In this document: positions 1 to 64,000 of the stretch, one piece after another
Layout of the letters: every line of letters starts with the position of its first letter
Position numbering within the stretch: the first letter of the stretch is position 1
NCBI GenBank assembly: GCA_050874585.1
Contig: JBNMKZ010000004.1
Coordinates: forward strand, 7-64,006
Reading direction: 5' to 3'
From: Verrucomicrobiota bacterium
GTDB taxonomy: Bacteria > Verrucomicrobiota > Kiritimatiellia > RFP12 > UBA1067
DNA: 64,000 bases
Notes under the pieces: model-generated
The model's database searches: none
What the model was told of the DNA's origin: nothing
What the model saw: only the letters and a program-made list of their open reading frames with translations
Program-made: the position numbers and the translations under genes

Positions 1-84
1 GTCTGGCCGTTTCTTGCGGGTTCGGCGGGCGGTCTTCTGACGGGCTGCTCGATTACCGGCAGCGGTCTTGGGCTGACGCTCTGA
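1..84 (+). CDS. 3' end of an upstream CDS entering the window (product unknown)
   Basis: Frame 1 is open from the window edge to TGA 82-84. A GC-rich hairpin follows. The fragment is too short to identify. Confidence 0.3.
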   Translation, partial: VWPFLAGSAGGLLTGCSITGSGLGLTL

Positions 85-90
85 CCGCAA

Positions 91-120
91 GCCCCGTCCG
101 GGGATTCCCCCGGGCGGGGC
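91..120 (+). terminator. GC-rich nested hairpin, possible terminator without a clear U-tract
   Basis: GCCCCG-T-CCGGGG-att-CCCCGG-G-CGGGGC read directly from the sequence. Confidence 0.3.
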
Positions 121-248
121 AAATTAAAGTGTCGTTGGAGTTTTTGACCCCTAAAATTGACCGACCCCATGGAAACAGGTGGGCGGCCGTCATTTTCAAA
201 ACTGGGGAGAATCCAGACTTTCTGCAATGGACGCGAAGGGGCGGGGCG

Positions 249-257
249 TGATATAAT
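249..257 (+). promoter_or_regulatory. extended -10 promoter TGATATAAT for dapA (leaderless geometry)
   Basis: TATAAT at 252-257 ends 6 nt before ATG 264. There is no room for an SD. Confidence 0.6.
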
Positions 258-263
258 ATAGGT

Positions 264-1139
264 ATGAAACTATCAGGTACCATAACTGCGCTCATTACGC
301 CGTTTACGGCGGACGGACAGGTCGATTACGGCAAGCTCCGTGCGCTTGTCGAAAAACAGGTCGAAGGTGGTGTCGAGGGCATTTGCTCGGTCGGTACGAG
401 TGGCGAGTCGCCGACGCTTTCCCATGAGGAGCACCACAAGGTCATTGAGAAGACCATTGAATTTGCCGCCGGCAAGGTGAAGATTGTCGCTGGAACGGGA
501 GCGAACTCAACGGCCGAGGCCGTTTCGCTTACTCGGGCGGCCATTTCGATGGGCGGGGCCGATGCCAGCCTGCAGGTTACGCCCTACTACAACAAACCGA
601 ATGCCGAGGGGCTCTACCGGCACTTCATGACGGTCGCCGACCTTGGTCTGCCGGTTGTACTCTACAACGTGCCGGGGCGGGCGGGTAAGGAAATTCCGCT
701 GGATGTGGTGGCGCGCTTGGCAAAGCACCCGAACATCGTCGCCATCAAGGAGGCGGCGGGTTCCGTGGAACGCGTGTCGGCCATCAAGAACCTTGTGCCC
801 GACTTCACGGTTCTCTCCGGCGATGACTCGTTGGCTCTGCCGATGATTTCGGTTGGTGCCGAGGGTGTCATTTCCGTCGCGTCGAATGTTATTCCGCGCG
901 AAATGGGAGAAATGATTCGCCTGGCATTGGCCGGTGACTTCGTGAAGGCCCGCGCCTATCACGCGAAGTACTATCCTCTTTTCCATAACCTTTTCATTGA
1001 CGTGAATCCCGTGATGGTCAAGGAGGCCCTGTGGCTCATGGGACGCATTGAGCGTTCCTTCCGCCTGCCGCTTTGCGAGACCTCCGAAAAGAATGTGGAG
1101 ATCCTGCGGGGTACGCTGGCTCAGTTGGACCTTGTCTAA
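264..1139 (+). CDS. dapA: 4-hydroxy-tetrahydrodipicolinate synthase
   Basis: 291-aa ORF, DapA-like along its whole length (GTSGESPTLS, VAGTGANST, YNVPGR, IKEA Lys region). Confidence 0.95.
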   Translation: MKLSGTITALITPFTADGQVDYGKLRALVEKQVEGGVEGICSVGTSGESPTLSHEEHHKVIEKTIEFAAGKVKIVAGTGANSTAEAVSLTRAAISMGGADASLQVTPYYNKPNAEGLYRHFMTVADLGLPVVLYNVPGRAGKEIPLDVVARLAKHPNIVAIKEAAGSVERVSAIKNLVPDFTVLSGDDSLALPMISVGAEGVISVASNVIPREMGEMIRLALAGDFVKARAYHAKYYPLFHNLFIDVNPVMVKEALWLMGRIERSFRLPLCETSEKNVEILRGTLAQLDLV

Positions 1140-1164
1140 CGGAAAGCGGAGTACATTGTTCGGT

Positions 1165-2277
1165 ATGGTTCGGCTTCTCGCAATTTTCGTCTCGTTTGCC
1201 GCGATTTCGCTTTGTGCACAACAGAGCGAAATCGCTCGCTTTGACGCGGCGATGGCGCAGGATGGCGTTGTTGTGACGAACGGCATGAAGTGGATTGACG
1301 GCCGATGCCTGCCGATTGAGGGACGGGCCTTCACGGATGTCGACCACTACTACGACCGACTGCCGTCGGATGTGACGACGAACGTCAATGCCGGTGTGCG
1401 TACGATGAAGCATCACACGGCGGGAATGCAGTTCCGCTTTACGACTGATTCGCGGCGGCTTGCCCTCAAGTGGATACCCTACAATGCGGGACTGTCGATG
1501 GACCACATGCCGGCGACTGGCGTCAGTGGAGTTGACATCTATCGGCGGGATGCGGCGAACGGAAGGTGGCGGTATGTCAAGACGGGGCGGATTTGGGATG
1601 CCCGCCAGGGTGGAACGCTTGAAATCCCCTGGACGCCGGGCGAGGCTTGCCTCATCAACCTTCCGCTTTACAATGGTGTCAAGTCCGTGACGCTTGGCGT
1701 TGAGACGAATGCGACGGTTTCGGCACTTGCGCCTCGGTCAAATGGGGTTGTCAAGCCGGTAGTCTTCTATGGGACGTCCATTACCCATGGGGGGTGCTGC
1801 TCACGCCCGGGCATGTCGTTCGTCAATATCGTTGGGCGCGAACTTGATGTCCCCGTTGTCAATCTTGGCTTCTCCGGCTCTGGGCGGATGGAGTTTGAGA
1901 TGAGCGAGCATCTTGCGCGAATTGATGCGAGTTGCTATGTCCTCGACACACTGTGGAATATGAACGACAGCCTTGTTGAAGAACGGTATGAGCCGTTCAT
2001 TCGCAACCTTCGTGCGAAGCGTCCGGGTGTGCCAATTGTGATGGTTGAATTTTATAGCGTTCATTCCGAGTGGCAGTCGTCAATGGACAGGACGATTCGG
2101 AAACTTTACGAAAAGCTTCTTTCCGAAGGCTGGGATCATCTTGTCTATTTGCCGCGCCGCGGCATGTATGTGGATGATGAGGGGACCGTGGACGGGGTTC
2201 ATCCGAACGACTGGGGAATGGTTTCCCTTGCCAAGGGTTTTGAAAAGTCAATTAGAGAAGCATTGGAACTGAAATGA
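1165..2277 (+). CDS. secreted SGNH/GDSL-family hydrolase
   Basis: Internal ATG 1165 gives the signal peptide MVRLLAIFVSFAAISLCAQQ. SGNH blocks GTSITHG, GFSGSG and DGVHPND are present. The track ORF start at 1048 overlaps dapA. Confidence 0.8.
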   Translation: MVRLLAIFVSFAAISLCAQQSEIARFDAAMAQDGVVVTNGMKWIDGRCLPIEGRAFTDVDHYYDRLPSDVTTNVNAGVRTMKHHTAGMQFRFTTDSRRLALKWIPYNAGLSMDHMPATGVSGVDIYRRDAANGRWRYVKTGRIWDARQGGTLEIPWTPGEACLINLPLYNGVKSVTLGVETNATVSALAPRSNGVVKPVVFYGTSITHGGCCSRPGMSFVNIVGRELDVPVVNLGFSGSGRMEFEMSEHLARIDASCYVLDTLWNMNDSLVEERYEPFIRNLRAKRPGVPIVMVEFYSVHSEWQSSMDRTIRKLYEKLLSEGWDHLVYLPRRGMYVDDEGTVDGVHPNDWGMVSLAKGFEKSIREALELK

Positions 2278-3632
2278 GTATGAAAGTCTACAACAGTTTG
2301 ACGCGTTCCATCGAGGACTTGAAGCCACTCAAGGACAACGAGATTCGCCTTTATACCTGTGGTCCGACCGTCTACAATTTTGCGCACATCGGGAACTTTC
2401 GGGCCTACGCCTTTGAGGACATCTTGCGCCGTGTTATCCAGTTCAATGGCATGAAGATTCGCCAGGTGATGAATCTGACGGATGTGGATGACAAGACGAT
2501 TCGGGGCGCCAATGCCGCGAATGTGAAGTTGACGGACTATACGCAGACCTACAAGGATGCGTTCTTCGCCGACCTCAAGAAACTCAATATCCAGCCCGCC
2601 GAGGTCTATCCGGCGGCAACGGATCACATTCCCGAAATGATTGCGATAGTCGAGAAACTCGTGGAGAAGGGCATCGCCTATCGGAGTGAGGATGGGTCGG
2701 TCTATTTCAACGTTCGCAAATTCCCGGGCTATGGGAAGCTCGCCCACATTGACTTTGACAATCAGCGCACGGGGGCGCGGTGCGCGGCGGATGAGTATGA
2801 CAAGGAGAACGTCGGGGACTTTGCGCTTTGGAAAGCCTGGGAGCCGTCGGACGGGCCAGTCGGCTGGGATTCTCCGTGGGGACGCGGTCGTCCGGGTTGG
2901 CACATCGAGTGCTCGGCCATGTCGATGAAGTATCTCGGCGAGACATTCGACCTCCATACGGGTGGCATTGACAATCTCTTCCCCCATCATGAGAACGAAA
3001 TCGCACAGGCTGAGGCGGCGACGGGCAAGCCGTTCGTGAATACGTGGATGCATTGCGCCCATTTGCGGGTGAACGGCGAGAAGATGTCGAAGTCGGCGGG
3101 GAACTTCTTTACGCTTCGTGATCTGCTTGAGAAGGGGTATACAGGGCGGGAGATTCGCTACGTCCTCATCAACGCTCACTATCGGCAAGGGCTGAACTTC
3201 GCCTTTTCGGCTCTGGACGACGCGCGAAAGTCGCTCGCCCGCATTGATGCCTGCGTGGAGAAGGCGACGGAGGGTGAGATTCCCGACTGGGCGCAAAAGC
3301 ACGTGGACGACTTTACGGCGGCCGTGAATGACGACCTCAATACGCCGAAGGCGTTTGCCGCGCTCTTCGAACTCGTGCGCGAGACGAATTCGCATGGTGG
3401 CGGACCTGTGCTGGGGGCTTTCCGGCGCATGGACGAGGTGCTGGGCGTCATTTTCTTCGGCAAGGTCGCGAAGGCTGAGATTCCGGGCGAGATCCAGGCC
3501 CTGCTGACGGCGCGAGCCGAGGCCCGCAAGGCGAAGAATTGGGCCGAGAGCGACCGCCTGCGCGACGAAATCGCCGTCGCTGGCTGGATTGTCAAGGATT
3601 CAAAGGAGGGGCAGTCATGCACAAGGAAGTAA
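2274..3632 (+). CDS. cysS: cysteine--tRNA ligase
   Basis: Class I aaRS motifs HIGN and KMSKS; CysRS-like throughout; ATGA overlap with the upstream stop. Confidence 0.95.
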   Translation: MSMKVYNSLTRSIEDLKPLKDNEIRLYTCGPTVYNFAHIGNFRAYAFEDILRRVIQFNGMKIRQVMNLTDVDDKTIRGANAANVKLTDYTQTYKDAFFADLKKLNIQPAEVYPAATDHIPEMIAIVEKLVEKGIAYRSEDGSVYFNVRKFPGYGKLAHIDFDNQRTGARCAADEYDKENVGDFALWKAWEPSDGPVGWDSPWGRGRPGWHIECSAMSMKYLGETFDLHTGGIDNLFPHHENEIAQAEAATGKPFVNTWMHCAHLRVNGEKMSKSAGNFFTLRDLLEKGYTGREIRYVLINAHYRQGLNFAFSALDDARKSLARIDACVEKATEGEIPDWAQKHVDDFTAAVNDDLNTPKAFAALFELVRETNSHGGGPVLGAFRRMDEVLGVIFFGKVAKAEIPGEIQALLTARAEARKAKNWAESDRLRDEIAVAGWIVKDSKEGQSCTRK

Positions 3633-3922
3633 AGACGGAGGCGGAACTCAAGGATGCGATTGCCACGGGAAAGGTCCTGCTGGACTTTTGGGCAACCTGG
3701 TGCGGACCGTGCCAGATGATGGCACGGGCGATTGCAGACGAACTTGAGCCGAGAATGCCCGACTTGACCATCGTCAAGGTCAATGTGGATGAGGCTCCGG
3801 AACTCGCGGCAAAGTTTGGTGTCATGTCCATCCCTGCCCTTTTTTGCTATAATAATGGAGCAAAGACGGCGGAGTTCGTTGGTGTGACCCCTGTTTCGAG
3901 CATCGCGGCGGCTTTTAACTAA
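3617..3922 (+). CDS. trxA: thioredoxin
   Basis: WCGPC active site. ATG 3617 is preceded by the SD aaggagg. 101 aa. Confidence 0.9.
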   Translation: MHKEVKTEAELKDAIATGKVLLDFWATWCGPCQMMARAIADELEPRMPDLTIVKVNVDEAPELAAKFGVMSIPALFCYNNGAKTAEFVGVTPVSSIAAAFN

Positions 3923-3949
3923 TATCAAGAACTGGAATGGACTGAGATT

Positions 3950-5446
3950 ATGAATACGTATATGGATCGGTTTATGGAGGCCTTCCCCTACGAGGGATTG
4001 ACCTATGATGACGTGACGCTGGTGACGCAGTATGCGGACTTTTTGCCAGACGACGCCTCTCTTGAGACGAAACTGACGTCGCGCACGAAGATGAAAATTC
4101 CGTTTATGTCTGCCGCGATGGATACGGTGACGGAGGCCCCGATGGCGATTGCCATGGCACTGGCCGGCGGCATCGGGTGCATTCATAAGAACTTGGAGGA
4201 GGATGAGCAGGCCGCACAGGTCCGCCTCGTGAAGAACCACCTCAACGGCATGATCGAGAACCCGGTCTGTTTTCATGAGAACGATGACATCGGTTACCTG
4301 CGCAGCGAGAAGATTGCTCGCAAGTTGAAGTTCAACGGCTTCCCGGTACTGGACGACCAGAACCGTCTTGTCGGCATGATTACGTCGAGCGATATGCGGT
4401 TTGCGCCGATGAACGCGGCGAAACTGAAGGACGTGATGCAGAAGGGCCTGCTGACGGCCAAGCCGGGGACGACGCTGAAGGAGGCCTACGACCTGATGCG
4501 CGAGAACAAGATTGGCAAGCTGCCGCTCGTGGATCAGGATGGCCATATCGTTGGTCTTTACAGCTTTACGGATGTCAGCCGTATTGTTGAGAACGCCGCC
4601 GCGCCATCCAACTGTGATGACAAGTTCCGCCTGCGTGTGTCGGCATCGGTCTCGGGCGGCAAGGGCGACCTTTCGCGCATGGAGAAACTGGCGGATGCCG
4701 GTGTTGACGTGGTGGTCGTCGATTCGGCGCATGGGCACACGAAGGGCATCATGGACATGACGGAGTACATCGTCAAGCACTTCCCGAAGGTGGATGTCAT
4801 TGCCGGAAACATTGCGACGGGCGAGGCGGCGGTGGCCTTGGCCAAGTGCGGTGCGCATGCCGTCAAGGTTGGCATCGGGCCTGGGTCGATTTGTACGACG
4901 CGTGTCGTCTGTGGCGTGGGCATTCCCCAGCTGACAGCCGTCTACAACGCGGCGAAGGCGTTGCGCGGCACGGGAGTTGCGGTCATTGCCGACGGTGGCA
5001 TCAAGCTCTCGGGCGATGTTCCGAAGGCGTTGGCGGCGGGTGCCGACTCCGTGATGCTGGGGTCCGTCCTTGCGGGTACCGAGGAGTCCCCGGGCGAGAA
5101 AATCTACTCGAACGGCCGTCAGTATGTCGTCTATCGTGGCATGGGGTCGCTTGCCGCGCTCAAGAACGGCAAGGGATCGCGTGCGCGCTATTTCCAGGAT
5201 AACGAGTCCGAGGATGACCTCGTGCCGCAGGGCATCGAGGGCATGGTTCCGTACTCGGGTCACGTGAAGTCGATTATGACCCAGTTCTGTGGCGGCCTCC
5301 GTGCTTCGCTCGGCTACTGCGGTGCGAGGACGATTGCCGAACTCCAGGAGAAGGGCAAGTTCTTCCGCGTGACCACGGCGGGTCTGCGCGAGGCGCGTCC
5401 GCACGACATCACAATTACCAAGGAAGCCCCCAACTACCGGACCTAA
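3950..5446 (+). CDS. guaB: IMP dehydrogenase
   Basis: CBS pair plus the catalytic loop [11 protein letters not shown]; 498 aa. Confidence 0.95.
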
Positions 5447-6205
5447 GTGAGCGCGAAAAAGGGAAAGTCGTTTCAGGATTACGGCCGTGAGTGGCTGGAC
5501 ACGCTGGTCGTCGCGATTTCGGTCGCGATGGCCTTCCGTGCTTACTTCTTTACGCCGTTCAACATTCCGACCGGCTCCATGCAGCCGACCCTCTGGGGTT
5601 ACCATACGGAGGCCGGAACCGAGAAAGGGTCATGGGACACTTTCCCCCTTTCGCTTCTCAAGTGGGCTTGGACGGGCGAGCGCGTCGTCGACTACCGTGC
5701 GCCGGCGAGCGGAACCGTTCGCTTTGCGCCGCGTAACGACGGGTTCGCCGATGTCGCCGTCGGGCTATCCCCCGAGGTCTTCAAGTTGCCAACGGATGCC
5801 TGTGCCGCGCTTCAGGGACGCTACTTTCGGGAGGGTGAGACGCTGTGGAAGGGCACGATTAAGACGGGCGACTTCATCTTCGTCAATCGCTGGATCTGGA
5901 ACTTTCGCCGCCCGCGTGTCAATGACGTGATGATTTTCTCAACAACCGGTATCGAAGGCCTTCAGCAGGGGACGCACTACATCAAGCGGATGAAGGCGAC
6001 GCCGGGCATGACATATCAGTTGGAGCACCCGATTGAGGGCGGTCCTCGTGCCGTGACGATGGGCGAAGACGAGTATTTCGCCTGCGGGGACAATTTCAAC
6101 AACAGTTTCGACAGCCGCTACTGGGGGCCAGTCCCTGGCACTAAACTGCGCGGGCTGGGCAGTGTCGTATTTTGGCCGTTTAACGGATGGAGGATAATAA
6201 GATGA
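5447..6205 (+). CDS. lepB: signal peptidase I
   Basis: Boxes GSMQPTL (Ser), IKRMKATPG (Lys) and GDNFNNSFDSRYWG. GTG start immediately after the guaB stop. Confidence 0.9.
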   Translation: MSAKKGKSFQDYGREWLDTLVVAISVAMAFRAYFFTPFNIPTGSMQPTLWGYHTEAGTEKGSWDTFPLSLLKWAWTGERVVDYRAPASGTVRFAPRNDGFADVAVGLSPEVFKLPTDACAALQGRYFREGETLWKGTIKTGDFIFVNRWIWNFRRPRVNDVMIFSTTGIEGLQQGTHYIKRMKATPGMTYQLEHPIEGGPRAVTMGEDEYFACGDNFNNSFDSRYWGPVPGTKLRGLGSVVFWPFNGWRIIR

Positions 6206-8736
6206 GCGAGCAGCTGATTCCGACACCAAGTGTTTTCGGTGAGACCGGCAACTTCCTGCTGGAGCGGGAACTCGGGCGCGGCGGTATGGGTGGCGTCTAT
6301 ATGGGACGCGACAAGATGCTGGATCGCCCCGTGGCCGTCAAGGTCATGCTGAAGGAGTACGGCTCGGATGCCGAGTTCGTTGAACGGTTCAAGCACGAGG
6401 CCCAGGCGGCGGCTCGGTTGATTCACCCAAATATCGCCCAGATTTACTCCTATGGCATTGCCGACGGGATGCCGTACATCGCAATGGAACTGGTCGCTGG
6501 CGGCTCGCTTGACCAGCTGATGCGTAATGCCCCCGGCAAGACGGATGTGCCGCGCATCATGAAGATTGGTGAGCAGGTCGCGCAGGCTCTCCGTTGCGCG
6601 GCGGATCAGGGGCTTGTTCATGGCGACATCAAGCCTGAGAACATTCTCTTGGATGCCAACGGCAATGCAAAGATTGTTGATTTCGGTCTCGCCGGGATGC
6701 AGAAGAATACGGACGAGATCTGGGGAACGCCCTACTACATCTCGCCCGAGAAGGTTCGCAAGGAGGTCGTCGACTATCGGGCCGATATGTACAGTCTCGG
6801 TGCGACGCTTTACCATGCCCTGACGGGCGTCGCTCCCTTTGAGGGCGAGGATGCGACATCAGTCGTCAAGAAGCGCTTTGAGGGAATGCCGAAGAAGCCG
6901 AGCGAGGTGCGCCCGGGACTCTCCCCGCAGATTGACGCGCTGATTATGACGATGCTGGCCTTTAACAAGGAGGAGCGTTTCCCCAGTTTCGAAGCCTTGA
7001 TTGAAGAATTCAAGAAGGTCATGACGACGGGCTTGACGACGACCCAGGCCGTCTCGACGGCATCCGTTGCAACTCCTGCGAAGACGGGAACGATGGTGCG
7101 TCCGACCGGCAAGCGGATGGTGGTTCACGGCAAGCGGACGATGACGATGAAGCGTCCGGTTTCGGCCCCGGTTCCGCCTGTGGAGGACGAGGAGGATGAC
7201 GAGGACGAGAAGGGTGGCGGCCTTGGCGCGAAGGTCGCCGGAGTCATCATCGGCGTTATCGTCGTTGTTGGTGGTCTTGTGGGTGGACTCGTGTGGTACA
7301 AGTCGCACGAGCGGAGTTCGGCCGATGCGGCCTACCAGACGACGATTGAGACGAACTGCAAGAATGCGCGGGAAGCCGTTGCGACGACCCGCAAGGCGGC
7401 GGCGGAATTTGCCGACAAGTTTGCGGCCTTTGCCCAGAAGGCGACGGACGGGTGTGTGAAGGCCTCGGGCGAACTTTCAAAACTGTTGCCTGAGTTCGCG
7501 GCGGATCTGAAACTGCCGCCGACGAAGGAGCTGCTCGATCTCATCGCCTCGACCAACGCGGCTGCTTCGACTGCGGAATCCCCGGCGGCAACCAATGGGG
7601 TGGCGGCCGCGTCAACGGGCGCGACCAATGCGGCTCCAGCGGCTGCGACTGCGCCAGCACCTGCGGCAACCGAAGCCCCGGCGGCGGAATCGCGCAAGTT
7701 GCCGGCAGTCGTCAAGGATATGCAGGCCATCTGGGAGAAAGCCTACAGCTGTCAGGCGAGTGCCATTCGTATTCATCTCGCAATGATGAAGGTCGTCGCC
7801 GAATGCGATAAGGCCAATGGGGTTGTGGGTCAGACGAAGGAGGCGATGGAGGCTCTCGGCAAGTTGTCGCAGGACACCAAGGATATGTACGAGCAGGCGC
7901 GTGGATCCAAGGATGTTGAGAATGTTGAGAAGGGCATCTCTTTCATCAACAGTCGAGGCGAGAGAGCTATCAAGAAGACGGTGGAGGAACTGCGCCTTGA
8001 GAAACTCCGTCAGGAGCGTGAGGATGCGGCGGCGCGTGCGGCGGCCGACGCGGCGGCCCGCCAGAAGAAACTCGAGGAGGAGCGGCGGCAGAAGATTGAG
8101 GCAGAGACGGCGTCCGTTCGCGAGAAGTTTGATGCAATTGCCGCGACGAAGACCTTCCGCCTTCTGGATTGGACACACGCCATTCGACAGCTGAAAGACC
8201 TCAAGTCCGAGTTCACGACGGCCGAGGGATCGCTCGCGGCGGATGATGAGATTCGTAAGGTTGAGGCGATGAAGACCGTCCAGGAAATCCTGATTCAGAA
8301 CATGGTCGGGTACAAGTTCCGCGTCAGGAGCAAGGAAAAGCCGTTGCGTGGCTGCGTCGTCAAGTCCGCCAACAAGAAGGAAATTACGTTGGTCGGTGCG
8401 GATGGAGCCTCGTCACGCAAGCTGACATGGCAGAAGTTCTACGAGAAATACCCGGGCAATCTGAATGAGTTGCTGAACAAGTATATTGTGGATGGGAAGG
8501 GGGCCTCGAAGTCCGGCGACGGAAAGTTGTCGGCCAAGGCATGGACCGAGGCGATGTTCGGCGCGGCACTGACGATGCGTCTCATCTGTTCGGATGTTCC
8601 GGGGGCGCAGGCGCGCAGTGAGCAGATGGTGCGGGAAGCCGTCAAGGGCTTCGATGACGAGGCGATGACGAAGACGGCGCAGCGGCTCTTCCCCGACATT
8701 GAGAATCTCGACCAGGCCTCGTCGACGGAAGAGTAG
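6202..8736 (+). CDS. membrane-anchored Hanks-type Ser/Thr protein kinase with a long coiled C-terminal region
   Basis: GRGGMGGVY, VAVK, HGDIKPENILL, DFG and TPYYISPE motifs. TM segment VAGVIIGVIVVVGGLVGGLVWY. Ala- and Glu/Lys/Arg-rich C-terminal half. ATG 6202 overlaps the lepB stop (ATGA); an alternative ATG lies at 6187. Confidence 0.85.
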   Translation: MSEQLIPTPSVFGETGNFLLERELGRGGMGGVYMGRDKMLDRPVAVKVMLKEYGSDAEFVERFKHEAQAAARLIHPNIAQIYSYGIADGMPYIAMELVAGGSLDQLMRNAPGKTDVPRIMKIGEQVAQALRCAADQGLVHGDIKPENILLDANGNAKIVDFGLAGMQKNTDEIWGTPYYISPEKVRKEVVDYRADMYSLGATLYHALTGVAPFEGEDATSVVKKRFEGMPKKPSEVRPGLSPQIDALIMTMLAFNKEERFPSFEALIEEFKKVMTTGLTTTQAVSTASVATPAKTGTMVRPTGKRMVVHGKRTMTMKRPVSAPVPPVEDEEDDEDEKGGGLGAKVAGVIIGVIVVVGGLVGGLVWYKSHERSSADAAYQTTIETNCKNAREAVATTRKAAAEFADKFAAFAQKATDGCVKASGELSKLLPEFAADLKLPPTKELLDLIASTNAAASTAESPAATNGVAAASTGATNAAPAAATAPAPAATEAPAAESRKLPAVVKDMQAIWEKAYSCQASAIRIHLAMMKVVAECDKANGVVGQTKEAMEALGKLSQDTKDMYEQARGSKDVENVEKGISFINSRGERAIKKTVEELRLEKLRQEREDAAARAAADAAARQKKLEEERRQKIEAETASVREKFDAIAATKTFRLLDWTHAIRQLKDLKSEFTTAEGSLAADDEIRKVEAMKTVQEILIQNMVGYKFRVRSKEKPLRGCVVKSANKKEITLVGADGASSRKLTWQKFYEKYPGNLNELLNKYIVDGKGASKSGDGKLSAKAWTEAMFGAALTMRLICSDVPGAQARSEQMVREAVKGFDDEAMTKTAQRLFPDIENLDQASSTEE

Positions 8737-8742
8737 GCGGCC

Positions 8743-9426
8743 TTGGCAGTTGACTTCTCCCGTTCAGTTGCCCTTCTGGGTGAGCAGACTTTCGACCGTC
8801 TCGCGCAGGTACGCGTGGCGGTCGTTGGTGTCGGGGGCGTTGGCAGTTGGTGTGCCGAGGCCCTGTTGCGCACGGGCGTTCGACACCTGACGCTCATTGA
8901 CGACGATTTGGTTGCGCCGAGCAATGTGAACCGTCAGTGTCCGGCAACGGCGCGGACGATTGGCCAGCCGAAAGTGCTTGTCATGCGTGACCGCCTGCTT
9001 GAAATCAATCCGGACGCGGATATTGTGGCAATTCCCGAACGTTATGTGGGGGGCGTACCTTGCGGCGGTGCGGTGGATGCCATTGCCGACGCAATCGATT
9101 CAGTGGATTGCAAGGCGGAACTGATTCTCGCCTCAACGGCGGCGGGCGTTCCAATCGTCAGTTCAATGGGCGCGGCACTTCGGTTCGATCCGACGAAAGT
9201 GGTAGTGCGTCGCTTCGATCGGATTGCGGGTGATGGTCTTGCCCGTGCCCTTCGGCAGAAGTTTCGTCGTCTGGAGCGGTTTCCATCCTCCAAGTTCATG
9301 TGCGTCACGACGGATGAACTCCCCGTGCGCCGTCCCGACCTCCGTACGAAGGGGAGTCTGATGACGGTGACGGCGACATTCGGCATGGTTCTGGCCGCCG
9401 AAGTCATGAAGACTTGCCTCAAATGA
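8743..9426 (+). CDS. tcdA: ThiF/MoeB-family protein, TcdA-like tRNA t6A dehydratase
   Basis: Rossmann motif VVGVGGVGSW. Size and sequence are TcdA/CsdL-like. Apparent TTG start. Confidence 0.75.
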   Translation: MAVDFSRSVALLGEQTFDRLAQVRVAVVGVGGVGSWCAEALLRTGVRHLTLIDDDLVAPSNVNRQCPATARTIGQPKVLVMRDRLLEINPDADIVAIPERYVGGVPCGGAVDAIADAIDSVDCKAELILASTAAGVPIVSSMGAALRFDPTKVVVRRFDRIAGDGLARALRQKFRRLERFPSSKFMCVTTDELPVRRPDLRTKGSLMTVTATFGMVLAAEVMKTCLK

Positions 9427-10610
9427 ACATCTGCTTTGAGACTTTTGGCTGTCGGCTCAACCGTGCGGAAGCACTGGAGGATGAGGCTCGCTATCTTGCC
9501 GAGGGACATCGTGTCGTTTCGACACATGCGGATGCCGATCTGATTGTGGTTCGTGGGTGTTCGGTGACGGCGAGGGCGCAGAAGGACTGTGAACGCCTGA
9601 TTCGCCATCTTGAACAGAAGTATCCGGCGAAGCGTATTGTCGTTGTTGGCTGTCTGCCCAGTGCCAAGCGTCGTTCGCCGCCCGCGCTTTCGGAGTCCTC
9701 GGTGGGGGCGATTCCGACGCGGACGGCCCGTGCCTACCTCAAGGTTCAGGATGGGTGTTCGGGGAGATGTTCGTTCTGCATTGTGCCGCAGTTTCGCGGC
9801 AAATCCGTCTCCATCCCCTTTGACGATGTGCTGGAGCGTGCGCGGCGGTTCATCGAGAGCGGCTATCATGAGATTGTCGTGACGGGTTGCAACCTGTCGC
9901 TCTATGCGTCGGGCGGTCGCCGGCTCCCCGAACTCGTGTCATCGCTTGCCGACCTCTCGTCCTCGTGTCGCATTCGCATTGGTTCGCTCGAGCCAGGGGC
10001 CTGTGCACAGGAGACGGTTCATGCAATGGCGGAAAGGCCGAACATTTGCCGGTTTCTCCATATCCCCGTTCAGTCGGGTTCGAATCGCATTCTCGCGGCC
10101 ATGCACCGCCCCTATCTCATTGCGGATGTTGATGCATTGATTTCCGCGGCGGTTCACACCATGCCGCTGATTGGCATCGGGTGCGACCTGATTGCGGGCT
10201 TCCCCGGCGAAACGGAACTCGACTTCCGCCAAACCCAGGGGTTTCTTGCGCGGCATCTTCTCGCGAATGCACACGTCTTCCCCTATTCGCCGCGACCGGG
10301 GACGCTTGCGGCCGGCTTGCCGGGCGCACTGCCGGAAGATGTCCGCCGCCAGCGGGCGCGGCAGTTGGCGGCGCTGGCGGACGAGAGTCGGCGCAAGTTT
10401 GCCAAGCGGTTTATCGGGCGGTTCGTCGATGTGGTCGTGGAGTCCGAATCGGCCCTCAAGGGCTGGACGTCCGAGTACCTGTGGTTCGAGCGTTCGCAGA
10501 TCGATTTGGTTGGAATGCGTCCGCTCGTCTCGCACCGCAAGGAGTCCATGCGCTTCCAGGTGAGAGCCGCGCATGGGGGCGTTCTCTACGGGGATGGGGA
10601 CTTGGTCTGA
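9423..10610 (+). CDS. mtaB: MiaB/MtaB-family radical SAM methylthiotransferase
   Basis: N-domain FETFGCRLN and radical SAM CSGRCSFC. ATG 9423 overlaps the tcdA stop (ATGA). Confidence 0.8.
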   Translation: MNICFETFGCRLNRAEALEDEARYLAEGHRVVSTHADADLIVVRGCSVTARAQKDCERLIRHLEQKYPAKRIVVVGCLPSAKRRSPPALSESSVGAIPTRTARAYLKVQDGCSGRCSFCIVPQFRGKSVSIPFDDVLERARRFIESGYHEIVVTGCNLSLYASGGRRLPELVSSLADLSSSCRIRIGSLEPGACAQETVHAMAERPNICRFLHIPVQSGSNRILAAMHRPYLIADVDALISAAVHTMPLIGIGCDLIAGFPGETELDFRQTQGFLARHLLANAHVFPYSPRPGTLAAGLPGALPEDVRRQRARQLAALADESRRKFAKRFIGRFVDVVVESESALKGWTSEYLWFERSQIDLVGMRPLVSHRKESMRFQVRAAHGGVLYGDGDLV

Positions 10611-11290
10611 TGGCGGGCGAAACGGTCAAGAGTGAGGCGATTTGCCTTGACCTGCACCCCTGGTCACGGACCAGCCACATTGTGCGGTGGCTGACGCCGA
10701 CCGGTCCGGTCGTCACGGTAGTCAAGGGGGCCGTGCGCCCGAAGAGTGCCTTTCTTGGACAGTACGACCTCAACTACACCTGCGAAATCGTCCGCTACGT
10801 TCGGCAGAAAAATGGCATGAGCGCCCTCCGCGAATGCGCACCGCTTGAGCGGCGCGATGGGTTGCGCGGCGACTTTCGTGCGCTCGCGCTGGCCGGATGG
10901 TTCCGGCGGCTCGCGGCGGAACTTGCGCCGAGTGGGCCGGACTGCCGCGACTGGTATGATCTTCTTTCGGCGGCGCTGACGGCGCTTTCGGCGGCAGGTA
11001 CGGATGTCGTTCGAATTCAGAATCTGCTTGATTTTGAACTAAAGGTCCTTGATTTGATTGGTTTAACACCGGGTTTAACCTTTGCGGAAGGCTCCTTTCT
11101 CCTGCGGGGAGAGCGGCGAATCCCCGTTTCACGCGAAGTTGCCGCGTGCCTGCGCAGTCCACGGGACGAAAAAAATCTAAAAATTCTACTGGACGCGGCG
11201 AGGGTAATTGGTGTATTCTATACTTTCCACTTGGATTGTGCCTCCGATGTGCGGAGGGTGGTCCTGAGGATGATTTCGGAAAACGAATGA
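10610..11290 (+). CDS. recO: DNA repair protein RecO
   Basis: 226 aa from the internal ATG 10610, which overlaps the mtaB stop. RecO-like N-terminal OB region. The track ORF (10181) extends spuriously into mtaB. Confidence 0.8.
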   Translation: MAGETVKSEAICLDLHPWSRTSHIVRWLTPTGPVVTVVKGAVRPKSAFLGQYDLNYTCEIVRYVRQKNGMSALRECAPLERRDGLRGDFRALALAGWFRRLAAELAPSGPDCRDWYDLLSAALTALSAAGTDVVRIQNLLDFELKVLDLIGLTPGLTFAEGSFLLRGERRIPVSREVAACLRSPRDEKNLKILLDAARVIGVFYTFHLDCASDVRRVVLRMISENE

Positions 11291-12417
11291 AAGAAAGAGT
11301 AAAGAAGATGAATAAGTTGCACCTGGTCGGTACGGCGGCACTTGCCGGTCTGATGGTCGTCGGTTGCGTAAAGCACGAGGACGAGACGGTGGATGTTGCG
11401 AAGAAGGCGAACGAGGTCTCCATCGTTGTGGATGGCAAGACGCTGACGTCTGAACAGATCGACATTGATGTCGAGAAGGTTCTTGAGGCGCAGGGCGACA
11501 GGATTCCTGCTGCTCAGAAGGATTATGCGCGGCAGATGATTCGCAACCAGATGGCGCAGTCGTTCCTCTATGAGAACGCGCTCGTTGCTTTGGCGAAGGC
11601 GAAGGGTTTTGTCGTGACCGAGGCCGATCGCGCGGCGCGTGAGGCGGAGTTCCTGAAGAATGTTGCGGGCCGTCCCGATGCCCCGAAGTCTCTCGCCGAG
11701 GCGGCGGAGAAGTTCCCGCTTGGCAAGGATCGGATGATGGAGGAGTTCAACAACGGCATCCTCATCCAGAAGATGATTGACGATGCGATTGCGAAGAAGG
11801 GGATGGACTTCGCGGCCGAGGCGCAGAAGGTGATTGACGGCATCGTCTCCAACAACAATGCCCTCGCCTCCACGAGTGCGGATGCCCTGGCGAAGATCAA
11901 GGCCATCCACGCGGAACTGACGAAGCCAGGCGTTGACGACCTGGCGAAGAAGTTTGCCGCGATCGCGGCGGAGAAAAGCGAGTGCCCGTCCTCCAAGAAG
12001 GGGGGCGACCTCGGCGAGTTCACCCACGGTCAGATGGTCAAGGAGTTCGACGAGGCCGCGTTTGCCCTGCCGGTCGGCAAGGTTTCGGATCCCGTGAAGA
12101 CCCAGTACGGCTACCACCTCATCCTCGTGTCAGAGAAGATTCCCGCTGTCGAGGCCAAGGGTGACACGCCGGCCGCTCCCGAGAAGGTCCGTGCGAGCCA
12201 CATCCTCATCAAGACGCCCGATAAGCAGGAGGTTCCTGCGCTGGAGGATGTCGTCCGCTTCCTGAAGCGTCAGAGTGAGAGCCAGCTGGTCGGGGATTTG
12301 GCAAAAGAGGCCTTGAAAGCCGCGGGCGTTACCACGTCCGACGAGTTCAAGCACCTCCTTCCCAAGGAAGAAACGCCGGTCGAGGCGACCCCGGTTGAAA
12401 CCACGAGCGAAAAATGA
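11287..12417 (+). CDS. parvulin-type peptidyl-prolyl isomerase (SurA/PrsA-like lipoprotein)
   Basis: Signal/lipobox LAGLMVVGC and parvulin block SHILIK...GGDLGEF...QYGYHLILV. ATG 11287 overlaps the recO stop. Confidence 0.8.
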   Translation: MKERVKKMNKLHLVGTAALAGLMVVGCVKHEDETVDVAKKANEVSIVVDGKTLTSEQIDIDVEKVLEAQGDRIPAAQKDYARQMIRNQMAQSFLYENALVALAKAKGFVVTEADRAAREAEFLKNVAGRPDAPKSLAEAAEKFPLGKDRMMEEFNNGILIQKMIDDAIAKKGMDFAAEAQKVIDGIVSNNNALASTSADALAKIKAIHAELTKPGVDDLAKKFAAIAAEKSECPSSKKGGDLGEFTHGQMVKEFDEAAFALPVGKVSDPVKTQYGYHLILVSEKIPAVEAKGDTPAAPEKVRASHILIKTPDKQEVPALEDVVRFLKRQSESQLVGDLAKEALKAAGVTTSDEFKHLLPKEETPVEATPVETTSEK

Positions 12418-12423
12418 TATAAT
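12415..12423 (+). promoter_or_regulatory. extended -10 TGATATAAT upstream of the small basic protein gene
   Basis: Overlaps the PPIase stop codon, 34 nt upstream of ATG 12457. Confidence 0.5.
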
Positions 12424-12456
12424 ACGCGCCTGTTCTGTTGAAAGGATACAAAGACA

Positions 12457-12612
12457 ATGAGTCAGCACGCATCTCTTAAGGGTTCAGGAAAGATTACTTC
12501 CAAGCGCAACGTCCTCAAGCGTTTTGAGCGCGTCAACTTGCTGCAGAAGCGCGGCGAGTGGAAGGAGGGTAGCCGCGGCCTCGGTCTCAAGAAGACCAAG
12601 CCGGAGGCGTAA
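12457..12612 (+). CDS. small basic protein, 51 aa (below the ORF-track length cutoff)
   Basis: Hand translation gives MSQHASLKGSGKITSKRNVLKRFERVNLLQKRGEWKEGSRGLGLKKTKPEA. It has its own promoter and a strong terminator. It resembles the small basic proteins of PVC-group bacteria as I recall them; this was not verified. Confidence 0.65.
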   Translation: MSQHASLKGSGKITSKRNVLKRFERVNLLQKRGEWKEGSRGLGLKKTKPEA

Positions 12613-12631
12613 GGTTCATCCCTCGCTGAAA

Positions 12632-12675
12632 GGGGACGCTTGGTCGGCGAACGATCGGGCGTCCCTCTTTTTTTT
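12632..12675 (+). terminator. rho-independent terminator
   Basis: GGGGACGC / GCGTCCCT stem followed by a run of 8 T at 12668-12675. Confidence 0.75.
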
Positions 12676-12679
12676 GGTT

Positions 12680-13225
12680 ATGAACGCCAGCCCGACGCTC
12701 CTGCACACATGTTGCGGACCTTGCGCGTCCGCCTGCGTCCCCGTCCTCAAGGACGAGGGCCGTTCAGTGGTTCTTTACTTTGCCAATTCCAATATCGATA
12801 CGGAGGAGGAATGGGCGCGGCGGTTGGAGGCGGCCCGCCAACTGGCCGATGCCGAGGGTGTGGAACTCGTTGTTGAACCCTATGACCACGCCGAGTGGCT
12901 GGCGTGTGTCGCCCGGGGTTTTGAGGGGGAGCCCGAGAAGGGGGCGCGGTGTGAACGGTGCTACCGCTACAATTTGCTGAAGGCGGCCCGTTATGCGGCG
13001 GCACACGGACTTGCGGAGGTGACGACTTCGCTGACGATTAGTCCTCACAAACCCTCGCCCATCGTCTTTGCCATGGGGAAGGCAGCGGCGGATTCCGTCG
13101 GGGTCTCATTTTTGCCGCGTGATTTCAAGAAGAAAGACGGATTCAAGAAGAGTGTCGCCCGGGCGAAGGAATTGGGCCTCTACCGTCAGTCCTATTGCGG
13201 GTGCGAGTTTTCCCGTCGGGGATAG
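12680..13225 (+). CDS. queH: epoxyqueuosine reductase QueH (DUF208)
   Basis: Internal ATG 12680. Motifs CCGPC and C-terminal YCGCEFS; about 181 aa. Confidence 0.85.
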   Translation: MNASPTLLHTCCGPCASACVPVLKDEGRSVVLYFANSNIDTEEEWARRLEAARQLADAEGVELVVEPYDHAEWLACVARGFEGEPEKGARCERCYRYNLLKAARYAAAHGLAEVTTSLTISPHKPSPIVFAMGKAAADSVGVSFLPRDFKKKDGFKKSVARAKELGLYRQSYCGCEFSRRG

Positions 13226-13267
13226 GGTGGAATCGTTTCCAGCGCGGCAAACTTTACGCATGGGAGA

Positions 13268-13290
13268 TTCGAGCGCGGCAGTTTAGTTTT
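13268..13290 (+). repeat. hairpin module CGCGGCA-loop-TGCCGCG, shared with the 5' extensions of repeat copies B and C
   Basis: The same 7-bp stem occurs at 58158-58179 and 61068-61121, with similar flanks (GAGCGCGGCAGTTT...TGCCGCG..TGCC.GTGG). Confidence 0.6.
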
Positions 13291-13446
13291 GCCGCGTGTG
13301 CCGTGGGGAGAACTTGCCTATTGGGAAGGAAGGACGGGCTCGTGCCTACGAAGACGCGCTCCCATCGGGACGAAAGCGTTCTCTTTTCCGCAGGAAGAGG
13401 GGCGGATATCCCGAAGGGAACGGGTTTTGATGCCCATCAGGAAGGG

Positions 13447-13530
13447 CAAGCACTAAGGTGGTTTGGATAAAGCACTAAGGTGCTTTGCTCAAAGGACTAA
13501 GGTGCTTTGTTGAAAGGACTAAGGTGCTTT
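13447..13530. repeat. four 18-bp 7-4-7 near-palindromes at exact 22-bp spacing (array I core)
   Basis: Units CAAGCAC-TAAG-GTGGTTT, AAAGCAC-TAAG-GTGCTTT and AAAGGAC-TAAG-GTGCTTT (x2) start at 13447, 13469, 13491 and 13513. Confidence 0.9.
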
Positions 13531-13612
13531 CCCTTCGTATTCCGCAACGCAGCCCTTCCTTATGGGCAGAGCAACCCTTCCTATTGGTGCAAAACGCCCA
13601 TCTTTTTGGGCG
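13531..13612. repeat. right arm of array I: CCCTT/CCCAT motifs every 22 bp, ending in a CGCCCA/TGGGCG hairpin
   Basis: CCCTT at 13531, 13553 and 13575; CCCAT at 13597. They are mirrored by AAGGG 13442, ACGGG 13420 and AGGGG 13398 about a dyad at 13488.5. Confidence 0.7.
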
Positions 13613-13846
13613 AAACTTTTCATTTTCTCAAGGAAGCGGGCGGACGCAAATCACCGTGATTCAAGATGCCCCTATCCATCTCGAAGTGCCGCGTTCCCTC
13701 GCGTCTGCCGCGCCCCTCGGGTACGCGCGCCGTTCGGATCTCGTTCTCAGGTTCTCCGACTTCCTTGTGTAGCGTTCTGAGGGCTTCCTCTTGGATTGCG
13801 CAATTTCCACTTGTTTTGATTCCGTTGTACGCTGAAAACATAATTA

Positions 13847-13855
13847 TGGTATAAT
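13847..13855 (+). promoter_or_regulatory. extended -10 TGGTATAAT for argG
   Basis: 28 nt upstream of ATG 13884, with the SD aaggag in between. Confidence 0.6.
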
Positions 13856-13883
13856 ACGCACTTGATTTCAAGGAGACTATGTC

Positions 13884-15116
13884 ATGAAACTCGAAGAACT
13901 CAAGGGTAAGACAGTTGGCGTCTGCGTGAGCGGAGGCCTCGACTCGAAGACAATCTGCTGCGTCCTTCTTGACGCGGGCGTGAAGGTTAAGGCGTTCAGC
14001 GCGAACGTCGGCCAGCCCGATGAAAAGGACATCAACGACATCAAGAAGCGTATGGCCCCCACGGGCGTGGATACGACGATTGTCGACGTGACGAAGGAAA
14101 TGGCCGACATCTGCTTCGAGACCGTCAAGTGCCAGGCGATGTATGACGGCGGCTACTGGAACTCGACGGGTATCGCCCGTGCGGTGACCGTCCAGAAGCT
14201 CCTGCCGGCGATGAAGAAGGCCGGTTGCTCGGTGCTCGTGCACGGTGCAACGGGGCGCGGCAATGACCAGATGCGCTTTGAGCGGTATGTGAACGTCATG
14301 GACCCGAAGTTCGGCGTGTATGCGCCGTGGCGTGATGCGGATCTTCTCAAGAAGTTCCCCGGACGCACGCAGATGGTCGAGTTCCTCGCCAAGCGCGGCA
14401 TCGTCGCCTTCGTGGGCACGAAGAAGAAATACTCGACGGATGCGAACCTCGCCGGCCTTTCCCACGAGGCCGAGGATCTTGAGTCGATGGAGACGTCGAT
14501 GCGCATCGTGAAGCCCACGATGGGCGTGTGGCCCGAGAAGGCCCCGAACAAGGTCGAGAAGGTGACGCTTTCCTTTGTCAAGGGCCGCTGCGTGGCGGTC
14601 AACGGCAAGAAGATGACGCCGTACGAGGTCATGCTTGAGATGAACAAGATTGGCGGACGCAATGGCATCGGCATGAAGCATGCGCTTGAGAACCGCATCA
14701 TCGGTACGAAGAGCCGTGGCGTGTATGAGGCTCCTGGTATGGAAGTTCTCTCGTGGGGTCTCAAGTACATCTATGAGGGTGTCATGGATCGCCGGTCGAC
14801 CCAGTTCTTCCAGCATCTCTCGAAGTTCATCGCCGACCAGATTTACGATGGCCGCTGGTTCGATCCGGCGACCCGTGCGGCTCGTGCGGCCGTGCAGGTC
14901 TGGGCCGACAAGGCAACGGCCGAGGTGACGCTTGGGCTTTACAAGGGCAACATCTTCTTCGAGTCCCTCAAGGGCCTGAAGGCGACGATCTACAATGAGG
15001 CCGACAGCTCGATGGAGGCGTCGAATGGCTTGAACCCGCACAGCTCGCAGGGCTTTGCCGAGATTCAGTCCGTTGAGGCCAAGATGCTGGCGAAGGCCGG
15101 TCAGATCGAGCTCTGA
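13884..15116 (+). CDS. argG: argininosuccinate synthase
   Basis: 410 aa; N-terminal PP-loop VSGGLDS; ArgG-like throughout. Confidence 0.95.
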   Translation: MKLEELKGKTVGVCVSGGLDSKTICCVLLDAGVKVKAFSANVGQPDEKDINDIKKRMAPTGVDTTIVDVTKEMADICFETVKCQAMYDGGYWNSTGIARAVTVQKLLPAMKKAGCSVLVHGATGRGNDQMRFERYVNVMDPKFGVYAPWRDADLLKKFPGRTQMVEFLAKRGIVAFVGTKKKYSTDANLAGLSHEAEDLESMETSMRIVKPTMGVWPEKAPNKVEKVTLSFVKGRCVAVNGKKMTPYEVMLEMNKIGGRNGIGMKHALENRIIGTKSRGVYEAPGMEVLSWGLKYIYEGVMDRRSTQFFQHLSKFIADQIYDGRWFDPATRAARAAVQVWADKATAEVTLGLYKGNIFFESLKGLKATIYNEADSSMEASNGLNPHSSQGFAEIQSVEAKMLAKAGQIEL

Positions 15117-15130
15117 GAAGAAGAGTCGGT

Positions 15131-15721
15131 GTGATGGAAGAACAAGAAAAGAAAGAGGCGACGGCTTCGGTTTCCGAGGAGTCCACTCCCAAGGGGGACG
15201 CGGCGGCTGAAAAGCCGACCGCCGCCCCTGAAGCGGAGAGCAAGGCTTCCGAGAAGGCCGAGAAAGCCGCGCCCGAGGAAGCGAAGAAGCCGGCGGAGCC
15301 GGACTGGAAAGATCGGTACGCCCGGCTTCTCGCCGACTTTGACAATTTCAAGAAGCGGACCGCCCGCGACCGCGAGGATACCTATCGCTTTGCTGAAGCG
15401 GACATTCTGAAGGACATTCTGCCCACGGTGGATCACCTGTCCCTGGCCCTCGCCAATGCGAAGGATAAGGACGACGACTTCGTCAAGGGTGTCCAGCTCG
15501 TTTACGACTCCCTGCTGAAGGCTCTGAAGGAGCATGGGGCCGAGCCGTTTGATTCCGTCGGCAAGGTCCTTGACCCCGAGCGGATGGAGGCGATTGCCTC
15601 TTTGCCCTCGGCGGACGTTGAAGAGGGCAAGGTGTCGAACGAGGCCAAGAGAGGATGGGTGCTGAAGGAGAAGGTCCTTCGTGCCGCGCAGGTGGTCGTT
15701 TCGTCTGGCAAGCCCCAGTAA
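15131..15721 (+). CDS. grpE: nucleotide exchange factor GrpE
   Basis: Acidic and Lys-rich N-terminus, then a conserved GrpE core (RLLADFDNFKKR...). Confidence 0.9.
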   Translation: MMEEQEKKEATASVSEESTPKGDAAAEKPTAAPEAESKASEKAEKAAPEEAKKPAEPDWKDRYARLLADFDNFKKRTARDREDTYRFAEADILKDILPTVDHLSLALANAKDKDDDFVKGVQLVYDSLLKALKEHGAEPFDSVGKVLDPERMEAIASLPSADVEEGKVSNEAKRGWVLKEKVLRAAQVVVSSGKPQ

Positions 15722-15736
15722 CGGGCTCGCGAAGGT

Positions 15737-16945
15737 GTGGCAATGGCAGCGCAGAAGAGAGATTATTACGAGGTTCTTGGCGTCGCGAAAGATGCGACGG
15801 CGGATCAGATTAAGTCCGCCTACCGCAAGCTCGCGATGAAGTATCATCCTGACCGCAATCCCGACGACCCATCGGCCAAGGAGAAGTTCTCCGAGATTTC
15901 CGAAGCCTACGAGGTCTTGTCGAATGCCGAGAAGCGTCAGCGGTATGACCAGTTCGGCCATCAGGGCGTGAACTTCGGGCCGGGAGGCTTTGACTTCAAC
16001 CGCGATTTCTCGCATTTCCAGGATGTGGACTTGGGTGATATCCTCAATTCCTTCTTTGGTGGCGGGGCTTCATTCGGAGGTGGCGGCGGATTCTCCAGCT
16101 TCTTTGGCGGTGGCGGCGGCCGTGCGCGTCGTGCCGACCCAGAGGGACCGCGCCGTGGGGATGACCTCACCTATCGGTTGGACATTGATTTTGACGAGGC
16201 GATTTTCGGCAGTGAGCGGACGATTGACCTGACGATTCCGGGGCAGTGTCCCGATTGTCATGGTACGGGCGCGGCGGCTGGTTCGAAGCGCGTCGTTTGC
16301 AAGACCTGCCAGGGGCGTGGCTCGATTGTCGCTGGGAGTGGATTCTTCCAGGTTCGGCAGACATGCCCGACATGCGGTGGTGAAGGCTCAATTATTGAGA
16401 AGCCCTGCAAGAAGTGCCGCGGAACGGGGCAGGTTGCGACGCCGTCGCACATTTCCCTGAAGATTCCGGCGGGTGTCGACACGGGTTCGCGCCTGCGCCT
16501 TGCTGGCAAGGGTGCCGCCGGTTTGCGCGGCGGTGAAAATGGCGACCTTTACGTGCTACTGAACGTTCGCGAGAGCGATCTCTTTGAGCGTGACGGTCAG
16601 GACTTGTTTGTTGATGTGCCGGTTTCGCCCATTGTCGCCGCCCTCGGCGGGACGATTGACGTGCCGACTCCAGACGGCGCGGCGCGGCTGAAGATTCCTG
16701 CGGGAACTCCCAATGGCAAGACGTTCCGCCTGCGCGGCAAGGGTGTGCCGAGCCTTCGCGGCGGATTCGCCGGCGACTTGGACGCACGCGTCGTCTTCGA
16801 GGTCCCGGCGAATCTTGATCGCAAGCAGAAAGCCGCGCTTGAGGAGTTCCAGAAGTTGGCGACATCAAGCACGTTCCCTGAAGCGAGTTCGTTCACGAAC
16901 AAGGTAAACGTTTTCTTCGCGCACAAGAAGAAACTCGGCAAATAG
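15737..16945 (+). CDS. dnaJ: molecular chaperone DnaJ
   Basis: J domain with HPD, a G/F-rich linker and four CxxCxGxG zinc-finger repeats. Confidence 0.95.
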
Positions 16946-16953
16946 CCGTTTAC

Positions 16954-17035
16954 GCACCTGTGGTGGAATGGCAGACACGGTGGATTTAGGTTCCACTGCC
17001 TCGGCGTGGGGGTTCGAGTCCCTCCAGGTGCACCA
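16954..17035 (+). tRNA. tRNA-Leu (anticodon UAG), encoded CCA
   Basis: Hand-folded cloverleaf: acceptor GCACCTG/CAGGTGC, anticodon arm GTGGA-TTTAGGT-TCCAC, long variable arm, T-loop TTCGAGT. Starts 8 nt after the dnaJ stop. Confidence 0.9.
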
Positions 17036-17042
17036 CTTTGAG

Positions 17043-17083
17043 TTCTCCGCCTATTTGATGGCGGAGAATTTCTTTTTGTTGTT
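17043..17083 (+). terminator. rho-independent terminator
   Basis: TTCTCCGCC / GGCGGAGAA 9-bp stem, then a T-rich tail TTTCTTTTTGTTGTT. Confidence 0.8.
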
Positions 17084-17405
17084 CTTGTAGTCACATTAGT
17101 CCGTCCGTCGCGGGAGTGAGACTCTTTTGGTCGTCAAACCGACCATGTGTGGTGTGGCATTCCTATCTTGCGGTGGCGTGGCAGTTGCGCAACTGGAACT
17201 TCTTCGGATTGCAAGTGGAACACGCCGGAGTCGCGTCCCCCTCGCGTACGCGTGCGCGGTCTATTTATATTCCCGTCTACGTCTAAGTGCCGCGCGGCCG
17301 CGAGGTCTGGAGGACCGTGTCGAGGGGCTGAGCGTCCTGAGGAAGTGGAACAGTCCGACGGAACGATACTCGTTGAAAATCATTTATAAAATATGACAAT
17401 CCCCA

Positions 17406-17435
17406 TTGACTGTGAATCAAGAAATGTGCTATCAT
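17406..17435 (+). promoter_or_regulatory. sigma70-type promoter: TTGACT, 18-bp spacer, TGcTATCAT
   Basis: -35 at 17406-17411 and extended -10 at 17427-17435. It predicts a leader of about 214 nt before ATG 17656. Confidence 0.6.
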
Positions 17436-17655
17436 TTAGACATTATGACGAACTTACGGAGATTGGCGGGGGATTCGGGCGGCATCAGATGTCCGCCTCA
17501 GGCGCACGGATGGGTGCGCCACTCATTGCCTGTCCTCTCGCTCGACTTGGGTTGGGTGTCAGAACGAAGACTGAACCAACCAAGAGGTCGTGCGGTGTGG
17601 GAAGCGTAGGTCGGGGTAGAGACATTGATAAACTGAAAGACTAAGGGAGAAACAG

Positions 17656-18021
17656 ATGTTTTGTATCGAATGTGGTGCACCAATGGACGAGGGTGCGGAA
17701 ATCTGTCCGGCGTGTGGTGCGGTCGTTGTTCTCGGTCGTCGAGAGAAGGCAGACGGCTTTCAGATGGAGGACGACGATGCAAGGCCGCTTGACAACAGTC
17801 CAGATCCGCTGGCCTTTGGGATTGCGAACTTGATCTTGTGGATCGTACCCGCCATCGGCTTGCCTGTTTCCGTCGTCGGAATGGTGATGAGTGCCAGACG
17901 AAGGAAAAGCGTCAGCCTGTTCCTGTGCATCGTTGGCGTTGTGTTTTCGCTGGTGAATGCGATCGCCGGTGCTGTCATTGGCGGCAAGCTGGGCATCGCA
18001 ATTGGCTTTCTGCTACTTTAG
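17656..18021 (+). CDS. zinc-ribbon domain membrane protein
   Basis: N-terminal CIECG...CPACG zinc ribbon followed by two hydrophobic helices. SD taagggag upstream. Confidence 0.6.
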   Translation: MFCIECGAPMDEGAEICPACGAVVVLGRREKADGFQMEDDDARPLDNSPDPLAFGIANLILWIVPAIGLPVSVVGMVMSARRRKSVSLFLCIVGVVFSLVNAIAGAVIGGKLGIAIGFLLL

Positions 18022-18080
18022 TTCTTCCTGCGGGCCTGTTTTGCCGCGTATGCGCGCTTTGATTTTCTTTCAGACCCCCA

Positions 18081-18110
18081 TTGACGGCGTGGCGCGGGAA
18101 ATGATATACT
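18081..18110 (+). promoter_or_regulatory. promoter for tRNA-Cys: TTGACG, 18-bp spacer (its last 3 nt are the TGA of the extended -10), TATACT
   Basis: -35 at 18081-18086 and extended -10 TGATATACT at 18102-18110. The -10 ends 15 nt before the tRNA 5' end. Confidence 0.6.
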
Positions 18111-18125
18111 ATCAACCACTTGACC

Positions 18126-18199
18126 GGTGGGATGGCCGAGCGGTTAGGTAGCGGACTGCAAATCCGCTTACAGCGGTTCAACTCCGCTTCCCACCTCCA
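18126..18199 (+). tRNA. tRNA-Cys (anticodon GCA), encoded CCA
   Basis: Acceptor GGTGGGA/TCCCACC, anticodon arm GCGGA-CTGCAAA-TCCGC, T arm AGCGG-TTCAACT-CCGCT. Confidence 0.9.
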
Positions 18200-18216
18200 A
18201 TCTTCAAAGTGAGAAC

Positions 18217-18774
18217 ATGATCGCAACTTGGGGCCTGATTCTCGGTTTACCGCTCCTCGCCTTTGGCGGGGGTTCGCTTCTTTTGAGCGGTCGAATGTCC
18301 CGTTTTATTGACTGGTTTGAGACTTCCCGCGCTGTTGCCGTGCTTCTGACGGTCGTCGCTTGGTTTTGGACGGCGTACGAGTGCGACACGATTGGAATTG
18401 ACGTTTTCGACATGATTCTCAAGCGTTTTCCCGGTGAAGTCTGGATTTTGGCGGCGGTGCTGTCGTTCCTGACCGTGGTTTGGATGCCCAAGAACTTGTC
18501 CGTCCGGGCCTTGACGGGCATCCTGATGCTGATACCGGCTGAACTTTTCAAGGTGACGCGGTTGCTCCTGCCCGAGAGCGGTGCCGCGCCTGTGCACCTT
18601 TTCGTGGTGACGGCCTATATTGGGGCCGTTCTCGGAATGTATGGTATGTTCTACCCCTGGCGGCTTGAGCGCGGGATGCGCTGGTTCCAGTCCTCGCCCC
18701 TTCGGCTGAAGGCGTTGGGGCTTGTGTGCGCGGTCTGGGGGCTTGGTCTTCTCCTCATCGGTTTTTCGATATGA
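18217..18774 (+). CDS. multi-pass membrane protein, unknown function
   Basis: 185 aa, about 5 hydrophobic helices. Its stop overlaps the next start. Confidence 0.6.
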   Translation: MIATWGLILGLPLLAFGGGSLLLSGRMSRFIDWFETSRAVAVLLTVVAWFWTAYECDTIGIDVFDMILKRFPGEVWILAAVLSFLTVVWMPKNLSVRALTGILMLIPAELFKVTRLLLPESGAAPVHLFVVTAYIGAVLGMYGMFYPWRLERGMRWFQSSPLRLKALGLVCAVWGLGLLLIGFSI

Positions 18775-20471
18775 AAGATATTCTTCTGATCCTCGTGACG
18801 GTTTGCGGAGGCCTTGGCCTCTTCCTGTTGGGGATGAAGCATCTTTCGGAGGGGCTGCAGGCGACGGCGGGCGGCGGCTTGCGCAAGTTCATGTCCCATG
18901 CGACGAGCCGACGGCTTGTGGGCGTTGGGACGGGCATCATCTCGACGGTCATCGTCCAGTCGTCCTCAATCATCACGGTGATGCTCGTTGGCTTCGTCTC
19001 GACGGCCCTACTGACGTTGCCGCAGGCGATAAACGTGTTGATTGGCGCGAATATCGGCACAACGGCGACGATTTGGATTATCGCCTACGCGCCGGATCCC
19101 CAGGTTCTTGGTTTCATTGGCATCGCGCTTGGCGGCGCGATGTATTTTTTCTTGCGCGGCGAACGCGTCCATAACCTCGGTCTGACGGTCATCGGCCTTG
19201 GGCTGGTCTTCTTGGGCCTTTACTTCATGTCGAAGGGCGTCATGCCGATTCGCGAGAATCCCGAGATTGCGAAAGTCTTCACGTCCATGAGCTGTGAGAC
19301 CATCCCGGGTGTGCTGCTGGTTGCCTTCGCGGCGATGTTGCTGACGGCGGTCATCCAGTCCTCGGCGGCGACGATTGCGATTGCCATGACGCTGGCGGCC
19401 CAGAAGTTGATTACCTACGAGGTGGCGATTGCCGTGCTGTTCGGGGCGAACATCGGCACGACGGCGACGGGGTGGATCGCGGCGATCGGCGGCACGGCGG
19501 ATGCGCGGCGGACGGCGCTGGCGCATACGCTGTCCAACATCATCGGGTCGATTGTGTTTCTGCCGTTGTTCCCCCTGTTCGTGAAGGGCGGGCAGATGCT
19601 CTTTCCGAACTGGAATGTTGCCGAGACGATGATTGTGTCGGGGCATCCGGCACAAGTCCTGACGCACATCATGGCACCCATTGCCGTGACGGATACGATT
19701 TTTGCTGTTTGCCGTGGGGTGTTGCTTTTTCCATTTGTGAAGCCTTTTGCGCGTTTGATTGAGTTTTTGGTCAAACAGCCGGAGAATGAGAAGCCGCACC
19801 TGTCGGCACTGAAGGTCGGTGCGCGTCTCTCGCCCGTCATCGCCTGCGACCAGGCCCTGTTGGAGGTCCAGTTCATGCGCAAGAGCAATCTTGAGTTGCT
19901 GGACTGTGCGCGGCAGGTCATCGCCGGCACAAGCGACGAGGAGATGGAGAATCACATCATCCATCGCGAGGACATTCTGGACAACGTGCAGCGCGAGGTG
20001 ACCGAGTTCCTTGGTGGGATTATGACGAAGCGCCTCGGATGGGATGTCGCGGAACGGGCGCGGCGGCTCCTGCGCATTACGGACGAGTTGGAGTCCGTTT
20101 CGGACGAATCGGCGGCGATTCTGCGTGTCGTTCGTCGATTCAGGACGCGCAAGCAGCGGATTTCAGAGGCTTCGGTGGCCGTTCTCCTCTCCGTCCACGA
20201 CCGTGTGAATGCGTTCGCCGAGAAGGTTTCTCCCTGGATTTGTTCGCCGCGTGTGCCGATTGACGTGGAGGCCGTCCAGGCGGAGTCGCGGGAGATTCAC
20301 GAGTTTATCCGCGAGTGCCGTCGGACGCAGCTCGGACGCATCGGCTCGGACGACCCGGAGTCCCCGTTGCGCGTTCTGGGTGAGTTGGATGTTATCAATG
20401 CCTATGAGCGCATTCGGGCCTATTATCTGAACATTGCCGAGACGCTGGCGGGCGGGAAAGTCGCCAAGTGA
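18771..20471 (+). CDS. Na/Pi cotransporter family protein with a PhoU-like C-terminal domain
   Basis: Internal ATG 18771 (ATGA overlap). Duplicated motif QSSS..T...V...G...GANIGTT; helical cytoplasmic C-terminus. Confidence 0.85.
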   Translation: MKDILLILVTVCGGLGLFLLGMKHLSEGLQATAGGGLRKFMSHATSRRLVGVGTGIISTVIVQSSSIITVMLVGFVSTALLTLPQAINVLIGANIGTTATIWIIAYAPDPQVLGFIGIALGGAMYFFLRGERVHNLGLTVIGLGLVFLGLYFMSKGVMPIRENPEIAKVFTSMSCETIPGVLLVAFAAMLLTAVIQSSAATIAIAMTLAAQKLITYEVAIAVLFGANIGTTATGWIAAIGGTADARRTALAHTLSNIIGSIVFLPLFPLFVKGGQMLFPNWNVAETMIVSGHPAQVLTHIMAPIAVTDTIFAVCRGVLLFPFVKPFARLIEFLVKQPENEKPHLSALKVGARLSPVIACDQALLEVQFMRKSNLELLDCARQVIAGTSDEEMENHIIHREDILDNVQREVTEFLGGIMTKRLGWDVAERARRLLRITDELESVSDESAAILRVVRRFRTRKQRISEASVAVLLSVHDRVNAFAEKVSPWICSPRVPIDVEAVQAESREIHEFIRECRRTQLGRIGSDDPESPLRVLGELDVINAYERIRAYYLNIAETLAGGKVAK

Positions 20472-21691
20472 TGAAGCGGCACCTGATTGGCATTGGGGGC
20501 GTTGGGATGAGCGCCCTTGCGACGACACTCGTTCGCCTGGGCGAGCGGGTGACGGGGGCGGATCGCAACCTGTCGACGAAGAACATCACCTTCCTGCGTT
20601 CCATTGGCATTGCGTGTTTTCCGGATGACGGGAGTGGGGTGGATGCCGAGACGGGTGAGGTGATTGTCTCGACGGCGATTGAGGCGGACAATCCAGGACT
20701 TCGTCGGGCGAGGGAACTTGGAATCCCCGTTGTCCATCGGGCGAAGGCCCTTGCATCCGCCCTGTCCGGGCATCGGCTCGTGGCCGTTGTTGGGACGTGC
20801 GGCAAGTCGACGGTGACGGCGATGCTTGGGCACATCCTCGTCCAGTGTGGATTCGACCCGTTTTGCGTCAATGGCGCGAATGTGCCCGGATGGGAAGGGG
20901 CCGTCCGCGTGGGGTGCGGCGACTATGCCGTTGCCGAGGTCGATGAAAGCGACCGATCCCTGGTCGCGTTCCATCCCTACGCGGCGATTGTCACGAACGC
21001 CAGTGCCGACCACTACTCGAAGGCAGAGATGGACCAGGTCTTTGACGCGTTCATCGAGGGTCTCCCGGGGCCGGTCGTGGACGGTCGGGTTCGGCTTGGT
21101 GAGGCGGATGTCTCGATACCGGGGCTGCACAATCGGCACAATGCGTGGCTGGCGTTGCGCATGGCGGTCGCCCTCGGGTGCGACGAATCCGCCGCGCGCG
21201 AGGCGTTGCGCCATTTTGGCGGGGTCGAGCGGCGTCTTCAGCGGTATGGAACGTGCGTTTATGACGATTATGCGCACAATCCCGAGAAACTGCGGGCCAT
21301 GTGGACGACGCTGGCGGAGGCGTATCCGGGCGGCGTGTGCGTCGTTTGGCGGCCCCATGGGTATGCGCCGCTTCGGAAAATGCTGGATCCGCTGGTTGAG
21401 ATGTTCGCCGAGGTCGTCCGTCCACAGGACAAGCTTCTTCTTTTGCCCGTGTACGATGCGGGTGGAACGGCCGATCGCTCGATTCAGTCGGATGCGCTCG
21501 CTGCACGGCTGGGGGATGGAATTTGCGAGCAGGTTGCCGATTTAGAGGGGGCGTATGCGTGGATTCGGCAGAATCGCGCTGCATTTGCCGCGTTTGCGAC
21601 GTGCGGTGCGCGGGATCCCGACTTGCCGTCTCTTGCCGCACGAATTGCCGCGCTGGTGGACGGGCCCAAGATTGCCCCTTCTTTCGTGTAG
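20468..21691 (+). CDS. Mur ligase family protein (MurC/Mpl-like, short)
   Basis: N-terminal IGIGGVGMSALA and P-loop GTCGKSTVTAM. 407 aa, shorter than typical MurC. Confidence 0.75.
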   Translation: MMKRHLIGIGGVGMSALATTLVRLGERVTGADRNLSTKNITFLRSIGIACFPDDGSGVDAETGEVIVSTAIEADNPGLRRARELGIPVVHRAKALASALSGHRLVAVVGTCGKSTVTAMLGHILVQCGFDPFCVNGANVPGWEGAVRVGCGDYAVAEVDESDRSLVAFHPYAAIVTNASADHYSKAEMDQVFDAFIEGLPGPVVDGRVRLGEADVSIPGLHNRHNAWLALRMAVALGCDESAAREALRHFGGVERRLQRYGTCVYDDYAHNPEKLRAMWTTLAEAYPGGVCVVWRPHGYAPLRKMLDPLVEMFAEVVRPQDKLLLLPVYDAGGTADRSIQSDALAARLGDGICEQVADLEGAYAWIRQNRAAFAAFATCGARDPDLPSLAARIAALVDGPKIAPSFV

Positions 21692-21868
21692 GTCCATTAG
21701 ATTTTACAAGTCTCAAGGTCCTGCGGTGGAGGGCTTTTCAGCCATGGGGCAGTCGTTTTCACGCCGAGCCGCCGAACCGCAAGGGAAATGAACCACGGCG
21801 GATCTTTCCACTTTTGCCGCCCCATTTGGTTGTGCAGTTTTTCCTATTCGAAAATGCCGCGTTCGTCC

Positions 21869-21898
21869 TTGACTTTCGGCGGCGAAAAGCGGTATAAT
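21869..21898 (+). promoter_or_regulatory. promoter: TTGACT, 18-bp spacer, TATAAT, for the V-ATPase genes
   Basis: -35 at 21869-21874 and -10 at 21893-21898. SD aggag lies before ATG 21931. Confidence 0.65.
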
Positions 21899-21930
21899 CA
21901 CTTCCAATCATCCCGCATTAGGAGATTGAA

Positions 21931-22500
21931 ATGGCAGAAGACGTGCAGAGTTTGCTTGAGAAGATTAACCGCGAAGGCGTCGAAAAGGCGCAGGCGACGG
22001 CGGATGGAATCATCGCCGAGGCGAAAAAGCGCGCGGCGGAAATCGTGAAGTCCGCGAATGAGGAGGCCGCCCAGGCCAAGGCTGCGTCCGAGAAGGCGGC
22101 GGCGGATTATGCGGCGCGCGCGGCGGAGACGATCCGCCAGTCCGCTCGCGACACGGTGCTCAAGGTCGAGTCCGCCGTGACGGCTCTCCTTGAAAAGTTG
22201 CTGGCGAAGGACGTGGATCGTGCCTTGGCCGAAGAGAAGACGGTCGTTGCGCTGGTTGCCGAGGCGGTCAAGGGCCTGACGGGTCCGGCGGAAGTCGCCG
22301 TTCCCGCGAAGCTCGCCCCGGCCCTGAAGGCCCAGTTGGCCGCGCAGACGAACCTGACGGTCGTCATGGACGAGACGCTCGGAACGGGATTCTCGGTGAA
22401 GACCGATGGCGGGCGCGTTGAGCATGCCTTTACGGGTTCCGTCCTGACCGAAGAACTGGCGCGTCGGCTGCGTCCCGACCTTGCGAAGTTGGTGAAATGA
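21931..22500 (+). CDS. V-type ATP synthase subunit E
   Basis: 189 aa. Long charged N-terminal helix plus a globular C-terminus, typical of V/A-ATPase subunit E. Confidence 0.8.
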   Translation: MAEDVQSLLEKINREGVEKAQATADGIIAEAKKRAAEIVKSANEEAAQAKAASEKAAADYAARAAETIRQSARDTVLKVESAVTALLEKLLAKDVDRALAEEKTVVALVAEAVKGLTGPAEVAVPAKLAPALKAQLAAQTNLTVVMDETLGTGFSVKTDGGRVEHAFTGSVLTEELARRLRPDLAKLVK

Positions 22501-22982
22501 GCGTTGACTACATTGTCTCAAGCCTTCCGGTGCTGGCGTTTGACCAGCCCGCGCCCTTGACATGGGCGAGATTCGTCGAGGCCTGCGGGGGGGGCGAAAA
22601 AGTGCCGCGCCCGCGCACTTGGACTGATTTGGAGACCCAGTTGCGCAATGCGGTCGCCGAGGCGCGCGGCGGTGAACGCTACAAGCGTCCGGCGGAGGGC
22701 TGTTCGCTCTACTGGAAGAATCGCGTCCTCGCGTGTTTCCAGGAAAAGGACATTGCCCGGCGCGACGAATTGCTGGATCGCGTGTGGTGGGATGCCGCCG
22801 GTGAGCTGACGGCGCTCGCCTCGCCGCTTGGCAGGGGTGCGCTGGCGACATATGCGGTGCGCTTGGAGATTGCCCTTCGGCGTACGCGCATCTCGCGTGA
22901 GAAGGGGAACGAGGCATTTGACCGGCTGACCGCCGAGACGAAGCGGTCGCCCGAAAATCTTGAAACGGAGAAAGAAGCATGA
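22497..22982 (+). CDS. hypothetical protein conserved in V-ATPase operons (DUF2764-like position)
   Basis: 161 aa. ATGA-coupled to both neighbours. Occupies the slot between E and A as in Chlamydia-type operons. Confidence 0.55.
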   Translation: MSVDYIVSSLPVLAFDQPAPLTWARFVEACGGGEKVPRPRTWTDLETQLRNAVAEARGGERYKRPAEGCSLYWKNRVLACFQEKDIARRDELLDRVWWDAAGELTALASPLGRGALATYAVRLEIALRRTRISREKGNEAFDRLTAETKRSPENLETEKEA

Positions 22983-24751
22983 CAACAGGCAGAATCGCAG
23001 CCGTCAACGGCAATATGATCACCGTCGTCTTTGACGGGGCCGTCGCACAAAACGAGGTCGGGTACGCCCTCCTCGGCGACAAGCGGCTCATGGCCGAAAT
23101 CGTCCGCGTGCGCGGCACACGGTGCGACATGCAGGTCTTCGATGCGACGACGGATCTTGCGGTGGATGACAAGGTTGAGTTCTCGGGCGACCTGCTCGCG
23201 GCGGAACTCGGACCGGGGATGCTGGCGCAGGTCTACGACGGCCTGCAGAACCCGCTCGCCGAACTCGCCAAGGAGGCGGGAAAGATTTCAAAGGATGCGG
23301 GCTACTTCCTTCAGCGCGGCATGTACCTGCCGGGTCTGCCGCGTGACAAGAAGTGGGACTGGCACCCGACCGCGAAGGTTGGCCAGCGCGTGACGGCGGG
23401 CGAAGCCCTCGGTTGGGTGACGGAGGGCATCTTCGACGGCAAGACGATGCCGGGGCACAAGATTATGGTGCCGTTCGCCTTCCGCGGCGTTTATACTGTG
23501 AAGGAACTTGCGCCGGCGGGGGACTACACGGTGACGGAAGACGTTGCAACGCTGACGGACGACGCAGGCAAGGATGTCAAGGTCCAGATGATGCAACGTT
23601 GGCCGGTGAAGGTGCCCATCCGTTGCTACACCGAGCGCCTTGCCCCGACCGAGACGCTTGAGACGACCGTGCGGACGATTGACACGTTCTTCCCCGTTGC
23701 AGTTGGTGGAACCTACTGCATTCCCGGTCCGTTTGGCGCGGGCAAGACGGTGTTGCAGCAGACGACGGCGCGTTATGCGAAGGTCGATGTCGTCATTTCC
23801 GCCGCGTGCGGCGAACGCGCGGGCGAGGTTGTTGAGACGCTGAAGGAATTCCCTGAAATCAAGGACCCGAAGACGGGCCAGTCGCTGATGAAGCGCACGA
23901 TCATCATCTGCAACACCTCGTCCATGCCGGTTGCCTCGCGTGAGGCATCGGTGTACACGGCGGTGACGCTGGCGGAGTACTTCCGGCAGATGGGGCTGAA
24001 CGTGCTGGTACTGGCGGACTCGACCTCGCGGTGGGCGCAGGCGATGCGCGAACTCTCGGGCCGACTGGAGGAGATTCCGGGCGAGGAGGCCTTCCCGGCC
24101 TACCTGGAATCGCGCATTGCGGCGTTCTACGAGCGTGCCGGACGCGTGAAGTTGAAGGATGGCTCGATTGGTTCGGTGACCATCGGCGGAACGGTCTCGC
24201 CGGCGGGCGGCAACTTCGACGAGCCGGTGACGCAGGCGACCCTGAAGGTCGTGGGCGGCTTCCACGGGTTGTCGCGGGCGCGTTCGGATGCGCGGCGCTA
24301 CCCGGCGATTGACCCGCTTGACTCGTGGAGCCAGTACAATTCGGTCATTGAGCAGGATCGCGTCGAACGCGCCCGCGCAATTCTCCGCAAGGGCAGCGAG
24401 ATCGGGCAGATGATGAAAGTCGTCGGCGAAGAGGGGACATCCCTTGAGGACTTCACAACCTATCTCAAGGCGGAATTCCTCGACGCGGTCTACCTGCAGC
24501 AGAATGCGTTCAGCGAATCCGATGCGACGACTCCGGTGGAGCGTCAGCGGGTGATGTTCGGCGTGGTCGAGAAGGCCCTGCTTGCGACCTATTCCTTTAA
24601 GGACAAGGATGCAACGCGTGGCTTCTTCATGGATCTGCAGCAGAACTTCATCGACTGGAACGACAAGCCGTTCACGTCGGAGGAATTCGCCACGCAGAAG
24701 GCGGCTCTTGAGGGCAAGATTGCGGCGGCATCCGCGAACGAACATGCATGA
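22979..24751 (+). CDS. V-type ATP synthase subunit A (catalytic)
   Basis: Walker A GPFGAGKTV; 590 aa; A-subunit-specific non-homologous insert. Confidence 0.95.
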   Translation: MTTGRIAAVNGNMITVVFDGAVAQNEVGYALLGDKRLMAEIVRVRGTRCDMQVFDATTDLAVDDKVEFSGDLLAAELGPGMLAQVYDGLQNPLAELAKEAGKISKDAGYFLQRGMYLPGLPRDKKWDWHPTAKVGQRVTAGEALGWVTEGIFDGKTMPGHKIMVPFAFRGVYTVKELAPAGDYTVTEDVATLTDDAGKDVKVQMMQRWPVKVPIRCYTERLAPTETLETTVRTIDTFFPVAVGGTYCIPGPFGAGKTVLQQTTARYAKVDVVISAACGERAGEVVETLKEFPEIKDPKTGQSLMKRTIIICNTSSMPVASREASVYTAVTLAEYFRQMGLNVLVLADSTSRWAQAMRELSGRLEEIPGEEAFPAYLESRIAAFYERAGRVKLKDGSIGSVTIGGTVSPAGGNFDEPVTQATLKVVGGFHGLSRARSDARRYPAIDPLDSWSQYNSVIEQDRVERARAILRKGSEIGQMMKVVGEEGTSLEDFTTYLKAEFLDAVYLQQNAFSESDATTPVERQRVMFGVVEKALLATYSFKDKDATRGFFMDLQQNFIDWNDKPFTSEEFATQKAALEGKIAAASANEHA

Positions 24752-24762
24752 GGAGTTAGACG

Positions 24763-26073
24763 ATGTTCAACAACAAGATTTACCACAAGATTGACGCGCT
24801 TTCGGGCTCGGTGGCGACGCTGCGGGCCGAAGGCGTGAAGTACAACGAAATCGCCGAGGTCGAGTCGCGAGCCGGAACGTCGCTGGCACAGGTCATCAAG
24901 TTGGACGGGCCGAACGTGACGCTGCAGATTTTTGCGGGTGCGCGTGGCGTGGATACGGCGGCGAAGGTGCGCTTTCTGGGCGAGACGATGAAGGTCCCGT
25001 TCTCGGATGCGCTTCTTGGCCGGGCGTTCACGGGTACGGGTGTGCCGCGTGACGGTGGCCCTGCGATTACCGAGAATCCCTCGCCCATCGGACAGCCGTC
25101 GGTGAACCCGGCTAAGCGCATTATGCCGAACAAGATGGTGCGCACGAACATTCCGATGATTGACCTCTTCAACTCGCTCGTGAAGTCGCAGAAGTTGCCG
25201 ATTTTTGCGCGTGCGGGCGAGCCGTACAACGAACTGCTGGCGCGAATCGCCCTCCAGGCCGACTCGGACGTGATTGTCATCGGTGGCATGGGACTGAAGT
25301 ATGACGAGTACCTGAAGTTCCGTAATACGCTCGACAAGTCGGGTGCGCTCGCGAAGACGGTGATGTTCGTCCATACGGCGGCGGATCCGACCGTGGAGTG
25401 TATGCTGGTTCCGGATGTCTCGCTCGCCGTCGCCGAGAAGTTCGCACTGAAGGGCAAGGATGTCCTCGTTCTTCTGACGGACATGACGTCGTTTGCGGAC
25501 GCGATGAAGGAAATCGCCATTACGATGGAGCAGATTCCATCGAACCGCGGCTATCCAGGCGACCTCTATTCCCAGCTCGCCTCGCGCTACGAGAAGGCCG
25601 TGGACTTCGATGGGGCTGGCTCCATCACGATTCTGGCGGTGACGACCATGCCGGGCGATGACGTGACGCACCCGGTGCCGGATAACACGGGCTACATTAC
25701 CGAGGGTCAGTTCTACCTGCGCAACGGGCGCATTGAGCCGTTCGGTTCGCTGAGCCGTCTGAAACAGCAGGTGAACAAGAACACGCGTGAAGACCACCGC
25801 ACGGTGATGGATGCAATGATCAAGCTTTACGCCCAGTACAAGGAGACGGTCGAGAAGCAGTCCATGGGCTTCAAGATGTCTGCCTGGGACCAGAAACTCC
25901 TGGCCTATGGCGCGGCGTTTGAGAAGAACATGATGGACCTTTCGGTCAACATCACCCTTGAGGAGGCCTTGGACCTCGGGTGGAAGATCCTGGCGGACAA
26001 CTTCGAGAAGACCGAAGTTGGTATTCCCTCCAAGCTGAGCGACAAGTTCTGGCCGAAGAAGTCTGCCGCATGA
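24763..26073 (+). CDS. V-type ATP synthase subunit B
   Basis: 436 aa, B-subunit-like throughout. Confidence 0.95.
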
Positions 26074-26627
26074 ATACGACATCCGTCGCCGACCGCGAGG
26101 CGCAGAAACTGGCGGAGTGCGTCCATTCGATTCCCGACTTCCCGAAGCCCGGCATCCTGTTTAGGGACGTGACGGGGATTTTCGACACGGCGGAAGGCTT
26201 CCGACTGTCGATTGATCTTCTCGTGCGAGCATTGGAGGGTGTCAAGTTTGACCTCATCGTCGCGCCCGAGTCGCGCGGGTTCATCTTCGGTGCAGCCCTT
26301 GCCGATCGGCTTGGCAAGGCGTTTGTGCCGATTCGCAAGCCTGGCAAACTGCCGCGTGCGACGATTAGCGAGGACTACAAGCTGGAGTATGGAACGGCGA
26401 CCGTCCAGATGCATGCGGACGCGGTCAAGCCCGGTGCGAGGGTTGTTCTCATCGACGACTTGCTGGCGACGGGCGGGACGGCGGCAGCCGGAGCGCGACT
26501 CGTCGAGCGCTTGGGTGGAAAGGTCGTGAAGATGGTCTTTCCGCTTGAACTGGCGGGATTTGATGCACGGCGCGGCATTCTTGCTGGCTACGACGTCGCC
26601 TCGCTCGTGCAATACCCCGGCAAGTGA
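26070..26627 (+). CDS. apt: adenine phosphoribosyltransferase
   Basis: Internal ATG 26070 overlaps the subunit B stop. PRPP motif [13 protein letters not shown]. Confidence 0.9.
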
Positions 26628-26723
26628 CGCGGACGGGATAATGCGCCTACATCGTTTTGACGCTTTGTTCCGCGTGGACGGTTTTTGGATATTTTGTTTT
26701 GAAACCCATAAGAAGGATGGGGA

Positions 26724-27567
26724 ATGAAAGTATCGCGAATGCTTGTTTATGCGGGCTGATGGGCCTGCCGTTCTTTTTGCAGGCGGCGGGTGCTCCCTCG
26801 GACTATCCAATGACCGATGTCAACCGGATGTTGGCCGATGATGTGCGCGGCGAGGCATTGAGATCGTTGACTACCATCTCCATGTTCGGGGCGGCATGAC
26901 CCCAGAGAAATGCGTTTCGCGAGAACGGGCGTGGATTGTCCGTTCAAGTGCCATGGACAATCATGGGCGGGAGTGGGAGACGAGTACGGACGCGCAATTG
27001 TGCGCTTTTGCCGCGAAAGCCCGTGCGGCGAGCGCTGGAATGCCAGTTGGCATCCAGGTGAATGACCGGGATTGGTTTGAGCAGATTGCGCCGAAGACGC
27101 GGCAGAAGTTTGACTATATCCTTGCGGATACGATGATTTTTGGCAATGATTCCGACTGGCGAAAGAATTGCCTTTGGAATCCGCAGAAGATTGTTGACGA
27201 GGACAAGTGGATGGAAGCCTATGTGAATCACCACCTGAGGATTCTTTCCGAGCCGATTTCCATTTTGGCGAACCCGACCTATCTGCCGGTCGAAATTGCC
27301 GGTGACTACGATCGGCTCTGGACGGAAGAACGGATGCGGCGGGTGATTGGTAAGGCCGTTGAGCGGGGTATTGCGATTGAGATTCAGGCGGCATCGCCTT
27401 TCCCCCGGCCGAAGTTTCTGCGCCTTGCCAAGCAAATGGGGGCTAAATTCTCGTTTGGAACGAACAATTTTGATGACCGCCCGAAGGACTTAACGCATTG
27501 GCTTGATGTCATCACTTGGCTTGACTTGCATGGGGAAGACATTTGGAAGCCAGGCGATTTGAAGTAG
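26724..27567 (+). pseudogene. PHP/amidohydrolase-like metal-dependent hydrolase, apparently disrupted by two single-base frameshifts near the 5' end
   Basis: The SD-preceded ATG 26724 gives MKVSRMLVYAG then a stop. The signal peptide continues in another frame (LMGLPFFLQAAG...). The metal motif VDYHLH lies in the main frame, upstream of its first ATG (26896) and downstream of a stop at 26839. Confidence 0.55.
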
Positions 27568-27605
27568 GGTGCGGTGTCGCTAACCGCTGCAATTATGTGA
27601 TGTTT

Positions 27606-27640
27606 GCCAGCCACTCCTTGCGGATGGCTGGCGGCTTTTA
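27606..27640 (+). terminator. probable rho-independent terminator
   Basis: GCCAGCCA / TGGCTGGC stem, then GGCTTTTA. Confidence 0.6.
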
Positions 27641-27774
27641 TGGGTGGGTGTGAATGCATTCGTTTTTCCTGTCGGTTTCGTGTTTCTGCCATTTTTATTC
27701 GTGGCGGTTTTTTTGTCACGAATCGCGGTGAATGAATGCAGGCGTAAGTGAAATAACACAAAAGCCCGTGCGTA

Positions 27775-27783
27775 TGGTATAAT
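27775..27783 (+). promoter_or_regulatory. extended -10 TGGTATAAT for argB
   Basis: Ends 10 nt before ATG 27794. Confidence 0.6.
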
Positions 27784-27793
27784 ACTCACCCCT

Positions 27794-28654
27794 ATGGAGA
27801 TGATGGATACAGCAATGGCCAAAGCCGCGGTTCTCACCGAGGCTTTGCCGTATATTCAGGCCTTCAGAGGTTCGGTCGTCCTCGTCAAACTTGGCGGTTC
27901 CGTCATGGAGGTCGAGGCGAATCTCGATGGTCTGATGGACGACATCGCCTTTATGCATGCCGTTGGGATGAAGATTGTCATCGTGCACGGCGGCGGCAAG
28001 GCGATTTCGCGGGCCATTCGTGAGTCGGGTCATGAGCCGAAGTTCGTGGACGGCCTTCGGGTGACTGATGAGACGACGATGGAGATTGTCCGCCGGACGC
28101 TCAACAAGGTCGTCAATCCTGATTTGGTCCGCCGGTTGCAGTTGCGCGGCTCGAATGCCCGTCCCCTGCACGGGAACTGGATTTTCACGGCACGCAAGAT
28201 TGCCGCGCCCGACCGTGGGTATGTGGGCGAGGTGACGGAAGTCGATGCGCGTGTCGTGACCGAAATGCTGGATGCGGGCATCATCCCCGTCATCACGCCG
28301 CTCGGCACGGGAGCCGACGACGACCATCTCTATAATGTCAATGCCGATTTTGCCGCCGCCGCGCTTGCAAAGGCCCTGAAGGTCCTGAAGTTTGTGCTGG
28401 TTTCGGATGTTCCAGGCCTACTGAAGGACCCGAACGACCCGACGACGCTCTTCTCAACGCTTCACCTGAGCGACACGGCTGCGCTGAAGGCGGATGGAAC
28501 GATTGCGGGAGGAATGCTCCCGAAAATCGAGAGTTGCGAAGATGCGATTCGCTCCGGCGTTCATAAGGTTCAGCTTGTGGATGGACGGATGGCGCATTCG
28601 CTTTTGTTGGAAATATTCACGCGTAAGGGCGTGGGAACGGAGATAACGGAATGA
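27794..28654 (+). CDS. argB: acetylglutamate kinase
   Basis: 286 aa, amino-acid kinase fold (VVKLGGS, IVHGGG). Confidence 0.95.
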   Translation: MEMMDTAMAKAAVLTEALPYIQAFRGSVVLVKLGGSVMEVEANLDGLMDDIAFMHAVGMKIVIVHGGGKAISRAIRESGHEPKFVDGLRVTDETTMEIVRRTLNKVVNPDLVRRLQLRGSNARPLHGNWIFTARKIAAPDRGYVGEVTEVDARVVTEMLDAGIIPVITPLGTGADDDHLYNVNADFAAAALAKALKVLKFVLVSDVPGLLKDPNDPTTLFSTLHLSDTAALKADGTIAGGMLPKIESCEDAIRSGVHKVQLVDGRMAHSLLLEIFTRKGVGTEITE

Positions 28655-29850
28655 GCAATAATACGAAGGGAATCCTTGACCTTTATCAGGAGAAGTTGAT
28701 GCCGACATATGCGCCGAGCGTGGTGCTGGCGAGCGGCAAGGGTGTGACGGTGCGTGATGTGGACGGTCGGAGTTTCTACGATTTCACTTCGGGCATTGGC
28801 GTTCACAATGTGGGCTATGCGAATCCTCAGGTCGTTCAGGCCATCCAGAATCAGGCCGCCGCGCTGACGCATTCCTCGAATCTTTTTGCAAACGAGCCTG
28901 AGACGCGCCTTGCCGAGAAGCTGGTTGCCCTGTCGGGACTGGGTGGCAAGGTGTTCTTCTGCAATTCGGGTGCGGAGGCGAACGAGGCCGCCATCAAGTT
29001 GGCCCGCAAGTGGGGCTCGGCCAACGGTGGACGCTATGAAATCGTCACGATGCGCCAGGGGTTCCATGGGCGCACACTTGCAACGGTGGCGGCGACGGCC
29101 CAGGCGTGGTGCCAGGAAGGGTACGACCCGCTCCCGGTCGGCTTTGCCTACGCGACTTATAACGATCTTGAGAGCGTGAAGGCCGCCGTCAACGAGAAGA
29201 CGGTCGCCATTATGCTTGAGGCCGTGCAGGGCGAAGGTGGCGTGACACCGGCGACCCCGGAGTTCATCGAAGGCATTCGTGCGCTGTGCGACGAGAAGAA
29301 CCTCCTCATGATTTGCGATGAGGTGCAGTCCGGCATGGGCCGTACGGGCACGTGGTTTGCCTGGCAGGGCTACAATGTGAAGCCCGACCTCTTCACCTGC
29401 GCAAAGGCGATTGCCGACGGCATCCCGATGGGCGCGCTCGTCTCGAATGCGAAACTGGCGGATGTCTTTACGCTGTCGGCCCATGCGTCGACGTTTGGCG
29501 GCAATCCCGTGGCCGCCGCTGCCGCGCTGGCGGTGATCGGCGTTATCGAGTCCGAGAACCTGCTGGCCCGGGCGACCGAGATTGGCAACCTTCTGAAGGA
29601 GGCCCTGCTTGGCTTCGTTGACAAGTACGACAAGCTTCTGGAAGTGCGCGGCAAGGGGCTGATGCTCGGTCTTGTCGTGGATGGCGAGGCGAAACCGGTG
29701 GTGGACGCGTTGCGCGACCAGGGGTTGCTTGCGCTCACGGCGGGCCCCAACGTGGTGCGCTTCCTCCCGCCGCTGGTGCTGGGCGAGAGCGATCTCGAAG
29801 ATGCCGTCGACATGATGTCCGACGCGTTGGATGGGGTGTTCGGGGAATAA
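28651..29850 (+). CDS. argD: acetylornithine aminotransferase (class III)
   Basis: 399 aa, class III aminotransferase-like throughout. ATGA-coupled to argB. Confidence 0.9.
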   Translation: MSNNTKGILDLYQEKLMPTYAPSVVLASGKGVTVRDVDGRSFYDFTSGIGVHNVGYANPQVVQAIQNQAAALTHSSNLFANEPETRLAEKLVALSGLGGKVFFCNSGAEANEAAIKLARKWGSANGGRYEIVTMRQGFHGRTLATVAATAQAWCQEGYDPLPVGFAYATYNDLESVKAAVNEKTVAIMLEAVQGEGGVTPATPEFIEGIRALCDEKNLLMICDEVQSGMGRTGTWFAWQGYNVKPDLFTCAKAIADGIPMGALVSNAKLADVFTLSAHASTFGGNPVAAAAALAVIGVIESENLLARATEIGNLLKEALLGFVDKYDKLLEVRGKGLMLGLVVDGEAKPVVDALRDQGLLALTAGPNVVRFLPPLVLGESDLEDAVDMMSDALDGVFGE

Positions 29851-29876
29851 GAGAAACCATCAGTTTCGGTGATTCG

Positions 29877-29915
29877 GGGATGCCGCGGAAGCTTCGCGGC
29901 ATCCCTTTGCTCTTT
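29877..29915 (+). terminator. rho-independent terminator
   Basis: GGGATGCCGCG / CGCGGCATCCC 11-bp stem, then TTTGCTCTTTG. Confidence 0.75.
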
Positions 29916-30287
29916 GTCGTCCTGCAAAGCCACCTTTAATTTGATGACTTGAAAGGGCCATTGGCCTGCAGAAAGTCCCTAATCCTTCTTGGCAAGACAT
30001 GGAGCGTAAGCATACGCCGTTTCTCCGTTGAGTGATTTCCTGTGAAAGGTGTCCCCAGTCCTCAAGAGATTTCCGCGCCTTGTTACGCGGCAGAAGCCCG
30101 TACTCTTGGGGTGTCTACCGCCTGACGAGGCGGTGGCAGTTCTCGATGCCGCGCTTCCCGATGTGGCTGTAGAATGCCCTCAGACACGGGATGGCCGTGC
30201 GGATTATCATCCACGCGTCGACGGGGAACGAAGGAGTCCCAGCGCGGCGTGCCTGAAGAGAACGGGTTGGCATGGGCAAGGGAAGCG

Positions 30288-30379
30288 TCTGGGATGCGCA
30301 ACCCAACGGGTCTAACTTGCGCAACCGAAGGGGTCTGGGATGCGCAACCCAAAGGGTTTAGGTTGCGCAACCTAAAGGG
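30288..30379. repeat. four tandem 23-bp units with a TGCGCAACC core (array II, left arm)
   Basis: tctgggatgcgcaacccaacggg / tctaacttgcgcaaccgaagggg / tctgggatgcgcaacccaaaggg / tttaggttgcgcaacctaaaggg. Unit 4 contains the perfect palindrome GGTTGCGCAACC. Confidence 0.9.
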
Positions 30380-30463
30380 AAAGGACTAAGGAGGTTTCTT
30401 CAAAGGACTAAGGTGCTTTGATCAAACCACCTTAGTGCTTTGTGCAAAGGACTAAGGTGCTTT
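30380..30463. repeat. four 18-bp 7-4-7 near-palindromes at 22-bp spacing (array II core)
   Basis: AAAGGAC-TAAG-GAGGTTT, AAAGGAC-TAAG-GTGCTTT, AAACCAC-CTTA-GTGCTTT and AAAGGAC-TAAG-GTGCTTT start at 30380, 30402, 30424 and 30446. This is the same unit family as 13447-13530. Confidence 0.9.
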
Positions 30464-30749
30464 CCCGTTCTCCTGCTTGTCTTCACTCGTGGAGACAAGC
30501 CTCTCCACTCTCTGTAATCGTCAAAAACCCCGTTTGTGATGAGCATTTCCGCATCGATTCATGCAGTCGCGGGAGCTCGCATCCGCGCGAACGGGCGCAG
30601 GGTGATGCGCAGGTCCCGCCTGACGGCCCCGTCGTGCTCGTCGGGATTCTGCGCTCCCGGTCGGGCGAGGTTCCTTCCTCTTTTACGGACCCATTCGGTT
30701 TTACAATTTTCCGATTTCTTTTCTGCACTTGCACAGGAGGCGCGGAATT

Positions 30750-30758
30750 TGATACAAT
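30750..30758 (+). promoter_or_regulatory. extended -10 TGATACAAT for infC
   Basis: 34 nt upstream of the proposed start at 30793. Confidence 0.5.
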
Positions 30759-30792
30759 ACGAGAATCATAAACCAAATAAAAGAGGTGGGTT

Positions 30793-31371
30793 ATCGCACA
30801 GTTCACTCGTGTAAACTTCAAGATTCGCGTGCCGCAGGTTCGCGTTCTTGATGCTCAGGGAAAAATGCTTGGCGTCATGCCGACGCGAGAAGCGCAGCGT
30901 CTTGCTGATCAACAGGGGCTCGATTTGGTGGAGATTACGCCGAATGCCGTGCCGCCAGTCTGCAAGATTATGGACTACGGTAAGTTCAAGTACGAGGAGT
31001 CCATCCGGGCGAAGCAGGCACGCAAGTCGCAGAAGGTGCAGAAGGTCAAGGAAATCAAGTTCCACCCTGGTACCGATACGAACGACTTCGATTACAAGCT
31101 CAAGCAGATTCGTGGCTTCTTGGGTGAGGGGTGCAAGGTGAAGTTGACGCTCCAGTACCGTGGTCGCGAGAACGCGCACCGTGAATTGGGCGAGGATGTC
31201 ATCAACCGCGTACTTGAGGCCCTGGCGAACGAGTGCTTCGTTGAGCAGGCGCCGAAGACGCTTGGTCGAGTTCTCGGTGCCCTGATTGGTCCGCCGCGCA
31301 AGAATGCGCCGAAAGCGCCGCGTCCGGCCGCCGAACAGAATCCGGGAGCCATTAAGATTTCCGTGTCATGA
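30793..31371 (+). CDS. infC: translation initiation factor IF-3, probable AUC start
   Basis: The conserved IF-3 N-terminus RVNFKIRVPQVRVLD lies upstream of the track start (GTG 30829). The frame opens after TAA 30778-30780. SD aagaggtgg at 30781-30789 is followed by ATC 30793. Confidence 0.85.
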   Translation: MAQFTRVNFKIRVPQVRVLDAQGKMLGVMPTREAQRLADQQGLDLVEITPNAVPPVCKIMDYGKFKYEESIRAKQARKSQKVQKVKEIKFHPGTDTNDFDYKLKQIRGFLGEGCKVKLTLQYRGRENAHRELGEDVINRVLEALANECFVEQAPKTLGRVLGALIGPPRKNAPKAPRPAAEQNPGAIKISVS

Positions 31372-32069
31372 GCGAGCCGAAGCCTGACTTTTCGAATAGC
31401 GCCTACCTCTTCCCCCACATCAATCGTGAGGGGATGAGGTTTGGGGTGATTGCGCTTGTTCTGGCGATTCTTTTTGCCGTGGCGGCGGCGGTTTTTCTGC
31501 CGATTCTGTCGGTATTGACGATTCCCTTCTTCCTCTTGGCGTATGGGGTCTTCCTCTTTTTTAGGGATCCGGACCGTTATCCGCCCGAGGATACGAAGGC
31601 GATTCTCTCGCCGGCGGACGGGCGCATCTGCCTCATCAGCGAGGAGGAATTGCCGGATGGGCTGGCTGATGGGCGAAAGCACTGGCGCGTTTCGGTCTTT
31701 ATGAGTGTTTTCAATGTCCACGTGAACCGTCTGCCGACGGCTGGTACGGTCGAGCGGGTTGAGTATATTGCGGCGGGCAAGTTCTTCAACGCGTCGCTCG
31801 ACAAGGCCTCGAAGGAAAACGAGCGCTGCAACTACCTCGTGAAGGCGGACAATGGTCAGGTTTATGGCGTGACGCAGATTGCTGGGTTGGTGGCGCGGCG
31901 GATTGTCCCCCAGGTTGAGGAGGGTGCGCACCTTGATCGTGCCGAGCGTTTCGGACTGATTCGTTTTGGATCCAGACTTGATGTTTACCTACCGGAGGGC
32001 GTAAAGCCTGAAGTCCGCGTCGGCCAGATTATGGTCGCCGGGGAAACGGTGCTTGCGCATCTGTCATGA
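31368..32069 (+). CDS. psd: phosphatidylserine decarboxylase family protein (short form)
   Basis: FGSRLD self-cleavage-type motif; N-terminal TM pair; ATGA-coupled. Confidence 0.85.
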   Translation: MSEPKPDFSNSAYLFPHINREGMRFGVIALVLAILFAVAAAVFLPILSVLTIPFFLLAYGVFLFFRDPDRYPPEDTKAILSPADGRICLISEEELPDGLADGRKHWRVSVFMSVFNVHVNRLPTAGTVERVEYIAAGKFFNASLDKASKENERCNYLVKADNGQVYGVTQIAGLVARRIVPQVEEGAHLDRAERFGLIRFGSRLDVYLPEGVKPEVRVGQIMVAGETVLAHLS

Positions 32070-32905
32070 GCGACGAACAACTTCAGCAGCAGATTCCTCT
32101 TCGGGCGATTGTCCCGAACCTGATTACTTCATTGGCCGCGTGCGCGGGTATTACGTCCATTTCCCTGTCCAGCGAAGGACGTTTCATGCCGGCCCTTTGG
32201 GCGCTTCTTGTGGCCTGCCTTTGTGATGGTGTGGATGGTCGGGTGGCACGACTGCTGAAGGCGAGTTCCAAACTGGGGGCAGAACTGGATTCGCTGGCGG
32301 ATTTCGTCAATTTCGGCGTTGCTCCGGCGATGTTCATGTACTACTGGATGACGGGTGGTCCCGCCCATGTGCTGGCGGATGGAACGCTCGTCTCACCTCA
32401 GCAGATTCGCATCGTCCTTGGGTGTGCGCTCTACTACGCCATGTGTGACTGCTTTCGGTTGGCCCGTTTCAATACAATGCTGGAGCAGCCGACGATGCCG
32501 TACTGGAAGCATTTCTTCACAGGAGTTCCCGCGCCTGGCGGTTGCTGGATGGTCCTCACGCCGGCGATACTTTCCTTTGCGCTTGATGCGAAGGAGATTT
32601 CGATGCCGTTCGCGACATTCCTTCAGAATCCGCTGACAGGAATCTTCATGCTTCTTTTTGTTGGGTCGCTGATGGCCTCGCGTTTGCCGACGATTTCGCT
32701 AAAGGCGATTCATATTCCGCGGCGGTATCTCTTGCCCGTGATGGTCGGGTTCCTCTTGCTGATTGCCCTGCTTGTGCCGAACTTTTGGTTGGCCATGGGA
32801 GTTTTGGGACTCCTTTACATTCTGACCGTTCCCTTGACGGGCTGGTTGTTCCTTCGCGCCCGGGCGGCGTGGGAGCGTTCCTCCCAAATCGAAGCTCGGG
32901 ATTGA
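32066..32905 (+). CDS. pssA: CDP-diacylglycerol--serine O-phosphatidyltransferase
   Basis: CDP-alcohol phosphatidyltransferase motif DGVDGRVAR...GAELDSLAD. Confidence 0.9.
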   Translation: MSDEQLQQQIPLRAIVPNLITSLAACAGITSISLSSEGRFMPALWALLVACLCDGVDGRVARLLKASSKLGAELDSLADFVNFGVAPAMFMYYWMTGGPAHVLADGTLVSPQQIRIVLGCALYYAMCDCFRLARFNTMLEQPTMPYWKHFFTGVPAPGGCWMVLTPAILSFALDAKEISMPFATFLQNPLTGIFMLLFVGSLMASRLPTISLKAIHIPRRYLLPVMVGFLLLIALLVPNFWLAMGVLGLLYILTVPLTGWLFLRARAAWERSSQIEARD

Positions 32906-32925
32906 CTGAATGGGGCGGAGAGGTG

Positions 32926-33420
32926 ATGATGAAGAGGTTCGCGATTCTTCTGGCTCTTTTGGCCGTAGCCGTCGGGTTCTGGCTTTATACGCATTCGGAC
33001 ACGGCGCGAATCAAGGGCCTCTTCCGCGACATTGAGCGAATGGCCTCGCGGGAATCGTCCGAGACGGTAATGGAAGGGGCGTTGCGGGCGCAGTCCCTTT
33101 CATCCTTTGTCCTTGATAAGTGCCGCTTTTCAATTCCGGAGTTCGCCGTTTCGACGGTTTTGTCGCGGGATGATTTCGCAGGTTCCGTTCTGGCTTACCG
33201 TTCGGGAGCGCGTGTCCTGAGCGTACGCTTCAAGGATCTTGAGATAGAGTCCGATTCGGGACGAGCGACCGTAGTTGGTGTCCTTGATCTGAGTGGATCG
33301 GACTTTGAGGGTGCGACGGCGGGGACGTCAGAGCGTACATTCTCGTGCGTCCTTGTGGAGGATGAGGATGGAAAGTGGAGGTTCTCCCAGGTCTCGCTCA
33401 ATCCCGAGCGGCGGGACTAG
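32926..33420 (+). CDS. membrane-anchored hypothetical protein
   Basis: Internal ATG 32926 after the SD ggcggagagg. N-terminal anchor MMKRFAILLALLAVAVGFWLY. Confidence 0.6.
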   Translation: MMKRFAILLALLAVAVGFWLYTHSDTARIKGLFRDIERMASRESSETVMEGALRAQSLSSFVLDKCRFSIPEFAVSTVLSRDDFAGSVLAYRSGARVLSVRFKDLEIESDSGRATVVGVLDLSGSDFEGATAGTSERTFSCVLVEDEDGKWRFSQVSLNPERRD

Positions 33421-33450
33421 GTGTTTGATTTCTTAATGGAAAGGAAAGAG

Positions 33451-33894
33451 ATGATGAAGAAAATGATGATTTTGGCACTTGTTGGGCTGGCTTCTGCGGC
33501 AGTTTTTGCGCACGGCGGTCATCGTGGTCCTGGTTTCCGTCCTGGACCGCCGCCCCCTCGGCATGGGAGTATGTGGGGGCGCGGCGGTAGTAACTTCTGG
33601 CCGGGATTTGTTGGTGGTGCGGTCGCAGGGCTTGTGGCGGGGGCCGTGGCTCAGCCGACGGCGGTCGTCGTCCAGCAACCGGTCGTGCCCGTGCAGGTCG
33701 TCACGCCGCAGCCCGTCATTGTTCAGCAGCCGGTCGTTGTCCAGCAACCCGTGGTCGTTCAACCTCAACCCGTCTATCAGACGCAGAATGTTTGGGTCGA
33801 GGGACGGTATGTCGATACGGTGAATGCGGACGGGACGACGGTCCGCACGTGGCAGCCGGGCCACTACGAGTCGCGAACCGTGCGCATCCAGTGA
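33451..33894 (+). CDS. secreted low-complexity (Gly/Pro, then QQPVV repeats) protein
   Basis: Signal peptide MMKKMMILALVGLASAAVFA. The C-terminal WVEGRYVD...WQPGHYE resembles YXWGXW-type motifs. Confidence 0.6.
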   Translation: MMKKMMILALVGLASAAVFAHGGHRGPGFRPGPPPPRHGSMWGRGGSNFWPGFVGGAVAGLVAGAVAQPTAVVVQQPVVPVQVVTPQPVIVQQPVVVQQPVVVQPQPVYQTQNVWVEGRYVDTVNADGTTVRTWQPGHYESRTVRIQ

Positions 33895-34877
33895 AGGTCG
33901 CCGTTGGCATTTCAGGTGGCGTGGACTCCGCTGTCACGGCCCTTCTCCTGAGGGAGAGGGGCTTTGAAGTCGTTGGCGTGACGATGGCCCTCGGTCGGTC
34001 GGGCGAATCTGCCGCGATTGCGGAAGCGCGGGCCGCCGCCGCGCATTTGGGCATTGAGTTCCAGCTCTTCGACCTCGCGGCGGAATGGAATTCGAATGTC
34101 CTCTCCTATCTGAAGAAGACCTATCTTTCGGGGAGGACACCGAATCCGTGCGTGAGATGCAACGAGACGGTCAAGTTTGGTCTTTTGCCGCGCCTGGCCT
34201 TCGCGGCGTGTGGATGCGAAGCTTTTGCGACGGGACATTATGCGCGAGTGGAGGGGGGACGCCTCTTTCGGGGGGCTGACCACACGAAGGACCAGAGCTA
34301 TTTTCTCTATCGGGTTCCGGCGGATGTTCTTGCGCGTACCATCTTTCCACTCGGCGGCCTGACGAAGTCGGCTGTTCGGGCCAAGGCGCGTGAATTCGGT
34401 CTGCCCGTTGCTGACAAGACTGACAGCCAGGATTTTTGCGGCGGGGACCCCATGGGCATCGTAGGCGCGGCAGAATGCCCGGGCAATATCGTCACGGAGG
34501 ATGGTCGGATTCTCGGACGACATCGTGGTTTTTGGAATTATACGGTGGGTAAGCGCAAGGGGTTGGGAATTGGTGGCGGAACGCCCTATTATGTCATCCG
34601 CCTGAATGCCAGCCGCAACGAAGTCATCGTTGGTTTCAGGGAACAGGCGGTTGTGCATTCGTTTGAGATTGCTTCCGTCGTCCGTTTTCCGGGAGTCGCG
34701 GACGGTCCTTTGGATGTGTCCGTCAAGATTCGCAGTGCGGGGGAGCCGAAAGGGCCTGTGACATGGACAGGTTCTCGTGTTGAGTCGAAGGAGGGCCTGA
34801 TGGGCGTCGCCCCTGGACAAAGTGCAGTCTTTTATCGGGGGGATGAGATTGTCGGCGGCGGAATCATCGTCGGCTGA
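33891..34877 (+). CDS. mnmA: tRNA 2-thiouridine(34) synthase MnmA
   Basis: GTG 33891 overlaps the upstream stop (GTGA). PP-loop ISGGVDS. Confidence 0.9.
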   Translation: MKVAVGISGGVDSAVTALLLRERGFEVVGVTMALGRSGESAAIAEARAAAAHLGIEFQLFDLAAEWNSNVLSYLKKTYLSGRTPNPCVRCNETVKFGLLPRLAFAACGCEAFATGHYARVEGGRLFRGADHTKDQSYFLYRVPADVLARTIFPLGGLTKSAVRAKAREFGLPVADKTDSQDFCGGDPMGIVGAAECPGNIVTEDGRILGRHRGFWNYTVGKRKGLGIGGGTPYYVIRLNASRNEVIVGFREQAVVHSFEIASVVRFPGVADGPLDVSVKIRSAGEPKGPVTWTGSRVESKEGLMGVAPGQSAVFYRGDEIVGGGIIVG

Positions 34878-35069
34878 CCGCCGTGTCGACACTTGGTTTC
34901 CGTTGAGCAAGTGAGCCTTTTAGCTTTGCCGCCGCAATTCTTCGGTACTTATGCCGTGGGGCTGTGCCTTCTTACGGCCCTTCTTCTCGGGTTCGGTTCT
35001 TTCCGTTTTGGATATGCCATGAGACTTTACAATGTTCCTGTAGCGTTCTTCGCCCCATTGTGCGCTTTA

Positions 35070-35078
35070 TGGTATAAT
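35070..35078 (+). promoter_or_regulatory. extended -10 TGGTATAAT, near-leaderless
   Basis: TATAAT ends 8 nt before ATG 35087. Confidence 0.6.
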
Positions 35079-35086
35079 ATCGGGCC

Positions 35087-37012
35087 ATGAAAACGAAGCC
35101 AATGACCGTAGTTGAGAAGATTCTTTCGAAGCATCTCGTCGAGGGGAACCCTGCGACGGATTCCGAGCTGGGCATTCGCATTGACCAGACCCTGACGCAG
35201 GATGCGACTGGCACGATGGCTTATCTCCAGTTTGAGTCGATGGGCGTAGCCCATGTGAAGAACGACTTGGCCGTGAGTTATGTGGATCACAATACCGTGC
35301 AGATTGGTTTTGAGAATGCCGATGACCATGACTTTCTCGCGTCCATCGCCAAGAAATACGGCATCATCTACTCCAAGGCGGGTAATGGGATTTGCCATCA
35401 GCTCCACCTGGAGCGATTCGGCAAGCCTGGGACGACGCTACTTGGGTCCGACTCCCACACGCCGACGGGCGGTGGCATCGGGCAAATTGCCATTGGCGCG
35501 GGCGGCATCGATATCGCCGTCGCCATGGCCGGCGGGGCGTTTCACATTCCGACGCCGAAGGTTCGCGCCATTTACCTGAAGGGCAAACTGAAGCGTGGTG
35601 TGAGTGCCAAGGATGTAATCCTCAAGGTGCTGGAGAAGTTTGGCACGAAGGGGAATGTTGGCTGGATTTTCGAGTACTGCGGGCCGGGCGTTGAGACTTT
35701 GGATGTGCCCTCGCGTGCGACGATTACGAACATGGGTGCGGAACTCGGCGTGACGACGAGCGTCTTCCCGTCCGATGCCGTGACTAAACAGTTCCTCGTG
35801 GCGCAGGGGCGCGGCAAGGACTGGACGGAAATCGTTGCGGATGCCGGTTCGGTGTATGATGATTCCTTCACGATTGACCTGTCGAAGCTGGAACCGCTGG
35901 CGGCGGCCCCGCACAGCCCGGGCAATATTGTGACGGTGAAGTCGATGGTCGGCACGAAGGTAAATCAGATCATGATTGGCTCGTGTACGAATTCATCCTA
36001 CCGCGACATCCGCACGGTGGCCCAGATTCTGAAGGGTAAGCATGTGGCGGATGAGGTTGAGGTCGGCATTGCCTGTGGTTCGCGTCAGGTCGTCAATATG
36101 CTGGCGGCGGATGGGTCGCTGGCCATTCTCATCAAGGCAGGGTGCCGCATTCTTGAGAACGCCTGCGGGTTCTGCATCGGGGCGCACATGAGCCCGTCAA
36201 CGAATGCCGTGTCGCTGCGAACGAACAACCGCAATTTTGAAGGACGTAGCGGAACGAAGTCCGCGAAGGTCTATCTTGTCTCGCCCGAAACGGCGGCGGC
36301 CTCGGCTCTGGCGGGCGAGGTAACGGTCTGCAAGGGTACGACGGCCGTTCCTGCGCCGAAGAAGTTCCCGATTGACGACACGATGTTCCTCTATCGCGAG
36401 ACGGCCGGGAAGGGCGTAAAGGGAACGAAGATTGTTCGAGGTCCGAACATTGCAACCGTGCCGAAAGGCGAACCGCTTGCGCGGAATCTCGCGGGCGTGG
36501 TCGCCATCCGCGTGGGTGACAAGATTACGACCGACCACATCATGCCGGCCGGGGCTCGCCTCAAGTTTCGCTCGAATGTGCCGGAATATGCGAAATACGT
36601 CTTTGAGCCGTGCGACAAGACGTTCCACGACCGTTGCCTCGCCAACAAGGAGGCGGGTTTGGTGAACGTCATTGTGGCCGGCGAAAGCTATGGACAGGGC
36701 AGTTCGCGTGAACACGCGGCACTTTGTCCGATGTATCTCGGCGTGAAGGCTCTGATTGCAAAATCCATTGAGCGCATTCACCGTGCCAACCTCATCAATT
36801 TCGGAATCGTTCCGTTTGTGTTTGCCGATCCAAAGGATTACGACAAGTTAGAAGCGGGCGACCGACTTGAATTGAAGGGCATTCGAGAGGCCGTTGCGGG
36901 TGATGGCGTTCTGATGGTGAAGAGCACGAAGGGTTCGTTTGAAGTGCGGACGACACTTTCGGCGCGTGAGAAGCATCTCATTCTTTCGGGAGGGCTTCTC
37001 GCCTCGTTGTGA
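35087..37012 (+). CDS. aconitase-family hydratase (fused catalytic and swivel domains), probable aconitate hydratase
   Basis: GSDSHT, IGSCTNSS and YGQGSSREHAA motifs; 641 aa. Confidence 0.85.
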   Translation: MKTKPMTVVEKILSKHLVEGNPATDSELGIRIDQTLTQDATGTMAYLQFESMGVAHVKNDLAVSYVDHNTVQIGFENADDHDFLASIAKKYGIIYSKAGNGICHQLHLERFGKPGTTLLGSDSHTPTGGGIGQIAIGAGGIDIAVAMAGGAFHIPTPKVRAIYLKGKLKRGVSAKDVILKVLEKFGTKGNVGWIFEYCGPGVETLDVPSRATITNMGAELGVTTSVFPSDAVTKQFLVAQGRGKDWTEIVADAGSVYDDSFTIDLSKLEPLAAAPHSPGNIVTVKSMVGTKVNQIMIGSCTNSSYRDIRTVAQILKGKHVADEVEVGIACGSRQVVNMLAADGSLAILIKAGCRILENACGFCIGAHMSPSTNAVSLRTNNRNFEGRSGTKSAKVYLVSPETAAASALAGEVTVCKGTTAVPAPKKFPIDDTMFLYRETAGKGVKGTKIVRGPNIATVPKGEPLARNLAGVVAIRVGDKITTDHIMPAGARLKFRSNVPEYAKYVFEPCDKTFHDRCLANKEAGLVNVIVAGESYGQGSSREHAALCPMYLGVKALIAKSIERIHRANLINFGIVPFVFADPKDYDKLEAGDRLELKGIREAVAGDGVLMVKSTKGSFEVRTTLSAREKHLILSGGLLASL

Positions 37013-37094
37013 ACTGTTCGCTTTTGTATTGATGCGGCGGCCTTCGGTTCATGTCCTTGGGTTTGTGCCTGTTGATACAGGGTGTCCTGAATTG

Positions 37095-37103
37095 TGGTAT
37101 AAT
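37095..37103 (+). promoter_or_regulatory. extended -10 TGGTATAAT, leaderless
   Basis: TATAAT ends 6 nt before ATG 37110. Confidence 0.6.
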
Positions 37104-37109
37104 AAGCGT

Positions 37110-38144
37110 ATGAAGTTTAGAAATTCGTTCTTATTGCTTGCAGTTGCCTGTGCTTTTGGCACGGTTGGCGCGGTGGATCAGCCAGGCGTCAGCCCTGGTC
37201 CTGGCGTTCGGTATGCGACCGATGCCTACCCGGGTTTCGACAGCGAGGACGAGATTGTGCGTCCGTCGAAGAAGGAGCCGCGGTGGTTTGCTTGGCTGAC
37301 TGGCCCGAAGATGACGAATGCGGCGGATCAGTTCGCTTGGGCGCAGGCGTGCGAACGTGAGGAGTCATGGGGCGCGGCGCGGCGTGGGTACGATGCGCTT
37401 GTGCGGTACTGGCCGACAGCCCCCGAGGCGGTGAAGGCACAGAAAGCGCTGGCGGATCTGCTGCTTGTGCACGACCTCGACTACGAGGAGGCTTTTGCCG
37501 AGTATCGGTATCTGCTCGACTTCTATTCGCTTGAATGCGACTATGACGCAATTGCCGCGCAGGCGTACAAGGTGGCGAACCTGATGCGCGAGGAAGGCAA
37601 GCACATCCTTTTCTTCCGCTTTGCAAACACGGTGGATGTGCGACGCGCCTACGAGTCGGTTGTCCTGCGGTCGCCCGGCGCGGCATTTGTGCCGGAGGCA
37701 CTCCTGACGATTGCCGAACTGCGCGAAGACGAGGGAAAGTATGAGGTCGCCGTCGAGGTCTATGAGAATCTGCGCAACCTCTACCCAGAGTCGCCAGAGG
37801 CCAAGGAGGCTTTGGTGCGCGAGGCGCGGGTCCGGATGAAGATTCTGGAGGACAACGGGTACAACCGGCTGCGTGTCAACGACACCATCGGTTACCTCAA
37901 GTTGGCCATGCGCGAGGACATTTCAGCGAGTGCTCGGGAGGAGTTGGCCGAGATGCTGGATCGTGTCCAGTGCGATCTTGAGGCAGAGGCCTATCGAGCG
38001 GCGAAGTTCTACGATTCGCGTACGCGCACGCTGCGCTCGGCGGTGAATGCATACGAGAAGTATCTGCGGGACTATCCGACGGGTGCACATGCGGCGGAAG
38101 TCCGTGAGCGGCTGGCGATACTGAAGGAGGGCAAGGAGAAATGA
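37110..38144 (+). CDS. secreted tetratricopeptide-repeat protein (BamD-like context)
   Basis: Internal ATG 37110 gives the signal peptide MKFRNSFLLLAVACAFGTVGA. TPR-like helical repeats. Followed by an LptE-like lipoprotein gene. Confidence 0.7.
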   Translation: MKFRNSFLLLAVACAFGTVGAVDQPGVSPGPGVRYATDAYPGFDSEDEIVRPSKKEPRWFAWLTGPKMTNAADQFAWAQACEREESWGAARRGYDALVRYWPTAPEAVKAQKALADLLLVHDLDYEEAFAEYRYLLDFYSLECDYDAIAAQAYKVANLMREEGKHILFFRFANTVDVRRAYESVVLRSPGAAFVPEALLTIAELREDEGKYEVAVEVYENLRNLYPESPEAKEALVREARVRMKILEDNGYNRLRVNDTIGYLKLAMREDISASAREELAEMLDRVQCDLEAEAYRAAKFYDSRTRTLRSAVNAYEKYLRDYPTGAHAAEVRERLAILKEGKEK

Positions 38145-38647
38145 TTCGGAAGTTCTTGAAGATGGTTGTTCCGGCAGTCGCGCTGGCTGGTTGTGCATCC
38201 TACACATGGACATCGTCCATTCCGGCGGAGATGCGCACAATCTCGGTTCCGACTTTCCGCAATGAGAGTAAGGTGACGGAACTCGGCAATGTCGTTGCGC
38301 GGCAGATATTGCGCGAGGTTCAGCGTGAGGGAACTTTTAGGATTGAGTCCGCCGATGACGCAGTTCTTGAGATTCAGGGGGTTGTTAAGTCGGCTGGATC
38401 AAGCCATCTGGGTAGCGATCGGTCAACGGGACAACGGAACTCGATTCAGAGTCTTTCCGTGCAGGTGGTGGTCTCAGTCATCGACCACAAGAATGGAAAG
38501 GTCCTGATGGACAACCGTGTCTACGAGGCATCCGTTCCATTTGGGACGAGCGGCGACCTGATGACGGGCATGCGCAATGCATCTGGTCGTGTGGCGGAAG
38601 AAATCGCCGCACGCGTTATGGATGATGTCCTTGCGCTCAAGTTTTGA
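38141..38647 (+). CDS. lipoprotein, LptE-like
   Basis: Lipobox LAGC. 168 aa, with size and pattern similar to LptE. Confidence 0.55.
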   Translation: MIRKFLKMVVPAVALAGCASYTWTSSIPAEMRTISVPTFRNESKVTELGNVVARQILREVQREGTFRIESADDAVLEIQGVVKSAGSSHLGSDRSTGQRNSIQSLSVQVVVSVIDHKNGKVLMDNRVYEASVPFGTSGDLMTGMRNASGRVAEEIAARVMDDVLALKF

Positions 38648-38676
38648 CAGTTTAAAGCATTGAAGGAAAGAAGACC

Positions 38677-38985
38677 ATGAACGAAGTACATGCGGTAATT
38701 GAACTCAAGATTACGCCCCAGCGTGATTGTGGCTTTGGCAAGATTGCCGAGAAGGTTTCGAAGTTCGAGCAGGTTGAGGCCTGTTTCTTGATGTCTGGCG
38801 GCTATGATCTGCTGGTGTTTGTCAAGGGTGACAGTCTTCAGGATGTGGCGCAGTTCGTTGCGGCGGATCTTTCGACGCTTGACGGTGTGCTGTCAACCTC
38901 GACGCATTTCATGCTGAAGACCTATAAGCAGAAGGGCATTCTCGACCTTCCCGAGGACGATGGGCGTTTGGCGGTGACGCCCTAA
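38677..38985 (+). CDS. Lrp/AsnC ligand-binding-domain protein (stand-alone RAM domain)
   Basis: 102 aa with a beta-alpha-beta-beta-alpha-beta RAM-like sequence and no HTH. Confidence 0.75.
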   Translation: MNEVHAVIELKITPQRDCGFGKIAEKVSKFEQVEACFLMSGGYDLLVFVKGDSLQDVAQFVAADLSTLDGVLSTSTHFMLKTYKQKGILDLPEDDGRLAVTP

Positions 38986-39006
38986 CAGCGAGAGGAGCGT
39001 GTAAAG

Positions 39007-40398
39007 ATGGCAGTCGATTTGGCGCAGAAGGCCCAGAATTTCACCAATCGCGGGCGGCAGGCCCTTGAGACGGGTCGGTATGACCTTGCGGTTGACATGC
39101 TGATGGAGGCGGTTGCGGCAGCACCGGATGTCCTTGAGACGCGGCGCCTGTTGCGGACGGCTCAGATTGCTAACTTCAGAAAGAACGGCAAAGCCGGCTT
39201 CGGTGCGAAACTTGGCTATATGCTGGCGCGGCAGAAGATTCTCGGTCTCGCCAAGAAGGGCAAGGGAGCTGAGGCGATGGCTGAGGCTGAGAAACTCCTT
39301 TGCCAGAATCCGTTGGATGCGGACAACATCGAGGCGGCGGTCAAGGCGGCTGAGGCCGCTGGAAAGGCGGATCACGCCGCCATTTCGATTGAGGCGGCCT
39401 ATGAATGTAGCAATAAGGATCCTTCGCTTTTGGAACGTGTGGCAACCTACTACACGATGGCCAAGCGGTGGGACAAGGCCCGCGATGCCTACCAGAAGCT
39501 CTCGGAACTGAAGCCCGGCGACCAACGTGTGATGCAGTTGCTCAAGAATGCCGAGGCGCAGGCAACGATGAATGCCGGGTGGGAGCAGACGGCCGGCAAG
39601 AAGGGCGGCTTCCAGAATCTCATCGCCAATAAGGAGCAGGCGAAGCGTCTTGATCAGGCGAACAAGGCGGTCGTGACGGGTTCGGATGCCGATGCGCTCA
39701 TTGCCGAGAAGCTCGCGCAGATTGAAAAGGAACCGAAGAATATGAACTACCGCCGCGCCCTGGCGCGACTCTATGTTCAGAACAAGCGGTTCGCGGAGGC
39801 GATTGACTGCCTGTCGAAGGCGATTGAGGCGGCGGGTTCCATGGACCCTGAACTCGATCGGATGCTCTCCCAGACGCGAGTTCAGTACTACGACCAGCAG
39901 ATTGACGCGCTGAAGGCTGAGGGCAAGACGGAGGATGCCGAACAGCTTGAGGGCGAGAAGAACCAGTTTGTGTTTGACGATCTCGCTGCGCGCGTTGAGC
40001 GCTATCCGAACGACCTGCATTTGCGCTATGAACTGGGTGTCCAGTATTTCACCTATGGCTATTACGACGAGGCGCTTGAGCACCTCCAGTTGGCGCAGAA
40101 GAGTCCGAAGGACCGTCTTTGGGCACTCTATTACCTGGCGATGTGCTTCCTGATGAAGGGTCAGTCCGACATGGCCGTCATGCAGCTTGAGACGGCTCGT
40201 GACCAGATTCCGACGATGGATGACCTGAAGAAGAAAGTCGTCTATCGACTGGGGCTTTGCGCCGAGGAGGCTGGAGATCTTGAAAAGGCCTACCAGTACT
40301 ACAAGGATGTCTATTCAACGGATGTCGGGTTTGAGGACTTGTCGGATCGTATGCTGGCGGTCAGTCAGGCCCTCAAGGAACGGCAACAGCAGGGTTGA
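39007..40398 (+). CDS. tetratricopeptide-repeat protein
   Basis: 463 aa with multiple TPR-like repeats. Confidence 0.75.
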   Translation: MAVDLAQKAQNFTNRGRQALETGRYDLAVDMLMEAVAAAPDVLETRRLLRTAQIANFRKNGKAGFGAKLGYMLARQKILGLAKKGKGAEAMAEAEKLLCQNPLDADNIEAAVKAAEAAGKADHAAISIEAAYECSNKDPSLLERVATYYTMAKRWDKARDAYQKLSELKPGDQRVMQLLKNAEAQATMNAGWEQTAGKKGGFQNLIANKEQAKRLDQANKAVVTGSDADALIAEKLAQIEKEPKNMNYRRALARLYVQNKRFAEAIDCLSKAIEAAGSMDPELDRMLSQTRVQYYDQQIDALKAEGKTEDAEQLEGEKNQFVFDDLAARVERYPNDLHLRYELGVQYFTYGYYDEALEHLQLAQKSPKDRLWALYYLAMCFLMKGQSDMAVMQLETARDQIPTMDDLKKKVVYRLGLCAEEAGDLEKAYQYYKDVYSTDVGFEDLSDRMLAVSQALKERQQQG

Positions 40399-40496
40399 CG
40401 TTCATGGGGCGGGCGACGGGTTTTCCCGTCGCCCGTACTCATTGAAGGTGCGGGTATATAAGATGGAAAACCATCGCTCAGTGATCAAGTGGGAAG

Positions 40497-40571
40497 TGGC
40501 AGCCCCAAGGAGAGTCGAACTCCTCTACCAAGCATGAAAAGCTCGTGTCCTAGCCGATAGACGATGGGGCC
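40497..40571 (-). tRNA. tRNA-Glu (anticodon UUC), encoded CCA
   Basis: The reverse complement GGCCCCATCGTCTATCGG...CGAGC-TTTTCAT-GCTTG...TTCGACT...GGGGCTGCCA folds as a cloverleaf. Confidence 0.9.
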
Positions 40572-40587
40572 GTTTCAACAGGCGGAA

Positions 40588-40596
40588 AGTATATCA
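40588..40596 (-). promoter_or_regulatory. extended -10 TGATATACT for tRNA-Glu
   Basis: Same -10 sequence and similar spacing (16 nt) as the tRNA-Cys promoter. Confidence 0.55.
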
Positions 40597-40629
40597 TAAT
40601 TTGGATGATGAAATCAAGGGGGTACTTGA

Positions 40630-41736
40630 GTGACTGAACAAGAGGCCTATGTGGCGTTCAATCTCGCCGAGCGGGTCGGTTCCGTTACGGTCGAGAAACT
40701 GGTGTCTCGATATGGGTCGGTCGTTGCCGCCTGGGAGAATTTTCCGAAGAAAGTGGCGCGGAATGGTGGCGAGATCGACTGGCGGCGCGAGTTCTCCATC
40801 GCTGCAAAATATCATGTGACGATTCTGACGCCGGCGGACGCAGATTATCCGGAGATTCTGCTGAAGACGCAGGGGCATCCGCTCGTGCTCTATGTCATGG
40901 GGGATGTCGCGGCACTTTCGAAAGCGGCTATTGCCATTGTCGGGACACGTCGTGCGACGGCCTATGGTCGCGATCAGGCCAATCGGTTTGGGTATGAACT
41001 TGCCAGCAACGGTTGGTGTATTGTGTCGGGGTTGGCCCTTGGCGTAGATGCCGAAGCGCATCGTGGAGCCTTGGATGCGGGAGGTGTGACGGTTGCTGTG
41101 CTGGGTTCGGCGCTTGATCGCCTCTATCCCGAGGAGAACCGTGAATTGGCCCGCGAGATCGTAAAAAAGGGCGGGGCCGTGGTGAGTGAGTTCCCCTTTG
41201 GCCGGGAACCCGACAATCAGACGTTCCCTCAGCGGAACCATGTGGTCGCTGCACTTGCGAGTGGGGTTCTCGCCGTTGAGGCTCCGTCCAAGAGCGGAAC
41301 CTTGATTACAGTTGGGTTCGCGACGACACTTGGACGTACGTGCATGGCCGTGCCGGGGCGAGTGGACAGTCCGGCAAGCGCGGGTTGCCTGAAACTGATT
41401 CGAGACGGTGTGACGCTTGTGCGATGCGCGGCGGATGTGCAGGAAGCAATGTCCAATTTGTTGCCTCAGAGTAGCAGGAGAGTTGGAAAAGAGGATGCCG
41501 CACCGTCGAATCCCGTTGTAAAGAAGTCGCCGATTGTTGTGGAGCCGCCGAAGTTCTCACTTGAGGAGTCGATGATTATGCGGGAGGTTGATGCAGCGGG
41601 CGTTTCAATGGACCATCTGGTCGGGTGCACGGGACTGTCCGAGTCAAAGGTTGCCACGCTTTGCATGACCCTTCGGCTGAAGGGGCGGTTGCGCTACTTG
41701 CCGGGCAATCGGGTGGCCCTGCCGCGCCAACCCTGA
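40630..41736 (+). CDS. dprA: DNA processing protein DprA
   Basis: DprA Rossmann core (GTRRATAYG, SGLALGVDAEAHRGAL). GTG start. Confidence 0.9.
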   Translation: MTEQEAYVAFNLAERVGSVTVEKLVSRYGSVVAAWENFPKKVARNGGEIDWRREFSIAAKYHVTILTPADADYPEILLKTQGHPLVLYVMGDVAALSKAAIAIVGTRRATAYGRDQANRFGYELASNGWCIVSGLALGVDAEAHRGALDAGGVTVAVLGSALDRLYPEENRELAREIVKKGGAVVSEFPFGREPDNQTFPQRNHVVAALASGVLAVEAPSKSGTLITVGFATTLGRTCMAVPGRVDSPASAGCLKLIRDGVTLVRCAADVQEAMSNLLPQSSRRVGKEDAAPSNPVVKKSPIVVEPPKFSLEESMIMREVDAAGVSMDHLVGCTGLSESKVATLCMTLRLKGRLRYLPGNRVALPRQP

Positions 41737-41773
41737 CGGTGGAATCATAGAAAACAGAAAGACAAACGAAGTA

Positions 41774-42415
41774 GTGAAGATGAAAGAAGAGACGAATGCC
41801 TACATATTCGACATGGACGGTACATTGATCAACAACTGCCGCTATCACATCATCGCCTGGCAGGAGTTCTCGCGGCGATATGGGCACGAACTGACAGCCC
41901 GTGAAATCATTGATTGGATGGGGGCCCCTAATACCTATTATTGTGAGCAGATTTTCGGTCGTCCGCTTTCGCCGGATGAACTGGCTCGGTTGGGCGAGGA
42001 GAAGGAGCAAATCTATCGGGAACTGTTTGCGCCACATTTGCGCTTGCCCGATGGGCTTCGTGCGTTCCTTGACCGTGCCCATGCCGAAGGCATCCCATGT
42101 GCCGTAGCGACGGGAGGTCCGAAGGAAAACGTTGATTTCGTTCTGGATGGGCTTGCCATTCGCAAGGATTTCGAGGTTGTCATCGATGCGTCGTGCTATA
42201 CGCACGGGAAGCCGGCACCGGATTGTTTCTTGGCTGCGGCAAGCCGACTGGGCGTCTCGGCTGGACGATGCACCGTTTTCGAGGATGCGGTGGCTGGCAT
42301 CCGTGCCGCCAAGGCGGCTGGTATGCGGGTCATTGCCGTCACGTTTACAAATCCGCGTACCACATTGCTTGCCGAAGCCCCCGATCAAATCATTGACTCG
42401 TATACGGAACTCTGA
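41774..42415 (+). CDS. HAD-family hydrolase (beta-phosphoglucomutase-like)
   Basis: DMDGTL motif I, cap domain, and motif VFEDAVAGIRAAKAAGM. Confidence 0.85.
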   Translation: MKMKEETNAYIFDMDGTLINNCRYHIIAWQEFSRRYGHELTAREIIDWMGAPNTYYCEQIFGRPLSPDELARLGEEKEQIYRELFAPHLRLPDGLRAFLDRAHAEGIPCAVATGGPKENVDFVLDGLAIRKDFEVVIDASCYTHGKPAPDCFLAAASRLGVSAGRCTVFEDAVAGIRAAKAAGMRVIAVTFTNPRTTLLAEAPDQIIDSYTEL

Positions 42416-42432
42416 ATGGGGATTGCCCCATG

Positions 42433-42441
42433 TGGTATAAT
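42433..42441 (+). promoter_or_regulatory. extended -10 TGGTATAAT
   Basis: Ends 11 nt before ATG 42453. Confidence 0.55.
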
Positions 42442-42452
42442 CTTCCGCCCGT

Positions 42453-43394
42453 ATGGAAAATTTCTTGGTTGTTGCGCGGCAGGTTGCCGTTCTGTTTGCA
42501 CTGATTGGTGTTGGGGCCGTTTGTCGGCGGATGCACCTTTTGGGCGCGTCCGCCGTGCGGGGAATGGTCAATGTTCTTCTTCTCCTCGTCACACCGTGCC
42601 TGATTGTGGATGCATTTCAGCGTCCGTTTGATTCGTCCATGTTGGCGCAGCTGGGACTGGCGTTCTTGATTGCGTTGGCTTTGCATGCGGTGCTCATTCT
42701 ATTGGCGCACATTCTCATCCGGACGGGGCGGGCTTCGACAGAGACCGTTTTGCGGTTGGCCGTCGTCTTCTCGAATGCGGGTTTTATGGGCATTCCGCTT
42801 GAGCAGGCCGTACTGGGGGATGAAGGCGTGTTCTTCGGCATCATATATGTTGCGGTCTTCAATGTGATGGTCTGGAGTTGGGGCTTGCGGGTTATGCGGG
42901 GGACGGATAGCAGAAGCGCGGAGAGCCGTGGTCCATGGGTCATGTTCGTCAATCCAGGAACGGTTGGCCTGATGCTTGGGCTCCCGCTTTTCCTCTTCTC
43001 GGTTAGCCTGCCGGAGATTGTGCACACGCCAGTTCGGATGATGGCATCTCTGAATACGCCGTTGGCGATGCTGGTCATCGGCTACTATTTGGCAGGAGCA
43101 CACCTTGGGGCGGTTGTGCGCAACCTGTCGGCCTATGAGGCGGCGATTATGCGCCTCATCATCTGCCCATTGGCTCTGACATTTGCGCTCTATCCTTTCC
43201 GTGGCCAATTGGATAGGGTCATGATGCTCTCCCTTGTGGCCGCCGCGTCCGCTCCTGTTGCGGCTACGGTTACGATGTTTGCTTCGAAATATGGTCGGGA
43301 TGTCGACCTGTCGGTTGGCGTTGTAAGCGGCACGACCATTCTCAGTATTGTGACGATGCCGACTGTCATTGCACTTGCCATGAGTGTTCTTTAA
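42453..43394 (+). CDS. AEC (auxin efflux carrier) family transporter
   Basis: 313 aa, about 10 TM helices, AEC-like. Confidence 0.85.
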   Translation: MENFLVVARQVAVLFALIGVGAVCRRMHLLGASAVRGMVNVLLLLVTPCLIVDAFQRPFDSSMLAQLGLAFLIALALHAVLILLAHILIRTGRASTETVLRLAVVFSNAGFMGIPLEQAVLGDEGVFFGIIYVAVFNVMVWSWGLRVMRGTDSRSAESRGPWVMFVNPGTVGLMLGLPLFLFSVSLPEIVHTPVRMMASLNTPLAMLVIGYYLAGAHLGAVVRNLSAYEAAIMRLIICPLALTFALYPFRGQLDRVMMLSLVAAASAPVAATVTMFASKYGRDVDLSVGVVSGTTILSIVTMPTVIALAMSVL

Positions 43395-43432
43395 TCACCT
43401 ATACATTATATAGTAGTATAAGGAGCGTCGAA

Positions 43433-44005
43433 ATGAATGAGATGATGAAGAAAGCGGCTGAAGGTCTGATGCGGCGTGGATTTGAGGTCACTCTTGTGGC
43501 GAGCAAAGAGGCGGCGACCGAACTCATCCTTCGTGAGGCAGTTTCGGCGGCATCCGTCGGCTGGGGTGGAAGCGAGACCATTAAGGCTCTTGGCGTTCGC
43601 GAGCGGCTGGCCGCCGAAGGAAAGGAAATCCGTGATCACCAGCTGGTGATGGACCTTTTTCTCCTGAGTGCGAACGCGTTGACAGTGGACGGCCGTATCG
43701 TGAATATCGACGGGCGCGGCAATCGCGTGGCGGCCTCAATTACGGGGCCAGGGCGCGTCATTTATGTCGTGGGACGAAATAAGATTGTCGATGGGGGCGT
43801 GGACGCGGCAATCGCCCGCATTCGCAAGTTCGCCTGTCCTCCGAATTGCCGACGATTGGGTAAGCGGACGCCCTGTGCGCTGACGGGAAGGTGCGAAAAC
43901 TGCGACTCACCAGACCGAATCTGCCGCGTTATCGCCATATTTGAGCGTCGGCCGACTGCAACACCAACGCACGTCATTCTTGTTGACGAGGATCTCGGCT
44001 ACTGA
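43433..44005 (+). CDS. LUD-domain (lactate utilization B/C-like) protein
   Basis: 190 aa, LutC/YkgG-like pattern, with a C-terminal Cys cluster. Confidence 0.7.
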   Translation: MNEMMKKAAEGLMRRGFEVTLVASKEAATELILREAVSAASVGWGGSETIKALGVRERLAAEGKEIRDHQLVMDLFLLSANALTVDGRIVNIDGRGNRVAASITGPGRVIYVVGRNKIVDGGVDAAIARIRKFACPPNCRRLGKRTPCALTGRCENCDSPDRICRVIAIFERRPTATPTHVILVDEDLGY

Positions 44006-44040
44006 GTTTTCATGCGGGACTTGGGCATTGCCCAATCAGG

Positions 44041-44082
44041 GACAGGTGGGACATTCTGTTACGGTTGAATGTCCCACCTGTC
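44041..44082 (+). terminator. perfect 16-bp inverted repeat hairpin, probably a terminator (weak U-tract)
   Basis: GACAGGTGGGACATTC, 10-nt loop, GAATGTCCCACCTGTC. Starts 36 nt after the LUD-gene stop. Confidence 0.55.
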
Positions 44083-44189
44083 GCATTATTCGCGGAAAAT
44101 GGTGGCGGAATGTAGGTCTTGAACGGATGGCATGCGCTCTGCTACACTATGGGTGACACCCGTGGTGGGTGCAGAAAGAAGAAGAAAAT

Positions 44190-46130
44190 ATGGCAAAAGT
44201 ACTTGGTATTGACTTGGGAACGACCAACAGCTGCATGGCTGTGATGGAAGGTGGCGAGGCGGTCGTTATTCCCAATAAGGAGGGTGCGCGCACGACTCCG
44301 TCCATTGTCGCTTTCACGAAGACGGGTGAGATTCTTGTCGGCCAGGCGGCGAAGCGTCAGGCTGTAACGAATCCCCACTCGACTATTTATTCGATTAAGC
44401 GGTTCATTGGTCGTCGCTTTGATGAGATGACGGACGAAATCAAGATGGTTCCGTACAAGGTTGTCGCGGCGCCGAATGGCGATGCGGCAGTTGAGGTGAA
44501 CGGCAAGGTCTACACGGCGCAGGAAATCTCCGCCATGGTTCTCCGCAAACTGAAGGAGGATGCGGAGGCCTTCTTGGGTGAGAAGATTACTGAGGCAGTG
44601 ATTACGGTTCCGGCCTACTTCAACGACCAGCAGCGTCAGGCGACAAAGGACGCGGGCAAGATTGCGGGTCTTGATGTGAAGCGCATCGTGAACGAGCCGA
44701 CGGCGGCTTCGCTGGCGTATGGTCTCGACAAGAAGAAAAACGAGAAGATTGCGGTCTACGACTTCGGTGGTGGTACGTTTGATATCTCAATCCTTGATAT
44801 TGGCGATGGTGTCTTTGAGGTGAAGGCCACGAATGGTGATACCCATTTGGGTGGTGATGACCTCGATCAGGCGATTATGAAGTGGATGATCGCCGACTTC
44901 AAGGCTAAGGAAGGCATTGACCTCGGCAACGATATGATGGCCCTTCAGCGTCTGAAAGAGGAGGCTGAAAAGGCGAAGTGCGCGCTTTCGAGTGCCACGA
45001 CCTATGACATCAACCTGCCGTTCATCACGGCGGATGCGACTGGCCCGAAGCACCTGACGACGACCTTGACGCGCTCGATTCTTGAGACGCTGACGATGGA
45101 TCTTGTCAACCGCACGAGTGAGCCGTGCCGCAAGTGCATGGCCGATGCCGACTTGTCTTCGGTCGATGAGGTCGTGCTGGTCGGTGGTCAGACGCGTATG
45201 CCGCTCATTCAGGAGAAGGCGAAGAGCCTGTTCGGCAAGGAACCCCACAAGGGCGTGAACCCCGATGAGGTGGTGGCGATGGGTGCGGCCATTCAGGGCG
45301 GCATTCTGAAGGGCGAGGTCAAGGATGTGTTGCTGTTGGATGTGACGCCGTTGACGCTTGGTATTGAGACGCTGGGCGGTGTGATGACTCCGCTCATTGA
45401 GCGTAACACGACGATCCCGACGAAGAAGTCGCAGGTCTTCTCGACGGCTGCTGATAACCAGCCGGCCGTGACGATTGCGATTTTCCAGGGCGACCGCAAG
45501 ATGGCGCGTGACAACAAGAGCCTTGGTAACTTCAACTTGGACGGCATTCCGCCGGCTCCGCGTGGGGTTCCTCAGATTGAGGTGACCTTTGATATTGATG
45601 CGAACGGCATCTTGAACGTCTCGGCAAAGGATCTTGGCACTCAAAAGGAGCAGAAGATCACGATTACTGCGGCGGGCGGTCTCTCGAAAGAGGAGATTGA
45701 AAAGATGCGCAAGGATGCCGAAGCCCATGCGGCGGAAGACGAGAAGCGTCACGCCGAGGTTGAGGAGCGCAACAAGGCCGATGGTCTTGCCTTCCAGGTT
45801 GAGAAGACCCTGAAGGATGCGGGCGACAAGATTGCCGCCGATAAGAAGGCTCCGGTTGAGGCGGCCCTCAAGGCCCTCAAGGATGAGCTTGCCAAGAACC
45901 CGCCGGCTCCGATTGCCGACATCAAGGCGAAACAGGAAGCCCTCATGAAGGCGATGGAACCCGTTGCCCAGGAAATGTACGCTTCGGCGCAGGCCGGTCA
46001 GGCGGCTGGGGCTCAGCCGGGTGGCAATGCGAACCCGGGTGCGGGGACACCGCCGCCGAATCAGGGCGGTGATGCCGGTAAGGGCAAGAATGGCGACGAT
46101 GTCGTTGATGCCGACTTCACGATGAAGTAA
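44190..46130 (+). CDS. dnaK: molecular chaperone DnaK
   Basis: Internal ATG 44190. IDLGTTNS; Hsp70 throughout. Confidence 0.97.
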
Positions 46131-46182
46131 GGCGCGGCGAAAACGAAACGATTGAAGCAAAGGCAAATAAAAGGAGAATAAA

Positions 46183-48167
<1,985 letters not shown>

Positions 48168-48193
48168 TCCACCCTGTTGCGGAACAAACAGGA

Positions 48194-48231
48194 GGCCACG
48201 GACATCCACGGGATGTCCGTGGCCTTTTTTT
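48194..48231 (+). terminator. rho-independent terminator
   Basis: 14-bp stem GGCCACGGACATCC / GGATGTCCGTGGCC followed by 7 T. Confidence 0.9.
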
Positions 48232-48274
48232 AGAGTGCTCGTTTACTTGTCTGGCTGTGTATGGGGCGTACATT

Positions 48275-48283
48275 TGGTATAAT
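48275..48283 (+). promoter_or_regulatory. extended -10 TGGTATAAT, leaderless
   Basis: TATAAT ends 6 nt before ATG 48290. Confidence 0.6.
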
Positions 48284-48289
48284 GTGCAC

Positions 48290-49168
48290 ATGAAACGCAT
48301 CTTGATTACGGGCGGAACGGGATTCTTCGGGAAGTCGATCATCGACTACTTTTCGCAGCATCCCGCTGAGGTGGATCTAACGGTCCTCTCGCGGCATGGT
48401 TTTGACGCGGCGTTTTCGCCTTTGCTTCCCGTTCATATTCTTACGGGGGATGTGAGAACCTTTGATGTTGGGTCGGCACATTTCGACTGGGTGATTCATG
48501 CGGCAACACCGGTGCGGGTGGATGTCCCCGACGAGGAGATGCGTTCAATTATCATTGATGGGACGGCGAATGCCATTTGTCAGGCAACCAAATGTGGCGC
48601 GGAGAAGTTTATGATGGTCTCATCCGGCGGCGTTTATGGAAGAGGACAGGAGGGGCCGATAGGAGAAGACTGCGCACCGTGCCCCGTGACGACCTATGGA
48701 AAGGCCAAGTTGGAGGCCGAGCAAATGGCCATTGACTCAGGACTTTTTACGCTGATTCCCCGTTGCTTTGCCTTTGTCGGGAAGTATCTTCCACGGGGTC
48801 AGCATTTTGCCATTGGGAACTTCCTGGCCGACTGTCAGGCTGGCCGCGAGATTGTCATTCGGGGAGATGGATTGCCCATGCGCTCCTACTTGTATGCGGA
48901 TGACCTTGTGGAATGGCTGTGGGCGATTTTGGCGCGTGGTGAATCGGGGCGCGTCTACAACGTAGGTTCGGATGAAGCGATTCGCATCCGAGACTTGGCC
49001 GCCCTCGTTCGCCGCGCTCTTGGGAGTACGAGCGAAATCCACGTCCTTGGCCAGACGGTTGCCGGCGCGGCGGATTATTATGTCCCGGATGTCTCGCGCA
49101 TCAAGGCAGAACTCGGGGTCGAGGTAAAGGTCGATCTCGCCGAAGCCTGTCGTCTGAGTCTCGCGTGA
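48290..49168 (+). CDS. NAD-dependent epimerase/dehydratase family protein
   Basis: TGGTGFFG Rossmann motif and a YxxxK region (YGKAK). Confidence 0.85.
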   Translation: MKRILITGGTGFFGKSIIDYFSQHPAEVDLTVLSRHGFDAAFSPLLPVHILTGDVRTFDVGSAHFDWVIHAATPVRVDVPDEEMRSIIIDGTANAICQATKCGAEKFMMVSSGGVYGRGQEGPIGEDCAPCPVTTYGKAKLEAEQMAIDSGLFTLIPRCFAFVGKYLPRGQHFAIGNFLADCQAGREIVIRGDGLPMRSYLYADDLVEWLWAILARGESGRVYNVGSDEAIRIRDLAALVRRALGSTSEIHVLGQTVAGAADYYVPDVSRIKAELGVEVKVDLAEACRLSLA

Positions 49169-49173
49169 GCGAG

Positions 49174-49866
49174 TCAGTCGTTCGGGGCCTTGGTGGTCTC
49201 CTGAATCCACACATTGCGGAACTCAATGGCCCCACCCTCGGATTGAAGGGCGATGGCACCGCGCAACGCGGCGATTCCTGAAATGCGGTTCTGCTCAACA
49301 CCGTTGAGTCGGTTGACGAGCGTATCCCCGGAAAGTTCAATCTCCATCACATTCCATTCGCCAAAGGGCTTTTCGTTGTCTGCATTGTGCCTGGGGGAGC
49401 GGATGATGCCAGACAGAGGATCGGAAGGCGTATAGGCCGAACGAGGGGTGAAACCTTCGAACACTGCGCCACCCAGGGCCAGCACGTCGCCCATCATACC
49501 GCGGCAAAGCTGATTCTCAAGACAGGACGGTACGAACGAACCCGTTTCACGCGAGAGACGGACGAACACGCCCGAGTTTGGACGCGTTGTCTGCCGCCAC
49601 CAGCGGTATTCGACATGGAGGGTGTAGTCACCGAAATCAGACCGCTTCGTTCGCAGGTAGCCGAATGGTGTTCCCGTTGTACGAATTGCGCCATTCGTCA
49701 CAAACCATGTGGGTTCGGAGGCCGCATAGCCCCCCGTCACGTCGTAGTCCTGGACGGATGTCCATCCGGAGAGATCTCGCCCATTGAAAAGCGGGATTTT
49801 CTCGGCATTCGCGAAAGTGGTGCCGCACAGGAGGACGGCGAACAGCATAGACGGTGCATATTTCAT
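49174..49866 (-). CDS. secreted DUF1080 (3-keto-disaccharide hydrolase-like) protein
   Basis: The internal start at 49866 gives the signal peptide MKYAPSMLFAVLLCGTTFANA. DUF1080-like pattern FNGRDLSGW...NSG. Confidence 0.8.
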   Translation of the reverse strand: MKYAPSMLFAVLLCGTTFANAEKIPLFNGRDLSGWTSVQDYDVTGGYAASEPTWFVTNGAIRTTGTPFGYLRTKRSDFGDYTLHVEYRWWRQTTRPNSGVFVRLSRETGSFVPSCLENQLCRGMMGDVLALGGAVFEGFTPRSAYTPSDPLSGIIRSPRHNADNEKPFGEWNVMEIELSGDTLVNRLNGVEQNRISGIAALRGAIALQSEGGAIEFRNVWIQETTKAPND

Positions 49867-49873
49867 GTCCACT

Positions 49874-49882
49874 ATTATACCA
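49874..49882 (-). promoter_or_regulatory. extended -10 TGGTATAAT (minus strand), leaderless
   Basis: TATAAT ends 7 nt before the start codon at 49866. Confidence 0.6.
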
Positions 49883-49904
49883 CGAACGGGTGATTCGGTG
49901 AATA

Positions 49905-49913
49905 TGGTATAAT
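49905..49913 (+). promoter_or_regulatory. extended -10 TGGTATAAT for the GH127 gene (divergent partner)
   Basis: 33 nt upstream of ATG 49947. Confidence 0.55.
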
Positions 49914-49946
49914 GTCCGTCCATTCAAGTTCTATAGGATTGACCGA

Positions 49947-51941
49947 ATGAAGCCTATCTTTTCCATCGCAGGTGTCGTTATTGGAGGCTGTTGTGCATGG
50001 TCGCTTTTGGCGGGTACACTTCCGTCTCCGGCGGAGTTGGACGTGTTGCCACTCGGAAGCGTTCGGGCAGAAGGGTGGCTTTTGCGGCAGCTGGAAAAGC
50101 AGCGCGACGGATTGACGGGGCATGCGGAGGAGCTTTACGACGACATCGGGGCGTCCGATTGGCTGACCAATGCCGGGAGAGGTGGCCAGTATGCCTGGGA
50201 GCGAGGCCCCTACTACGCGAAAGGACTGGTGGCGTTGGCCTTGACCCTGGACGATGCCGCGCTGAAGCAGAAGGCTCGGCGGTGGGTGGACGCGGCACTC
50301 GCCTCCCAACGGCCGTCTGGCGACTTTGGTCCGAAAGCCGACAACTGGTGGGCAAACATGATTGTGCTCCACTACCTGAGAGACTGGGCCGAGGTGACGG
50401 GTGATGTGCGCATTGAGCCATTCCTGCGCCGCTATTTTGCCTACCAGTCTAAGCGACTTGCAGGCTGTCCGCTTCTTGCCGATTCGGCCTGGGCGGCTTG
50501 TCGGGTGGGGGATGAACTTGAGGTGGTTCTGTGGCTCTACAAGCGAACGGGTTCGCCAGAACTGCTCGATTTTGCCAAATTGCTGACAGCGCAGGCTTCC
50601 GATTGGACGACCTATTACCGTGAGGGTGGGAACGGACGCTGGGCCGAGGGGTATCGGATGCACATCGTGAACTTTATGCAGGGGCTCAAGTTCCCGGCTC
50701 TTCGGTTCCGCCTTTTTGGCGAGGAGCGCGACCGTTTGGCGTATGACGCGGCGTTCGATGCCGCCGGATGGGCCATGCAGATGCACGGCCGCCCCGATCG
50801 AATGCTCAATGGAACGGAACCTCTCTCAGGTCGGGATACGACGGAGGGAACGGAACTTTGCGCCATTGCGGAGCGGATTCTCTCCTGCCGCGATGTCATC
50901 GCGGCAACGGGGAATCTGAAGGCGGCGGACGACATGGAGATTGTGGCGTACAATGCACTGCCCGCCATTCTGGGCGATGACGGGCGTGGCGTTCGCTACT
51001 ACCTCGTGCTGAATCAGCCGAATTGCCGCGTGGAGGGGCGCAATGGGTTCGAGTGCAATGAGGAAGGCGGGGCGGTCACCCCGGGCCCAGATTCCGGATA
51101 TGGTTGCTGTCGCTCCAATTACCACTTCGCGTGGCCGAAGTTTACGCAGTCGCTTTGGATGCGAAAGGGGGACGGCCTCGCGGCAGTTGCCTATGCGCCT
51201 TCATTACTGAAAACGGAGCGTGCGACCATTCGAACGGAGGGGTCGTATCCTTTCGGCGATTCGGTTGCCTTGAAGATTCTTTCTGCGGATGGCGCGAAAT
51301 GGCCGCTCTTTGTCCGTGTGCCAGGCTGGAGTCGCGGCGCGGCAGTTTGTGTGAATGGCGAGAAGGTGCCCGCTGCACGAGCGGGTGAGTTCGTGCGGAT
51401 TGACCGCGCATGGAAGGCTGGTGATTGCGTCGCCTTGACCTTCCCCGCCGAGATTACGACGGAAAGGGGCCTCAACCAGTGCGTTTCCGTGCGGAGAGGC
51501 CCAATCGTCTATGTCGCGGCTCCTGCCGCCGAGATTCGGGAATTGCCGACATCATCCAATCGCACGGGCTTCCCCGTGCGCGAGTATCTTGCGAAGGATG
51601 ACTGGAATTGGATGCTGCTGATGGCGGATGATGGCCAAAGCCTTGACGCGGCTTCGTTCACGCCTGCCACGGCGGATTCCATCAAGGATCCGTTTCGGCA
51701 GGAAGCCGCCCCCTGCCGCCTGGTTGTCAAGGCGAGCCGAACGGGCTTTGGCGGATGGGGAACCTATCGTCCCGATCGCGGCGGACTCTTCTCGTTGCGC
51801 ATCCTTGAGCCGCCGCCGTCCCCCGTGCCGCCGGCGATGCAGGTCTCGGCCGTGCAGAACCTGGAACTTGTACCCCTTGGGTCAACGCAAATCCGCATCA
51901 CGTCCTTTCCATGGACAGTGTCGCGGCCTGCGGTTCGGTAA
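49947..51941 (+). CDS. glycoside hydrolase family 127 (DUF1680, beta-L-arabinofuranosidase-like)
   Basis: 664 aa with a signal peptide and the GH127-like Cys-containing region GYGCCRSNY. Confidence 0.85.
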   Translation: MKPIFSIAGVVIGGCCAWSLLAGTLPSPAELDVLPLGSVRAEGWLLRQLEKQRDGLTGHAEELYDDIGASDWLTNAGRGGQYAWERGPYYAKGLVALALTLDDAALKQKARRWVDAALASQRPSGDFGPKADNWWANMIVLHYLRDWAEVTGDVRIEPFLRRYFAYQSKRLAGCPLLADSAWAACRVGDELEVVLWLYKRTGSPELLDFAKLLTAQASDWTTYYREGGNGRWAEGYRMHIVNFMQGLKFPALRFRLFGEERDRLAYDAAFDAAGWAMQMHGRPDRMLNGTEPLSGRDTTEGTELCAIAERILSCRDVIAATGNLKAADDMEIVAYNALPAILGDDGRGVRYYLVLNQPNCRVEGRNGFECNEEGGAVTPGPDSGYGCCRSNYHFAWPKFTQSLWMRKGDGLAAVAYAPSLLKTERATIRTEGSYPFGDSVALKILSADGAKWPLFVRVPGWSRGAAVCVNGEKVPAARAGEFVRIDRAWKAGDCVALTFPAEITTERGLNQCVSVRRGPIVYVAAPAAEIRELPTSSNRTGFPVREYLAKDDWNWMLLMADDGQSLDAASFTPATADSIKDPFRQEAAPCRLVVKASRTGFGGWGTYRPDRGGLFSLRILEPPPSPVPPAMQVSAVQNLELVPLGSTQIRITSFPWTVSRPAVR

Positions 51942-51958
51942 TCCCATCCATCAGAATA

Positions 51959-51967
51959 TGGTATAAT
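51959..51967 (+). promoter_or_regulatory. extended -10 TGGTATAAT for queA
   Basis: Ends 12 nt before ATG 51980. Confidence 0.55.
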
Positions 51968-51979
51968 GAAGGCCAAGAG

Positions 51980-53068
51980 ATGAAGACATCACAATTTTGG
52001 TATCCGCTTCCGGAGCGGCTCATTGCCCAGCACCCCGCCGAGAAGCGTGGAACGGAGCGCATGATGGTTTTGCACCGTGCGACGGGGGTCATCGAGCATC
52101 GTCACATCGCCGACATCGTCGACTACATCACGCCGAACGACTTGCTCGTCGTCAATGACACGAAGGTCTTTCCGGCGCGGCTGATTGGCAAGTGGGAGGA
52201 TTCGGACGGTGCGGTCGAGGTCCTGATGATTGCGGCTGCTCCCGAGAGTGAGACGACGAAGGAACTCGTCTGGAACTGCATGCTGGGAAGCGGGCGGAAG
52301 TGCCGCGAAGGGCAGATTGCCGTCTTCGGCCCGAATCACGAACTGAAGGTCCGTCTGCTGAAGCCCCTGTCGGGGATTGGTATGTGGAAGGTCGAGTTCC
52401 TCTGCGAGCGGCCACTGATGGATTTGCTGGATGAGTTCGGCCATACTCCCGTGCCGCCCTATGTCAAGCGCGAGGGAACGCGTGAGGAGGAACTCGAAGA
52501 CCGTGTCCGCTACCAGACGATTTACGCCAAGCATGTCGGCTCGGTTGCCGCGCCGACGGCGGGCCTGCATTTCACGCCGGAGATTTTCGCGGCACTTGAG
52601 GCGAAGGGCGTGAAGCGCGTGGCCGTCACGCTTCACGTCGGGCCGGGGACGTTCCGTCCCGTGAAGGCGGAGAATATCGAGGACCACCAGATGGACTTCG
52701 AGGCGTTCACCGTTCCACCGGAAACGGCGGAGGCAATCAACGCCTGCAAGGCTCGCGGCGGACGCGTCTTCTGCGTCGGGTCGACGACCGTGCGGACGCT
52801 TGAGACCGTGGCGAACCGTCCGCGGGAAGACGGTTCGGACGAGCCGCTCGTCGTGCCGGGGTCGGGTGCTTCGAATATCTTCATCTATCCGCCCTATACC
52901 TTCAAGGTTTGCGACTGTATGCTGACGAATTTCCATCTTCCTCAGTCGACCCTGCTGATGATGATTTCGGCCCTTGCCGGACGCGAACGCGTCCTGTGCG
53001 CCTATGCCCTGGCCATTCGTGCGCAGTACATGTTCTTCAGCTACGGTGATTGCATGCTCATCGTCTAA
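51980..53068 (+). CDS. queA: S-adenosylmethionine:tRNA ribosyltransferase-isomerase
   Basis: Internal ATG 51980. QueA-like throughout (PLPERLIAQHP, TNFHLPQSTLLMM). Confidence 0.95.
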   Translation: MKTSQFWYPLPERLIAQHPAEKRGTERMMVLHRATGVIEHRHIADIVDYITPNDLLVVNDTKVFPARLIGKWEDSDGAVEVLMIAAAPESETTKELVWNCMLGSGRKCREGQIAVFGPNHELKVRLLKPLSGIGMWKVEFLCERPLMDLLDEFGHTPVPPYVKREGTREEELEDRVRYQTIYAKHVGSVAAPTAGLHFTPEIFAALEAKGVKRVAVTLHVGPGTFRPVKAENIEDHQMDFEAFTVPPETAEAINACKARGGRVFCVGSTTVRTLETVANRPREDGSDEPLVVPGSGASNIFIYPPYTFKVCDCMLTNFHLPQSTLLMMISALAGRERVLCAYALAIRAQYMFFSYGDCMLIV

Positions 53069-53070
53069 TA

Positions 53071-53079
53071 TGGTATAAT
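53071..53079 (+). promoter_or_regulatory. extended -10 TGGTATAAT, leaderless
   Basis: TATAAT ends 7 nt before ATG 53087. Confidence 0.6.
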
Positions 53080-53086
53080 TTAAGAA

Positions 53087-53800
53087 ATGCCGTTATTTGT
53101 ACCAAGAGATCGCAAGTCACTGTTCCGTCAGTTCCTGGCGGGAATGTACGATGCCGTTATCATTACGGACCCGAATGGGCACGTGATTGAGATTAACCCG
53201 CGTGCCGAGGAGCACTTCGGGTATACGCAGGAAGAGGTTGTGGACCGTCCTATCTCGATGTTCATTTCGGGCCTCTCGACCGAAATCGTCCAGCGCATTC
53301 GGCGCGGGCTTGAGGAGAATCATCGGATGCTGGTCGACGGCAATGGGATTTGCAAGGGCGGGCGAAAGTTCTCCTGTGAAGTGACGATTTCGGTCATCGA
53401 CCTGATGGATCCCTCCGACTTGGTCTTCACCGTCCGGAACACGGAACGCCGGCGCAAGTTGCGCGAACGCCTGCGGACGAAGGAGAACGCGTTCGACATC
53501 TCGAACGCGGCACTTTTCGCCTGCGATCGTGAAGGGCATTTCACCGAAGTCAACAACGCCTTTCTTGAGATGTTTGGGCTGGAAGATGCCGAAGCCGCCC
53601 GCAAGCTCGTCTTTACGGACTTGATTGACGATGATCCCTTGCCGTCGGACTTCAAGAAAGCCCTGAATGGCGAGTCGTCGACCGTCGGGATTGTCGCGGA
53701 GACGGAGGGCGAAGGCCGCGAGGAGATTGAGGTCAAGCTTGGCCCGAACAGAATTGGCAGCCGTACGGTCGGTGTCGTCGGCAGCATTTTGAAGGTTTAA
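53087..53800 (+). CDS. tandem PAS-domain protein without an output domain
   Basis: Two PAS-like segments (ITDPNGHVIEIN..., CDREGHFTEVNNAF...). Confidence 0.75.
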   Translation: MPLFVPRDRKSLFRQFLAGMYDAVIITDPNGHVIEINPRAEEHFGYTQEEVVDRPISMFISGLSTEIVQRIRRGLEENHRMLVDGNGICKGGRKFSCEVTISVIDLMDPSDLVFTVRNTERRRKLRERLRTKENAFDISNAALFACDREGHFTEVNNAFLEMFGLEDAEAARKLVFTDLIDDDPLPSDFKKALNGESSTVGIVAETEGEGREEIEVKLGPNRIGSRTVGVVGSILKV

Positions 53801-54739
53801 TTGATTATGCGTCGTGCACCACAGCATTCGGCGGGCATTACCTCGCTCATTGTCAACAAGACGGACCCCAAGTTCCTCCAGGACTTCCTTTCTCTTAAGT
53901 TCTCACTTTCGCGGCGGACGGCCAAGGCGATGATTGACGGGCGCAATGTCTGGGTCAATCGCACGTGCGTGTGGATTGCGCGCTTCGCCCTCAATACGGG
54001 GGATGTGATTGAAATCCCGGCGAATGTCGTCAAGGGTGCGGTTCGGCAGTCCGCGAAGTCCGATGGTGCAGGTTCGTCGCGGGGTGAGGCGGTGGCGAAG
54101 TCGTCGCCGCGTCGCCATATCCGCGTCCTCTGGCAGAATGAGAACTACCTGGTTGCCGACAAGCCGTCGGGGATCGTCAGTTGCGACGACCCGCATTCGG
54201 TCGAGACGACGCTCCGCGAGCAGGAGAAGATTCCGACGCTGGAGGCGGTACACCGCTTGGACCGCGACACGACGGGGTGCCTCTTGCTGGCGAAGAACCA
54301 CGCGGCACTTTTGGCGGCAATTGAGATGTTCAAGACGCATCGCGTGTCGAAAGTCTATCACGCGATTGCCCTCGGCAAGTTCAAGTACTCCCACCAGTTG
54401 ATTAACACGCCCTTGGATGACCAGCCCGCCGTCTCGAAAGTGACGCGTGAGGCGGCATCGGACGATGCGAGTTTCCTGCGTGTGCGCATTGAGACTGGTC
54501 GGACGAACCAGATTCGCCGCCATCTCTCCTCCGTGCGTGCGCCGATTGTCGGCGACCGCGTGTTTGGGCTGAAGAATGCGCGTGATCCGCGCATGATGCG
54601 CATTGCGCGGCAGATGCTTCATGCCTCGACGCTGACATTGCCCGACCCCATGAAGCCGCACAGCGAGATCAATGTCCACTCGCCCCTGCCGGCGGACTTC
54701 CGTTCAGCCCTCCGTCTTTTTGGCATGGGCAAGAAATAA
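53801..54739 (+). CDS. RluA-family pseudouridine synthase with an S4 domain
   Basis: Catalytic motif HRLDRDTTG and an N-terminal S4-like region. Confidence 0.9.
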   Translation: MIMRRAPQHSAGITSLIVNKTDPKFLQDFLSLKFSLSRRTAKAMIDGRNVWVNRTCVWIARFALNTGDVIEIPANVVKGAVRQSAKSDGAGSSRGEAVAKSSPRRHIRVLWQNENYLVADKPSGIVSCDDPHSVETTLREQEKIPTLEAVHRLDRDTTGCLLLAKNHAALLAAIEMFKTHRVSKVYHAIALGKFKYSHQLINTPLDDQPAVSKVTREAASDDASFLRVRIETGRTNQIRRHLSSVRAPIVGDRVFGLKNARDPRMMRIARQMLHASTLTLPDPMKPHSEINVHSPLPADFRSALRLFGMGKK

Positions 54740-54804
54740 TTCGCGGCGAACGAGCGAAACTGCCGCGCTCGCGAGTGGCGCAGGCCGTTCCACCCTGAAA
54801 GACA

Positions 54805-54843
54805 AAGCGGATGCAACCCATGAGGTTGCATCCGCTTGTTTTC
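54805..54843. terminator. bidirectional terminator between convergent genes
   Basis: 14-bp stem AAGCGGATGCAACC / GGTTGCATCCGCTT, T-rich on the + side and A-rich upstream. Confidence 0.85.
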
Positions 54844-54859
54844 GTTCTACTTCCGTGGA

Positions 54860-56575
54860 TTACGCGAGAAGCGCACGAATGGCGTCGACGGCTCCGTCGG
54901 GCGCAACAATCTTCATCTGCGACTTGTCCTGGTCGCGGCGCTTGATCTCGATGCCGCCATTGGCGAGCCCCTTCGCGCCAACGACGGCACGCACGGGGAA
55001 TCCGATGAGGTCGGCATCCTTGAACTTCACGCCGGGACGCTCCGCACGATCGTCCACGATGACATCAATGCCCGCCGCCTCCAGGCTGGCTTCCAGTGTC
55101 TCGGCGGTCTTGGCGACCTCGGGCTGGTCGGGATCGAGCAGGTCGATGACGACCTGGTAGGGCGCGACCGAGGCCGGCCAGATGATGCCGTCCTTGTCGT
55201 GGCTCTGCTCAATGACGGCCTGAACGGTGCGGCTGATGCCGATTCCGTAGCAGCCCATGACCATGGTCTGCTCCTTGAGTTCGGCCGTCTTGTAGGTCGC
55301 GTGAAAGGCATCCGTATACTTGGTGCCGAGTTTGAAGACGTGGCCGACTTCAATGCCGCGCTTGATGACGAGGGGCTTGCCGCACTTCGCGCAGATGTCG
55401 CCGTCCTTCACCACGATGAGATCCGTGTAGTCCGATTCGGCAATCGAGCAGTCGCGGGCGAGGTCAACGTTCTTGAAGTGGAAGTCATCCTTGTTGGCAC
55501 CGACGATGCAGCCCCGTGCGCCCTTGAGGCCGATGTCGCAGACGATTCTCAGCGACTGGTCGGCGGGTTTCACCGGACCGACTGAACCGGCATTCGCGCC
55601 GGAAGCCTTGAGCACCGTTTCGTAGTCGGCCAGCTCGACTTTCTTCGCATTGAGGAAGTGGCGGAGCTTGACCTCGTTGACATCCCTGTCGCCCTCGACG
55701 CAGACCATGACGGGCTTGCCGTCGGCGGAATAGATGAGGGACTTGACGAACGCCGAGCCAGGCACGCCCATGAACGCGGAAACCTGGTCAATCGTCTTCG
55801 CCCCGGGCGTTGCGACCTCCTCGTAGGCCGGGCATTCGGGGTCGTGTCGTTCGGCAACCTTGCGCTCGGCCTTTTCGAGATTCGCGGCATAACCGCAGGC
55901 ACCACAGAAGGCGATGCCGTCCTCGCCTGCGTCCGCAAGCACGTGGAACTCGTGCGAGAACTTGCCGCCAATGTCGCCGGTGTCGGCCTCAACGGGATAG
56001 GCCTTCAGTCCGCAGCGGGTGAAGATGCGCTTGTAGGCCTCGAACATGGCCATGTAGCTCTTGTCGGCGGCTTCCATGGAGACGTCGAAGGAGTAGGCAT
56101 CCTTCATCATGAATTCCTTTGAGCGCATCAGGCCAAAGCGCGGGCGAATCTCGTCGCGGAACTTCCACTGGAACTGGTAGACGGTCACGGGAAGCTGGCG
56201 GTAGGAACTGATGACGCTGCGAATGACTTCGGTCACGGTTTCCTCGGCCGTCGGACTCATCGCGTAGTCATGCTGGGCGCGATCCTTGACGCGGAACATG
56301 TTCGGACCCATCGATTCCCAGCGCCCGGACTGCTTCCAGAGCTCGGCCGGCTGGAGGACGGGCATCGTGATTTCAAGGGCGCCCGCACGGTCCATCTCTT
56401 CGCGGATAATGCGCGTCACTTTGGCAAAGGCACGCTGGCCGAGGGGAAGATAGGTGTAAAGCCCGCCGGCGAGCTTCTTGATAAGCCCAGCCCGGACGAG
56501 GAGCTTGTGAGAGTCAATTTCGGCATCACCGGGATTCTCCCGGAGCGTCTGAATGAGCGATTTAGTCCATTTCAT
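54860..56575 (-). CDS. proS: proline--tRNA ligase
   Basis: 571 aa, bacterial-type ProRS with an editing insertion. Confidence 0.95.
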   Translation of the reverse strand: MKWTKSLIQTLRENPGDAEIDSHKLLVRAGLIKKLAGGLYTYLPLGQRAFAKVTRIIREEMDRAGALEITMPVLQPAELWKQSGRWESMGPNMFRVKDRAQHDYAMSPTAEETVTEVIRSVISSYRQLPVTVYQFQWKFRDEIRPRFGLMRSKEFMMKDAYSFDVSMEAADKSYMAMFEAYKRIFTRCGLKAYPVEADTGDIGGKFSHEFHVLADAGEDGIAFCGACGYAANLEKAERKVAERHDPECPAYEEVATPGAKTIDQVSAFMGVPGSAFVKSLIYSADGKPVMVCVEGDRDVNEVKLRHFLNAKKVELADYETVLKASGANAGSVGPVKPADQSLRIVCDIGLKGARGCIVGANKDDFHFKNVDLARDCSIAESDYTDLIVVKDGDICAKCGKPLVIKRGIEVGHVFKLGTKYTDAFHATYKTAELKEQTMVMGCYGIGISRTVQAVIEQSHDKDGIIWPASVAPYQVVIDLLDPDQPEVAKTAETLEASLEAAGIDVIVDDRAERPGVKFKDADLIGFPVRAVVGAKGLANGGIEIKRRDQDKSQMKIVAPDGAVDAIRALLA

Positions 56576-56583
56576 AGGCGGAT

Positions 56584-56592
56584 ATTATACCA
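56584..56592 (-). promoter_or_regulatory. extended -10 TGGTATAAT for proS, near-leaderless
   Basis: TATAAT ends 8 nt before the start codon at 56575. A 25-nt repeat-tail module abuts it (56595-56619). Confidence 0.6.
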
Positions 56593-56676
56593 TAAACCGC
56601 CTGCTCGGGGGCTTGCGCGGCGGCCTGCGGGGGGTCGGGGGCGCCGCCCCCGTCCCTTCGCCAAGGCGGCATCGGC

Positions 56677-57102
56677 CTAACGTCGGTTGACGCGGTCGCC
56701 CTTGAGCCGCCAGCTGAAGTCGCTCGTCGAAAGGTCCAACTTGGCAAGGGGGCTGACGCGCACGACAAGCTTGTTCTTGCTCGACAATCTCCCATCCTTT
56801 TCGACCGACCCCTTCAGAAACGGCTGGAGGCGAAGGTAGCCATCCAGATTGACGGCGTTTCCCTTTTCAAGGTGCTCCCGGACCAGGCCCATCACGCACT
56901 CAAACTGGGACTTCAAGAACTCCTCGCTCCCCATGGTGGCACCCCTATCCTTCGCACCCTTGATCAGCTCGTTGAACCCGACGGTCTTCTGCCCCAGTAT
57001 CCTCGGCGTATGCGTCACGGTCTTCCGAATCGGATGCTTGAAGTCGACAACCTGGTACTCCAGGACCTTCCTGTTGGCATACACCTCCAGTTTCTTGCTC
57101 AT
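56677..57102 (-). CDS. HU-like (Bacteroidota-type HU-HIG/DUF4469-like) DNA-binding protein
   Basis: The internal start at 57102 is preceded by the SD aaggag. 141 aa, MSKKLEVYANRKVLEYQVVDF...; the pattern resembles histone-like HU-HIG proteins as I recall them. Confidence 0.6.
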   Translation of the reverse strand: MSKKLEVYANRKVLEYQVVDFKHPIRKTVTHTPRILGQKTVGFNELIKGAKDRGATMGSEEFLKSQFECVMGLVREHLEKGNAVNLDGYLRLQPFLKGSVEKDGRLSSKNKLVVRVSPLAKLDLSTSDFSWRLKGDRVNRR

Positions 57103-57157
57103 GAACCCGAACTCCTTTCTTCGCAAATCCAGTCCCTCATCAACCGGAATGGGAGGA

Positions 57158-57166
57158 ATTGTACCA
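57158..57166 (-). promoter_or_regulatory. extended -10 TGGTACAAT for the HU-like gene
   Basis: Read on the minus strand, about 55 nt upstream of the start at 57102. Confidence 0.5.
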
Positions 57167-57284
57167 TTTCGTACGCATGGACCGCAAGCGGATTCCACGG
57201 TCGCGGCGCGGCAAAAGTACAGGAGCGCGGCGAAATGTCCACAGGAGATAGTGCGATCCTGTACATCAGACGAGCGAGTCCTAC

Positions 57285-57616
57285 TCATGAATGCGGGTCA
57301 TTCCTCTCATGCAAAAGGGCAAGACATCTCATGAACAAGGGTCAACCATGTCACAACGAAGGGCGGAGATGTACAGGACAAAGGGAAAGTACCATGCTAC
57401 TTTTGATAAAGCACCATGCTGGTTTGTCCAAACCACCATGCTACTTTTCACAAACCAGCATGGTGGTTTCCGCTTGTCATAAGATCCCTGACCCTTCTTC
57501 ATGAGATGTCCGACCCTTCTTCATGAGATGTCTTGCCCTTTTGTATGACAGGAATTTCACCAAATCAAGGGAGGAATTGCCCGTCGTCATGAGATTGTTT
57601 GGCCCGTTTCTTAGGA
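57285..57616. repeat. dyad-symmetric array of about fifteen 22-bp-phased units (array III)
   Basis: Left units TCAnnAnnAAGGGnnA start at 57285, 57307, 57329, 57351 and 57372. Four 7-4-7 palindromes with a CATG centre start at 57386, 57408, 57430 and 57452. Inverted copies of the left units start at 57489, 57511, 57533 and 57577. The symmetry axis is at 57427.5. Confidence 0.9.
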
Positions 57617-57617
57617 A

Positions 57618-57898
57618 TGCCGCGGGATGCCTGTGGTCGGCCTTGTCCCTCCTCTCGGGCGAGGGGGTGAGCGCGAAGTGTCGCGAGTGAGGTCTTCCAC
57701 GGGGCGCCACCGTGAGAGTTGTCTTGTCCGAAACCAGTGATAACCACCGAGGCTGGACAGGCTAAGTAAACTTTTGTTGCCCAGGCGCGAAAGGTGAGCG
57801 CAACCGTGGAAGCCGAGACCGAGCGACAGCTTCGCGCAAGCCCCCGAGCAAGCGGTTCCTGCGGGGCAGAACACGAAAACCTTCAGTGAATTTCAGTG
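57618..57898 (+). repeat. long repeat copy A (candidate structured RNA or mobile repeat)
   Basis: 57618-57867 matches 58173-58422 with 2 mismatches in 250 nt. The shared tail CTTCAGTGAATTTCAGTG ends at 57898. Confidence 0.9.
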
Positions 57899-58126
57899 TC
57901 GGTCGATAGACCGTTCAGTGTGTTCTGTGGCAGAAAACAAGCACTCCCTCCACCCACGCCGTCGGATCATCCGTCCCTTCGGGACTGCGAACCCCTCAGT
58001 TCGCCGTCGCCGCGCCCCACCCGCTCCTCCCTCCGCCCGCTCGTGGGCCTGTCCGGGGCTTCGCGAACGGCAGTCGCATGGACGGGGAATGGCACATTCG
58101 GCCCTGCTTGGGAGGCCGGGGAAAAG

Positions 58127-58495
58127 CCACACCGCGCAGGCGTTCAGAAGGCGCAAGCGCGGCAAAACCATCTGCCGCGGGATGCCTGTGGTCGGCCTTG
58201 TCCCTCCTCTCGGGCGAGGGGGTGAGCGCGAAGTGTCGCGAGTGAGGTCTTCCACGGGGCGCCACCGTGAGAGTTGTCCTGTCCGAAACCAGTGATAACC
58301 ACCGAGGCTGGACAGGCTAAGTAAACTTTTGTTGCCCAAGCGCGAAAGGTGAGCGCAACCGTGGAAGCCGAGACCGAGCGACAGCTTCGCGCAAGCCCCC
58401 GAGCAAGCGGTTCCTGCGGGGCTGACACGAAAATTCACGAAAGCCGCCTGACGGCGGACACGAAACCGCCGCGCCCTCTTCAGTGAATTTCAGTG
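58127..58495 (+). repeat. long repeat copy B with a 5' extension shared with copy C
   Basis: The 5' extension CCACACCGCGCAGGCGT...CGCGGCA...TGCCGCG matches 61040-61121. The core is 99% identical to A. There is a 3' insertion relative to A. Confidence 0.9.
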
Positions 58496-58831
58496 ACCGC
58501 CGCTAGGCATGGTAAACTCCAGGGGTAAAAATGGGTGTAGATTGCGAAGTAAGTGGACAGGGGCGACGGTAGGTCGGCGAGGGTCGCTTGTCCCCATGTC
58601 TTGAAGGCACGGATTTGCCTTGGAAGCCAAGACTCCACTGTGGGGCCTGCGTGTCCCGCGCGGAGTCCGTTCATTGGAGATTCCCCAATTTTTGAGGCAA
58701 GAAAATCGCCGCGCCCTTGAAAACAAAGGGTGAAGTGGCGATTTCCGTTTTGCGCCAAGTGAAAATCCGACAATAGGAGCACCGAGGCGTTCCGTGTCGA
58801 GACGCAGAAATTGGCCGTTGCGAGGGGTTCG

Positions 58832-60112
58832 TCATCCCGTGTTCATTCCGAAGAATGCGAAGAGCGACGCCCCGTCCCTCTTCTCGGCTTCCTCGGGGTC
58901 GAACCCGCGCCACCTGCGGCCTCTTTTCAGGATGTCGCTCGCTCCGTCCGCGATGGCGTAGAAGTGGAATTCCGGCACGTCGTGTATCCTGAACGACATG
59001 CGCGCGACGCTTCTTGCGATGACGTCGTGCCTCTCCGAGTTCCCGCTCCATGCCATGCTGAAGTAGACTGTAGTCAGGACGATCGCGGCCAGGGCCTTGA
59101 TCTTGGCGTACCTGAACAGGCGCATGTCCTCGAGGCTGTAGGACTGCTTGACGTGGCGGATGGTGTCCTCGACCCTCCAGCGGGTGATGTATCCCTCCAC
59201 GACCTGCCAGAGCGCCTCGCGCGTCGTTGTCTTCGCGAGGGTCGTCAGCAGCATCATCGGCTTCTGCCCGAACCCCCTCACGACGACCATGTGCAGGAGC
59301 CTGTCGGGGATGTCGGGAAGCCGCACGGGCACGGCGCCGAACTCGATCGTCACGCGACGCTCCTTCCCGTGGTGGTCGAACGTCACGACCTCCCTGTAGC
59401 GCATCCGGCACTCCCAGGCGAGTTCGCCGCACATGACGTTGCGCTTCCAGCTGCGCACGTACCTTTCCTTGAGTCGGACGATGAAATCCAGCCCTTTCCC
59501 GAGGAAATGGCGGTAGAACTCGATGTTGTCTCCGCCACGGTCGTACACGAATATCCCCCGCCTCTTCGTGTGCCTGGTGATTCCATCCACGATGGGCTTC
59601 ACCTCCTCGTTCTCGCTGACGAACCCCGGCGAGTCCGCGGACCACAGCCTGAAGTGCAGCGGAATCGGCCTGCGGCCGCCTGATTCGCGGGCTACGGCCA
59701 TGCAGCCCCAGAAGCCGAGGTTGTCGCCCACCTCGCCCTTGCTCCCGTCCCAGACCTTGGCGAGGTACTCCATCTTCTTCGCGTAGGGCTTCTGCACGTC
59801 GGACGGGTCCAGGATGATGAGCGCGTTCCTGTGGACCCTCCTGGCGCCCTCGGAGGCGATGAGGCGGTGCAGCCCCGCCTCCAGCCCGTCCGACGAGAGC
59901 ATCCGGCTGAGCCTGTCCTCGACCTTTTTCGGGGTGGTTTCCTCCTTCAGCGCGCGGACCACGGACGAGAGCTTCACGTCCTTCTCCGCCATGATCCCGT
60001 AGACCATGTCGCCTATGAAACGGGCGACCGGCTTGTGGAAATGGGGGGAAATCCTCCCCAGAAAAGATTCAAGTTGCCCGAGCAGTTTCGCCGCAATTGT
60101 GGTATCATGCAT
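58832..60112 (-). CDS. IS4-family DDE transposase
   Basis: 426 aa, with YDRGGD and the IS4 Y-x2-R-x3-E-x6-K signature (YITRWRVEDTIRHVK). Confidence 0.9.
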   Translation of the reverse strand: MHDTTIAAKLLGQLESFLGRISPHFHKPVARFIGDMVYGIMAEKDVKLSSVVRALKEETTPKKVEDRLSRMLSSDGLEAGLHRLIASEGARRVHRNALIILDPSDVQKPYAKKMEYLAKVWDGSKGEVGDNLGFWGCMAVARESGGRRPIPLHFRLWSADSPGFVSENEEVKPIVDGITRHTKRRGIFVYDRGGDNIEFYRHFLGKGLDFIVRLKERYVRSWKRNVMCGELAWECRMRYREVVTFDHHGKERRVTIEFGAVPVRLPDIPDRLLHMVVVRGFGQKPMMLLTTLAKTTTREALWQVVEGYITRWRVEDTIRHVKQSYSLEDMRLFRYAKIKALAAIVLTTVYFSMAWSGNSERHDVIARSVARMSFRIHDVPEFHFYAIADGASDILKRGRRWRGFDPEEAEKRDGASLFAFFGMNTG

Positions 60113-60149
60113 GGCGTCGCCTTTCCTGTTTGGTGTTTAGCACTTCGGC

Positions 60150-60158
60150 ATTATACCG
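60150..60158 (-). promoter_or_regulatory. -10 CGGTATAAT for the transposase, within a CTTCGG/CCGAAG palindrome
   Basis: Read on the minus strand, about 38 nt upstream of the start at 60112. Confidence 0.5.
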
Positions 60159-60273
60159 AAGATCGAACTCGAAAGGCGACTCTCTTTCCCAAAAATCGGC
60201 TCATAACCGCGCAGACCGTCGCAACGTCTTGCCAGCGAAGAAAAATGGGGAACCTCCAAAAGCGGATACCCCG

Positions 60274-60303
60274 TTGACATCGGAGAGGCGTTTTTGGTAT
60301 CAT
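60274..60303 (+). promoter_or_regulatory. promoter for tRNA-Met: TTGACA, 18-bp spacer (its last 3 nt are the TGG of the extended -10), TATCAT
   Basis: -35 at 60274-60279 and extended -10 TGGTATCAT at 60295-60303. It lies just outside the IS right end. Confidence 0.6.
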
Positions 60304-60322
60304 ATACGCGTTCACCTTTATT

Positions 60323-60398
60323 GGCGAGATAGCTCAGTTGGTAGAGCGCAGGACTCATAAGCCTAAGGTCAAGGGTTCGATCCCCTTTCTCGCCACCA
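60323..60398 (+). tRNA. tRNA with CAU anticodon (Met, or Ile2 if lysidinylated), encoded CCA, weak anticodon stem
   Basis: Acceptor GGCGAGA/TCTCGCC, D arm GCTC/GAGC, T arm AAGGG-TTCGATC-CCCTT, loop CTCATAA. The anticodon stem has C27-A43 and A31-G39 mismatches. Confidence 0.8.
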
Positions 60399-60434
60399 TT
60401 CTTCACAATCCCTCCCAACGAAGAACTGCACAGT

Positions 60435-60887
60435 ATGAGAATCCTTTTTTGCTGTCACGGCAACATCTGCCGCTCACCCATGGCCGAATTCGTCATGAAG
60501 GAACTGGCCAGAAAAGCCGGGCGCACGGACCTTGTCATCGAATCCGCAGCCCTTCATACGGACGAAATTGGCAATGACATCCATCCCGGCACGCGTGCCG
60601 AACTGCTGAAGCACGGCATTCCCTTTGCACCCCGTGCCGCCTGGCAGCTGACGGCCTCGAAGGCCAAGTCATACGACCTTCTCATTGGCATGGACGACTA
60701 CAACATGGCGGACCTTCGGAGACTGGTCGAGCCTGCCGCGCGCGGCAAAATTCATCGTCTCCTTGCGTACGCAGGGCTTGACCGCGCCATCGCCGATCCG
60801 TGGTACACGGGGGACTTCGACGCGACCTATCGCGACGTTCTCCTCGGTTGCACGGCTCTCCTCAAGGAGATCGCCGCGCCCGCCTGA
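60435..60887 (+). CDS. low-molecular-weight protein-tyrosine phosphatase
   Basis: CHGNICRS (C-X5-R-S) P-loop at residues 7-14 and a DP motif (DPWY). Confidence 0.9.
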   Translation: MRILFCCHGNICRSPMAEFVMKELARKAGRTDLVIESAALHTDEIGNDIHPGTRAELLKHGIPFAPRAAWQLTASKAKSYDLLIGMDDYNMADLRRLVEPAARGKIHRLLAYAGLDRAIADPWYTGDFDATYRDVLLGCTALLKEIAAPA

Positions 60888-60896
60888 GGACGGCCC

Positions 60897-60920
60897 GTCC
60901 CTCTCTCGGGCGAGGGGGTG
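60897..60920 (+). repeat. solo copy of the hairpin module CCCTC-TCTCGGGC-GAGGGGG from the long repeat
   Basis: GTCCCTCTCTCGGGCGAGGGGGTG begins 10 nt after the phosphatase stop. The same module lies inside copies A, B and C. Confidence 0.7.
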
Positions 60921-61039
60921 CGGCACACGGGAAGGGTCGGTTTGAGCCGGCCGAGGCCTGCGGGCGAACCACGGAAAGGCGAAGGGTGGTTTTTAGCCGC
61001 AAGGGACGCAAAGGTCGCAGAGAGTGGGGGAGAGAGGCC

Positions 61040-61353
61040 CCACCGCGCAGGCGTGTGAAGGCGCGAGCGCGGCAGTTTGGGTGGCCTGCCGGACGGCAGG
61101 CCGGCAAGACCATTTGCCGCGTTTTGGCCTGTGGTCAGCCTGTTCCTTCTCTCGGGCGAGGGGGTGCGCGCGAAGTGTCGCGAGTGAGGTCTTCCGCGGG
61201 GCGCCACCGTAGGAGTTGTTTCGTCCGAAACCAGCCGTCTTGTCGAGGCTGGACAGGCTAAGTAAACTTTTGTTGCCCAGGCGCGAGAGGTGAGCGCAAC
61301 CGTGGAAGCCGAGACCGAGCGACAGCTTCGCGCAAACACACGAGCAAGCGGTT
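61040..61353 (+). repeat. long repeat copy C (diverged, roughly 87% identical to A in the core)
   Basis: Collinear with B, including the 5' extension. The 3' half GGCTGGACAGGCTAAGTAAAC...CAGCTTCGCGCAA is nearly identical. It ends directly at a TGATATAAT promoter. Confidence 0.9.
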
Positions 61354-61356
61354 TTA

Positions 61357-61365
61357 TGATATAAT
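61357..61365 (+). promoter_or_regulatory. extended -10 TGATATAAT immediately after repeat copy C
   Basis: Same junction geometry as the proS promoter. Its transcript would run through the poly-C tract toward the 61729 operon. Confidence 0.5.
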
Positions 61366-61483
61366 ATGCGCCGAAAGCGAGAATTAGCGGAGTTTGTGAT
61401 GGAGTCGGCGATGACTGAGATTCGCCCGAGGTGGCGTATAAGCGCACGAAACGGTGCGCCTGCGACTCCGTTTGCTAAGTTTA

Positions 61484-61500
61484 CCCCCCCCCCCCCCCCC
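61484..61500 (+). repeat. homopolymeric tract of 17 C
   Basis: Counted directly and cross-checked against the track translation (PPPPPP). Confidence 0.95.
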
Positions 61501-61728
61501 AGTAACAGGCGCGTGTGACGGGTGGCTGAGCCACTTCTTGCCTTTTGGACTGCGGATCCTCAGGATTCTCCGTACGGTTGCCCATCTGGCACATTTTTCC
61601 TTTTATTTCCTCTCGGGGCACATAGTTGTGCCCAGGTTGGAGTTTGTACGGCAAAGGCATGCCACTTCATTTTCCCGCGTGGGCGGCGGCCTTGGAGGTT
61701 GTCGCGGGAGAAGGAATGAAAGGGGTTG

Positions 61729-62172
61729 ATGATGCACGATGATATGCGATTGAAATATATGGTGGCCAAGGGACTTGGATGCCTCAATGTTCCATGTCTT
61801 GAAGCGTGCAATGAGAGTTGTCCTTGCGAGAAACTGAAGAATTTTGTTAAGGAGGAATCTAAGAAACCTTCTGCAAATACTGCCTCTCTTGAACTTGAAT
61901 GGGTGCATGTTCCTACATGGGAAAGTGTTGGCGTTCGGTTGAAGCGCGCGATTTCGATTGGGGTTGTGCTGGGGTTGGGGATACTTTTGGGTGCTGGGGT
62001 GGTGAAGGGATGTTGTTCAAATGAGAGAGAGATTAAGGTATCTTTGTCTAAAGACGGATACCAAATTGAGCGCCGTTTTGAATCGATAGAAGATTTTGAG
62101 AAGATCGGGACTAATGACCTTCGGCGTGTCATGAACGCGCTTGAGAGCCTTCACAAATCAGGTAATAACTGA
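61729..62172 (+). CDS. hypothetical single-pass membrane protein with a Cys-rich N-terminus
   Basis: SD gaaagggg upstream. N-terminal CLNVPCLEACNESCPC and TM segment AISIGVVLGLGILLGAGVV. Lower GC than the core genes. Confidence 0.55.
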   Translation: MMHDDMRLKYMVAKGLGCLNVPCLEACNESCPCEKLKNFVKEESKKPSANTASLELEWVHVPTWESVGVRLKRAISIGVVLGLGILLGAGVVKGCCSNEREIKVSLSKDGYQIERRFESIEDFEKIGTNDLRRVMNALESLHKSGNN

Positions 62173-62202
62173 GTTTAGAGGGCCTTTCCAAGGATACTGA
62201 AG

Positions 62203-62883
62203 ATGCAATGCGAAAAAGAGCAGCAGATTACTCCTCGCGCCATCTATGAGTCATTTTGGAAATGTCGCGATCTTGAAATCAACATGCTGTGGACGCGGCT
62301 GACTTTGTTGGGCGCGTTCATGGGCTTGACCTATGCCGGATATGGTACGCTGATTCTGAAAAGCGTCGACGGCATTGGAAATTGGGATGTCTTTCATCTT
62401 GTGGCCATTGGCGCGAGTAGCTTTGGTTTGCTCTTTTCGATTCTGTGGACGACGACCGCCAAGGGGTCGAAAGCGTGGTTTGAGCGGTATGAGGCGATGA
62501 TTGCCTATTTCCAGGAAACATACAAAGACTTGGGTCTCTTTGCGAGAACGGCGGGCGAGGATCTGGTTCTCTCGTATCTTGACGATGGCAATCGAAACGT
62601 CGTCCGGCGGTTGAGGCCCCTTGACACCGATTTGTTTTCGCAGTATGCCGGCGCCTATTCGGTTTCAAAAATCCCAATCGTCATGGGGCAGGTTTCGATT
62701 GTGGCGTGGGGCGTCATCGGAATCGTCCATGCGGTTGCCTGCGTGATCGGGCGGCGCGGCATTCTCGATTTCGTCCAGAATGTTCATGTCGGGGCAATTG
62801 CCGTGGCAATGGTTGTTGTGACGGCCATCAGTGCCTGCCTCGTCTGCTCCTGTGTCGGGAGCAGCGCTTTGAAGGGGAAGTGA
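62203..62883 (+). CDS. hypothetical 4-TM membrane protein
   Basis: 226 aa. An N-terminal amphipathic region, then a TM hairpin (LWTRLTLLGAFMGLTYAGYG / VFHLVAIGASSFGLLFSILW), a soluble linker and two more TM helices. Confidence 0.65.
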   Translation: MQCEKEQQITPRAIYESFWKCRDLEINMLWTRLTLLGAFMGLTYAGYGTLILKSVDGIGNWDVFHLVAIGASSFGLLFSILWTTTAKGSKAWFERYEAMIAYFQETYKDLGLFARTAGEDLVLSYLDDGNRNVVRRLRPLDTDLFSQYAGAYSVSKIPIVMGQVSIVAWGVIGIVHAVACVIGRRGILDFVQNVHVGAIAVAMVVVTAISACLVCSCVGSSALKGK

Positions 62884-62885
62884 AC

Positions 62886-63140
62886 ATGATGCGAGTTCCG
62901 GAACATATCGTTTCATTCGGACAGAGCGCATCGGGCGATTCTGGGGGGGCGGTGCGAAAACTTTTTTATTCCCCGCGTCACTTTTCCGTTCCGAGAAGGG
63001 AATATGCAGTAGAGGATATGGAAGACTCAATCTACAAAAAATGCGGACTCGCCCTCAACTGCATTCCAATGTCCGCAGAAATTGAGTTGGCTGAATATTG
63101 CTTCGGCGTGACAAAGGAAGAATCCCATTTGATTCGTTAA
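62886..63140 (+). CDS. hypothetical small soluble protein (84 aa)
   Basis: The internal ATG 62886 lies 2 nt after the upstream stop. No recognisable motifs. Confidence 0.45.
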   Translation: MMRVPEHIVSFGQSASGDSGGAVRKLFYSPRHFSVPRREYAVEDMEDSIYKKCGLALNCIPMSAEIELAEYCFGVTKEESHLIR

Positions 63141-63225
63141 TTCTGCAAAAACAAGCGATGTATAGATTCGCCCTTGTCTGGTCGCTTGCAAAATACATAA
63201 GGGAAACAGCATAAAGGAAGTCGCT

Positions 63226-64000
63226 ATGGTTAAAGAAACAACAATGGCAGAAGAAGAAGTAGGTGCTGCCATCACGCAAGGTGGAAACCCTGTAAATAAT
63301 AGCAAAGTTGATCTTACCCCAAGACTTGTTAAGGAACCGGCGGCAATTGCAAAACTCTGGGAGAAAATTGATGTCCGCCGGGGATCCTTTGAGATTCCGC
63401 GCCTGCGAAAGGACGGGTTCGTAGAGATGAACCTTGCCGGAACTGGAATTGAGAAGGCCATGTATGCACTTGGCAAGCCAGGGATTAAAGATATTATCAG
63501 TGTAGAGGCGATGGTATTCCCATGTGTTTCCATAGCCCAGAAGGTCGCTGCTGATCTTCGGTGGTATGAAAGGCTGAGATTCAAACCAAAGGATCGAACA
63601 GATTTGATTCCGCTAGCCAAAAATCAAAGGGATTATCGCGATCCGTGGTCAGATGGTAAATTCCCATCTTTTGAAGGCAAGACCTCTGGTAGTGAAATAA
63701 TTCCGCAATCATGTGTTTTGGATGATTGCCCTGCTTGCGATGGCGAGGGTACTAAACTTGGTAAGGTCTTTCAGGGACAAAAAGACAGAGGTTGGATTAC
63801 GTGTCGGCACTGTGATGGTACTGGGAAAGAAGGTGCATTGCTTTGCGATCATTGTCAGGGCCACGGAGGTTGGTATTCTCGTAGTCAAGTCAACCAGTAT
63901 GCCACGCAGCAGGTAAAGTGCGACAAATGCGATGGCTCCGGGAAGTTGCTGGCGGTGTTAAAGGCTCACAAGCAGGTGGATACGTATGAGAAGTTCGATT
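63226..64000 (+). CDS. hypothetical protein with four DnaJ-type CxxCxGxG zinc-finger repeats; 3' end beyond the window
   Basis: Not in the ORF track because no stop occurs within the window. SD aaaggaag precedes ATG 63226. Hand translation gives 258 codons without a stop, with CPACDGEG, CRHCDGTG, CDHCQGHG and CDKCDGSG at 63727-63941. Confidence 0.7.
   Translation, partial: MVKETTMAEEEVGAAITQGGNPVNNSKVDLTPRLVKEPAAIAKLWEKIDVRRGSFEIPRLRKDGFVEMNLAGTGIEKAMYALGKPGIKDIISVEAMVFPCVSIAQKVAADLRWYERLRFKPKDRTDLIPLAKNQRDYRDPWSDGKFPSFEGKTSGSEIIPQSCVLDDCPACDGEGTKLGKVFQGQKDRGWITCRHCDGTGKEGALLCDHCQGHGGWYSRSQVNQYATQQVKCDKCDGSGKLLAVLKAHKQVDTYEKFD

Follow-up and report, generated by a model that had tools for sequence, protein, structure and literature searches.

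BrickBuilt elements of Porphyromonas gingivalis are dispersed, strictly intergenic and built on a spacer-free tandem repeat of ~22–23 nt framed by "leader" and "tail" flanking modules; they occur in tens of copies, are species-restricted, lie near promoters and break assemblies (Klein et al. 2015, PMC4596501). In enterobacteria, REP/BIME sequences form high-copy intergenic clusters of palindromes in alternating orientation. REPs are 20–40-nt hairpin units with a GTAG head, usually found in transcribed 3′ UTRs and mobilised by RAYTs; BIME-1 (RIP/RIB) has an IHF site between two REPs. One class thereby supplies an HU/IHF-family protein with sites across the whole genome, and other classes bind gyrase. 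The BOX elements of Streptococcus pneumoniae, composed as boxA-boxB(n)-boxC, are likewise intergenic and near promoters, and are thought to act as RNA structures or mobile elements. Phased operators, such as the pho boxes of PhoB/OmpR (7 + 4 bp), the ParR-parC site and the omega-protein repeats, are occupied cooperatively by several dimers on one face of the DNA, which is wrapped in the process. Among potential DNA binders, the HU-HIG clade is given neither a DNA target nor a conserved gene linkage in the one paper on it consulted here, which considered sequence-specific action by these proteins improbable (Burroughs et al. 2017, PMC5499826).

The spacer between queH and argG in the window analysed here, a 64-kb stretch of DNA from a gut Kiritimatiellota bacterium, carries one copy (A1) of a dispersed intergenic repeat family in that bacterium, which we call phased palindrome arrays. 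No description of such arrays was found in the literature searched, and they probably constitute an undescribed interspersed repeat family of unusually strict design. As defined here, a member of the family has 18-bp units of the form AAAnnAs-N4-sTnnTTT spaced at an exact 22-bp step, three as a minimum and four as a rule. A copy of the family spans ~260 bp, or roughly twelve 22-bp units, with four in the core and three to four degenerate arm units per side. The polarity of the arms points towards the centre, with xGGG on the left and CCCx on the right, and family-wide the GGG occupies unit positions 20–22 for ~4 units outward from the core.

A1 itself extends over 13381–13618, without an assigned strand, and comprises a left arm, a four-unit core and a right arm. 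The core (13447–13530, no strand) consists of four 18-bp units, AAAsnAC-TAAG-GTnsTTT, separated by 4-bp spacers: CAAGCACTAAGGTGGTTT at 13447, AAAGCACTAAGGTGCTTT at 13469, and AAAGGACTAAGGTGCTTT at both 13491 and 13513. The step is exactly 22 bp and the general unit form is AAAsnAC-N4-GTnsTTT, so that the core can equally be read as eight 7-bp half-sites at an 11-bp step with alternating orientation. Tandem Repeats Finder (TRF) returned a period of 22, 3.8 copies, 88% matches and zero indels on 13448–13530. The left arm (13381–13446, no strand) holds three 22-bp units with xGGG at each end, the pentamers being AGGGG at 13398, ACGGG at 13420 and AAGGG at 13442, and its innermost unit contains TGATGCCCATCAGGAAGGG. 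Mirroring it, the right arm (13531–13618, no strand) has four 22-bp units starting with CCCxT, namely CCCTT at 13531, 13553 and 13575 and CCCAT at 13597. The two arms share more than the pentamer, with TGCCCATnAGGAAGGG repeated in mirror orientation.

The mirror centre lies at 13488.5, and the arms are in mirror register, with GGG on the left or CCC on the right at seven of the eight positions; in the 64 kb only one other array, that starting at 57386, attains this score. An arm score was computed by counting GGG at four 22-bp register positions to the left of a core and CCC at four to the right; when every window position was taken as a mock core start, scores of at least 5 were reached only by A1, the array A3 described below and their 22-bp shifts, a fraction of 1.1e-4. 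Periodicity also held in the arms without the core, where the lag-22 autocorrelation was 0.47 on the left (reached in 11 of 5000 shuffles) and 0.59 on the right (reached in 0 of 5000). A1 thus fulfils both criteria of the array family, units at an exact 22-bp step and mirror-polar GGG/CCC arms. It does not meet the criterion for a CRISPR, having only 4 bp between units, and no cas genes were present among the flanking genes annotated or compared.

Upstream of A1 on the forward strand lies queH (12524–13225; Pfam QueH, E = 1.3e-57), which gene callers report as 181 aa on other contigs (those of strains L002 and L005), so that its true start is probably near 12680. Downstream, also on the forward strand, lies argG (13884–15116), encoding argininosuccinate synthase and identified by Pfam. 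An extended −10 promoter element of argG, TGGTATAAT, is situated at 13847–13855 on the forward strand, 320 bp from the end of the A1 core and ~235 bp from the end of its right arm, and is kept in L002 and L005. Across the window the extended −10 consensus has ~17 occurrences, most of them immediately 5′ of gene starts. No terminator was detected by a scan of 13200–13900, tRNAs were the sole matches to Rfam 15 in the window at gathering thresholds, and for 13230–13880 Rfam returned nothing with the E-value limit relaxed to 1. The initial annotation, made from sequence alone, had placed a four-unit array with mirror symmetry about 13488.5 between housekeeping genes, upstream of the argG promoter. 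Every position was rechecked and the coordinates and units held base for base; the symmetry survived recomputation at the 7/8 register positions given above, and the location was upheld by the Pfam assignments of QueH and ArgG and by the located −10 element.

A scan for core units (≤3 mismatches) found three arrays in the window, each with exactly four units, starting at 13447, 30380 and 57386. Approximately 5% of the window's intergenic regions carry arrays, and those of dnaK and groESL have none. All three arrays lie upstream of an extended −10 promoter and not within a leader. The A2 element (30187–30625, forward strand) has a left arm at 30283–30379 made of four 23-bp units with a TGCGCA palindrome, a core at 30380–30463 whose third unit is flipped to CTTA, and a degenerate right arm; it is located between the intrinsic argD terminator (29876–29906) and the infC promoter (30730–30758). 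At least 13 paralogous copies of the A2 type were found. Identity among 13 of them was 78–86% overall, 94% in the core and 76% and 87.5% in the arms, and subfamilies share 440–660 bp of flank at 78–86% identity. The arms of A2-type copies are not mutually complementary. Orientation relative to the downstream gene is the same in ~11 of 15 A2-type copies, the directions of transcription and replication not being separable. A small ORF in the A2-type left flank was rejected as non-coding, its stop positions differing among copies, and an apparent IS30-like remnant left of A2 proved to be a chance resemblance, an IS30-like fragment occurring only beside the array at locus L031. Strains lacking A2 were sought via the ArgD protein, which turned up only 1.7-kb contigs.

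A3 (57285–57616, no strand) has its four-unit core at 57386–57469, with a CATG centre, and mirror arms carrying TCTCATGA in addition to AAGGG/CCCTT. Compared with its orthologue (L062) in a 95%-identical Kiritimatiellota metagenome-assembled genome (MAG), the core and ~15 bp on each side are unchanged, and the arms differ by ~8%. At least 23 array loci were found in that MAG, with more in related MAGs and metagenomes, and analogous arrays were found in other lineages. The likeness between A1 and the array at 57285–57616 proposed in the initial annotation held, both having four palindromes stepped at 22 bp between GGG/CCC arms and the centres being different, although its description of AAGGG/CCCTT arms had to be refined, GGG/CCC alone being the invariant signal. 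Its "accessory island" beside A3 was refined to a 2.6-kb insertion that contains an IS and is absent from the MAG. Its claim of a dispersed family also held, through the third array (30283–30463), the 23 MAG loci and the copies in related MAGs and metagenomes; it had named relatives without the array and an absence of copies beyond the window as what would refute the claim, and both the array in relatives and such copies are present. As to whether the array is an insertion, a point for which it had proposed a comparison with close relatives, the refinement is that the array itself has no recognisable insertion ends.

Core architecture is tightly constrained across the family. Exactly four core units at exactly 22 bp were present in 44 of 48 arrays (window and genome loci), and in 193 units, across subfamilies and species, the A at unit positions 1, 2, 3 and 6 and the T at positions 13, 16, 17 and 18 are ≥97% conserved, while positions 4–5, 14–15 and the centre are variable. 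Strains of the same species (L002, L005 and L092) carry an array at the A1 locus, where the number of core units is 4 (window and L005), 3 (L002) or 1 (L092), which indicates that the full array is not essential there. In L002 and L005, unit 2 of the core is flipped and one additional 22-bp unit is present in the left arm. An array precedes gltB in each of two species; although their GltB proteins are 93% identical, the two arrays differ in their centres and in the order of modules. In a second species the element was seen in either orientation with respect to the promoter. Distances from array to downstream promoter range from 120 to 330 bp, which argues against direct, phase-locked contact with RNA polymerase.

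With respect to mobility, the presence of an array upstream of argB differs between 95%-identical genomes, and the sole available comparison of an occupied with an arrayless site showed a replacement and not a clean insertion. An alignment of 10–11 A2-type copies revealed neither terminal inverted repeats nor target duplications, the boundaries being ragged and mosaic. No transposase, rep, par or recombinase gene recurs among the array-flanking genes, and an HU-like protein is the only recurrent neighbouring gene family. Plasmid records gave no array match, a scan of viral contigs gave a single, probably chance, match, and many arrays are found at contig ends.

Genes adjacent to arrays include queH, argG, argD, argB, carB and infC; others preceded by arrays, mostly named by inspection of the sequence, are fhs, citrate synthase, gltB, rpsO, a GyrB/ParE-like gene, pcnB, rubrerythrin, dapB and deoC, among others. 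Several specific regulators were considered. An ArgR/arginine regulon, raised by the arrays at argG, argB, carB and argD, was rejected since other arrays precede infC, fhs, gltB and further genes; the array unit is also unlike an ARG box. A role as sigma-54 enhancer was rejected, with a TGGCAC-N5-TGC promoter found only at the gltB copies, and the motif GCGCGGCA near arrays occurs genome-wide and is not array-specific. The units bear some resemblance to a DnaA box, a parS site, an NtrC site and a CRP site, but the spacing and flanks do not fit.

Whether the arrays act as double-stranded DNA or as hairpins was assessed from base pairing within units. Unit positions 4 and 15 form a Watson-Crick pair in 51% of distinct units versus 48% after shuffling, and the commonest units are mismatched in mid-stem (G-G or C-C), for example AAAGCAC..GTGGTTT. 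Across 13 paralogues, RNAalifold gave a covariation term of just −0.6 kcal/mol. The 246-nt A1 region does fold at −108 kcal/mol (z-score −6.2), although this is a trivial consequence of its dyad symmetry. The lack of covariation between half-units, the position of A2 between a terminator and a promoter, and the stronger conservation of core over arms together favour a double-stranded, protein-binding platform. The arrays are thus likely to be better explained as such a platform than as an RNA or hairpin element, binding itself being inferred, and they are probably not part of mRNA.

A candidate trans-acting binder is encoded in the window. The gene at 56680–57102 on the reverse strand specifies a 141-aa HU-HIG-like protein (HU/IHF superfamily) and lies just downstream of A3, whose core is 284 bp upstream of the start codon; it has a −10 element, TGGTACAAT, at 57166–57158 and an AAGGAG ribosome-binding site before the ATG. 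Eight homologues were found, all 132–148 aa long. The AlphaFold2 (AF2) model, of moderate quality (pLDDT 64), shows an HU-like helix-helix-strand-strand-strand core, and the best Foldseek match was 4fmr (BVU_2165; probability 0.99), followed by HU and IHF structures, with E-values of ~0.01. Comparison with HU-HIG-like proteins by hhalign gave 96.5% (E = 8e-10), and a PDB profile search gave weak matches to TF1 and HU. In Pfam and NCBIfam searches the protein fell below thresholds, with no match to PF18291. Based on fold and profile comparison it is likely to be HU/IHF-like, within the limits set by the moderate model and the subthreshold family scores.

Arrays accompany relatives of this gene. 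All four homologues with enough upstream DNA have an array of three to four units at a 22-bp step ending 100–290 bp 5′ of the start; these array-bearing homologues share 41–67% identity with the window protein, and the gene context differs for at least one of them. Among loci fetched by the array pattern alone, six of eight independent HU-HIG-like genes had an array ≤500 bp upstream of the start, and the one canonical HU gene (n = 1) had none nearby. Relatives of a clear HU-HIG protein had an array upstream in two of three cases, several arrays in other lineages are upstream of clear PF18291 genes, and in cultured Treponema saccharophilum (JCM 32279) a four-unit AAAAA..TTTTT array is located 270 bp upstream of an HU-family gene (AABB03_RS12610). 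An attempt to extend the link to ordinary Bacteroidales paralogues mostly failed: among HU-family genes of Bacteroidales, Prevotella and Treponema in PLSDB, an upstream tandem repeat was present in only 2/8, one of them a non-palindromic 20-mer. The association is therefore not general for HU-HIG. It may also have other causes; both gene and array could mark a class of promoter, or the two could travel as a unit.

We propose, with a probability of roughly 0.5, that A1 is a docking platform for the HU/IHF-like DNA-bending protein encoded in the window; binding is inferred, without a binding experiment. Given the 11-bp alternation of half-sites, all of them should face roughly one side of the helix. 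The array, as double-stranded DNA, would then offer several sites to a dimeric DNA-bending protein that binds them cooperatively, with four dimers on the core and weaker arm sites extending the complex. The best candidate binder would be the 141-aa HU-HIG-like protein (56680–57102), a choice supported by genomic association only; the position of its gene directly downstream of A3 is an arrangement typical of autoregulated DNA-binding proteins, and A1 would be an orphan site bound in trans. The putative A1 complex would lie 235–320 bp upstream of the −10 element, after queH ends and before the argG promoter, and could there influence the local architecture or supercoiling of the DNA or tune argG transcription. 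The family has spread and diversified into subfamilies via duplication or an unknown mobilisation route, and still gains and loses whole 22-bp units.

A bolder version, which we consider possible but less likely than not and which likewise rests on inferred binding, holds that one branch of the HU/IHF superfamily, the HU-HIG-like proteins, reads sequence and has the arrays as its genome-wide high-affinity sites. Four dimers phased at two helical turns would bend the 88-bp core into approximately one tight turn, the polar arms would extend the wrap, and the resulting positioned, nucleosome-like particle would insulate or tune the adjacent promoter, with the protein autoregulating its own gene via the array upstream of it. 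Array and protein would co-diversify between lineages, namely Kiritimatiellota, a lineage with Bacteroidota-type promoters, MAGs from termite guts, and Treponema.

The rival we regard as possible is that the array has no host function and belongs to a selfish, non-autonomous class of interspersed repeats, being MITE-like with an embedded minisatellite, much as in BrickBuilt or BOX. Its regularity would then reflect common descent plus slippage, and its position upstream of promoters would reflect only tolerance of insertion. In its favour are the multiple copies with subfamilies sharing flanks, the variable presence upstream of argB between 95%-identical genomes, the gain and loss of whole 22-bp units among strains in core and arms, the IS elements adjoining A3 and the L031 array, and the position of many arrays at contig ends, as expected for repeats; BrickBuilt is itself proof that such elements exist. 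However, the terminal inverted repeats and target-site duplications of a MITE were not found at the ragged, mosaic boundaries, no transposase is recurrently adjacent, and conservation peaks at the centre and not at the ends. The number of units remains four in 44/48 arrays despite slippage, the architecture is constant across species while the sequence turns over, and an association with HU-HIG-like genes would not be expected for junk.

Less plausible is a single-stranded element, in which REP/BIME- or terminator-like hairpins, or one long hairpin, would form in RNA or in single-stranded DNA during replication, with a role in transcript stability or termination or as the target of an HUH-type transposase. 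The strong fold of the 246-nt region (−108 kcal/mol, z-score −6.2) would fit, as would the hairpin-like look of each unit (7-bp stem, 4-nt loop, then TTT), and the flips of single units between strains; flips of this kind would be expected from template switching at hairpins. Against this explanation, which we consider unlikely, the fold follows trivially from dyad symmetry, pair 4–15 is at chance level, the commonest units have mid-stem mismatches, and compensatory change is essentially absent among the 13 paralogues. Moreover, no terminator was found by scan in 13200–13900, Rfam gave no match even at E up to 1, A2 follows a genuine terminator and precedes the next promoter, and the A2-type arms are not mutually complementary. 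A cis site for a DNA transaction, such as an iteron origin, a ParR/parC-like centromere, Tn7/Mu-type ends or a recombinase accessory site, would account for the inversion of the arms around the centre. Iterons and Tn7/Mu transposase sites typically have a 22-bp period, and the lambda origin and the pSK41 parC site offer parallels to the four palindromic units. We nonetheless judge it very unlikely, with three arrays in 64 kb and at least 23 per genome (MAG) in housekeeping intergenic regions, no recurrently adjacent rep, par, transposase or recombinase genes, nothing in plasmid records and one probably chance match in viral contigs, and the best conservation at the centre and not at the outer ends.

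If the docking-platform model is true, it would provide a concrete DNA target for the enigmatic, rapidly diversifying HU-HIG proteins and would make their function directly testable, also in cultured T. saccharophilum. It would likewise add a new bacterial chromatin element, with tens to hundreds of positioned multi-dimer sites between transcription units, paralleling IHF-binding BIMEs in concept but with a different and much more regular architecture, and would give the gut Kiritimatiellota, which have hardly been studied, a defined repeat family. Even as a selfish repeat, the arrays would be an apparently undescribed interspersed family with an unusually strict design. Practically, the arrays fragment metagenome assemblies, and the strain-dependent number of units makes them possible VNTR-like strain markers.

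Compared with described systems, the arrays have only the general architecture in common with BrickBuilt, whose repeat and terminal repeats are unlike the array units and flanks. The BrickBuilt repeat, AGAYCATARTATCCTCTCRTRTG, is a direct, non-palindromic 23-mer, whereas array units are dyad-symmetric and show no sequence relation to it; BrickBuilt copy numbers run from 1 to 22.8, against almost always four units here; BrickBuilt ends in IS5-like terminal inverted repeats with target duplications in some cases, neither of which was found for the arrays; and the mirror symmetry of the array arms sets them apart from BrickBuilt. BOX shares a tandemly repeated middle module between two different end modules, but boxB is 45 bp long, varies in number and contains no phased palindrome. 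Phased operators match the arrays in their 7-bp half-sites, 4-bp spacers, 11-bp step and 22 bp per dimer, yet are single sites beside their own operon, mostly direct repeats, and neither form a genome-wide family nor have mirror arms. The window protein resembles the HU-HIG clade (Pfam PF18291; PMC5499826; structure 4FMR) by fold search and profile comparison, although it is from Kiritimatiellota while the clade is from Bacteroidota, the typical Bacteroidales members of which lack upstream arrays. Relative to REP/BIME, the expected arm complementarity is lacking in array units (51% versus 48% shuffled), the GTAG head of REPs is absent from every unit, no transposase is recurrent among flanking genes, and no IHF consensus is apparent by eye in the arrays. 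The arrays further differ in their exact 22-bp phasing and, for A2, in a position clearly outside the flanking transcription units. By analogy, the IHF-bound class of REP/BIME nevertheless remains the closest functional counterpart to the proposed model.

The junction between queH and argG carries a real, non-random repeat array, A1 (element 13381-13618). The initial annotation had described four dyad-symmetric units at 22-bp steps between arms bearing GGG and CCC motifs, and that description held exactly when units, motifs, register, and mirror centre were rechecked. The core (13447-13530) comprises four 18-bp dyad-symmetric units at 13447, 13469, 13491, and 13513; motifs ending in GGG at 13398, 13420, and 13442 on the left, and starting with CCC at 13531, 13553, 13575, and 13597 on the right, keep the same 22-bp register, and motifs and units are mirrored about 13488.5. 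TRF returned a period of 22 with 3.8 copies and 0 indels. An arm score over eight register positions, four on each side of the core (GGG sought on the left, CCC on the right), was 7/8 for A1; with every window position as a mock start, scores of ≥5 were confined to A1, the sister array A3, and 22-bp shifts thereof (fraction 1.1e-4). Core apart, lag-22 identity was 0.47 in the left arm (equalled in 11/5000 shuffles) and 0.59 in the right (0/5000), and the arms have a longer mirror motif in common, TGCCCATnAGGAAGGG.

Three arrays of four units apiece were detected in the window by a mismatch-tolerant scan, namely A1 (13447), A2 (30380), and A3 (57386), on chromosomal DNA whose G+C content is 56-63% and whose plus strand is strongly G-skewed. 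A1 has queH on one side and argG on the other; the extended -10 element of argG (TGGTATAAT at 13847) is separated from the core by 320 bp and from the right arm by ~235 bp. A2 is flanked by infC and a class-III aminotransferase gene (probably argD), and more narrowly by the intrinsic terminator of the latter (29876-29906) and the infC promoter (30730-30758). A3 is upstream of a minus-strand gene for a 141-aa protein resembling HU-HIG, a clade of the HU/IHF superfamily (PF18291). Each array is upstream of an extended -10 promoter, a very regular (A/T)TGGTATAAT element found ~17 times in the window (e.g., 35070, 37095, and 48275); dnaK and groESL have no array. This element often stands just 9-12 nt ahead of the start codon, suggesting many leaderless mRNAs. 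An octamer, GCGCGGC(A/G), is strongly over-represented and strand-skewed in the 64 kb (60 plus-strand and 34 minus-strand copies), and is not array-specific.

A1 is a member of a dispersed, structured, multi-lineage family. Searching species-representative genomes with a two-adjacent-unit pattern recovered 55 loci, 23 of them from a single Hadza-gut Kiritimatiellaeota MAG (CAKTUI01; DNA 93-97% identical to the window) and the remainder mostly from three further gut MAGs. The A2-type subfamily has at least 13 copies with ~440 bp (up to 660 bp) in common at 78-86% identity; A1-type, A3-type, and a fourth type with TCTCCGTGAAGA arms were also distinguished. Other species have the same architecture with different sequences, the centres being CGCG or GCGC and the arms having GGT/ACC in place of GGG/CCC. 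A stricter three-unit pattern matched at least 120 metagenome loci. The majority represent one organism with 57% G+C, Bacteroidota-type TAnnTTTG promoters, and ~1 array per 10 kb (loci L077, L083, L096, L117, L163, and L164; metagenomes Ga0065709 and Ga0065711), with three unit types (AAACGACTGCGGTCGTTT, AAACGAAGGGCGTCGTTT, and AAATGAGTTAACTCGTTT) to all of which the outer half-sites AAACGA..TCGTTT are common, and with 3 to 9 units per array, a looser four-unit rule than in Kiritimatiellota. A search of Rfam gave no match, and a viral-contig scan gave one, probably by chance.

Within the family, the core is much more strongly constrained than the arms. Exactly four core units were found in 44 of 48 arrays (window and genome loci). 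Across 193 units, conservation is ≥97% at positions 1-3 (AAA), 6 (A), 13 (T), and 16-18 (TTT), position 7 is mostly C and 12 mostly G, and variability is seen at positions 4-5 and 14-15 and in both the centre and the spacer (4 bp each); the array can therefore be described as a row of eight 7-bp half-sites whose orientation alternates from one 11-bp step to the next. Arm units retain GGG at positions 20-22, A at 18, and CA near 11-12, a signal that fades by about the fourth unit from the core. Between A3 and its orthologue in the Hadza-gut MAG (95% identical to the window) there are 0 differences in the core and ~15 bp on each side, against ~8% in the arms, and thirteen dispersed A2-type copies have a core identity of 94% versus 76% and 87.5% in the arms. 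Two species with 93% identical GltB proteins both have an array upstream of gltB (glutamate synthase large subunit), differing in centre sequence and module order. In both, a sigma-54-type promoter, TGGCACGgttcgTGC, was noted downstream of the array (L035 ~3270-3300; L016).

The queH-argG junction is a rearrangement hotspot. The A1 locus differs among strains with identical ArgG proteins and in a more distant strain, a human gut metagenome contig (L092; OQVL01009320.1). One strain (L005) carries four units, the second of which is flipped (CTTA), another (L002) has three, and both have a left arm one unit longer than the window's; L092 retains both arms around a single core unit, an exact 66-bp deletion. 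The occurrence of 4-, 3-, and 1-unit alleles speaks against an essential role for the full array at this locus. In L001, L003, L004, and other strains with identical ArgG, the sequence is wholly different right up to the argG start codon, comprising an IS, two small ORFs (192 and 176 aa; apparently membrane proteins), and a different promoter, with neither queH nor an array. In L092, moreover, just 560 bp without any HU-like gene separate an A2-type from an A3-type array, with the one-unit A1 allele at a distance of 3.5 kb (319-1177 and 4546-5351 noted), giving three arrays within 5 kb.

Elsewhere, the MAG has an A2-type element upstream of argB (L037 5208-6230) where the window has ~1 kb instead (26630-27745), including a 223-aa ORF (26896-27567) without a Pfam hit; this is a replacement polymorphism and not a clean insertion. 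Immediately right of A3 is a 2.6-kb insertion (57625-60261) missing from the same MAG (L062). This segment encodes a 426-aa DDE_Tnp_1 transposase (58832-60112, minus strand) as well as a 181-aa ORF with a low score, and its IS is also found ahead of argG in L001 and further strains. Another locus (L031 2853-3488) has a degraded IS30-like transposase gene with its end ~250 bp from an A2-type array, and with the IS beside A3 this is a hint that arrays or their surroundings attract IS insertions. Neither terminal inverted repeats nor target duplications could be defined; the family accordingly behaves as a minisatellite-bearing interspersed repeat, the route of its spread not being identified.

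Arrays are reproducibly associated with HU-HIG-like genes. When array-flanking genes were compared all against all, a single non-orthologous pair emerged, consisting of the gene that follows A3 and an array-adjacent gene of another species. The former (56680-57102, minus strand) is preceded by a ribosome-binding site and a -10 element of its own, TGGTACAAT, and its 141-aa product has eight database homologues of 132-148 aa and no Pfam or NCBIfam hit. We place it in the HU/IHF superfamily on the basis of the HU topology of its AF2 model (pLDDT 64), Foldseek matches to the HU-HIG structure BVU_2165 (4fmr; probability 0.99) and then ~thirty HU/IHF entries, and profile comparison with HU-HIG-like proteins (96.5%, E 8e-10). 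All four homologues with enough upstream DNA (41-67% identical, at least one in a different gene context) have an upstream array whose near end is 100-290 bp before the start, made of three TAAG units, four CATG/TATG units, four CGCG units, or, most divergently, four 22/23-bp direct repeats. Among loci fetched by array pattern alone, an HMM identified nine independent HU-like genes, eight of them HU-HIG-like; six of these eight have an array ≤500 bp upstream of the start (estimated P ~2e-4 against a rough 12% null; ~2e-3 excluding the three seed proteins), a further one is followed by an array at the 3' end, and the ninth gene, a canonical HU, has none adjacent. Relatives of a clear PF18291 protein have an upstream array in two of three cases, and an HU-family gene of the cultured Treponema saccharophilum has a four-unit AAAAA..TTTTT array ~270 bp upstream, one unit flipped. 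The link is not universal, any upstream tandem repeat being found in just 2/8 HU-family genes from Bacteroidales, Prevotella, and Treponema records. An analysis limited to coding neighbourhoods (Burroughs et al. 2017; PMC5499826) called HU-HIG proteins enigmatic, reported no conserved gene linkage for them, and judged sequence specificity improbable. At two loci (L189 1986-3429 and L195 1509-2375), DNA methyltransferase genes come after the HU-HIG-like genes, and L189 additionally has an NgoFVII-type restriction enzyme gene there; these neighbours might be relevant to the "biological conflict" idea put forward for HU-HIG proteins.

A role as an RNA or single-stranded DNA hairpin is unlikely. 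The A1 region does fold strongly as RNA (-108 kcal/mol, z = -6.2), but this is uninformative because any dyad-symmetric sequence folds so, and the family shows no hairpin signature. Complementarity at stem pair 4-15 is 51% among distinct units and 48% after shuffling, the commonest units have G-G or C-C mismatches mid-stem, compensatory change is essentially absent among 13 paralogues (covariation term -0.6 kcal/mol), no terminator-like site was found in 13200-13900, and A2 is outside both flanking transcription units; we therefore conclude that the family acts as double-stranded DNA.

On our main reading, to which we give a probability of ~0.5, the arrays would be cooperative binding platforms for an HU-HIG-like, DNA-bending protein, with A3 the putative autoregulatory copy and A1 a trans-bound site between queH and the argG promoter; binding is inferred, without binding data. 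A geometry of 7 + 4 bp would suit dimers in successive major grooves on one helix face. The complex at A1 might serve insulation, DNA topology, or argG modulation, a choice undecidable from these data. A serious rival, which we rate clearly behind, is a selfish BrickBuilt- or BOX-like repeat; the two readings are partly compatible, since such repeats can carry protein sites. An origin, centromere, or transposon end is very unlikely, and plasmid records gave no array match.

Tests of membership rejected A1 as a member of REP/BIME (on the hairpin criterion), MITE, BrickBuilt, iteron/centromere sites, CRISPR, and every Rfam family. Among described elements, the one most similar in architecture is BrickBuilt of P. 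gingivalis (PMC4596501), from which A1 is set apart by its type of repeat, by how copy number behaves, and by terminal repeats; in proposed function, the nearest is the IHF-binding class of BIMEs, and in geometry, pho-box and ParR-type arrays. We place A1 among the bacterial interspersed intergenic repeats; through the link between genes and arrays, a more novel possibility becomes open to testing.

What the first reader, a model, noticed from the sequence alone, without database searches (positions are those of the whole stretch)
30288..30467. A third array: four 23-bp TGCGCAACC units followed by four 22-bp palindromic units, upstream of infC
Eight consecutive units are present. Units 1-4 have a 23-bp period and each carries a (G)GNTGCGCAACC(C) palindromic core followed by AA(A/C)GGG. 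Unit 4 contains the perfect 12-bp palindrome GGTTGCGCAACC. Units 5-8 have a 22-bp period and are the same 7-4-7 family as array I; unit 7 is inverted (AAACCAC-CTTA-GTGCTTT). The first mirrored position on the right side reads CCCGT (30464), but the rest of the right arm is missing. GCAAC half-sites also occur in the right arm of array I. This suggests one modular toolkit (GCAACC, AAGGG, AAAGSAC-N4-GTGCTTT) assembled in different ways at each locus.
Basis: seen in the sequence. Interest (0 to 1): 0.65.

Follow-up and report, generated by a model that had tools for sequence, protein, structure and literature searches.

The report
Phased palindrome-array intergenic repeat family
The eight tandem units are the core of a roughly 0.5-kb repeat, present about twenty times per genome in gut Kiritimatiellia, that is built from four near-invariant 18-bp palindromes flanked by phased arm units; it is most likely a protein-binding DNA scaffold upstream of promoters, but the protein that binds it is unknown.

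Summary
The array is real and far beyond chance. However, it is only the middle of a larger dispersed repeat, which I call 'type A' (window about 30187-30716).

- **Copy number.** There are at least 14 copies at 73-86% identity in a 95%-identical Kiritimatiellia MAG. In the source metagenomes the centre k-mers sit at 20-27 times single-copy depth.
- **Architecture.** Four 18-bp palindromes (AAA-S-N-AC N4 GT-N-S-TTT) sit at a 22-bp period. They are flanked by 3-4 phased arm units per side, punctuated by GGG on the left and CCC on the right.
- **Right arm.** It is not missing. It is made of different 22-bp units that are conserved in the paralogs.
- **Fixed centre size.** 39 of 43 elements have exactly four centre units.
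- **Selection on the palindromes.** Cores are 97% conserved against 76% for the 4-bp spacers. An orthologous pair shows 0/84 differences in the centre against 27/295 outside it.
- **Not RNA.** The palindrome positions that vary do not covary, Rfam finds nothing, and the element lies between the argD terminator and the infC promoter.
- **Not ancestral at infC.** Relatives lack the element there.
- **Not a known mobile element.** No terminal inverted repeats, target-site duplications, or plasmid/phage homology were found.

Best reading: a spreading, selected, double-stranded-DNA protein-binding scaffold upstream of promoters. The binding protein and the regulatory effect are not identified. Similar arrays abound in Prevotellaceae-like Bacteroidales.

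The parts
29876..29916 (+). Intrinsic terminator of the argB-argD operon (14-bp stem followed by a T run). It marks the upstream limit of the untranscribed gap that holds the element.
   Evidence: argB and argD identified from the ORF translations, argD confirmed by the precomputed Pfam PF00202 on its product.
29981..30186 (.). Extra left flank shared only with some copies (L054 at 77.7% identity; partly L083, L014, L048). 29985-30058 is itself about 3-fold repeated by k-mer depth.
30187..30282 (+). Outer left module of the type A element. Conservation rises from background to 0.73 across this stretch.
30283..30379 (+). Left arm: four 23-bp units, each a TGCGCA-centred palindrome (GGATGCGCAACC / GGTTGCGCAACC) followed by A(A/C)GGG. 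The number of units varies from 1 to 4 between paralogs.
30380..30463 (.). Centre: four 18-bp palindromes (30380-97, 30402-19, 30424-41, 30446-63) separated by 4-bp spacers. This amounts to eight 7-bp half-sites AAASNAC alternating in orientation every 11 bp. Core orientation pattern is + + - +.
   Evidence: k-mer depth 635-839x against 31-37x in the flanks
30464..30551 (+). Right arm: four 22-bp units beginning CCCG/CTCG/CTCT/CCGT. It does not mirror the left arm, but it is conserved at 0.80-0.86 among paralogs and has about 8-fold k-mer depth.
30552..30716 (+). Outer right module, ending in the conserved box CCCATTCGGTTTTACAATTTTCCG (30690-30713). Homology to the element-free infC locus of a close relative (L094) resumes at 30720.
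30730..30758 (+). Native infC promoter (TGCACA-17-TACAAT with a TG extension). It is conserved in relatives that lack the element. The Shine-Dalgarno sequence is at 30780-87 and the probable ATC start at 30793.
13287..13616 (+). Sister element, locus I (centre 13447-13530; right arm of three CCCTTC-N16 units), about 320 bp upstream of the argG -10 box at 13847.
57255..57633 (.). Sister element, locus II or 'type B' (centre 57386-57469, units AAAGYACCATGSTRSTTT; arms 57300-57363 and 57492-57555 are 84% complementary). It lies upstream of the minus-strand operon of an unknown gene plus proS.

Best explanation
The finding is the core of a dispersed intergenic repeat of about 0.45-0.55 kb (type A, window about 30187-30716). 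It belongs to a superfamily of 'phased palindrome-array' elements in gut Kiritimatiellia.

Each element is a string of about 10-12 dyad-symmetric units of 22 bp (23 bp in the type A left arm):
- Four nearly invariant 18-bp palindromes form the centre. These are eight AAASNAC half-sites alternating in orientation every 11 bp, so all lie on roughly one face of the helix.
- On each side are 3-4 arm units. Their only feature shared across families is a GGG (left) or CCC (right) punctuation in phase with the centre.

I propose that it acts as double-stranded DNA. Four dimers (or one octamer) of a sequence-specific DNA-binding protein occupy the centre. The phased, mirror-symmetric arms let the flanking DNA wrap around or extend this complex into a symmetric nucleoprotein structure of about 260 bp. 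The structure sits in the untranscribed gap between the argD terminator and the infC promoter, where it modulates the downstream promoter by activating or insulating it. The module has spread to other promoter-upstream regions by duplication or recombination and is kept there by selection.

**Shown:** the repeat architecture, copy number, dispersal, fixed polarity towards gene starts, stronger constraint on the palindromes than on spacers or arms, absence of RNA-type covariation, and lineage-specific presence at infC.

**Inferred:** protein binding, the stoichiometry, the wrapping, and any effect on transcription.
For: **Dispersal**
- At least 14 type A copies at 73-86% identity occur in MAG CAKTUI01. 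That MAG is 95% identical to the window in orthologous genes.
- In the source runs the centre k-mers are at 635-839x depth, against 31-37x in the flanks.

**Architecture**
- 39 of 43 elements have exactly four centre units.
- The arm punctuation GG[GT] carries 1-1.9 bits for three units on each side and vanishes by unit 5-6.

**Selection**
- Pairwise identity among copies peaks at the centre (0.96) and falls to background at about 30176 and 30726. The 18-bp cores score 0.97 against 0.76 for the 4-bp spacers.
- The orthologous pair window locus II and L093 has 0/84 differences in the centre against 27/295 in the rest (Fisher p = 0.0013).
- gltB carries an element at the same distance (283 and 285 bp) and with the TGCGCA-type units on the gltB side in two species whose GltB proteins are 93.6% identical. 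The palindrome core differs between them.

**DNA rather than RNA**
- Variable positions 4/15 and 5/14 are complementary in 44% and 55% of 165 units. Independence predicts 52% and 44%.
- The arm palindromes (TGCGCA, CCGCGG) have no loop.
- Rfam finds nothing.
- The element lies between a strong terminator and the infC promoter.

**Polarity**
- The right-end box faces a gene start in at least 8 well-annotated type A copies (infC, fhs, gltA, carB, gyrB, a GH88-like gene, argB, pcnB) and 3 probable ones. One truncated copy is the exception.
Against: - No binding protein was identified. No DNA-binding gene is consistently adjacent to the arrays, and tblastn with ArgR, Lrp and HU-HIG queries found nothing in the Kiritimatiellia, window or Bacteroidales loci; HU-HIG matched only Saccharibacteria loci.
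- The arrays lie 200-330 bp from the -10 boxes, which is far for a classical sigma-70 activator or repressor.
- The arm sequences differ between families, so the arms may not be specific binding sites at all.
- Conservation of the centre among paralogs could also reflect gene conversion, or a requirement for the element's own propagation rather than a benefit to the host.
- No expression data could be obtained: the runs labelled RNA are low-identity contigs, probably DNA.
- Relatives manage infC expression without the element.
Confidence: 0.45

Rival explanations
1. It is a purely selfish, non-autonomous mobile element. The 22-bp units would be multiple binding sites for a transposase or recombinase supplied in trans, in the way Tn7 TnsB and Mu MuA bind several 22-bp sites in each transposon end. 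There would be no function for the host.
For: - The element is multi-copy and dispersed, and its presence or absence differs between close relatives: at infC in the window but not in L094, and at argB in CAKTUI but not in the window.
- Arm units lie in mirror orientation on the two sides.
- Assembly contigs break inside it.
- IS elements lie next to or inside copies.
Against: - No terminal inverted repeats or target-site duplications were found.
- Type A ends are ragged, with nested subfamilies, and type B boundaries show no inverted termini.
- The most conserved part is the middle, not the ends.
- An inherited orthologous copy keeps its centre unchanged while the rest diverges by 9%.
- The element has a fixed polarity towards gene starts.
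- The CAKTUI argB copy carries extra flanking DNA, which suggests recombination rather than precise transposition.
- There is no match to plasmids or phages and only one pattern match in 2.9 million viral contigs.
Confidence: 0.2
2. It is the operator or enhancer array of one specific regulon, concerned with arginine, glutamate or nitrogen. The four 18-bp palindromes would act like tandem ARG boxes (ArgR) or like upstream sites for an NtrC-type or Lrp-type regulator.
For: - Elements flank argG, argB-argD, carB, gltA-argJ and gltB in the window plus CAKTUI (5 of 26 elements), and gltB again in L013.
- gltB has a sigma-54 promoter in both species, and such promoters need an upstream activator.
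- ARG boxes are 18-bp palindromes set in tandem 2-3 bp apart (established knowledge).
Against: - The same type A sequence also precedes infC, fhs, gyrB, pcnB, an antiporter gene and others.
- Only 4 of the 10 core ARG-box positions (TGAAT/ATTCA) match.
- The arrays are 200-330 bp from sigma-70 promoters and do not overlap them.
- Sigma-54 promoters were found only at gltB.
- No argR or lrp gene was found in the fetched DNA.
- The enrichment was defined after looking at the data.
Confidence: 0.12
3. It is an iteron-type replication origin or a centromere-like partition site. This would resemble the four dyad-symmetric iterons of lambda ori bound by O protein, the 22-bp plasmid iterons, or parC/tubC arrays.
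For: - Four contiguous dyad-symmetric units at a 22-bp period is exactly the geometry of lambda ori and of many plasmid iterons (established knowledge).
- The pattern scan also hit iteron-like arrays in Azoarcus MAGs upstream of gidA.
Against: - There are three arrays in 64 kb and about 20 or more per genome.
- There is no adjacent rep or par gene, AT-rich unwinding region or DnaA boxes.
- The flanking genes are housekeeping genes.
- There is no plasmid or phage homology.
Confidence: 0.05
4. It is a structured RNA or an array of hairpins acting on single strands: an sRNA, a leader, a terminator array, or REP-like substrates for a RAYT enzyme.
For: - Each 22-nt unit can in principle fold as a 7-bp stem with a 4-nt loop.
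- REP/BIME elements are likewise mosaics of palindromes.
Against: - There is no covariation at the variable stem positions; the commonest unit has a G-G mismatch.
- The arm palindromes have no loop.
- There is no Rfam match at gathering score, and only miRNA-like noise at E > 0.1.
- The element lies between a terminator and a promoter.
- There is no GTAG/CGTC head.
- The profile hits score nearly equally on both strands.
Confidence: 0.03

Closest known systems
BOX elements of Streptococcus pneumoniae (boxA-boxB(n)-boxC)
   Same: Both are dispersed intergenic mosaic repeats built from distinct modules. An internal module is tandemly repeated a variable number of times (here the left arm has 1-4 units). 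Both lie near gene starts and can influence expression.
   Different: There is no sequence relation. BOX modules are 45-59 bp and thought to act through RNA or DNA secondary structure. Here the units are 22 bp, each dyad-symmetric, with a fixed set of four centre units, mirror-symmetric arms and no stem covariation.
REP/BIME elements of enterobacteria and pseudomonads (RAYT-associated)
   Same: Both are high-copy extragenic palindromes assembled into mosaics. BIMEs bind host proteins (gyrase, IHF, Pol I).
   Different: REPs are 20-40-nt stem-loops with a GTAG/CGTC head. They occur typically at 3' ends of genes or between convergent genes and are mobilised by RAYTs. None of these features was found here; the RAYT gene could not be tested.
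Lambda ori iterons (O-some) and 22-bp plasmid iterons (R6K, pPS10, RK2)
   Same: Both have four contiguous units of about 18-19 bp, dyad-symmetric in lambda, at a period of about 22 bp. In those systems initiator dimers bind and DNA wraps into a higher-order complex. This is the closest analogue for how the element might work.
   Different: Those are single-copy origin elements next to a rep gene and an AT-rich region. Here there are about 20 or more chromosomal copies upstream of housekeeping genes, with phased arms instead.
Tandem ARG boxes (ArgR) and tandem pho boxes (PhoB)
   Same: ARG boxes are 18-bp palindromes set in tandem on one DNA face. Pho boxes have a 7-4-7 layout and repeat every 22 bp. 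Several elements here flank arginine genes.
   Different: The ARG-box consensus is not met. Pho-box halves are direct repeats, not inverted ones. Those operators lie at the promoter and are not part of a 0.5-kb dispersed repeat.
Multiple 22-bp transposase-binding sites in Tn7 (TnsB) and Mu (MuA) ends
   Same: Both use a 22-bp unit. Tn7R has four contiguous sites, and the site arrays lie in inverted orientation at the two ends.
   Different: Those sites are asymmetric and lie at the element termini next to TGT...ACA ends. Here the best-conserved units are palindromic and central, and no termini of that kind or adjacent tns/rve genes belong to the element.
Putative mobile promoters and Correia-type elements
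   Same: Both are homologous upstream regions found in front of unrelated genes, with a fixed polarity towards the gene.
   Different: The native infC promoter lies outside the element. A promoter inside the element (the TACAAT in the right-end box) is only conjecture.

Membership tests
REP/BIME (RAYT-mobilised) | Unit is a 20-40-nt imperfect palindrome whose stem is maintained (stem-loop) | tested here: not met
   Stem positions 4/15 and 5/14 are complementary in 44% and 55% of 165 units, as expected from independence. The arm palindromes have no loop.
REP/BIME (RAYT-mobilised) | Conserved GTAG or CGTC tetranucleotide at the head of the palindrome | tested here: not met
   Units begin with AAA[GC] and arm units end with GGG. 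No GTAG/CGTC head appears in any register.
REP/BIME (RAYT-mobilised) | A RAYT (Y1 transposase) gene in the genome, flanked by REPs | not testable with these tools
   Only 8-kb blocks around the arrays and the 64-kb window were available. No such gene was seen next to any array.
MITE / non-autonomous IS derivative | Terminal inverted repeats and target-site duplication with sharp ends | tested here: not met
   Type B ends are defined by 4 copies and show no inverted termini or duplication. Type A ends are ragged, and the filled and empty sites differ by more than the element.
CRISPR array | Repeats of 23-47 bp separated by unique spacers of similar length | tested here: not met
   Spacers are 4 bp and there are only four units.
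Iteron replication origin | Single locus with an adjacent rep gene, an AT-rich unwinding element and DnaA boxes | tested here: not met
   There are three loci in 64 kb and about 20 or more per genome. Neighbours are housekeeping genes and there is no plasmid or phage similarity.
ARG-box operator (ArgR) | 18-bp palindrome matching WNTGAATWWWWATTCANW, in pairs 2-3 bp apart, overlapping the promoter | tested here: not met
   The length (18 bp) and tandem layout fit, but spacing is 4 bp. Only 4 of the 10 core positions match (read directly from the sequence), and the arrays lie 200-330 bp upstream of the -10 boxes.
Any Rfam RNA family | Covariance-model score at or above the gathering threshold | tested here: not met
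   Only four tRNAs were found in the window. In 29850-30830 the best hits are miRNA models at 19-22 bits against gathering scores of 79-90.
Phased palindrome-array elements (family defined here) | Four 18-bp AAA...TTT palindromes at a 22-bp period, plus phased GGG/CCC-punctuated arms, intergenic and multi-copy | tested here: met
   All three window loci and 39 of 43 Kiritimatiellia elements meet this definition.

The most novel reading that the evidence does not exclude
Chromosomal 'iteron-like' arrays, each made of four dyad-symmetric 18-bp sites at a 22-bp period with phased arms, are a previously undescribed and widespread class of bacterial nucleoprotein assembly site. They would be bound by an unidentified abundant DNA-binding protein (or a family of paralogues whose specificity is set by the inner tetranucleotide). 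They would organise promoter-upstream DNA as enhancer-like or insulator-like elements and would be spread through genomes as mobile regulatory cassettes. They occur in at least Kiritimatiellia and Prevotellaceae-like Bacteroidales. Saccharibacteria may have them too, and there the arrays sit beside an HU-HIG gene.
Probability: 0.25. Interest if true: 0.85.

Novelty: new variant of a known kind. Interest (0 to 1): 0.62.

Why it matters
Kiritimatiellia are uncultured or barely cultured gut bacteria, and nothing is known about how they regulate their genes. These elements show all of the following:
- a repeat that occupies some twenty or more promoter-upstream regions per genome;
- clear selection on four palindromes and a fixed count of four;
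- placement beside central genes such as infC, arg genes, carB, gltB, proS and trpS.

This points to a major DNA-binding factor and a form of regulatory or chromatin organisation that has not been described. It also shows how a complex binding platform can be copied in front of unrelated genes. The 88-bp centre is a ready-made bait for identifying the protein.

In practical terms, these elements break short-read assemblies and can be used as lineage markers.

Tried and rejected
- **RNA evidence.** The runs labelled RNA that share infC words (X21-X24) gave only short contigs of low identity, probably DNA. They give no information on transcription.
- **Rfam.** Nothing was found in either gathering or permissive mode.
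- **Known mobile DNA.** blastn of 30187-30716 against plasmids and phages gave no match. The pattern matched once in the viral contigs.
- **Candidate binders.** tblastn with ArgR, AhrC and Lrp sequences (written from memory) and with the Saccharibacteria HU-HIG protein found nothing in the Kiritimatiellia or Bacteroidales loci.
- **XRE-cupin genes.** They sit next to two arrays but are only 21% identical to each other.
- **Neighbour clustering.** Clustering the neighbours of 136 metagenome arrays found no recurrent family beyond duplicates from replicate samples.
- **Sigma-54 enhancer idea.** Sigma-54 promoters are near arrays only at gltB.
- **'The promoter is the right end of the cassette'.** Rejected. 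The infC -10 box is conserved in relatives that lack the element; MAFFT had merely aligned the ubiquitous TGGTATAAT boxes.
- **Internal promoter at CTATAATCG.** The hexamer is variable (TATAAT, TGTAAT, TGTAAC), so it is not convincing.
- **Literature.** Searches by sequence strings and by 'Kiritimatiell* + intergenic + repeat' found nothing relevant.
- **Intergenic context.** Convergent contexts are rare (3 dubious cases out of 26) but not significantly depleted.

Full report
**Observation**

Tandem Repeats Finder reports 30283-30379 (period 23, 4.2 copies, score 110) and 30380-30463 (period 22, 3.8 copies, score 96). It also reports sister arrays at 13448-13530 and 57391-57462.

Printing the sequence in register shows four 23-bp units carrying TGCGCA-centred palindromes followed by A(A/C)GGG. 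GGTTGCGCAACC lies at 30361-30372. Four 7-4-7 units AAAGGAC-TAAG-GTGCTTT follow, and the third has an inverted core.

A two-unit pattern hits only the three loci (10 matches against 0 in 100 shuffles). A profile HMM built from 36 centres of other genomes finds exactly these three places in the window at E <= 1e-21, on both strands. The description is therefore correct and not due to chance.

One statement is wrong. The right arm is not missing: 30464-30551 is four more 22-bp units of a different sequence.

**What it is part of**

The genes in the window identify a member of the Kiritimatiellia. They include argB, argD, infC, psd, pssA, argG, dnaK, groEL and V-type ATPase genes, and IF3 homologues carry that taxon name.

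Of these, 23 come from one Kiritimatiellaeota MAG from a Hadza gut sample (CAKTUI01). Others come from MAGs CAVIVB01, CAVGIZ01 and CAVLAC01.

blastn against the window shows that CAKTUI01 is about 95% identical to the window in orthologous genes. It holds at least 14 copies of the segment 30187-30625 at 73-86% identity, in both orientations and next to unrelated genes. An alignment of 15 copies shows the same modules in the same order:
- an outer left module;
- 1-4 TGCGCA units;
- four centre units;
- the four right-arm units;
- an outer right module ending in the box CCCATTCGnTTTACAATTTTCC.

In the two metagenomes that hold the window genome, unitig depth is 31-37x in the flanks and 635-839x over 30392-30465. 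It is about 270x over the right arm and about 113x over the left arm. The centre is thus present roughly 20-27 times per genome, and the arms less often. This fits a mosaic of shared and family-specific modules.

Loci I and II of the window belong to other families with the same plan. Type B has sharp ends at about 57255 and 57633.

**Architecture**
- Of 43 Kiritimatiellia elements, 39 have exactly four centre units.
- Each centre unit is an 18-bp palindrome AAA-S-N-AC N4 GT-N-S-TTT plus a 4-bp spacer. The spacer and the inner loop are both 4 bp, so the centre is equally well described as eight 7-bp half-sites alternating in orientation every 11 bp.
- When both arms are pooled with the right arm reverse-complemented, the last three positions of each 22-bp arm unit read GG[GT]. 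They carry 1-1.9 bits for three units, less for the fourth, and nothing by the fifth and sixth. The other 18 positions are family-specific and often themselves palindromic (GATGCGCATC, GATGCCCATC, TCATGA).
- The whole element therefore has an overall dyad of about 220-264 bp. The type A left arm is the only arm with a 23-bp period.

**DNA or RNA**
- At the variable palindrome positions 4/15 and 5/14, only 44% and 55% of 165 units are complementary. Independence predicts 52% and 44%. The commonest type A unit has a G-G mismatch.
- The arm palindromes have no loop.
- Rfam gives nothing.
- A 14-bp-stem intrinsic terminator follows argD at 29876-29906, and the infC promoter is at 30730-30758. The element sits in a gap that is probably not transcribed.
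- These points argue for recognition as double-stranded DNA by dimeric proteins, not for RNA or single-stranded hairpins.

**Selection**
- Among the 15 type A copies, mean pairwise identity is 0.96 in the centre and 0.80-0.90 in the arms. It is 0.5-0.6 in the outer modules and at background (0.33) beyond about 30176 and 30726.
- Inside the centre the 18-bp cores score 0.97 and the spacers 0.76.
- The orthologous pair window locus II and L093 has the same flanks at 93-97% identity. It shows 0 differences in the 84-bp centre against 27 in the other 295 aligned positions (Fisher p = 0.0013).
- gltB has an element upstream in CAKTUI01 (L049) and in another species (L013; GltB proteins 93.6% identical). 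In both, the centre lies 283 or 285 bp from the start codon and TGCGCA-type units face gltB. The inner core differs, TAAG against CGCA.
- Within any one element the inner tetranucleotide is uniform. Its orientation pattern is fixed within a family (+ + - + in type A), while half-site positions 4-5 vary freely.

**Mobility**
- Relatives with 82-88% identical IF3 have only about 117 bp between the upstream gene and infC, and no array.
- A 93% relative (L094) is homologous to the window only from 30720 onward. That stretch includes the promoter but not the element.
- CAKTUI01 carries a type A copy upstream of argB, where the window has other DNA. That copy shares extra left flank (29981-30186) with the window copy.
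- Copies are therefore gained or lost on short time scales. No terminal inverted repeats or target duplications are visible and the ends are ragged. Duplication or recombination is more likely than cut-and-paste transposition.
- There is no similarity to plasmids or phages, and the pattern is essentially absent from viral contigs.

**Context**

The right-end box of type A faces a gene start in at least eight well-annotated copies: infC, fhs, citrate synthase (followed by argJ), carB, gyrB, a GH88-like gene, argB and pcnB. Three further copies probably do the same, and one truncated copy does not.

All three window arrays have an outward TGnTAnAAT box 220-320 bp away.

Arginine and glutamate genes are over-represented next to elements: argG, argB-argD, carB, gltA-argJ and gltB make 5 of 26 elements in the window plus CAKTUI01. 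This category was chosen after looking at the data. Many other neighbours are unrelated housekeeping genes such as proS, trpS, metY, pnp and dnaA.

**Mechanism**

I commit to a protein-binding scaffold. Four dimers (or an octamer) sit on the centre, and the phased mirror-image arms let about 260 bp of DNA wrap around or extend the complex, as at lambda ori or plasmid iterons. The complex would affect the downstream promoter by activating it, insulating it from upstream transcription, or changing local topology.

The 11-bp spacing of half-sites is slightly longer than the helical repeat, so it would favour underwound or writhed DNA; this is inference. No binding protein was found, so binding, stoichiometry and effect remain inferred.

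The rivals are listed with their evidence in the Rival explanations section:
- a selfish element whose units bind a transposase;
- a specific arginine or nitrogen regulon operator;
- an origin or centromere;
- an RNA.

**Wider distribution**

The metagenome scan, which required three units, returned more than 120 loci and hit its limit. Most belong to a second family, AAACGACYGCRGTSGTTT, with 3-5 units (mode 4) and arm arrays AAACGAAGGGCATCGTTT or AAAGGATGCCCTTCGTTT. Several can occur on one contig.

The host organisms have a CTP synthase about 80% identical to that of Alloprevotella. These arrays also lack stem complementarity; this was judged by eye from the unit listing, not counted. No recurrent neighbouring gene was found.

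Saccharibacteria carry 3-4-unit arrays that always sit beside an HU-HIG gene or a fragment of one.

Because the search pattern itself imposed the unit shape, homology between phyla is not shown. The shared count of four and the 22-bp phasing are nonetheless notable.

**Comparison and novelty**

The element behaves like known interspersed mosaic repeats (BOX, BIME). Its centre looks like an iteron or operator array. It fails the defining tests for REP/RAYT elements, MITEs, CRISPR arrays, origin iterons, ARG boxes and every Rfam family.

No paper in the searchable library mentions these sequences or such repeats in Kiritimatiellia.

I rate it a new variant of a known kind (interspersed intergenic mosaic repeats). 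It would become a new class of nucleoprotein site if a dedicated binding protein is found.

Noticed in passing
window 57625-60261: This segment is absent from the 95%-identical ortholog L093. It holds an IS4-type transposase gene (58832-60112, minus strand, Pfam DDE_Tnp_1). It appears to be a recent insertion right next to array locus II.
   Followed up: partly
window 57618-57870, 58173-58425, 61141-61353: A second dispersed repeat of about 250 nt (TGTCCCTCCTCTCGGGCGAGGGGGTGAGCGCGAAGTGTCGCGAG...). Two of the copies are 99% identical and lie 555 bp apart. The same repeat abuts every type B copy seen in L078, L070 and L093, and also occurs in L059, L064 and L087. A short version (TCTCGGGCGAGG) lies in the outer right module of type A.
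   Followed up: partly
L124 1-3003 (metagenome contig OQVL01009320.1): A type A copy and a type B copy lie 560 bp apart. An IS with two paralogous rve-like ORFs (466 and 486 aa, 63% identical) is inserted into the type B right arm. The C-terminus of the same transposase appears at the start of L054.
   Followed up: partly
window 30780-30795: infC most likely starts at a non-canonical ATC codon (30793), 5 nt after the Shine-Dalgarno sequence AAGAGGTG. This fits the known autoregulation of IF3 through an unusual start codon. The listed ORF begins only at GTG 30829.
   Followed up: no
window, 18 sites (e.g. 13847, 27775, 35070, 46251): The extended -10 box TGGTATAAT (TGnTAnAAT) occurs 18 times in 64 kb, almost always just upstream of a gene. 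This organism seems to rely on a very uniform extended -10 promoter.
   Followed up: partly
L049 3381-3396; L013 6440-6425 (minus strand); window 44128-44143: gltB has a conserved sigma-54-type promoter (TGGCACGGTTCGTGCT and TGGCACGGATTATGCT) about 45 bp before its ATG in two species. A similar motif, TGGCATGCGCTCTGCT, lies 41 bp before dnaK in the window.
   Followed up: partly
L035 1993-2550; also L037, L047, L053, L066, L075, L089, L154 and others: In Saccharibacteria, 3-4 units of AAAGTACCGTGGTAGTTT at a 22-bp period lie 49 bp upstream of a 141-aa HU-HIG (PF18291) gene. In other genomes they lie beside C-terminal fragments of that gene. A second locus type (L016, L077) has four extra 22-bp arm units and lies between corA and a polysaccharide deacetylase gene.
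   Followed up: partly
L104-L223 (JGI metagenomes Ga0065709, Ga0065711, Ga0181612): High-GC Prevotellaceae-like Bacteroidales carry more than 100 arrays of AAACGACYGCRGTSGTTT (3-5 units, mode 4). These often have 3-5 arm units AAACGAAGGGCATCGTTT on one side. Several can occur per contig, in short intergenic gaps close to gene starts or ends.
   Followed up: partly
L076 1-84; L082 440-545: Azoarcus MAGs have 4-5 units of AAACCATGAGCGTGGTTTTTTA at a 22-bp period upstream of gidA/mnmG. These look like iterons and could be origin-related. L092 has six units of AAACGACTATAGTGGTTTACAA.
   Followed up: no
window 29985-30058; L054 5260-5470: This short segment left of the element is about 3-fold repeated by k-mer depth, and some contigs skip 30044-30117. 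In L054 the corresponding place carries a 61-codon ORF that resembles the C-terminus of an ACR3 arsenite transporter (identified by eye). Both versions begin with the codons M-S-C on the minus strand.
   Followed up: no
window 38677-38985: A stand-alone Lrp/AsnC ligand-binding (RAM) domain protein of 102 aa with no HTH domain.
   Followed up: no
window 26630-27745 compared with L054 5208-6230: The 223-aa ORF 26896-27567 (no Pfam match) is present in the window but absent from the 95%-identical relative. In the relative, the same gap between conserved genes holds the ACR3-like fragment plus a type A element.
   Followed up: partly

Follow-up and report, generated by a model that had tools for sequence, protein, structure and literature searches.

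The window, the whole 64,000-nucleotide stretch of DNA analysed here, carries a repeat element, hereafter called array C, between a small HU-like open reading frame (ORF) and a tRNA-Met gene. The element spans positions 57254–57624, the extent of its homology with the orthologue L052 (93% identity) and the paralogues L043 (93%) and L037 (90%), and, like all array features below, it has no assigned strand. Every feature within 57285–57616 is carried by a 22-bp lattice of dyad units, left cells that end in GGG, and mirror right cells that start with CCC. The core (57386–57469) consists of four 18-bp dyad units of the form AAASNAS-N4-STNSTTT, in the same frame as 172 units from 43 arrays, with 4-bp linkers between them. 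The units, AAAGTACCATGCTACTTT, AAAGCACCATGCTGGTTT, AAACCACCATGCTACTTT and AAACCAGCATGGTGGTTT, start at 57386, 57408, 57430 and 57452, exactly 22 bp apart. The left arm (57276–57385), defined by a print-out of the lattice and as an inverted repeat with the right arm, comprises five 22-bp cells (TCATGA...AAGGG units), each closing with GGG, which recurs every 22 bp at 57295, 57317, 57339, 57361 and 57383. The right arm (57470–57616), defined by its direct repeats and its (A/C)CC-n-T lattice, is built of CCC-starting cells (CCCTTCTTCATGA units) that mirror the left arm; segments 57300–57363 and 57492–57555 are 84% complementary over 64 nt.

The first-pass annotation, made from the letters of the sequence, had described four 18-bp units exactly 22 bp apart. 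This description was borne out by our own reading, by the unit pattern, which matches eight times (four sites on both strands) against 0.00 expected from 100 shuffles, and by Tandem Repeats Finder, which reports a period of 22 for the core and right arm. The proposed dyad axis at 57427.5 is correct, being the midpoint of 57386–57469, and the inverted right units at 57489, 57511, 57533 and 57577 were all found. Four of the left units (57285, 57307, 57329 and 57351) are present as described, while the fifth, placed at 57372, fits the lattice at 57373. The overall geometry, with 22-bp phasing, a dyad axis and all sites on one face of the helix, is upheld. Moreover, every other copy and the orthologous loci retain both the 22-bp phasing and the mirror-image polarity of the arms, and the description therefore withstands the objection that their loss elsewhere would have raised. 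At the outer edge of array C, two copies of the word GCGCGGC(A/G), which is over-represented genome-wide, lie at 57206–57232 on the plus strand; similar words occur at the outer edge of many arrays.

The adjacent ORF (56677–57102, minus strand; 141 aa) is lineage-restricted and appears to be a distant member of the HU/IHF superfamily. It found no match in Pfam or NCBIfam even at E<=10, but weaker evidence from fold, profiles and remote homologues favours the earlier label "HU-like". Foldseek on an AF2 model (pLDDT 64) gave top matches that are all HU, IHF or BVU_2165 (E 0.009–0.5), its profile matches phage TF1 and HU-alpha (E 0.03–0.3, with TF1 at E=0.03), and the remote homologues have sub-threshold or borderline matches to HU-HIG, HU-DNA_bdg and Bac_DNA_binding. 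An exact-protein look-up found no record, and the family HMM retrieved only the window, L067, L068 and, distantly, L028. The start codon lies ~283 bp from the core of array C. An extended −10 box of the gene, TGGTACAAT (57158–57166, minus strand), faces away from the array 219 bp from the core edge and recurs in L068 (218 bp) and L067 (228 bp); a simple promoter and terminator scan of 56600–58000 reported nothing. The link between the ORF and an array is kept in three species, but as a general array partner the ORF was rejected, because arrays adjoin many unrelated genes. It is a neighbour of array C and a weak candidate for the array-binding protein.

Array C is one of three arrays in the 64 kb. 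Array A (13287–13620; core 13447–13530) lies between queH and argG, with core units CAAGCACTAAGGTGGTTT, AAAGCACTAAGGTGCTTT and two copies of AAAGGACTAAGGTGCTTT, and phased GAAGGG and CCCTTC arms. Array B, or class 1 (30199–30625; core 30380–30463), lies between argD and infC; its left arm is composed of four 23-bp units, GTCTGGGATGCGCAACCCAAAGG (30287–30378), its right arm is unrelated in sequence, and it has at least 13 paralogues with 77–93% identity. A pattern scan found ~45 further arrays in gut Kiritimatiellota bins. Of the ~45 arrays in Kiritimatiellota-type bins, 39 have exactly four units, all spaced by exactly 22 bp. The arrays number dozens per genome in gut Kiritimatiellota, with at least 25 loci in one metagenome-assembled genome (MAG), and form non-coding subfamilies of 3 to 13 or more copies that are about 80–93% identical and of discrete length (365–440 bp). 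A looser related family, with 3–10 units, is abundant in other metagenomes. The putative assignment of this second family to Bacteroidota rests only on its TAnnTTTG promoter boxes, which we take to be the Bacteroidota-type consensus; Pfam gave no match for one candidate protein with a Por-type secretion tail.

Rfam searches of the whole window at the gathering threshold, and of 57100–61500 at E<=1, returned none beyond tRNAs and noise. With the element as BLAST query, neither plasmid nor phage records produced a match, a scan of 2.9 million viral contigs gave one weak two-unit match that we take as chance, and literature searches by organism, geometry and exact unit sequence revealed no corresponding family. 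Consistently with the first-pass annotation, in which the element was not recognised as a described family, array C is apparently one copy of an undescribed intergenic repeat family of gut Kiritimatiellota.

We compared the 172 units of 43 arrays. Positions A1–3, A6, T13 and T16–18 are nearly invariant, although this apparent conservation is inflated because the arrays were collected with a pattern that requires the frame. Within three groups of orthologues and paralogues, variable columns fall at 2 of 96 frame positions, as compared to 30 of 156 others (Fisher p=2e-5). At positions 4/15, where each side is G or C, 42% of the units are complementary, and at positions 5/14 53% are; this pairing is no higher than chance. 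A perfect 7-bp stem occurs in 26 of the 172 units, and the other 146 have at least one mismatch. Judged by this pattern, the unit reads as a duplex protein site, with eight AAASNAS half-sites to the core, rather than as a hairpin. In 46 representative arms, the only conserved element is (A/C)CC-n-T, at fixed lattice positions over about four cells and with mirror polarity, while the remaining arm sequence differs between subfamilies. The two arms of class 1 are mutually unrelated and not complementary.

Where do the arrays lie? None overlaps a called gene, and all of them are intergenic. The TGnTAnAAT boxes around the arrays face outward in 30 cases and inward in 5, and the TAnnTTTG boxes around the related family in 98 and 22 cases, respectively, with a peak 50–100 bp from the array edge. 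Part of this bias is trivial, as any element confined to the stretch between the end of a gene and the promoter that follows would show it. Divergent and convergent intergenic regions hold 21 and 5 arrays of the related family (p=0.0025), and 3 and 3 of the Kiritimatiellota set. The distances from core to −10 box share no common remainder modulo 11, so there is no fixed helical phase to the promoter, and unit polarity has no relation to the promoter side. The genes downstream of the arrays are functionally unrelated, and the arrays therefore do not define a classical regulon. All-against-all BLAST of flanking ORFs from both families yielded, besides a few orthologous pairs, nothing but spurious ORFs that overlie the arrays, and no rep, par, transposase, recombinase or methylase gene recurs beside the arrays. 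Three candidates were set aside. ArgR boxes, considered because of the neighbouring argG, argB and argD, were rejected since the sequence is unlike ARG boxes and the other neighbours are unrelated; NtrC and CRP/FNR-type sites have an unsuitable half-site spacing; and a chromosomal origin or terminus lacks a GC-skew switch, the skew being positive over the whole window, including 57 kb.

The arrays persist at the same loci across strains and species while their sequence turns over. Array A is kept at its locus in eight other strains, where an insertion sequence (IS) moves nearby while the array stays put, and an IS is inserted close to arrays at two different loci. The HU-like gene has an array upstream in species with a 92% and a 67% identical protein, but the array subfamily differs; likewise, gltB has arrays of different subfamilies upstream in genomes that are 85% identical in DNA. 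At argB, the window lacks the upstream array that a close relative (95% DNA identity) possesses, yet the argB promoter is the same in both, indicating that an array is dispensable at a given promoter. The sole filled-versus-empty pair, L027 against window positions 26632–27745, reveals a sequence replacement and not a clean insertion. The common word TGCCGCG borders the class C copies and is ambiguous as a target-site duplication, and no terminal inverted repeats are present at the ends of the class 1 and class C alignments.

The anatomy of the arrays, their duplex-type conservation, copy number, intergenic position upstream of promoters, and persistence at orthologous loci are matters of observation. 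The most likely role of array C is that of a docking platform for a DNA-binding protein near promoters. For the arrays in general we propose, tentatively, that they are BIME-like, host-maintained, multi-site protein-binding platforms, intergenic and acting at the level of duplex DNA. The core would offer its half-sites in alternating orientation, one every 11 bp, a spacing that would place four dimers, or a continuous head-to-head/tail-to-tail oligomer, of one protein on one helix face. On each side, about four more 22-bp cells bear the (A/C)CC-n-T mark, and given their mirror polarity the complex would extend or wrap outwards symmetrically over ~264 bp. Lying between transcription units, typically where one gene has ended and upstream of the next promoter, which points away from it, the platform may serve an architectural or regulatory function, as an upstream binding array, an insulator or a topological barrier, as BIMEs do in enterobacteria. 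We infer the protein binding, its stoichiometry and any effect on transcription or topology from the conserved frame, the strict geometry, the changes that avoid the frame, the positional persistence and the promoter position, all of which count for the platform, as does the fact that arrays A, B and C do not share a conserved single-strand fold. The behaviour of a dispersed repeat, the dispensability at argB and the lack of a recurrent neighbour family count against it.

As the main alternative, the same dispersal could reflect a non-autonomous mobile element (a MITE, a REP/BIME or a BrickBuilt-like element), spread through intergenic DNA by an enzyme encoded elsewhere; the regular structure would then mirror the recognition preference of the mobilising enzyme, with no more than incidental effects on the host. 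We regard this as unlikely, although by no means far-fetched, considering the multi-copy subfamilies of discrete length and 80–93% identity, the presence/absence difference between genomes 95% identical, and the many contigs broken within arrays. The species-specific centre types resemble REP sequences that co-evolve with RAYT transposases (PMC2817692), IS insertions near arrays at two loci recall those at REPs (PMC1525189), and BrickBuilt, a MITE with a leader, a tandem 23-nt repeat and a tail, exists in Bacteroidota (PMC4596501). However, the ends of the two aligned subfamilies show no terminal inverted repeats and no clear target-site duplication, the one filled-versus-empty comparison is a replacement, no transposase family recurs beside the arrays, and the arrays remain stable in eight strains despite nearby IS movement and persist across species. 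Their palindromy lacks the compensatory changes of REPs, and they avoid the convergent intergenic regions where REPs are common (PMC3733652). Since the arms are unrelated between subfamilies, one enzyme could read only the core and the CCC lattice. A phmmer search of ~1.6 Mb of array-bearing DNA with two Y1 queries, a weak test, found no Y1-type ORF.

REP sequences and BIMEs (bacterial interspersed mosaic elements) of Enterobacteria, Pseudomonas and Stenotrophomonas are docking sites for the host proteins gyrase, IHF and Pol I (PMC2817692, PMC3733652, PMC1525189, PMC3333891). The arrays share with them short imperfect palindromic units, regular spacing, modular clusters, an extragenic location, tens to hundreds of copies per genome, species-specific sequence, clusters that differ between strains, and IS insertion nearby. 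In contrast to REPs, the array units have no GTAG (GT[A/G]G) or CGTC head but start with AAA and end with TTT, and their flanks are GGG/CCC or free linkers without information, as opposed to the unpaired REP tag at one end of the palindrome. The REP stem, a 20–40-bp imperfect palindrome, is preserved by complementary mutations, and that of the array units is not. The strict 22-bp period, the fixed four units and the phased mirror arms with only a CCC mark also set the arrays apart, as does their location upstream of promoters without enrichment at 3′ ends or in convergent regions, whereas REPs lie mainly downstream of genes, in unidirectional or convergent regions. BrickBuilt of Porphyromonas gingivalis, with ~19 copies per genome, positions stable between strains, promoter association and a limited host range (PMC4596501), is likewise a three-part intergenic element with a central head-to-tail array of ~22–23-nt units and flanking modules, a comparison by architecture alone, as the brick is published only as a logo (PMC4596501). 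Its bricks, however, are direct repeats in 1–23 copies without a spacer, as compared to four dyad units with free 4-bp linkers, and its leader and tail are unique and bear 12-nt IS-like terminal inverted repeats, while the array flanks are phased repeats without them. The arrays are small (within 50–1000 bp), non-coding and multi-copy like MITEs, but lack the terminal inverted repeats. The Neisseria NIMEs with dRS3 (ATTCCC-N8-GGGAAT) form intergenic mosaics that are hot spots of recombination and insertion. They too combine short repeats and conserved inverted ends with a free centre, but dRS3 units are separated by variable segments of 50–150 bp, with no 22-bp lattice, fixed number or phased arms.

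The 4-bp centre of the units calls for a separate explanation. Within an array, 89% of unit pairs share the same centre, as compared to 2% for the linkers, and between arrays of one genome the centre differs; a single protein reading the frame offers no explanation for this sharing. Many centres are short palindromes (CATG, CGCG, CCGCGG, GTAC, GTTAAC, CTNAG), like methylase targets, and at one and the same locus units can lie in opposite orientation in different strains (TAAG to CTTA in unit 2 of array A), a flip also seen between paralogues. These features would suit a recombination or epigenetic switch, in which the identical centres would serve for DNA-to-DNA matching, as the crossover region, or be a methyltransferase target, and the array would alternate between states and modulate the neighbouring promoter. 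Such a switch is nevertheless improbable. Segments of 22–44 bp are too short for inversion by looping, the centres TGCG and CACG are non-palindromic, and no recombinase or methylase recurs beside the arrays. With a 4-bp spacer between 7-bp arms, the units fall short of known tyrosine-recombinase sites. Template switching inside quasi-palindromes can produce flips and G-to-C toggles.

At the level of RNA or single-stranded DNA, the arrays would be transcribed elements with four tetraloop hairpins or one long foldback, possibly a sponge for an RNA-binding protein, a terminator or stabiliser, or a hairpin for an HUH enzyme. Array C indeed folds well beyond its shuffles (core z=−5.3, whole element z=−10.5), and arrays A and B likewise score below theirs; yet such folds are a trivial consequence of dyad symmetry. 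The four 7-bp hairpins originally envisaged are poor, as the stems of the array C units have 1, 2, 3 and 1 mismatches and a single long foldback is predicted for the core. Given the chance-level pairing at 4/15 and 5/14 with 146 of 172 units mismatched, the different folds of the three arrays, the non-complementary class 1 arms, a strand-symmetric architecture whose units occur in either orientation without a link to the promoter side, and the lack of an Rfam match at E<=1, we consider an RNA or single-stranded DNA element very improbable.

The first-pass annotation drew analogies to iteron origins, plasmid centromeres and multi-site transposon ends, each of which is scarcely credible here: iteron origins, parC-type centromeres and Mu/Tn7-type ends also show a 22-bp period and mirror arrays, but three arrays in 64 kb, dozens per genome (at least 25 in one MAG), the absence of rep or par genes nearby and of a skew switch at 57 kb exclude a single-copy origin or centromere, the plasmid, phage and viral searches give no support beyond the one weak match, and a transposon end is unlikely because the subfamily arms differ completely and vary freely outside the CCC mark, conservation peaks in the centre and not at the ends, no terminal inverted repeat, clear target duplication or recurrent transposase accompanies the arrays, and neither cargo nor transposase lies between or beside the arms. 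The geometry itself has precedents. The pho boxes are 7-4-7 sites in tandem at 22 bp, R6K and pPS10 have 22-bp iterons, E. coli oriC has mirrored DnaA-box arrays, and ParR–parC is a site array. In these systems, as in the arrays, half-sites are separated by one helical turn and sites by two, which aligns several protein subunits on one face, and blocks of sites in opposite orientation flank a centre. They are single-copy and tied to a gene set (pho regulon promoters, rep, parMR, oriC), whereas the arrays are dispersed among unrelated neighbours and vary in sequence between copies.

Returning to the protein-binding platform, we further speculate that the arrays could be the cis half of an undescribed chromosome-organising or promoter-insulating system, whose dedicated, co-evolving DNA-binding protein may be of the HU-HIG type. 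With four dimers bound to the core and mirror-polar spreading over the CCC-marked arms, a defined ~264-bp particle would arise at intergenic sites numbering tens to hundreds; all four sites of an array would share the species-specific 4-bp centre as a specificity code, and the 3–10-unit arrays of the second lineage, with their Bacteroidota-type promoters, would belong to the same system. Taken in its entirety, this extended scheme is rather unlikely.

To our knowledge, structured intergenic repeats are known almost only from Proteobacteria. Repeats of the REP/BIME type shape supercoiling, transcription boundaries and genome plasticity. The arrays are built with much greater regularity, as a 22-bp lattice of 12 cells whose core is fixed at four sites, in uncultured gut Kiritimatiellota and, in a related form, in a second, abundant lineage. 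Should a specific protein assemble on them, they would constitute a bacterial chromatin or regulatory particle of a new kind, whose sequence code can be read, and a handle on gene regulation in organisms without genetics. Even if the arrays are selfish, the inherited trait is their architecture, not their sequence. They also clearly mark contigs placed in the wrong bin, for the array turns up in several bins labelled Barnesiella, Gemmiger, Lachnospira and Anaerovoracaceae, and they are a frequent source of assembly breaks, as array-bearing contigs often end inside arrays. An exact look-up of ArgD retrieved only 1.7-kb contigs, which break in the array arm.

The 22-bp-phased array that the first-pass annotation had placed at 57285-57616, here called array C (57254-57624), is borne out by the sequence. 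Its core (57386-57469) consists of four 18-bp units at 57386, 57408, 57430, and 57452, with a start-to-start distance of exactly 22 bp; this pattern gave 0.00 matches in 100 shuffles, and Tandem Repeats Finder returned a period of 22. In the left arm, GGG recurs every 22 bp from 57295 to 57383, where the final GGG adjoins the core, and cells beginning with CCC form the right arm from 57470 on. The arm segments 57300-57363 and 57492-57555 are 84% complementary, and the proposed dyad axis at 57427.5 is indeed the core midpoint. The units, the GGG/CCC cells, and the mirrored arms therefore make the array C region a single 22-bp lattice of about 14 cells.

The genome-wide and cross-genome search for the unit pattern that the annotation had suggested located many further copies. 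A whole-window repeat search tied the core of array C to two other sites, each with four units at 22 bp and with flanks in phase. Array A, between queH and argG (core 13447-13530), carries GAAGGG in its left flank and CCCTTC in its right. In array B, between argD and infC (core 30380-30463), the left flank comprises four 23-bp GTCTGGGATGCGCAACCCAAAGG units, to which the right flank is unrelated. A scan for two adjacent units, over a set with one genome per species, yielded 55 loci. About 25 of these fall in CAKTUI01, an uncultured MAG of the PVC-group phylum Kiritimatiellota from Hadza stool that is 95-97% identical to the window, and three further stool bins hold many of the others. By this identity, the window derives from a gut Kiritimatiellota. 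In the approximately 45 arrays of Kiritimatiellota-type bins, every spacing is exactly 22 bp, so that the phasing is preserved; exactly four units are present in 39 of them, and more than four in none.

Bins assigned to Barnesiella, Gemmiger, and Lachnospira hold single loci. Two of the stray contigs share synteny with contigs that bear arrays in other bins (L006 with CAKTUI01, L050 with the unlabelled stool bin CAVLAC01) and are therefore likely mis-binned; the arrays could act as a lineage marker. GC is 55-64% in the contigs of L006, L036, L040, L050, and CAVGIZ01, which come from bins labelled Barnesiella, Gemmiger, Lachnospira, and Anaerovoracaceae. Short contigs of two termite-type MAGs, labelled Azoarcus (L051 and L054), carry five- and six-unit arrays in the same frame (unit sequences AAACGACTATAGTGGTTT acaa and AAACGACCGAGGTCGTTT tcaa); these arrays either belong to a third lineage or result from faulty binning.

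Among 172 core units, A1-3, A6, T13, and T16-18 are near-invariant, while the 4-bp linkers between units carry no information. Positions 4 and 15 are G or C, each side independently, and are complementary in 42% of the units; positions 5 and 14 pair in 53%, and a perfect 7-bp stem is present in only 26, which contradicts the earlier reading of the units as hairpins. Judged from the sequences, what is conserved is a putative duplex recognition frame, AAASNAS-N4-STNSTTT, rather than a hairpin. This frame gives eight half-sites, one per 11 bp, in alternating orientation. When 46 non-redundant arms were read from the core outward, the only common feature was (A/C)CC-n-T, which occupies the first lattice positions in each of about four consecutive cells. 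The other 18 bp of the cell are unconstrained between subfamilies and repeated inside one arm, and the cells often carry their own small palindrome (GATGSSCATC, TTGCGCAA, or TCATGA). The arm polarity is invariable, in that left arms read AAGGG toward the core and right arms read CCCTT, and the cell number varies by slippage while the core is constant at four.

No array overlaps a gene called by our own codon model. Extended -10 boxes (TGnTAnAAT) within 450 bp of the arrays face outward in 30 cases and inward in 5, and are commonest 200-250 bp from the core edge, just past the arms. The downstream genes, judged by eye, are functionally unrelated (fhs, citrate synthase, gltB, rpsO, argB, argG, dapB, infC, accD, rubrerythrin, and others). 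In class 1, the subfamily including array B, the X arm points to a gene start in nine of ten cases.

Eight further strains, all with the same ArgG sequence, keep array A downstream of queH, while the DNA beside it, including an IS, differs from strain to strain. The strains differ by G/C toggles at positions 4, 5, 14, and 15 and by one N4 centre flipped in place (TAAG to CTTA), and one has lost a unit. Upstream of the small ORF neighboring array C (56677-57102, minus strand), an array is kept both in L068, where the protein is 92% identical and the subfamily is the same, and in L067, where the protein is 67% identical and the three units are of a different, TAAG-type subfamily. The core edge lies 219 (window), 218 (L068), and 228 bp (L067) from the TGGTACAAT -10 box. 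At gltB, the upstream arrays belong to differing subfamilies in genomes with 85% DNA identity. In three orthologue/paralogue groups, 2 of 96 frame columns vary, as compared to 30 of 156 other positions (p=2e-5), a contrast inflated by how the arrays were found. This persistence of loci through complete sequence turnover, together with the duplex-type conservation, the phasing over about 264 bp, the mirror polarity, and the location after the end of one gene and ahead of the following promoter, leads us to propose tentatively, at a little under even probability, that the array C family is a host-maintained, BIME-like protein-binding platform. In the simplest stoichiometry, four dimers would sit on one helical face and extend symmetrically outward.

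The main rival explanation, which we consider rather unlikely, supposes a MITE-like element and an enzyme that recognises its core. It would account for the multi-copy subfamilies: class 1 has at least 13 copies with 77-93% identity over about 420 bp, and class C, that of array C, has three with 90-93% identity over about 365 bp. It also fits the difference upstream of argB, where CAKTUI01 carries a class 1 array and the window carries other sequence, with the argB promoter unchanged. However, neither terminal inverted repeats nor target duplications were found in the class 1 and class C copies, the searched copies and flanks yielded no transposase, no recurrent gene was found among the flanking ORFs compared, and the arrays are positionally stable. 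Many contigs end inside arrays. In L027 (5270-5460), a class 1 copy is accompanied by a 61-codon fragment that resembles the C-terminal end of an ACR3-type arsenite carrier; the first codons of this fragment also lie to the left of array B (29975-30000). Such a fragment travelling with a class 1 copy points to segmental duplication, rather than precise transposition, as the way in which some copies spread.

The 4-bp centres are identical, allowing for orientation, in 89% of the within-array unit pairs, as compared to 2% for the linkers, and agree between arrays in 33%. One or two centre types predominate per genome, namely TAAG and CATG in CAKTUI01, CGCG and GCGC in two other bins, CGCA in a further bin, and TGCG in the metagenomic family described below. 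With the conserved half-sites as anchors, short-patch conversion could make the centres, and only these, uniform. Alternatively, the centre may be recognised functionally, whether as a code specific to a paralogue or species, as a crossover region, or as a target of methylation. A switch operating by recombination or methylation, which we regard as improbable, would account for this sharing of centres.

A role as an RNA hairpin is very improbable, since the stem positions pair poorly and the predicted folds of arrays A, B, and C have no RNA or ssDNA structure in common: single-strand prediction gives a long foldback for array C and differing local structures for A and B. The analogies with iteron origins, centromeres, and transposon ends are scarcely credible, given three arrays in the window, about 25 loci in one MAG, and a GC skew that shows no switch. 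Neither GC skew nor gene strands indicate a replication origin or terminus within the window. Nearly all genes in 1-54739 lie on the plus strand, with a GC skew of +0.1 to +0.15; the only minus-strand genes in the window are proS and the small ORF, over 54860-57102, and an IS transposase, where the skew dips locally.

The annotation had not recognised a described element, and our searches of Rfam, plasmid and phage records, and the searchable literature gave no match to the array family. The nearest described elements are REP/BIME (PMC2817692, PMC3733652, PMC3333891) and the BrickBuilt MITE of P. gingivalis (PMC4596501). The arrays lack the testable REP-defining features (a compensated stem, a GTAG or CGTC tag, and a 3′ or convergent location), as well as the TIR-bearing unique leader and tail of BrickBuilt. 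On sequence grounds, we would rate the family among the structured intergenic repeats serving as protein-binding arrays; there is an appreciable, if minor, chance that it marks an undescribed nucleoprotein system.

The AAASNAS frame also occurs in JGI metagenomes, at more than 120 loci among the matches listed (L071-L190), mostly from a few samples (Ga0065709, Ga0065711, and Ga0181612). The source organism, with about 57% GC and a GroEL 63% identical to that of the window, has no counterpart among the GTDB species representatives and is probably a member of the Bacteroidota. Its units, AAAC[GC]A[CG]-TGCG-GT[CG]GTTT plus a 4-bp linker, number 3-10 per array at 22 bp, and blocks of a second type, AAACGAAGGGCATCGTTT, are frequently attached to them. 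This second type has AAGGG on its left side and CCCTT on its right, and AAACGAGTTAACTCGTTT is a third type. The three types occur in blocks, with the centres TGCG, AAGGGC, and GTTAAC. Because the AAGGG/CCCTT polarity is the same, the window arms look like degenerate forms of the second type. The intergenic regions of this family are divergent in 21 cases and convergent in 5 (p=0.0025). TAnnTTTG boxes, the -7 promoter element of the Bacteroidota, face outward in 98 cases and inward in 22, peaking 50-100 bp from the array edge; no relation between unit polarity and promoter side was found.

The small ORF (141 aa, start chosen from an AAGGAG site), which had been called HU-like, has no match in Pfam or NCBIfam and only eight close homologue clusters. 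Its AlphaFold model, of moderate quality (pLDDT 64), gave weak matches to HU, IHF, and Bacteroides BVU_2165 only, and its profile matches phage TF1 and HU-alpha at E 0.03-0.3. An exhaustive profile search returned 114 remote relatives, many of about 240 aa, like BVU_2165; several have sub-threshold HU-HIG or HU-DNA_bdg matches, and one has a borderline Bac_DNA_binding match. The label is therefore plausible, yet the relationship is distant. The ORF appears to be a lineage-restricted, very divergent HU-superfamily branch missed by the current Pfam and NCBIfam models. Its linkage to an array is conserved at the array C locus only; at L028, a distant homologue adjoins an array in another arrangement.

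Other repeats accompany the arrays. The 8-mer GCGCGGCA occurs 52 times in the window on both strands (6.7 ± 2.7 expected), in genes and between them (e.g., 13242-13296, 29881-29901, 57206-57232, and 60734-60747), often as inverted pairs forming hairpins directly after genes, and looks like a DNA-uptake-sequence or Chi-like word. Many arrays bear one to three tandem GCGCGGCAGTTTTT copies at the outer edge. A 253-nt repeat, a separate family without an Rfam match, begins precisely at the right-hand edge of array C (57618-57870, 58173-58425, and about 61046-61365; two copies 99% identical, the third 91-96%). It is predicted to fold into one long imperfect hairpin on the plus strand (z=-4.2), and adjoins arrays at three CAKTUI loci (L043, L049, and L034). 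The IS at 58674-60259 encodes a DDE_Tnp_1 transposase (58832-60112, minus strand) between imperfect terminal inverted repeats of about 19 bp, TTGGAGATTCCCCAATTTT. Two 253-nt repeats and the IS (57625-60261) stand in place of about 100 bp of L052, the CAKTUI orthologue of array C. Five other strains carry a 96% identical copy of the IS some 160 bp rightward of array A, and a TGCCGCG word marks the breakpoint beside both arrays.
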